A stretch of 9,520 bases of DNA from a virus (Duplodnaviria; Heunggongvirae; Uroviricota; Caudoviricetes). How positions within the stretch are numbered: position 1 is the first letter of the stretch; each line of letters opens with the position of its first letter. Positions 1-9,520 of the stretch are shown one piece after another. A program made the position numbers and the translations under genes. Location of the stretch: IMG/VR virus record IMGVR_UViG_2711768020_000003; one strand, 5' to 3'. The notes beneath the pieces are model-generated. The model saw only the letters and a list, made by a program, of their open reading frames with translations, did not search any database and had not been told where the DNA came from.

Positions 1-171
1 ATCTACGGCAGCAAGCCAGTAATGGGTTAAGTGATAACAGGTGTCTGGAAATATAGGGGCAAATCCAGCGTTCATCAGCCCCCGCATTGCCGACAGGATC
101 ACAGACGGGGGGCGCAACTGGTTGTCGTTCAACTGGCCCAGCTACCGTTCTTGTATCAGAGGTGTGGCTGC

Positions 172-1563
172 ATGACAACACCAGTCTGGCGTAATGATGA
201 CCTGGAAGGCGCTGTCATTGGCGCATTCTTTCTGCGTGGGGCAGATCATGAAGTGATGGATATTCTGATCACACTACCGGCGGACATTTTTTCTGTACGA
301 GCGTATCGGGATATCTACACAGGCATCTGCAGACAGGCCCGTGTTTCAGGAGTGATTGACCCCGTGCTGTTGTGTAATGAGATGCCGGAACTTGCCCCGG
401 TGATTACTGATACCGGGCGTAAAACCTGGGTGAAGTCTTCACTGGAGCACTATGTTGCAGCGTTGCGGCGCAATGCCGCACTGCGCGATGCAGAAAAAAC
501 ACTGAATGAGGCGCTGCAGAAATTACGTGATGCGCATACCTGTGAAGCAGCTGAAGATGCCCTGAAGGATGCGCAGAACATGATGGTCACACTGTCGACA
601 GGAAAGGGCGTCATTCAGCCGGTACATATTGATGATGTGCTTCCGGAAGTGGTTGAGCGTGTTGAATGCCGGAATCAGGGGCTGGAGAAATCCAGGACGT
701 TGATGACCGGTATTGATGAACTGGACGCAAAAACAGGCGGTATGGAGCCCGGAGACCTGGTATTCATTGCCGCCCGTCCTTCGATGGGGAAAACCGAACT
801 TGCGCTGGACATCATCGACAAGGTGACTGAGCAGGGGCATGGTGTGCTTCTGTTCACCATGGAGATGGCGAACATCCAGATTGGTGAACGTATGGTGTCT
901 GCGGCTGGAGGGATGCCAGTATCACGCCTGAAATCTGTGGCTCACTTTGAAGATGAAGACTGGGCGCGTTTCTCACAAGGGGTGGGGCGGATGACCGGGC
1001 GCAATATCTGGATGGTGGACCAGGCGAACCTGACCATTGATGAGATATGCGCAACAACGAAACACCATCTGATTAAACATCCGGAAACGGCGCTGGTGGT
1101 GGTTGATTATCTCGGGCTGATAAAAACCCGAACCACGGGGCGTCATGACCTTGCCGTGGGTGAAATCTCAAAGGGGCTTAAAGGCCTGGCAAAATCCGGT
1201 GGTTTTCCGTTGATTGCGCTGAGCCAGCTCTCCCGCGGTGTGGAGTCCAGACCCAATAAACGTCCCATGAACTCAGACCTGAAAAATTCCGGAGAAATAG
1301 AGGCGGATGCAGACATCATTCTGATGCTTTACAGGGATGAAGTGTACAACCCGGATACACAGGCTACAGGCATAGCAGAAATTAATATCACGAAACAACG
1401 TAACGGTTCTCTGGGGACGATTTACCGGCGTTTTTATAACGGACATTTTCTGCCTGTGGACCAGGAAAGCGCACAGGTTCTTTCCACCCCAATGCGGCAG
1501 CCCCAGCCGCGCAGATACAGCAATACACGTACCGACAGCAGTAAGATGGAGCGTTTCTTTTGA
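172..1563 (+). CDS. Replicative DNA helicase, DnaB-like (lambdoid phage replication protein, P22 gp12-like)
   Basis: Long ORF with Walker A motif AARPSMGKTELALD and the DnaB C-terminal block LIALSQLSRGVESRPNKRPMNSDLKNSGEIEADADIILMLYRDEVY. ATG at 172 is preceded by AGAGGTG about 9 nt upstream and gives about 463 aa, typical for DnaB. The ORF track start at 31 is a GTG directly after the upstream gene stop (TAA 28-30) and would add 47 residues that do not resemble a DnaB N-terminus. An upstream gene ends at 30 but is too truncated to identify. Confidence 0.88.
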   Translation: MTTPVWRNDDLEGAVIGAFFLRGADHEVMDILITLPADIFSVRAYRDIYTGICRQARVSGVIDPVLLCNEMPELAPVITDTGRKTWVKSSLEHYVAALRRNAALRDAEKTLNEALQKLRDAHTCEAAEDALKDAQNMMVTLSTGKGVIQPVHIDDVLPEVVERVECRNQGLEKSRTLMTGIDELDAKTGGMEPGDLVFIAARPSMGKTELALDIIDKVTEQGHGVLLFTMEMANIQIGERMVSAAGGMPVSRLKSVAHFEDEDWARFSQGVGRMTGRNIWMVDQANLTIDEICATTKHHLIKHPETALVVVDYLGLIKTRTTGRHDLAVGEISKGLKGLAKSGGFPLIALSQLSRGVESRPNKRPMNSDLKNSGEIEADADIILMLYRDEVYNPDTQATGIAEINITKQRNGSLGTIYRRFYNGHFLPVDQESAQVLSTPMRQPQPRRYSNTRTDSSKMERFF

Positions 1564-1817
1564 ACAACCAGACAATGACTTTTACCTCTGAACAATTGCG
1601 TAAACACGCGCAGGAAATGTTGCGACAGGCGGAACAACTGGAAAAAACAGGTGTAACAAAAGATGCCATTCGTCGGGATATGGTGCCAGCGCTCAGGGAA
1701 CTGATGCAGGCGAAACATCGCGCACAAAAAGCGGTGGATGAGCTCGTTGATTGTGTGGCAGAGCTGGAAACCAAAGTTGGAAAGTTTGAAAAAATGGTGC
1801 AGGAGGTGCTGCGCTGA
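1560..1817 (+). CDS. Hypothetical small protein (about 80 aa, predicted helical/coiled-coil), nin-region-like
   Basis: ORF between helicase and rusA. GGAG at 1548-1551 sits 8 nt upstream of a TTG at 1560; the alternative ATG is at 1575. Its stop TGA (1815-1817) overlaps the rusA ATG (1817), suggesting translational coupling. No family recognised. Confidence 0.5.
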   Translation: MNNQTMTFTSEQLRKHAQEMLRQAEQLEKTGVTKDAIRRDMVPALRELMQAKHRAQKAVDELVDCVAELETKVGKFEKMVQEVLR

Positions 1818-2188
1818 TGCGCCATGAGTTTATTTTACCTTATCCGCCGACGGTGAATACTTACTGGCGACGTCGTGGCAGCACATATTTTGTATCAAAA
1901 GTTGGTGAGCGTTATCGCCGTGATGTGACGCTAATTGTTCGCCAGCAGCGGCTGAAATTAAACCTGTCCGGAAGGCTGGCGATAAAGATTATTGCAGAGC
2001 CACCGGATAAGCGCCGTCGTGACCTGGACAATATCCTGAAAGCACCACTGGATGCGCTGACGCATGCCGGACTACTCATAGACGACGAGCAGTTTGATGA
2101 AATCAATATTGTGCGCGGTCAGCTCGTTCCTGGTGGGCGACTGGGCGTGAAGATTTATGAAATCACAGGTGATAACGATGGCGCGTGA
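1817..2188 (+). CDS. rusA: Holliday-junction resolvase RusA (crossover junction endodeoxyribonuclease)
   Basis: 123-aa ORF with RusA-family hallmarks: N-terminal [15 protein letters not shown], acidic catalytic region RRRDLDN and [14 protein letters not shown], and C-terminal GGRL. Size matches RusA (about 120 aa). GGAGG lies about 10 nt upstream of the ATG. Confidence 0.9.
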
Positions 2189-2564
2189 TATTCAGCAGGT
2201 TATGGAACGGTGGGGGGCTTGGGCTGCAAACACTCATGAAGATGTATCCTGGGCGTCGATCGCTGCTGGTTTTAAAGGGTTAATTCCGTCGAAAGTGAAA
2301 TCACGCCCTCAGTGTTCTGATGATGATGCAATGATAATTTGTGGCTGTATGGCCCGGTTGAACAAGAAAAATCAGGATTTGCACGATTTGCTGGTGGATT
2401 ATTACGTAGGTGGAATGACTTTTATGAGTCTGGCACGGAAACATGGGTGTTCGGATACCTGTATTGGCAAGCGCCTGCAGAAAGCGGAAGGGGTTATTGA
2501 TGGCATGTTGATGATGCTTGATATCCGGCTGGAGATGGACAGATACGTAGAACGAATTATGTAG
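2178..2564 (+). CDS. Late-gene antitermination protein Q (small Q family, QuuD-like as in DLP12-type prophages)
   Basis: ORF containing [18 protein letters not shown]...[24 protein letters not shown]...LLVDYYV...MTFMSLA...[15 protein letters not shown], which I recognise as the small Q antiterminator family. Start taken as ATG 2178 (AGGTGA 6 nt upstream), not the in-frame ATG 2157. It overlaps the rusA 3' end by 11 nt and a candidate late promoter begins 5 nt after its stop, the canonical Q-PR' arrangement. Confidence 0.85.
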
Positions 2565-2568
2565 GTGC

Positions 2569-2598
2569 TTGACCAGACACATTGTCCGGGGCTATATT
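2569..2598 (+). promoter_or_regulatory. Candidate sigma70 late promoter (PR'-like) immediately downstream of Q
   Basis: -35 TTGACC (2569-2574), 17-nt spacer, -10 CTATAT/TATATT (2592-2598). An intrinsic terminator follows about 60-80 nt downstream, mirroring the lambda PR'-qut-tR' layout. Confidence 0.55.
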
Positions 2599-2656
2599 CC
2601 TCACGCGCCAGCAAAATCTGGCGTCGGGATTGGAACCCCGGATAGAGACCGCGACA

Positions 2657-2684
2657 GACACACGCCGCGAGCGTGTTTTTTATT
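2657..2684 (+). terminator. Rho-independent terminator (tR'-like) ending a short leader transcript
   Basis: Stem ACACGC (2660-2665), loop CGCGA, stem GCGTGT (2671-2676), followed by TTTTTTATT. Confidence 0.6.
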
Positions 2685-2809
2685 GTCGTATGCACGCGCA
2701 CATCTGAATTATGGTGGGGCGCATGGGGGAGCTGAAAAGCTCGCCGGTCGGTTTCCCGGTAGTTCCAACCCTGTGCGTCTCACCACCCGATGATTGGAAC
2801 CTGACGGTG

Positions 2810-2838
2810 TTGACAGTTTCAGGTTTGCAGTTTACATT
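2810..2838 (+). promoter_or_regulatory. Second candidate sigma70 promoter upstream of the ORF6N gene
   Basis: -35 TTGACA (2810-2815), 17-nt spacer, -10 TACATT (2833-2838). A weak hairpin plus a run of 7 T (about 2885-2911) follows. Confidence 0.35.
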
Positions 2839-3044
2839 TCCCCGCGGTGCTCAAAACACCTCGAAAGCGGTATCCACACCCGATAGCCATGTGGTTTTTT
2901 TGTGTCCAGAATTCTTGGTTTATGACCGGGTGTGCGGCTAATACAATACCAGCAATGGAAATACGCCCGCCGACTTTCGACGGTTTTGAGCGCCCGGTCA
3001 CCCTCTCAAAAGGGGTAAATCAAAATATTCGAAAGGACATGTCT

Positions 3045-3608
3045 ATGAATCGCACGTCTATTGAAAAACTCCCGTCACTTACGCATAACCATCTTCCTGT
3101 CATGACAACAGAGCTGCTGGCTGATTTGTACGGAACAGAGCGCCAGCGTTTGACAAACAATTTCAATCGAAACAAAGAACGGTTTATAGAAGGTAAACAT
3201 TTTTTCCTGATAGAAGGTGATGCGTTACGAGAGTTGAAGAACGAAAACTCTTTAAGAGTTTCTGTGAAAATTGCCCGTAACGTTCGCTCCCTCATCCTCT
3301 GGACAGAACGTGGCGCAGCCCGTCACGCCAAAATGCTCGAAACCGATCAGGCGTGGGAAGTGTTCGAAAAACTGGAAGACTGTTATTTCAACCAGAAACA
3401 GCCACCAGCGGCACAAAACACATCTATCGAAAATGATGGATGCGCATTACTGAGCCACTTCGATAAACACGGTCAGGTTGAGTTCACGGAAAAGGTACCC
3501 GCCGATGCGATGGTATGTACTCTGGAACGGTTTAAATTTTATCTGGAGCAACACGGGTGGATCGTTGCCCGTAAAGAGCAACTGGTGGAGCGGTTGATGC
3601 GGTTTTAA
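3045..3608 (+). CDS. ORF6N-domain (KilA-N/Bro-N-like) putative DNA-binding protein, antirepressor-like, with uncharacterised C-terminal domain
   Basis: N-terminal region TTELLADLYGTERQRLTNNFNRNKERFIEGKHFFLIEGDALRELK...ARNVRSLILWTERGAARHAKMLETDQAWEVF matches the ORF6N pattern as I recall it. Start preferred at ATG 3045 (AAAGGA about 7 nt upstream); ATG 3039 is the alternative. The long upstream extension in the ORF track (from 2847) is rejected. An intrinsic terminator follows the stop. Confidence 0.75.
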   Translation: MNRTSIEKLPSLTHNHLPVMTTELLADLYGTERQRLTNNFNRNKERFIEGKHFFLIEGDALRELKNENSLRVSVKIARNVRSLILWTERGAARHAKMLETDQAWEVFEKLEDCYFNQKQPPAAQNTSIENDGCALLSHFDKHGQVEFTEKVPADAMVCTLERFKFYLEQHGWIVARKEQLVERLMRF

Positions 3609-3683
3609 AAATTTTTTCCGAAAACTTTACGATCGTAAAAAGTTGAATATCCTGTTAAGAGTGGTTACTACGCCACACAGCTT

Positions 3684-3709
3684 AAACCCGCCGATGAGCG
3701 GGTTTTTTT
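3684..3709 (+). terminator. Rho-independent terminator after the ORF6N gene
   Basis: AAACCCGC (3684-3691), loop CGATGA, GCGGGTTT (3698-3705), then a T run through 3709. Confidence 0.6.
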
Positions 3710-3759
3710 ATACCTGAAAAACGGCACAGGACGTTAAACGTGCTGGTGGTCAGATGAGT

Positions 3760-3788
3760 TTGCAGATGTGATGACATATGGTTATTAT
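3760..3788 (+). promoter_or_regulatory. Candidate sigma70 promoter for the tRNA array
   Basis: -35 TTGCAG (3760-3765), 17-nt spacer, -10 TATTAT (3783-3788); first tRNA starts at 3798. Confidence 0.5.
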
Positions 3789-3797
3789 TCTGCCTCC

Positions 3798-3874
3798 GGC
3801 CCTTTAGCTCAGTTGGTCAGAGCGAGCGACTCATAATCGCCAGGTCGCTGGTTCAAGTCCAGCAAGGGCCACCA
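3798..3874 (+). tRNA. tRNA-Ile (anticodon CAU, lysidine-type, ileX/ileZ-like, decodes AUA)
   Basis: Manual cloverleaf: 7-bp acceptor stem GGCCCTT/AAGGGCC, anticodon loop CTCATAA, T-arm GGTTCAAGTCC, encoded CCA. Anticodon arm and T-arm resemble E. coli tRNA-Ile2 from memory, not elongator tRNA-Met. Confidence 0.8.
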
Positions 3875-3875
3875 A

Positions 3876-3952
3876 CCACCACTAGCTCATCCGGATAGAG
3901 CATCAACCTTCTAAGTTGACGGTGCGAGGTTCGAGTCCTCGGTGGTGGGCCA
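3876..3952 (+). tRNA. tRNA-Arg (anticodon UCU, decodes AGA/AGG)
   Basis: Manual fold: acceptor CCACCAC/GTGGTGG, D-stem GCTC/GAGC, anticodon stem TCAAC/GTTGA with loop CTTCTAA, T-stem CGAGG/CCTCG with loop TTCGAGT, discriminator G, encoded CCA. Confidence 0.82.
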
Positions 3953-3954
3953 GC

Positions 3955-4030
<76 letters not shown>

Positions 4031-4033
4031 TAT

Positions 4034-4108
<75 letters not shown>

Positions 4109-4254
4109 GCGAGATTTGAGACGAAGGTTGTTATTTGCACTGACACAATATTGTGTGGGAATGTCTGACTCCTTACCATCTCCTGTTCTGTGATGTTGTT
4201 TTGTTGCAGTTCCAGTGCTCTTTTTTCAGCACCAGAATGATGAATCATCAGTCC

Positions 4255-4489
4255 NNNNNNNNNNNNNNNNNNNNNNNNNNNNNNNNNNNNNNNNNNNNNN
4301 NNNNNNNNNNNNNNNNNNNNNNNNNNNNNNNNNNNNNNNNNNNNNNNNNNNNNNNNNNNNNNNNNNNNNNNNNNNNNNNNNNNNNNNNNNNNNNNNNNNN
4401 NNNNNNNNNNNNNNNNNNNNNNNNNNNNNNNNNNNNNNNNNNNNNNNNNNNNNNNNNNNNNNNNNNNNNNNNNNNNNNNNNNNNNNNNN
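4255..4489. other. Run of 235 N (assembly gap or masked sequence)
   Basis: Directly visible. Hides the 5' part of the holin gene and its upstream region. Confidence 1.
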
Positions 4490-4591
4490 ATTGGTGTGCT
4501 GGGAAGTCTGCTTCTGGGGCTTCTGACTTATCTGACAAATCTGTATTTCAAAATAAGAGAAGACAAGCGTAAGGCTGCGAGAGGTGAATAA
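4490..4591 (+). CDS. Holin, 3' fragment (phage 21 S21-type pinholin-like); 5' end lies in the N run
   Basis: Frame-2 translation [33 protein letters not shown]-stop matches the C-terminus of the phage 21 class II holin as I recall it. Stop TAA (4589-4591) overlaps the ATG of the next gene (TAATG). Confidence 0.8.
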
Positions 4592-4748
4592 TGTCGCCAT
4601 CATTACGCAAGGCTGTTGCAGCTGCTATTGGTGGTGGGGCTGTTGCTATAGCATCTGTGTTAATCACTGGCCCAGGTGGTAACGATGGTCTGGAAGGTGT
4701 CAGCTACATACCATACAAAGATATCATTGGTGTATGGACTGTATGTCA
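4591..4748 (+). CDS. SAR endolysin (phage 21 R21-like lysozyme), 5' part; 3' part lies in the N run
   Basis: N-terminus [52 protein letters not shown] has a Gly/Ala-rich weakly hydrophobic signal-anchor-release segment followed by the lysozyme catalytic-region start, closely resembling R21. It follows the holin with overlapping stop and start. Confidence 0.85.
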
Positions 4749-5161
4749 NNNNNNNNNNNNNNNNNNNNNNNNNNNNNNNNNNNNNNNNNNNNNNNNNNNN
4801 NNNNNNNNNNNNNNNNNNNNNNNNNNNNNNNNNNNNNNNNNNNNNNNNNNNNNNNNNNNNNNNNNNNNNNNNNNNNNNNNNNNNNNNNNNNNNNNNNNNN
4901 NNNNNNNNNNNNNNNNNNNNNNNNNNNNNNNNNNNNNNNNNNNNNNNNNNNNNNNNNNNNNNNNNNNNNNNNNNNNNNNNNNNNNNNNNNNNNNNNNNNN
5001 NNNNNNNNNNNNNNNNNNNNNNNNNNNNNNNNNNNNNNNNNNNNNNNNNNNNNNNNNNNNNNNNNNNNNNNNNNNNNNNNNNNNNNNNNNNNNNNNNNNN
5101 NNNNNNNNNNNNNNNNNNNNNNNNNNNNNNNNNNNNNNNNNNNNNNNNNNNNNNNNNNNNN
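4749..5161. other. Run of 413 N (assembly gap or masked sequence)
   Basis: Directly visible. Hides the 3' part of the endolysin and the 5' parts of Rz and Rz1. Confidence 1.
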
Positions 5162-5338
5162 GCAGTCTGTCAGTCAGTGCGTGAAGCCACCACCGCCTCC
5201 GGCGTGGATAATGCAACCAGCCCCCGACTGGCAGACACCGCTGAACGGGATTATTTCACCCTCAGAGAGCGGCTGATGACGATGCAGATGCAACTGGAAG
5301 GGGCACAGGAGTATATCCGCACTCAGTGCATTAAGTAG
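5162..5338 (+). CDS. Spanin inner-membrane subunit Rz (i-spanin), 3' fragment
   Basis: C-terminal translation ...ADTAERDYFTLRERLMTMQMQLEGAQEYIRTQCIK-stop resembles the lambda-family Rz C-terminus. The 5' end is in the N run. Confidence 0.8.
   Translation, partial: AVCQSVREATTASGVDNATSPRLADTAERDYFTLRERLMTMQMQLEGAQEYIRTQCIK
5163..5276 (+). CDS. Spanin outer-membrane lipoprotein Rz1 (o-spanin), 3' fragment, embedded in the +1 frame of Rz
   Basis: Translation QSVSQCVKPPPPPAWIMQPAPDWQTPLNGIISPSESG-stop is proline-rich and lies fully inside Rz in another frame, the classic embedded Rz1 architecture. The lipobox region is in the N run. Confidence 0.8.
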   Translation, partial: QSVSQCVKPPPPPAWIMQPAPDWQTPLNGIISPSESG

Positions 5339-5380
5339 CCTTTTTATCGTGGTAAACATTTCGCAGGGTATGAGGTATTT

Positions 5381-5731
5381 ATGCCATCACTAATCCCACG
5401 TGCCTGCCGTAAGCGTGGATGTGCAGGTACAACCACAGACAGTTCGGGTTACTGCGATAAACATCGCGGTGAAGGCTGGGTGCAGCACCAGCGCGGACTG
5501 AGCCGCCACCAGCGTGGCTATGGCTCAAAATGGACGGTGATTCGTGCCCGTATTCTGAAGCGCGATAAAGGTCTGTGTCAGTTGTGTCTGCGTGTCGGTG
5601 TGGTGAGCGAGGCGAAAACCGTCGACCACATCATCCCGAAAGCGCATGGCGGAACAGACGCAGACAGCAACCTGCAGAGTCTGTGCTGGCCCTGCCATAA
5701 AGCGAAAACAGCGCGCGAACGAATCCGGTGA
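5381..5731 (+). CDS. HNH endonuclease (phage packaging-associated HNH)
   Basis: 116-aa ORF with Cys-rich N-terminus (CRKRGC...CDKH) and HNH core DHIIPKAHGGTDADSNLQSLCWPCHKAKT. GAGGT lies about 5 nt upstream of the ATG. Position just upstream of the terminase genes is typical of HK97-like cos phages. Confidence 0.85.
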   Translation: MPSLIPRACRKRGCAGTTTDSSGYCDKHRGEGWVQHQRGLSRHQRGYGSKWTVIRARILKRDKGLCQLCLRVGVVSEAKTVDHIIPKAHGGTDADSNLQSLCWPCHKAKTARERIR

Positions 5732-5753
5732 TAATTATTCTCACTTGTAGGGA

Positions 5754-5813
5754 GGGGCGGGGCAAATCCCTGTGACCTGACGTCTTCCGGACTGCCCGCC
5801 CCATCGTTTTTTT
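5754..5813 (+). terminator. GC-rich long-loop hairpin followed by a T run (terminator-like; lies in the expected cos region)
   Basis: GGGGCGGGGCA (5754-5764) pairs with TGCCCGCCCC (5793-5802) with one bulge, about 28-nt loop, then ATCG and TTTTTTT (5807-5813). The function is uncertain. Confidence 0.3.
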
Positions 5814-5852
5814 ATACCCGCGAAAAATGAAATTTAACCAGGAGTGCCGCAT

Positions 5853-6347
5853 ATGGCTGGAACGGCGGGGCGTTCCGGGCGTCGCCCCAAGCCAACGGCG
5901 CGCAAGGCGCTGGCCGGAAACCCCGGCAAGCGAGCCCTGAACAAAGATGAACCTGTTTTTACGCCCATCAAAGGTGTTGAGCCACCAGAGTGGTTCGCTG
6001 AAGAAGATCTCCCTCTCGCCACGATCATGTGGCAACTGACAACCAAAGAACTCTGCGGTCAGGGCCTGCTGTGCGTGACTGACCTGGCGGTACTTGAGCG
6101 GTGGTGCGTGGCCTATGAGTTCTGGCGACGTGCCGTGAAAAATATTGCCATACAGGGCAACACCATCACCGGTGCAATGGGCGGCAGGGTCAAAAATCCG
6201 GAGCTGACCGCCAAAAAAGAACAGGAGTCCGAGATGAGCAGCACGGGGGCAATGCTCGGACTCGACCCCAGCAGCCGCCAGCGTCTGATTGGCCTGGCGG
6301 GGCAGAAGAAAGCCACTAACCCGTTTCTGAAAATTATCGAATCATGA
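5853..6347 (+). CDS. Terminase small subunit (P27 family)
   Basis: N-terminus [34 protein letters not shown] is the signature of P27-family small terminases. AGGAG (5840-5844) lies 8 nt upstream of ATG 5853. Stop overlaps the large-subunit start (ATGA at 6344-6347). Confidence 0.85.
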
Positions 6348-8077
6348 GCCGGAAATCTTACCCCAACGTAAATGCTGCAAATCAGTATGCCCGGGATGTC
6401 GTGCGCGGAAAGATTGTTGCCTGCCAGTTTGTGATTCAGGCCTGCCAGCGCCATCTTGATGACCTGATGGCGGAAAAAAGTAAGTCGTTTCGTTACCGCT
6501 TCGACAAGGACCTGGCTGAACGGGCCGCGAAATTTATTCAGCTGTTGCCGCACACCAAGGGGGAGTGGGCATTCAAACGGATGCCCATCACGCTGGAGCC
6601 GTGGCAGCTATTTGTGATCTGCTGTGCGTTTGGCTGGGTCAATAAAGGCACCCGGTTGCGCCGCTTCCGGGAGGTGTACACCGAAATCCCCCGTAAGAAC
6701 GGCAAATCAGCAATCTCTGCCGGTGTTGCCCTGTATTGTTTTGCCTGTGATAACGAGTTTGGCGCGGAAGTGTATTCCGGTGCCACGACAGAGAAACAGG
6801 CGTGGGAAGTCTTTCGCCCGGCGCGACTGATGTGTAAACGCACACCCATGCTGACGGAAGCGTTCGGGATTGAGGTTAACGCCTCAAACATGAACCGTCC
6901 GGAGGATGGCGCGCGGTTTGAACCGCTGATCGGCAACCCAGGTGATGGTTCATCACCCCACTGTGCCGTGGTTGATGAATATCACGAGCATGCCACCGAT
7001 GCGCTTTATACCACAATGCTTACCGGGATGGGGGCGCGACGTCAGCCACTGATGTGGGCCATCACCACCGCCGGGTACAACATTGAGGGGCCGTGCTACG
7101 ACAAGCGGCGGGAAGTCATCGAGATGCTCAACGGCTCGGTGCCTAACGATGAACTGTTCGGGATCATCTATACCGTTGATGAAGGTGACGACTGGACCGG
7201 CCCGCAGGTGCTGGAAAAAGCCAATCCAAATATTGGCGTGTCGGTTTATCGCGAATTTTTGTTAAGTCAGCAGCAGCGTGCGAAAAATAACGCCCGTCTG
7301 GCAAACGTCTTTAAAACAAAACACCTCAATATCTGGGTGTCGGCGCGTTCGGCGTATTTCAACTTGGTGAGCTGGCAGAGCTGCGAGGATAAATCACTGA
7401 CCCTTGAGCAGTTCGAGGGGCAGCCGTGCATTCTGGCCTTTGACCTGGCGCGTAAGCTGGATATGAACAGCATGGCGCGACTTTATACCCGCGAGATTGA
7501 CGGTAAAACGCATTACTACAGTGTGGCCCCGCGTTTCTGGGTACCGTATGACACGGTGTACAGCGTCGAGAAAAATGAAGATCGACGGACAGCCGAACGC
7601 TTTCAGAAATGGGTGGAAATGGGCGTTCTGACCGTTACCGATGGTGCGGAGGTGGATTATCGCTACATCCTCGAGGAGGCCAAAGCGGCGAACAAAATCA
7701 GCCCGGTCAGTGAGTCACCCATCGACCCCTTCGGGGCGACCGGGTTGTCACATGACCTTGCTGATGAAGACCTGAATCCCGTCACTATCGTCCAGAACTT
7801 CACCAATATGTCCGATCCGATGAAAGAGCTGGAAGCAGCGATTGAATCGGGACGTTTTCATCATGACGGCAATCCCATCATGACCTGGTGTATCGGCAAC
7901 GTGGTCGGCAAAAACATGCCGGGTAACGATGATGTGGTGAAACCCGTCAAAGAGCAGGCGGAAAACAAAATCGATGGTGCAGTTGCGCTGATTATGGCGG
8001 TTGGCAGAGCCATGCTGTACGAGAAAGAAGACACGCTGTCTGACCACATTGAGTCCTACGGGATCCGCTCGCTTTAA
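6344..8077 (+). CDS. Terminase large subunit (TerL, ATPase/nuclease)
   Basis: 577-aa ORF directly coupled to the small subunit gene. Size, position and an ATPase-like N-terminal region ([13 protein letters not shown]...) fit HK97-type large terminases. Confidence 0.88.
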
Positions 8078-8088
8078 CTGAGGTAATT

Positions 8089-8271
8089 ATGATCATGCTG
8101 ATTCTCGCGCCTCTGGTGGGCGTGCTGGGTGCGCTTTTGCTGGCGTATGGTGCCTGGCTGATTTATCCCCCGGCGGGTTTTGTTGTTGCCGGGGCGCTGT
8201 GCCTGTTCTGGTCGTGGCTGGTGGCGCGATATCTCGACCGTACACGGCAGTCTGTCGGCGGAGGTAAATAG
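8089..8271 (+). CDS. Hypothetical small membrane protein (60 aa, two predicted transmembrane helices)
   Basis: GAGGT (8080-8084) precedes ATG 8089 (second ATG at 8095). Two hydrophobic segments, [23 protein letters not shown] and [19 protein letters not shown]. Stop TAG (8269-8271) overlaps the GTG at 8271 that has a strong ribosome-binding site for the portal reading frame. The ORF is short, so coding status is not certain. Confidence 0.4.
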
Positions 8272-9427
8272 TGTTCTTTTCGGGATTATTTCAACGAAAA
8301 AGCGATGTGCCGGTGACCACGCCAGCAGAACTGCTGATGCTATCGGGCTGTCATACGACACCTATACCGGAAAGCGGATCAGTAGCCAGCGGGCCATGCG
8401 CCTGACGGCGGTCTATTCTTGCGTCAGGGTGCTGGCAGAGTCTGTTGGTATGCTGCCCTGCAGTCTCTACAAAATCAGCGGTACCCTGAAAACACGGGCG
8501 GTGGATGAACGACTGCATAAGTTGGTTTCGGCAAAACCTAATGGCTACATGACACCGCAGGAATTCTGGGAGCTGGTTATTGTCTGCCTGTGTCTACGGG
8601 GGAATTTTTACGCCTACAAGGTAAAGGCACTGGGAGAAGTGGTGGAGCTTCTTCCGATAGATCCGGGCTGTGTGGAACCGAAGCTGAACAGCCAGTGGCA
8701 GCCGGTTTATCAGGTGACGTTTCCGGATGGTTCCGTGGATGTGTTGACCCAGAATGAAATCTGGCATGTGCGCACCCTGACGCTGGATGGACTTGTCGGG
8801 CTGAATCCCATTGCGTATGCGCGTGAGGCCATTTCACTGGCAGCGGCAACCGAGGAGCACGGTGCCAGGTTGTTTAGTAATGGTGCGGTGACATCCGGTG
8901 TGTTGCGTACGGAACAAAAGCTCACGCCGGATGCTTACGAGCGTCTGAAGAAAGATTTTGAGGAGTGTCACACGGGGCTTGGCAATGCTCACCGCCCGAT
9001 GATTCTGGAAATGGGGCTGGACTGGAAGTCGATGGCGCTGAACGCCGAGGACAGTCAGTTCCTGGAAACCCGCAAGTTTCAGCTGGAAGAAATCTGTCGT
9101 CTGTTCCGGGTGCCGTTGCACATGGTGCAGAACACCGATCGCGCCACCTTCAACAATATCGAAGAGCTGGGGCTGGGATTTATCAACTATTCACTGGTGC
9201 CGTATCTGACCCGCATCGAACAGCGGATCAACACCGGACTGGTACGAAAAAGTAAGCAGGGCGTTTATTACGCCAAATTTAACGCCGGGGCGTTACTGCG
9301 CGGGGATATGAAGTCCCGTTTTGAAGCCTACGCCACCGGGATCAACTGGGGAATTTACTCTTCCAATGACTGCCGCGACCTGGAAGATATGAATCCGCGT
9401 CCCGGTGGTGTAATGCCGATCAGTTAA
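8271..9427 (+). CDS. Portal protein, HK97 family; apparent frameshift near the 5' end (main body 8396-9427 in a different frame from the best start at 8271)
   Basis: Body contains the portal-typical N-proximal motif RLTAVYSCVRVLAESVGMLP and is about 340-385 aa, downstream of TerL. The only strong initiation signal is GGAGGT (8260-8265) then GTG 8271 after a 5-nt spacer, but that frame stops at TGA 8403-8405 after 44 codons (MFFSGLFQRKSDVPVTTPAELLML...). The body frame has no ATG before 8396 and only TTG codons at 8180-8188 with no ribosome-binding site. Confidence 0.8.
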
Positions 9428-9459
9428 GGATCAGTTGACCGATCCAGTGGCTGTGTAAG

Positions 9460-9494
9460 AATCCGGAAACGCTCACTTGTTTCCGGATTTTTTT
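9460..9494 (+). terminator. Rho-independent terminator downstream of the portal gene
   Basis: AATCCGGAAAC (9460-9470), loop GCTCACTT, GTTTCCGGATT (9479-9489), T run to 9494. Perfect 11-bp stem. Confidence 0.6.
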
Positions 9495-9520
9495 ATGCAC
9501 ATTGGACAGGCTCTTGATCT

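Follow-up and report, generated by a model that had tools for sequence, protein, structure and literature searches.

A candidate AnrP-type antirepressor gene and the C4 and sRNA-Xcc1 RNA elements upstream of it in a defective Shigella prophage

The gene and its genomic position

The window, that is, the whole 9,520-nt stretch of DNA analyzed here (IMG/VR record IMGVR_UViG_2711768020_000003), contains a short gene lying between the late antiterminator gene Q and the late promoter PR′. The protein-coding and late-region features that frame it are as follows.

2157–2564, plus strand: late antiterminator gene Q, 135 aa (Pfam Phage_antitermQ, E = 2.7e-52)
3045–3608, plus strand: antirepressor-type gene of the AnrP/PHROG 2379 family, 187 aa
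3626–3712, plus strand: late promoter PR′, assigned by homology (−35 TTTACG, 3626–3631; −10 TATCCT, 3648–3653)
3798–4108, plus strand: four phage tRNA genes with anticodons CAT, TCT, TGT, and TCC (ARAGORN; Rfam tRNA)

The gene at 3045–3608 is real, as the preliminary description of this DNA had proposed, and the stop codon at 3606–3608 closes the reading frame given there. A Shine–Dalgarno (SD) sequence, AAAGGA, at 3032–3037 is followed by a 7-nt gap and the start codon ATG 3045, which aligned with the sole start codon of the homolog in Escherichia coli EC12. The in-frame ATG at 3039 was rejected as the start on account of its distance of 1 nt from the SD and the alignment of the homolog. The mechanically predicted start, GTG 2847, would give a 253-aa protein, but it falls within RNA elements, and the SD spacing and the homologs argue against it. 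We found 4661 homologs of the protein, and an identical protein is present on at least 1000 Shigella contigs. The dN/dS value against the EC12 ortholog was 0.13 for the whole protein and 0.15 for its C-terminal domain (hereafter C-domain); judged by these ratios, the family is under purifying selection as a whole.

Q in the window shows approximately 77% nucleotide identity to Q of H-19B and 933W up to position 2539 and is without the last approximately 18 residues of Q proteins of this type. The segment from 2565 to 3625 (hereafter the cassette) begins at most 5 nt past the end of Q, and sequence comparison indicates that it is inserted between Q and PR′: positions 3626–3714 have 84–85% identity to the sequence directly following Q in H-19B and Sakai Sp5. 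A hairpin terminator with a T run at 3684–3712 belongs to PR′; we rejected it as the terminator of the gene itself because it is part of the PR′ leader, which is also conserved in H-19B and Sakai, where it follows Q. The PR′ start of Sakai has been mapped by dRNA-seq at 258 nt from tR′ (PMC7547250), and both this start and the 258-nt distance fit the promoter at 3626–3653 after a coordinate shift of 142 nt. The tRNA genes downstream of PR′ mark the start of the late region. Morons of the Stx type lie downstream of PR′/tR′ and the tRNAs; the cassette, located between Q and PR′, therefore precedes the true moron slot. The preliminary description had regarded the gene as stand-alone cargo at a toxin/moron locus, and neither part of that view held: the cassette is upstream of the promoter at 3626–3653, no toxin gene was found downstream of it, and isrK/c4-a1b1, C4, and sRNA-Xcc1 elements stand directly upstream of the gene, which is the coding end of a compact cassette. 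Toxin cargo concealed in the masked runs of N was also considered and rejected, as identical genomes show holin, endolysin, and Rz genes there.

The 7 kb preceding the gene in the source genomes contain no repressor gene and no cI/cro region. The dnaB gene is immediately preceded by an IS3-family element, an IS4 element follows the portal gene, and the N terminus of the portal protein is encoded in a different frame from the portal body. The gene resides in a defective Shigella prophage that is riddled with IS elements and has lost its immunity region; the action of the gene would in consequence be limited to other prophages, in trans, or the gene would be idle.

Domain organization and relatives of the encoded protein

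The protein was divided into the following parts.

aa 13–97 (nt 3081–3335), plus strand: ORF6N domain (Pfam PF10543)
aa 83–116 (nt 3291–3392), plus strand: nearly invariant helices
aa 119–130, plus strand: low-confidence linker
aa 131–187 (nt 3435–3605), plus strand: C-terminal β-hairpin/helix/helix domain

The N-terminal ORF6N domain of the preliminary description was borne out by Pfam, with a score of 74.4 bits against a gathering cut-off of 27.8 and model positions 5–86 of 86 covered, and a search of the whole protein at E ≤ 1 returned nothing else from Pfam, neither P22_AR_N nor P22_AR_C. The C-domain (approximately 57 aa) is predicted to have a β-β-α-(β)-α topology with a moderate model pLDDT of about 70 to 85. 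Foldseek of the full model against the PDB gave a best E value not under 0.87, sequence and profile searches of the PDB were empty, and the structural matches in BFVD were only KilA-N, antirepressor, and regulatory proteins, all through the N-terminal domain. With neither a Pfam family nor a solved fold for the C-terminal approximately 57 aa, the earlier observation that this part is unrecognized therefore stands; however, it is not an orphan. The C-domain recurs across PHROGs 2379, 25059, 995, 22471, and 340, and its N-terminal fusion partners are ORF6N, Rha, Phage_ASH, AntA, P22_AR_N, and Bro-N. An exhaustive profile search was more informative on its relatives than a word-indexed search with an 84-aa C-terminal query, which gave mostly gene fragments. 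On these sequence relationships, the C-domain is a small module exchanged among antirepressor families, and one may conjecture that it serves in target recognition. As a small, conserved module without a structural assignment, it deserves a structure and an interaction screen.

Over its full length (aa 2–187 on profile positions 3–187 of 187), the protein matched PHROG 2379 with E = 4.4e-85; the name of this PHROG, 'anti-repressor', is an annotation. AnrP of Gifsy-1 (STM2616/SL2578), which also has 187 aa, is co-linear with it and 49% identical over aa 3–184 (E = 6e-58). The two C-domains are homologous, a C-domain-only profile matching AnrP aa 141–184 at 21 to 25 bits, but only about 25–30% identical as estimated from the alignment. 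Expression of AnrP raised the mRNA levels of antQ and SL2581 and induced Gifsy-1 (Hershko-Shalev et al. 2016, PMC4825925). The role of the gene, described earlier as open, is narrowed by this effect of a homolog on antQ-operon mRNA and prophage induction, and the match to PHROG 2379 and the homology to AnrP make antirepressor the best supported of the roles then listed. A characterized homolog thus exists, and its C-domain is undescribed, so the whole protein does not coincide with a known antirepressor carrying a known C-domain.

The antirepressors of Stx phages, namely, Ant of Phi24B and AntA and AntB of 2851/Nil2, share the ORF6N domain and the conserved core, with 54–67% identity over the first 124 to 157 aa and 66–67% over the first 124 aa. 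Their upstream RNA modules have 78–94% nucleotide identity to those of the window, and a promoter and an Xcc1 unit likewise precede Nil2 antB. By contrast, their C-terminal halves differ from that of the window protein: Nil2 AntB has P22_AR_C, and the C terminus of Phi24B Ant was reported to be similar to that of P22 Ant (PMC3064807). None of their genes lies between Q and PR′; they are located near int or within the nin region. In a Phi24B ant knock-out, PR′ activity after induction was lower (PMC3064807). The window protein would resemble P22 Ant in its proposed role of inactivating a CI-type repressor, and one representative protein joins P22_AR_N to the C-domain found here. However, P22 Ant is composed of P22_AR_N and P22_AR_C and is controlled by Arc/Mnt and the sar RNA, whereas the window protein has neither domain, the window contains no arc or mnt gene, and control would be exerted by C4-class RNAs.

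Two RNA units upstream of the gene

The interval between Q and the start codon contains the following elements.

2569–2598, plus strand: promoter-like site TTGACC-18-TATATT for an isrK-type leader (10 of 12 consensus matches; putative activity)
2592–2681, plus strand: c4-a1b1 motif (2592–2644) and overlapping isrK sRNA (2605–2681), from Rfam
2707–2790, plus strand: C4-class antisense RNA from Rfam, equivalent of 'orf45'/STnc1160 of Gifsy-1
2810–2838, plus strand: second promoter-like site TTGACA-17-TACATT, of an Xcc1-type module (consensus-level; putative activity)
2845–2901, plus strand: leader of the second module, with decoy boxes and a hairpin
2924–3007, plus strand: sRNA-Xcc1-class RNA element (Rfam RF02221)
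3020–3037, plus strand: target boxes a2 (TCAAAA, 3020–3025) and b2 (TCGAAAG, 3029–3035)

This arrangement suggests that the cassette consists of two tandem units, each with a putative promoter, a short terminated leader carrying decoys, a C4-class RNA, and target boxes. The promoter-like site of the first unit has a position equivalent to that of PisrK of Gifsy-1 (PMC4825925), the isrK model starting at 2605. The Rfam scores were 77.5 bits for isrK (gathering score, 50), 50.1 bits for c4-a1b1 (gathering score, 46.7), and 71.0 bits for C4 (gathering score, 45), and the C4 RNA has a predicted folding energy of −44.9 kcal/mol. The intrinsic terminator of isrK is at 2660–2676 and is followed by a T run. 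A single-stranded GTTCCAA of C4 (2762–2768) is the complement of the box TTGGAAC in isrK/c4-a1b1 (2630–2636) and of positions 2794–2800, and C4 boxes and their targets co-vary in 15 loci. The whole-sequence duplex energy of C4 against isrK was not significant (z = −1.5) because long GC-rich stems dominate it; the pairing of C4 was judged instead by box-level and cross-locus analyses. A 76-aa reading frame at 2711–2941, a candidate analog of orf45, had no family match and overlaps the C4 RNA and the second promoter-like site; it was treated as noncoding. The first unit is without an ant gene of its own, which has been lost.

Homology to the antB module of phage Nil2 starts 8 nt downstream of the second promoter-like site; the equivalent position in Nil2 is annotated as 'promoter sequence by homology', and the hexamers are also found in EC12. 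A LexA box at this promoter (CTGACGGTGTTGACAG, 2801–2816, CTG-N10-CAG) was rejected because it lacks an AT-rich center and its 5′ CTG is missing from the EC12 ortholog. The leader carries the decoy boxes a1 (GCTCAAAAC, 2849–2857) and b1 (TCGAAAG, 2861–2867) and, at 2874–2901, a terminator-like hairpin with a T run that is weak and predicted at consensus level. The Rfam family sRNA-Xcc1 was described from Xanthomonas, as a trans-acting sRNA carried by an integron. The element in the window scored 77.4 bits (gathering score, 53) over model positions 1–87 of 87, and it resembles C4 in layout, with internal hairpins enclosed by a long closing stem and an ACCC tail after it. Its box b′ (CTTTCGA, 2974–2980) pairs with b1 and with b2, and its box a′ (GTTTTGAGC, 2983–2991) pairs with a1 and with a2. 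These boxes are short, with 6 to 9 nt of complementarity; against the leader decoys the match is exact over 9 nt (a1) and 7 nt (b1), and the leader/Xcc1 duplex had z = −4.8 relative to shuffled sequences. The b2 box overlaps the SD and ends 9 nt before the start codon. From these features, we infer that the sRNA-Xcc1 element is a C4-type antisense RNA.

The arrangement recurs at other loci. Either isrK and C4 or Xcc1 precedes the gene in 19 of 28 ORF6N loci from other species, and the RNA elements mostly end approximately 35 to 55 nt before the start codon. The b′ box takes approximately 10 different sequences among 13 loci examined, and in 12 of these an exactly complementary box of 6 to 8 nt lies on the SD (5 nt in the remaining locus, L014). 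The SD-side box ends 6 to 10 nt before the start in these 13 loci, most of which have a further complementary box in the leader. For Xcc1, the duplex energy was −18.0 kcal/mol for cognate and −12.3 kcal/mol for non-cognate pairs; cognate pairing exceeded non-cognate pairing for both RNA classes, and none of 5000 permutations reached the observed value. The fit of variable boxes to their cognate targets suggests the existence of specificity types.

The cassette can be compared with two known systems. As in immI of P1 and P7 (c4-icd-ant), a C4-class RNA is encoded ahead of an ant-type gene and on its strand, a′ and b′ are complementary to a1/b1 decoys and a2/b2 targets with b2 on the ribosome-binding site, and the boxes are variable and matched to cognate targets. 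Unlike immI, the window has no icd-like ORF between the Xcc1 element and the gene, a gap of only 37 nt, and the ant gene's own SD serves as the target; the protein, moreover, combines ORF6N with a new C-domain. RNA processing and Rho-dependent polarity are only assumed for the window cassette. The antQ-isrK-orf45-anrP-isrJ region of Gifsy-1 has the same order of Q, isrK (c4-a1b1), C4, and gene, as does EC12, and one or more tRNA genes also follow the antirepressor gene of Gifsy-1. In the window, however, the second unit (promoter-like site, leader, and sRNA-Xcc1-class RNA; 2810–3007) is interposed, Q is of the H-19B/933W type instead of the phage 82 type, and a PR′/terminator of the Stx-phage type is found downstream in place of isrJ. 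In Gifsy-1, IsrK activates translation of orf45, which is coupled to anrP by an AUGA overlap (PMC4825925). No such overlap is present in the window: a distance of 104 nt separates the stop of the orf45-like reading frame at 2941 from the start codon, and none of the ORFs that possess a start codon terminates at ATGA 3045–3048. The translational coupling of Gifsy-1 therefore cannot operate here.

Proposed mechanism and alternative explanations

Taken with the homology to AnrP, the cassette makes it probable that the gene encodes an AnrP-type pro-lytic antirepressor regulator and serves as the output of an immI-like cassette in a lambdoid prophage. In the repressed state, the C4-class RNA, which may be cut from read-through transcripts by analogy with P1 C4, would pair with a2/b2 and block ribosome binding, and it is proposed that no protein is therefore made. 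The lock would open once the antisense RNA has been titrated by decoy leader RNA (a1/b1) or, alternatively, when antiterminated early transcription reads through Q into the cassette. The protein would then boost early and Q-operon transcription, most likely by neutralizing a CI-type repressor, and the outcome would be positive feedback toward lysis.

A different molecular activity, which we consider unlikely, is that of a sequence-specific transcription factor, with ORF6N/KilA-N binding DNA and the C-domain dimerizing; early and Q-operon promoters would be activated directly, or a repressor would be displaced from DNA instead of being bound as a protein. The top BFVD matches are indeed named 'KilA-N DNA-binding domain-containing' and 'regulatory' proteins, a small shuffled C-domain would suit an oligomerization module, and the authors of the AnrP study credited 'activated transcription activity' and reported no repressor binding (PMC4825925). 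However, the C-domain is also attached to AntA and P22_AR_N modules, both of which are named after antirepressors, and the P1 gene under c4 control is a true antirepressor according to the account of Citron and Schuster (1990) given in PMC7313666.

It is also rather improbable that the gene is a nonfunctional relic, kept only through a defective prophage that became fixed in a clonal Shigella lineage. The insertion element upstream of dnaB, the missing cI/cro, the IS4 element after the portal gene, and the broken portal frame would agree with decay, and the sequence is identical in many assemblies, but the ORF, the SD, both C4-class RNAs, and all box–target pairs are intact, and the family shows purifying selection. 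In addition, PMC12922286 relates from Lemire et al. (2011) that the antirepressors of Gifsy prophages are able to affect other prophages in trans, and decay would concern the present use of the gene, not its identity. A role as an anti-phage defense or superinfection-exclusion effector, that is, a prophage accessory gene, is highly improbable: the Q-to-lysis interval is a frequent accessory-gene site and PADLOC gave weak matches to PDC-S05 (E = 1.4e-7 to 2e-3), but these are partial and confined to the ORF6N part (aa 19–115) with none in the C-domain, PDC-S05 is a PADLOC candidate family, the gene lies upstream of PR′ within an immI-like regulatory cassette, and characterized homologs promote induction.

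For the AnrP-type antirepressor, the new points are modest: the data suggest an unannotated, shuffled C-domain and a possible role of sRNA-Xcc1 as a translational lock of the C4 class. Tentatively, and as a joint proposal that may well prove wrong, we suppose that sRNA-Xcc1 is a second C4-type class of phage 'immunity' antisense RNA and that the C-domain is an interchangeable repressor-recognition module. The variable a′/b′ boxes would then directly occlude the SD of ORF6N-type antirepressor genes and set the specificity types, and the C-domain would define an antirepressor family with swappable N-terminal modules (ORF6N, Rha, AntA, P22_AR_N, Bro-N, and Ash). If the lock is real, matches to sRNA-Xcc1 in phages and integrons would acquire a concrete function, and the variable boxes would be a simple sequence-based predictor of prophages that cross-regulate each other's induction. 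This would also be relevant to the induction of Stx phages because the same modules occur in them (Nil2, 2851, and Phi24B-like). For annotation, genes of this kind in E. coli and Shigella would become readable as AnrP-type pro-lytic regulators under C4-class antisense locks; genes annotated as 'ORF6N domain-containing protein' are present in 1158 of 5426 complete E. coli genomes, about a fifth.

The ORF6N gene and its C-terminal domain

The window comes from a lambdoid prophage and has the gene order DnaB-type helicase, RusA, Q, the cassette carrying the ORF under study, four tRNAs, partly masked lysis genes, HNH, the small and large terminase subunits, and portal. The ORF (3045-3608, plus strand; 187 aa) was present in its frame and ended at 3608. 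A Shine-Dalgarno (SD) sequence, AAAGGA, occupies 3032-3037, and the ATG at 3045, which comes 7 nt later, aligns with the sole start codon of the ortholog in Escherichia coli EC12. Because 4661 homologs were found, the identical protein is encoded on at least 1000 Shigella contigs, and dN/dS against the EC12 ortholog was 0.13 overall (central helices, 0.03; C-domain, 0.15), the ORF is not a chance reading frame. The preliminary description of a real gene with an N-terminal ORF6N domain and an unrecognised C-terminal part was borne out: ORF6N covers aa 13-97 (Pfam, 74.4 bits; cut-off 27.8), and the last 77 aa matched nothing in Pfam or NCBIfam.

The protein matches PHROG 2379 ('anti-repressor') over its full length (E = 4e-85). 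Among named phages, the best-matching protein was STM2616 of Gifsy-1, likewise of 187 aa, with 49% identity over aa 3-184; it lies directly 3' of Q, and its position and size fit the AnrP (SL2578) described by Hershko-Shalev et al. (PMC4825925). A profile built from the C-terminal 58 columns alone still matched AnrP aa 141-184 at 21-25 bits, and the C-domain is therefore common to both proteins. By sequence, the ORF protein belongs to the ORF6N family, to PHROG 2379 and to the AnrP type, and it falls outside the P22-Ant family.

An alignment of relatives showed three parts: an N-terminal region that varies, a segment with almost no variation, LILWTERGAARHAKMLETDQAWEVFEKLEDCYF, and a C-domain that is variable but conserves G143, V157, E161 and G171-W172. 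Numerous mosaics in E. coli genomes have just one half, N-terminal or C-terminal, in common with the ORF. The AlphaFold model (mean pLDDT 78.7) has an alpha/beta N-domain, two long helices and, after a linker of low confidence (aa 119-130), a C-domain composed of a beta-hairpin (133-152), a helix (160-169), a GWIV stretch and a last helix (177-186). No similar solved structure was found by sequence or fold search, and viral predicted structures, named as KilA-N, antirepressor or regulatory proteins, were matched via the N-domain only. An exhaustive profile search of 1.84 billion proteins found the C-domain in only 40 representatives, either alone (~85 aa) or behind an ORF6N, Rha, Phage_ASH, AntA, P22_AR_N or Bro-N module. 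AntB of phage Nil2, a close relative, has the same ORF6N front but a P22_AR_C domain behind it. Given the few representatives, their varied N-terminal partners and the Nil2 pairing, we regard the C-domain as a mobile module of narrow distribution that accompanies antirepressor-type N-terminal modules; this shuffled domain, so far undescribed, is of some novelty.

RNA elements and complementary boxes upstream of the gene

The gene had been thought to stand alone, which proved incorrect: four Rfam elements, all above the gathering score, lie between Q and the ORF, and the arrangement is shared with Gifsy-1 (Q, c4-a1b1/isrK, C4, AnrP, isrJ, tRNA) and, exactly as in the window, with EC12.

Features of the cassette and its flanks
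2157-2564, Q
2565-3625, cassette, between Q and PR'
2569-2598, promoter-like site of the first unit, putatively active
2592-2644, c4-a1b1 (Rfam)
2605-2681, isrK including its terminator (Rfam)
2707-2790, C4 antisense RNA (Rfam)
2810-2838, promoter-like site of the second unit, putatively active
2849-2857, decoy box a1, matching a'
2861-2867, decoy box b1, matching b'
2874-2901, hairpin and T run closing the short leader that holds both decoys
2924-3007, sRNA-Xcc1 (Rfam)
2974-2980, antisense box b' (CTTTCGA) in the Xcc1 element
2983-2991, antisense box a' (GTTTTGAGC) in the Xcc1 element
3020-3025, target box a2 (TCAAAA)
3029-3035, target box b2 (TCGAAAG), overlapping the SD
3045-3608, plus strand, ORF
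3626-3653, PR', placed by homology

Among 28 ORF6N loci from other species, isrK and C4 were present in 10 and Xcc1 in nine; where an RNA element occurred, its end was ~35-55 nt 5' of the start codon in most cases. An sRNA-Xcc1 5' of an ORF6N gene had already been noted, and left uninterpreted, in a paper on APSE phage (PMC7313666). Rfam places C4 and c4-a1b1 in clan CL00128; for sRNA-Xcc1, its output gave no clan.

Besides the window, the box co-variation set included loci L001, L002, L011, L013-L015, L018, L020, L024, L025 and L027, in which the sRNA-Xcc1 elements are located 20-40 nt 5' of the ORF6N genes, as in the window. The b' box takes about ten distinct sequences among 13 Xcc1-type loci, and its exact complement (6-8 nt; 5 nt in L014) ends 6-10 nt 5' of the start codon in 12 of them; in most, the leader contains a match as well, and a' varies like b'. 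Cognate duplexes were stronger than non-cognate ones, at -18.0 versus -12.3 kcal/mol in the Xcc1 type and -26.0 versus -19.6 kcal/mol in the C4 type; neither observed value was reached in 5000 permutations. Co-variation with boxes in the SD region and leader, as seen for sRNA-Xcc1, is what a C4-type antisense RNA should show. This comparative evidence for sRNA-Xcc1 elements as putative C4-class translational locks on ant genes has some novelty.

In the proposed mechanism, the antisense element would be processed and would pair via b' with b2, which overlaps the SD, and via a' with a2, blocking translation of the ORF. Early transcription reading through Q would run into the cassette, which makes plausible a positive feedback in which Ant would cause derepression and, in turn, more Q. 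In P1/P7, as Citron and Schuster (1990) are summarised in PMC7313666, c4 RNA pairs with a1/b1 and a2/b2 and controls ant. The window cassette has the same box design but no intervening icd-like ORF. By analogy, the ORF most likely functions as an ant gene under P1-type c4 control.

Position between Q and PR' and comparison with related phages

Window 3626-3714 shares 84-85% identity with the DNA directly after Q in H-19B, Lahn1 and Sakai Sp5. Mapping in Sakai put the PR' start site 258 nt from the tR' end (PMC7547250); once the coordinates are moved by 142 nt to reconcile the genome versions, the start falls just 3' of TTTACG-16-TATCAT and the tR' end fits a terminator ending near 1266602. Because the window segment is homologous to this region, we assign its PR' to 3626-3653. 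The supposed toxin/moron locus is thus not where the gene lies: its cassette, between Q and PR', is outside the late-operon slot of stx and other morons.

The window Q ends with ...YVERIM and lacks ~18 C-terminal residues of the Sakai (933W-type) Q, the 3' end of whose gene overlaps the -35 of PR'. Four tRNA genes (3798-4108; anticodons CAT, TCT, TGT and TCC) follow PR', the corresponding place in the Sakai Stx2 phage being occupied by ileZ (CAT)-argN-argO, and the ~320 nt with StxS and tR' in Sakai are absent from the window. The masked N runs (4255-4489 and 4749-5161) fall in the holin/upstream region and in the endolysin/Rz genes, and they hide no toxin gene. In the identical locus L039, the DNA between the flanks of each run measures 664 and 625 nt, respectively, so that the N runs are shorter than the real DNA.

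Nil2 has an isrK-C4 unit ahead of antA, to which window 2563-2797 corresponds, and a promoter-Xcc1 unit ahead of antB, to which 2846-3395 corresponds. Compared with Nil2, the window looks like a tandem pair of units minus the first ant gene, and this tandem-unit variant between Q and PR' is of some novelty. Behind the first C4 RNA, the box TTGGAAC (2794-2800) is kept, but no gene follows, antA and its SD-proximal box being absent compared with Nil2; the sequence after the box provides the -35 (TTGACA) of the putative second promoter.

In Gifsy-1, IsrK activates translation of orf45, coupled to anrP through an AUGA overlap (PMC4825925). This coupling is impossible in the window, because the orf45-like ORF ends 104 nt 5' of the start codon. 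The Gifsy-1 sRNA gene isrJ (4588-4662 of L004) lies directly after anrP, where the window and Stx phages have PR' and a short terminated transcript; the PR'-tR' transcript of Gifsy-1 may be IsrJ, which would then be the analogue of StxS. The Stx2a phage phi346 has two 225-aa 'anti-repressor' genes near int (1700-2377 and 3722-4399 of L003), of which only the latter has an ORF6N domain and an upstream isrK-C4 unit; the former has no Pfam match.

Role of the protein and state of the prophage

Expression of AnrP induces Gifsy-1 and raises Q-operon mRNA (PMC4825925), and an ant knockout in Phi24B lowers PR' activity after induction (PMC3064807). We found no demonstration of direct repressor binding in the literature for any ORF6N-type protein. 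The main rival to a c4-controlled antirepressor, a DNA-binding activator, we regard as doubtful. A defence role is unlikely, because PADLOC matches were weak and restricted to the ORF6N domain.

Shigella chromosomes contain the window at 100% identity, and the prophage there is decayed, with an IS3-family element and its transposase directly upstream of dnaB and IS4 after the portal gene (L037-L042; window 1-56 and past 9520); no cI/cro immunity region was found within 7 kb upstream in these source genomes. If the ORF protein acts at all in this genome, it could do so only in trans, on other prophages. The reading frames also suggest that portal is a frameshifted pseudogene: the frame of the portal body (8180-9427; a 415-aa ORF with a TTG start, Pfam Phage_portal) differs from that of a short ORF (8271-8405), which begins directly after a 60-aa gene and at the same position as the EC12 portal gene.

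Follow-up and report, generated by a model that had tools for sequence, protein, structure and literature searches.

The phage 21 lysis cassette and the architecture of the window

In phage 21 (OL657228.1), the holin gene S, the endolysin gene R and the spanin gene Rz are packed closely, with a one-base overlap between the stop of S and the start of R, a 4-nt overlap of R and Rz, and Rz1 placed inside Rz. The cassette is preceded by two tRNAs and followed by bor. Draft assemblies of bacterial genomes are the other point of reference for the present locus: most of the gaps that stay open in scaffolds of bacterial genomes are repeats, read pairs give poor estimates of their size, and misassembly is known to arise at contig edges (PMC3446322).

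The window (the whole stretch of 9,520 nt analysed here) carries a lysis cassette of the phage 21 type that is interrupted by exactly two N runs, at 4255-4489 (235 nt) and 4749-5161 (413 nt), which amount to 648 N altogether and are separated by a readable piece of 259 nt (4490-4748). There are no other ambiguous bases in the window, and the lengths 235 and 413 differ from the fixed sizes conventionally used as placeholders. We consider it highly likely that the two runs mark gaps in a draft scaffold, which most probably comes from Shigella sonnei DNA assembled from short reads, and that their lengths are estimates and not real counts of nucleotides. The cassette of the source strain is very probably intact and an ordinary one of the phage 21 type, judging by genomes that are identical to the window everywhere else.

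All visible parts of the cassette lie on the plus strand. The holin, of the S21 type and the class II pinholin family, is readable from codon 39 to codon 71 (4490-4588) with its stop at 4589-4591, and this part is 100% identical to 4899-5000 of the reference locus L022 (LR213449.1:886683-899033). The R21-type SAR endolysin begins at 4591 and is visible to 4748 (100% identical to L022 5000-5157), with its first 52 codons at 4591-4746. These codons align without gaps to residues 1-52 of R21 and include a Gly/Ala-rich signal-anchor-release segment as well as E35, D44 and T50, which we take to be the catalytic residues of R21. Downstream of the second N run, the last 58 codons and the stop of Rz, the i-spanin, are found at 5162-5338 (100% identical to L022 5782-5958), and the last 37 codons and the stop of Rz1, the o-spanin lipoprotein, at 5163-5276 in the +1 frame of Rz, as part of an open reading frame at 4734-5276. 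An earlier note on this DNA had given the same coordinates and the same counts of 52 endolysin and 58 Rz codons.

The complete genes can be read in L022. Its holin (4785-5000, 71 aa) matches PF04971 with an E-value of 1.5e-35 and has a dual start at Met1 and Met4, the endolysin (5000-5497, 165 aa) matches PF00959 (2.1e-45), and Rz (5494-5958, 154 aa) matches PF03245 (2.8e-52). Rz1 (5714-5896, 60 aa) is embedded in Rz and has a lipobox-like LVVVGC. The locus thus combines a dual-start holin of PF04971, whose N-terminal part is read from L022, a SAR endolysin of the lysozyme family, and Rz with Rz1. Assignment of the cassette to the phage 21 type, made earlier from the visible flanks, agrees with the identities of the relatives' S, R, Rz and Rz1 proteins to those of phage 21 (92, 96, 89 and 92%, respectively). 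Gene order, the one-base S/R overlap, the 4-nt R/Rz overlap and the nesting of Rz1 are all shared with phage 21, and the protein sizes are nearly equal (71, 165, 154 and 60 aa, with an Rz of 153 aa in phage 21).

Three differences from phage 21 were observed. Upstream of the lysis genes there are four tRNA genes and a long non-coding stretch in place of the two tRNAs, and downstream there are P27-family terminase genes and, beside them, a gene for an HNH endonuclease (5381-5731, plus strand, PF01844) in place of bor. The third difference concerns the holin, which begins with MYQM (L022 4785-4796, a position that falls under the first N run) and not with the MKSM of phage 21. In phage 21, Lys2 gives the antiholin its delaying charge. 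Because MYQM replaces MKSM, the longer product of the dual-start holin lacks this Lys2, and the regulation of lysis timing may differ in this widespread MYQM variant.

Distances across the N runs in identical genomes

A BLAST search against complete E. coli genomes gave relatives of only about 96% identity, in which the segment is 235 nt longer than in the window. Using the exact protein sequence of the HNH endonuclease as a search handle in the assembly collection, we recovered chromosomes that carry the same prophage. In three of them, all complete (L018, L022 and L024; CP049179.1, LR213449.1 and CP110398.1, respectively), the sequence is 100% identical to window positions 4-4239, 4490-4748 and 5162-9520, which amounts to 8,854 visible bases aligned, and the three visible pieces keep their order and orientation in continuous finished sequence. 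Four more loci (L015, L017, L020 and L021) are essentially identical to the window, among them L020 (CP022457.1), which differs by one gap (99.98%) and appears in two papers as Shigella sonnei 2015C-3566. The near-identical loci contain no Ns. The chromosomes CP022457.1, LR213449.1, CP049179.1 and CP110398.1 hold the same defective prophage as the window, with the same gene content from DnaB to a portal gene truncated by an IS4-like element, and the only visible mismatch between the window and those that are 100% identical to it lies in the 15 bases at 4240-4254.

These genomes give the real distances. Between the equivalents of window positions 4239 and 4490 there are 662 nt in the relatives versus 250 in the window (15 bases and 235 N), and between those of 4748 and 5162 there are 624 nt versus 413 N; in L022 these stretches occupy 4237-4898 and 5158-5781. 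The second run thus takes the place of 624 nt that hold endolysin codons 53-165, Rz codons 1-96 and Rz1 codons 1-23. On the basis of typical gene sizes, the hidden part had been put at roughly 600 nt and the run judged too short for its genes; the distance measured in genomes identical to the window bears this out, with a shortfall of 211 nt. The first run replaces about 647-648 nt, or 662 nt if counted from 4240, and it is also too short, by 412 nt relative to the relatives, a point that had been missed. It had been described as more than covering the missing part of the holin gene, which holds for the 114 coding nucleotides and fails for the hidden stretch as a whole, whose true length is 647-662 nt.

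The 624-nt spacing is not confined to the near-identical chromosomes. It recurs in six further Escherichia-type loci (L001, L002, L004, L009, L013 and L014), and when spacing was measured directly in 120 IMG/VR loci, 55 of which had both an R21-type left anchor and an Rz right anchor, 52 of these 55 contigs showed 624 nt and the three exceptions 623, 716 and 284 nt. In one IMG/VR contig (L110), a stretch of about 340 nt is missing from the endolysin gene (nt 165-506), so that the start of the endolysin is joined directly to Rz, and another (L055) has a 92-nt insertion at the endolysin-Rz junction. Both are rare natural length variants of a cassette that is otherwise rigidly spaced.

Such variants bear on the question of whether the N runs keep their true length, for instance as a positional mask, over a source strain with a real 412-nt deletion between the tRNAs and the holin and a real 211-nt deletion that takes in the 3' end of the endolysin gene and the 5' end of Rz. 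That some of the 55 contigs vary in length (L110, about 340 nt missing; L055, a 92-nt insertion) speaks for this explanation, as do the decayed state of the prophage, which has an IS element at both ends and a truncated portal gene, and the statement that some stretches in sequence collections are N-masked. We nevertheless regard it as very unlikely. Two deletions would have to have arisen independently, both falling entirely within parts that cannot be read, in DNA that elsewhere shows 100% identity to genomes with the full spacing, and in seven of the eight near-identical genomes the hidden sequence is conserved apart from one-base changes in homopolymer length. An assembler would moreover normally read across a simple deletion junction and leave no Ns, and a pattern search for a natural variant of about 413 nt found no viral contig in which the two anchors are 398-428 nt apart. 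If the explanation were true, the 211-nt deletion would join and inactivate the endolysin and Rz genes, since 211 is not a multiple of 3 and no in-frame product would result, and the two deletions would represent a further step in the decay of an IS-bounded Shigella sonnei prophage remnant.

Size-estimated gaps, the reading that we prefer, correspond to one of the two options offered in the earlier note, namely that the length of the N run is not the real one, and this option is favoured by the full-length, intact cassette in genomes that are 100% identical to the window at 8,854 bases. The other option, truncated or rearranged lysis genes, finds no support.

The hidden stretches in the near-identical genomes differ from one another only in the lengths of homopolymers, by single bases, in seven of eight cases. 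In the hidden intergenic stretch the differences are at L022 4518, 4544 and 4773, each of one base, in runs of C, A and G, and they are probably consensus errors of long-read sequencing. The eighth genome (L016, CP032523.1) has a divergent patch with about 75 differences in the equivalent of L022 5029-5925, from the endolysin gene to the end of Rz, and is identical in the rest. The pattern is suggestive of recombination with a lysis cassette of similar sequence, which is also its simplest reading.

The region upstream of the holin gene

A cluster of four tRNA genes lies at 3798-4108 on the plus strand, with the anticodons CAT, TCT (Arg), TGT (Thr) and TCC (Gly); it is supported by ARAGORN, by Rfam tRNA hits on an identical locus and by the annotation of the relatives. 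The tRNA with the CAT anticodon is called Met by ARAGORN, and the homologous first tRNA is annotated as Ile in the relatives. The cluster, which lies between the Q antiterminator/ORF6N region and the lysis genes, also occurs in several E. coli prophages, some of which exchange anticodons at the same positions of the cluster (Lys for Arg, Val for Gly).

Just downstream of the tRNA cluster the relatives have an imperfect inverted repeat with arms of 31 nt (L022 4220-4250 and 4278-4308). The segment L022 4220-4308 is predicted to form a stable RNA hairpin (-42.3 kcal/mol, z = -4.1), which is strand-specific because the mismatches between the arms are mostly G·U pairs. The left arm is visible in the window at 4223-4254 on the plus strand. 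According to the relatives, the first N run covers the loop and the right arm of this hairpin, about 480 nt of non-coding DNA and holin codons 1-38 (114 nt). Several terminator-like hairpins are present in the hidden non-coding DNA of L022, and a search of the hidden intergenic region of an identical genome with Rfam gave only the four upstream tRNAs above threshold.

The edge of the first N run is unusual. Alignment to the identical genomes ends at 4239, and the last 15 visible bases (4240-4254) read ATGAATCATCAGTCC, where the relatives have GTGCATTGTCGGTCA. The window's sequence ATGAATCATCAGTCC is the exact reverse complement of the relatives' right arm, and the window's left arm therefore complements the right arm perfectly. 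This version of 4240-4254 was found in 0 of 5,426 complete E. coli genomes, and a 45-mer at the edge of the run had 0 matches in viral contigs. The 15 bases reflect either an error at a contig edge or a hairpin interior that has been inverted, and the length stays the same in both cases.

These bases are relevant to a further explanation, in which the N runs hide larger or rearranged DNA, such as an IS insertion or an inversion in the lysis cassette, and the N lengths would again be meaningless. Inverting the interior of the hairpin would yield the bases seen at 4240-4254, and one related locus (L019) has transposase genes of the IS66 and IS3 families between its holin and Rz genes. Such an inversion would leave the length unchanged, however, and the visible pieces follow one another in the order and orientation of uninterrupted genomes, to which they are 100% identical. 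With an insertion of at least 1.3 kb, pairs from short inserts would also be unlikely to bridge the gap. Hidden rearrangement is accordingly a most unlikely account of the two runs.

Repeated modules and the probable origin of the N runs

Estimated gaps in a short-read scaffold account for the N runs as follows. Contigs would have broken inside the lysis region, which is probably built of modules that recur in several prophages of the same genome, and the resulting pieces (1-4254, 4490-4748 and 5162-9520) would have been joined, presumably through read-pair links, with N runs of estimated size. Both estimates would have been too small, 235 versus about 647 nt and 413 versus 624 nt, and the real DNA at these places would encode an intact dual-start S21-like holin, an R21-like SAR endolysin, Rz and the embedded Rz1. 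We infer that the source strain shares the hidden sequence with the identical genomes, that repeats broke the contigs and that read-pair scaffolding set the N lengths.

The hidden segment from R to Rz is multi-copy in E. coli, taken here as a proxy for S. sonnei. Members of its family occur in 5,138 of the 5,426 complete genomes, at a median of 2 and at up to 10 places per genome, and at 4-7 places in the closest relatives. In E. coli records that have the full upstream hidden segment, 3-5 places show a match to some or all of it. A simple de Bruijn model of contig breaks predicts that the edges of the N runs fall where exact repeats common to paralogous types of cassette end. The right edge of the 259-nt piece lies 2 nt beyond the last SNP that distinguishes this piece from the cassette type of L001 and L004, and the other three edges did not coincide with repeat boundaries in the paralogues examined. 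Because only one edge out of four fits a repeat boundary, repeat collapse is proposed here as a cause of the breaks rather than as an observed one.

The flanks of both runs are collinear with finished genomes, and the N lengths disagree with the true distances. Further resemblances to size-estimated gaps in short-read scaffolds are the irregular N lengths, the ends in IS repeats, the position over modules that are multi-copy in E. coli and the odd bases at a contig edge, and from this combination we infer that the window belongs to this class. Naive estimators reportedly underestimate gaps whose size nears that of the insert (Sahlin et al. are said to have described this in 2012), and such a tendency would fit the fact that both runs are too short. 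A mask applied at the level of a dataset that alters length would look the same as scaffold gaps.

Systematic masking of this gene family was also considered and rejected, as the region is free of N runs in the homologous cassettes of L006-L014 and of the 120 IMG/VR loci. A conserved 26-mer matched nine loci in the genome collection, all of them N-free and none of them the source record, and an exact look-up of the open reading frame 4591-5184, whose translation includes X, gave no entry.

The cause of the shortfall is thus very probably technical, with nothing biologically odd about it. Its meaning is one of quality control: truncation of a gene cannot be inferred from length arithmetic across N runs in draft scaffolds. 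The underlying cassette is already well known and looks intact in finished genomes, and no open question is touched by it.

The two N runs add up to 648 nt (235 + 413), which is how long the first hidden stretch really is in most of the reference genomes; put in an equivalent form, the total shortfall of 623-624 nt is the true length of the second. We found no mechanism for this match and treat it as a coincidence.

Prophage context and ends of the window

The window covers a defective lambdoid prophage that is flanked by two IS elements and has a truncated portal gene. Positions 1-68 are the end of an IS3-family element, with a 91% match to an inverted IS copy at L022 11151-11218, and in the identical genomes an open reading frame for an rve transposase reaches the position of the left end. 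At the other side, homology of the portal gene to L019 and L023 stops at 9408, and an IS4-like element that truncates the gene starts at 9409 and occupies the remaining 112 nt or so (9409-9520). The open reading frame of its IS4-family transposase begins at L022 10115, which corresponds to window position 9495, and L001 has an annotated ISEc60 at the same place. IS elements are where contigs from short-read assemblies of IS-rich Shigella genomes stop. Because both of its ends lie about 70-110 nt inside IS elements, the window looks like a whole short-read scaffold.

In three of the near-identical loci (L015, L017 and L021), the match to the window begins only at position 401 and the DnaB helicase has 387 aa versus 463, which suggests that the left boundary of the prophage differs in these genomes and lies near window position 400.

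Follow-up and report, generated by a model that had tools for sequence, protein, structure and literature searches.

A portal pseudogene with two lesions in an IS-bounded prophage fragment of Shigella sonnei

Introduction

What has placed the two parts of a phage portal gene in different reading frames: a sequencing error, the inactivation of the gene in a defective prophage, or recoding during its expression? This question is raised by the viral record IMGVR_UViG_2711768020_000003 (Caudoviricetes), a stretch of 9,520 nt to which we refer as the window. A sequence-only reading had placed the start of its portal gene at a GTG at 8271 behind the motif GGAGGT, in a frame that encodes a portal-like N-terminus and stops at 8403-8405, and we could verify each of these coordinates. 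Having compared the locus with intact relatives and with S. sonnei assemblies, we conclude, at a probability of roughly 93%, that the window is an IS-bounded fragment (~9.3 kb), in the Shigella sonnei chromosome, of an HK97-type temperate phage resembling phiP27 and SfIV, and that its portal gene is a two-lesion pseudogene that arose by ordinary decay and not by recoding.

Gene order and edges of the prophage fragment

From IS to IS, the fragment carries dnaB, rusA, Q, four tRNA genes, lysis genes, HNH, the genes for the small (TerS) and large (TerL) terminase subunits, ymfR and the portal gene. Its left boundary is formed by the end of an IS3-family insertion sequence (IS2-like, with ORFs of 121 aa and 301 aa) at positions 1-68: position 1 of the window equals position 982 of locus L017, in which the IS repeat spans 1-1049 and thus ends at window position 68. 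Homology of E. coli prophages to the window starts at 68, the phage dnaB directly adjoins the IS3-family end, and the matching E. coli elements are named 'IS3 family transposase' by PGAP. An inverted copy of the element, 97.5% identical, is found 3' of IS4 in most S. sonnei genomes, so that the prophage fragment is bracketed by inverted IS copies.

Directly upstream of the region in question, the ORF list contains an intact TerL gene (6344-8077, + strand; 577 aa), the product of which matches Pfam TerL_ATPase and TerL_nuclease and has an E. coli homologue of equal length. The exact TerL protein of the window is encoded by S. sonnei Ss046 (CP000038.1) and is present in 4305 blocks of the assembly collection. 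It is followed by ymfR (8089-8271, + strand), the gene of a small membrane protein of 60 aa that is called 'protein YmfR' or 'membrane protein' in homologues. The window has intact ORFs for HNH, both terminase subunits and ymfR, and intact lysis genes are called in unmasked S. sonnei loci.

Four tandem tRNA genes (Met-CAT, Arg-TCT, Thr-TGT and Gly-TCC) lie at 3798-4108, between the ORF6N/antiterminator region and the lysis genes; this is the usual position of the tRNA clusters of lambdoid and Stx-type phages. Two runs of N interrupt the window at 4255-4489 (235 bases) and 4749-5161 (413 bases), and the genes for holin, lysozyme and spanin fall into the sequence masked by them. Complete S. sonnei genomes have 663 nt in place of the gap at 4240-4489 (250 nt, of which 235 are N) and 624 nt in place of the run of 413 N; as the runs are shorter than the sequence they replace, the coordinates of the window are not collinear with the real genome there. 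A further viral contig, L027 (IMGVR_UViG_2734482591_000008), is 100% identical to the window from 5162 on, frameshift and IS4 junction included. Upstream of the lysis genes it matches the window over 149 nt only, at 89.9% identity. With an identical late region and a different early region, the same dead portal gene thus stands beside another early region in at least one genome.

Intact homologues of the portal gene

A megablast search of complete E. coli genomes returned about 1,100 records that cover most of the region, the best of them 93-94% identical and annotated 'terminase large subunit', 'ymfR' and 'phage portal protein'. For detailed comparison we used 14 intact homologues, i.e. the E. 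coli prophages L001, L002 and L034-L041, the phages phiP27 and SfIV, the metagenome contig L033 and the viral contig L026. In 13 of these the gene encodes 413 aa and has no internal stop, and in L026 it is open to the end of the locus. The portal CDS of L001 and L002 (1242 nt, 413 aa) starts at a GTG that overlaps the ymfR stop and is equivalent to 8271; the same GTG start is found in phiP27 (gene L38) and in Shigella phage SfIV, where the small upstream gene is missing from the annotation, and in eight further prophages that were found via the capsid protein. Common to all 14 are the context (c/t)gg(c/t)ggaggtaaataGTG and an N-terminus of 12 residues followed by (A/V/E)PVTTPAELA(E/D)AIGLSYDTYTGK. 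The Shine-Dalgarno context cggcggaggtaaataGTG is present in all of them but L037 and L033, which are off by one or two upstream bases.

This uninterrupted arrangement extends well beyond the close relatives. Searching with the repaired 71-aa N-terminus by tblastn, we obtained single-piece matches with at least 80% coverage in 72 phage records, as far as phages of Firmicutes, which means that one frame across this site is the rule. Scans of viral and metagenome sequences for the intact allele yielded only L026 and L033 (94.8% and 81.8% identical to the window in the portal region); we rejected both as a near-identical intact ancestor because these identities are too low. An exact-pattern scan of species-representative genomes for either allele gave no match, and our guess is that Shigella may not be separate from E. 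coli in that set.

The start site and the two reading frames

The Shine-Dalgarno sequence GGAGGT of the portal gene (8260-8265, + strand) lies 5 nt upstream of the GTG at 8271, whose first base is at the same time the last base of the TAG stop codon of ymfR (8089-8271). This overlap of stop and start by one base (TAGTG, 8269-8273) is kept wherever the small gene has been annotated or called in a homologue. It suggests translational coupling between ymfR and the portal gene, which in S. sonnei would now feed a 44-codon dead-end frame.

In the original frame, codons 1-21 (8271-8333, + strand) represent the authentic 5' end of the gene, as judged by alignment with intact homologues. Translation in this frame then continues as LMLSGCHTTPIPESGSVASGPCA, an out-of-frame tail of 23 residues (8334-8405, + strand) that ends at the premature TGA at 8403-8405 and brings the product to 44 aa in all. 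No Pfam match was found for the 44-aa peptide, and its exact sequence is absent from the protein collection. The portal body, i.e. the ancestral codons 22-380, occupies 8334-9410 (+ strand) in the -1 frame relative to the start codon and is recognised through PF04860 and through structure and protein matches. Taken mechanically, the long ORF of that frame runs from 8180 to 9427 and holds a TTG at 8180 and an ATG at 8396; gene callers report the part from 8396 to 9427 (+ strand), 343 aa in length, as 'portal protein [Shigella sonnei]', a product that is truncated at its N-terminus and ends with the IS4-derived residues VMPIS before the stop. That the portal body continues in a different frame had already been proposed from the letters alone, and indeed the -1 frame with ATG 8396 carries the Pfam Phage_portal body.

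Homologous portal genes starting at the equivalent of ATG 8396 or of TTG 8180, lacking the peptide encoded from 8271, would have spoken for an intact gene with another start. In all intact homologues the start is the GTG that corresponds to 8271, with the same 21-residue N-terminal peptide behind it, and on these grounds we rejected TTG 8180/8183 and ATG 8396 as real starts.

A one-base deletion in codon 22

The first 21 portal residues of the window match the 14 intact portal N-termini at 20-21 of 21 positions. The DNA alignment requires a single gap, with GA(G)CTGGC(G/A/T)GA in the homologues standing against GAACTGCTGA in the window (CTGGC to CTGC): one G of the ancestral CTG-GCN is gone at 8333/8334 (+ strand), in codon 22, as seen both in the alignments and in the sequences of the individual homologues. 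The sequence-only reading had called for a net 1-nt insertion somewhere between about 8300 and 8400 to join the frames, and the alignment with intact homologues now pins the lesion to 8333/8334.

Upon restoration of this G, the 380 codons up to 9410 encode a protein that is 97.6% identical to the intact portal of E. coli A36 and 97.4% identical to that of phiP27. The repaired 380-aa translation matches PF04860 (Phage_portal) with E = 2.5e-107 and 359.2 bits (gathering cut-off 39.1), residues 47-373 covering positions 2-321 of the 321 of the profile, and its best match among solved structures is the HK97 portal (8cez/8fql; E = 4.6e-51, query residues 27-380). To judge from these comparisons, the frameshift signal is far beyond chance. 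The gene also stands where a portal gene of the HK97 family is expected, i.e. behind TerL (TerL 6344-8077, ymfR 8089-8271, portal from 8271), and the same order was found in 12 annotated homologous loci. By its sequence, the portal gene of the window is a member of the HK97 family (PF04860) by descent, yet a pseudogene from which the full protein could not be encoded.

The deletion allele in S. sonnei genomes

We compared 20 loci, taken from 18 distinct S. sonnei assemblies, and found the same 151 nt, running from the Shine-Dalgarno sequence to the TGA, in all of them (18/18 assemblies) and the repaired allele in none. The finished Ss046 chromosome (CP000038.1) is among these assemblies, as are many further complete chromosomes and some short draft contigs. 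The deletion allele is also present in six IMG/VR contigs. Moreover, the product of the 343-aa ORF that starts at ATG 8396 occurs in 1695 blocks and on at least 1000 contigs, and the named members of its cluster are all S. sonnei. Both the deletion and the IS4 insertion described below are identical in all S. sonnei assemblies examined, from which we infer that the two lesions were fixed early in the lineage.

An IS4 insertion in codon 381

Homology to intact portal genes stops at 9410. From 9411 to 9520 (+ strand) the window consists of IS4 sequence, namely the left end of the element (TAATGCCGATCAG...). The insertion point lies in portal codon 381, and the last 33 codons of the gene are replaced by VMPIS and a stop. 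The assignment rests on IS4-annotated matches and on alignment with the intact portal and with an IS4 end of E. coli J53: positions 9411-9520 are identical to the IS4 end beside yjdN in this strain, and in E. coli the matching features bear the annotation 'IS4-like element IS4 family transposase'. The apparent natural stop codon of the portal ORF (9425-9427) is itself IS4 sequence. Each of the 17 loci long enough to include the junction shows it in identical form. In other S. sonnei assemblies, draft contigs break off at 9403-9405, at the start of the repeat. Regarding the damage to the portal gene, the sequence-only reading had thus recognised the frameshift correctly and missed the truncation of the 3' end by IS4.

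Beyond IS4, the S. sonnei genomes differ from one another. In most complete genomes the inverted, IS2-like element of the IS3 family (ORFs of 121 aa and 301 aa) cuts IS4, and bamE-recN come next; L006, L007, L021 and L024 instead have a full IS4 and then raiA-pheL-pheA-tyrA. This difference indicates IS-mediated rearrangement of the portal locus within S. sonnei. By BLAST, neither the portal 3' end nor the protease or capsid gene was found in the ten S. sonnei loci L003-L012, and none of the three was called in the 10-kb flanks of L016-L025. Likewise, no integrase, head or tail genes were called within 10 kb on either side of the S. sonnei fragment. The suggestion that the portal gene was inactivated in a defective prophage gains support from these observations, namely the second lesion (IS4 at 9411), the IS at both ends and the lack of downstream head and tail genes.

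IS4 generates target-site duplications of 11-13 bp. In the window, the left flank of IS4 ends with GTCCCGGTGGTG, and the only right junction that we found (L032, 4196/4197), with the sequence CTGACTGGCATTA up to the junction and GTCCCGGTGGTGATGTC after it, opens with the same 12 bp; in the complete S. sonnei genomes the right side is rearranged. The L032 junction would fit a simple IS4 insertion with a 12-bp target duplication.

The record in question (L032; IMGVR_UViG_2663762996_000003, 1-6300) contains an N at position 2819, which marks it as a scaffold join. The portal deletion allele recurs in its left part, with 3 mismatches in 2442 nt, and the IS4 site there is uninterrupted. Its right part consists of IS4 (from an internal hairpin, with the loop inverted), GTCCCGGTGGTG, the portal 3' end, protease, capsid and tail genes, i.e. 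a complete head and tail module. On the basis of this arrangement, L032 probably represents a join of two related prophages. Searches for its capsid and protease by homology, cluster and contig led to intact prophages of E. coli, Salmonella and 'Enterobacteriaceae' and to no recognisable S. sonnei record, and the right IS4/portal junction was found in L032 only. The head and tail module of the S. sonnei prophage may have been lost by deletion or displaced by an IS4-mediated inversion, either of which would leave the portal gene disrupted.

Competing explanations for the split frame

An artefact of sequencing or assembly, with an intact real portal gene and a G that is merely absent from the record, is the simplest alternative, as single-base indels are the commonest kind of assembly error and some long-read S. 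sonnei assemblies (L019, L022 and L025) do contain additional, unshared frameshifts in TerL and DnaB. Yet the identical deletion is present in 18 independent assemblies, among them the finished chromosome CP000038.1, and in many draft contigs, no repaired allele was found, and the deletion site is a GG dinucleotide and no homopolymer run. The option of a sequencing error, which had been left standing from the window alone, is excluded by this identity, and we consider the chance that the missing G is an artefact to be negligible. Slightly more weight, though still hardly any, can be given to recoding, by which a programmed -1 ribosomal frameshift or transcriptional slippage within 8271-8403 would join the frames into a near-full-length portal. 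The -1 frame is open over the entire overlap, and one weak motif prone to shifting, A_AAA_AG at 8297-8303, could allow the Lys tRNA in the P site to re-pair in the -1 frame. However, 8271-8405 contains no canonical X_XXY_YYZ heptamer and no homopolymer longer than A5, the 97 nt at 8304-8400 fold like shuffled sequences (MFE -30.4 kcal/mol versus a shuffle mean of -29.6, z = -0.27), and A_AAA_AG is also present in intact homologues, where no shift is needed. A shift at 8297 would replace 11 conserved residues, and IS4 would truncate the product at codon 381 all the same, with no adjoining protease or capsid gene. Furthermore, a split frame was seen neither in the 14 close homologues nor in any of the 72 phage records that cover at least 80% of the repaired N-terminus. 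Recoding had been ranked as the least likely option from the letters of the window, and the slippery-site scan, the downstream fold and the frames of the homologues gave no support for it.

A different kind of alternative accepts the lesions and assumes that what is left has been put to use: the 343-aa fragment from ATG 8396, or the whole prophage fragment, would be expressed and kept for a host function, e.g. interference with head assembly when other HK97-type phages superinfect the cell. In favour of this, S. sonnei is fixed for the allele with essentially no variation, nearly the whole PF04860 domain is left in the 343-aa fragment, and the terminase, HNH and ymfR ORFs of the window as well as the lysis genes of unmasked S. 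sonnei loci are intact. Against this, S. sonnei is young and nearly clonal, so that invariance is uninformative on selection, the coupling from ymfR now leads into the 44-aa dead-end frame, and IS elements flank and truncate the region differently in several assemblies, consistent with neutral decay. We regard such a retained function as improbable, if a little less so than recoding. Its most specific form, in which a truncated portal made from ATG 8396 or by rare -1 slippage at A_AAA_AG (8297) is retained together with the terminase, HNH and lysis genes to hinder capsid assembly or packaging of phiP27/SfII-type phages, or for another host role, falls somewhat below the general idea and is offered as a speculation with long odds against it.

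Decay of the portal gene

Decay of the gene by two lesions is the reading that we prefer, and it has three parts. Owing to the loss of one G at 8333/8334, in codon 22, translation from the GTG at 8271 ends after 44 residues at the TGA at 8403-8405. As an independent second lesion, IS4 is inserted in portal codon 381 at 9411. Beyond IS4, another IS or chromosomal genes stand, in every complete genome examined, in the place of the prohead protease, capsid and tail genes. The mechanism is plain mutational decay of a prophage within a genome undergoing IS expansion. Under this reading, S. sonnei would make no functional portal from the locus, and the element would be unable to form particles.

The age of the lesions can be approached through the substitutions in the gene. 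Compared to its closest intact relative, the repaired portal shows a dN/dS of 0.04, a value that fits recent inactivation. As it was shaped before the gene was inactivated, it does not separate a recently dead gene from a functional one and is no argument for present function. Three amino acid changes (A13V, R233C and P365S) are absent from four reference homologues, and 10 synonymous changes are private to the window; V13 is not unique to the deletion allele, as it is also found in the intact portals of L034-L041. As far as substitution patterns can tell, the portal gene was under purifying selection until recently, and its lesions appear young relative to the divergence from phiP27-type phages.

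Relation to known portal genes and implications

The closest named relatives are the portal genes of the Stx2e phage phiP27 (L38, NP_543090.1), of SfIV/SfII and of Salmonella phage ST64B, which have the order TerS, TerL, 60-aa membrane protein and portal, as in the window, as well as the same Shine-Dalgarno sequence and the same GTG overlapping the upstream stop. With the G restored, the portal gene of the window is 93.7% identical to that of phiP27 at the nucleotide level and 97.4% at the protein level; nucleotide identity to SfIV, SfII and ST64B is 88.5-88.6%. In these phages the portal gene is uninterrupted (413 aa) and followed by protease and capsid genes, whereas the window has the deletion in codon 22, IS4 in codon 381 and no head genes thereafter. 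The likeness to gp3 of HK97 (8cez/8fql) denotes family membership by sequence alone. A similar case is presumably the cryptic prophage e14 of E. coli K-12, which we take to be a defective prophage with ymfR followed by a disrupted portal gene, beeE. The portal gene of the window is a different allele with a different lesion, and its best E. coli match (93.6% identical) is intact.

The fate of this gene agrees with what has been described for Shigella genomes. IS1, IS2, IS4, IS600 and IS911 are expanded in all Shigella species, and in S. sonnei, where IS copies (IS4 and IS2 among them) number in the hundreds, IS, nonsense mutations or frameshift indels have inactivated 719 CDS (Hawkey et al. 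2020, PMC7373316). The locus in the window fits this pattern, with both kinds of lesion (IS and indel) and, in addition, IS-mediated rearrangement of the flanks. The study treats chromosomal gene loss in general, and no mention of the portal gene examined here was found in the text consulted.

Ss046 is annotated with a 'putative portal protein' of 414 aa (AAZ89394.1) that starts at the TTG at 8183 inside ymfR and is read in the -1 frame (8183-9427); this start has no counterpart in the intact homologues, and its use hides the frameshift. Thousands of S. sonnei assemblies carry entries of 343 aa or 336 aa named 'phage portal protein (partial)'. The portal pseudogene is an ordinary one, and the fragment is already present in public databases as a truncated 'portal protein'.

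The relevance of our findings lies mainly in annotation hygiene, the deposited 343-aa and 336-aa 'portal proteins' of S. sonnei being pseudogene fragments. The deletion and the portal::IS4 junction are stable markers of the S. sonnei lineage, and the locus is a textbook case of prophage decay in an IS-rich, host-restricted pathogen.
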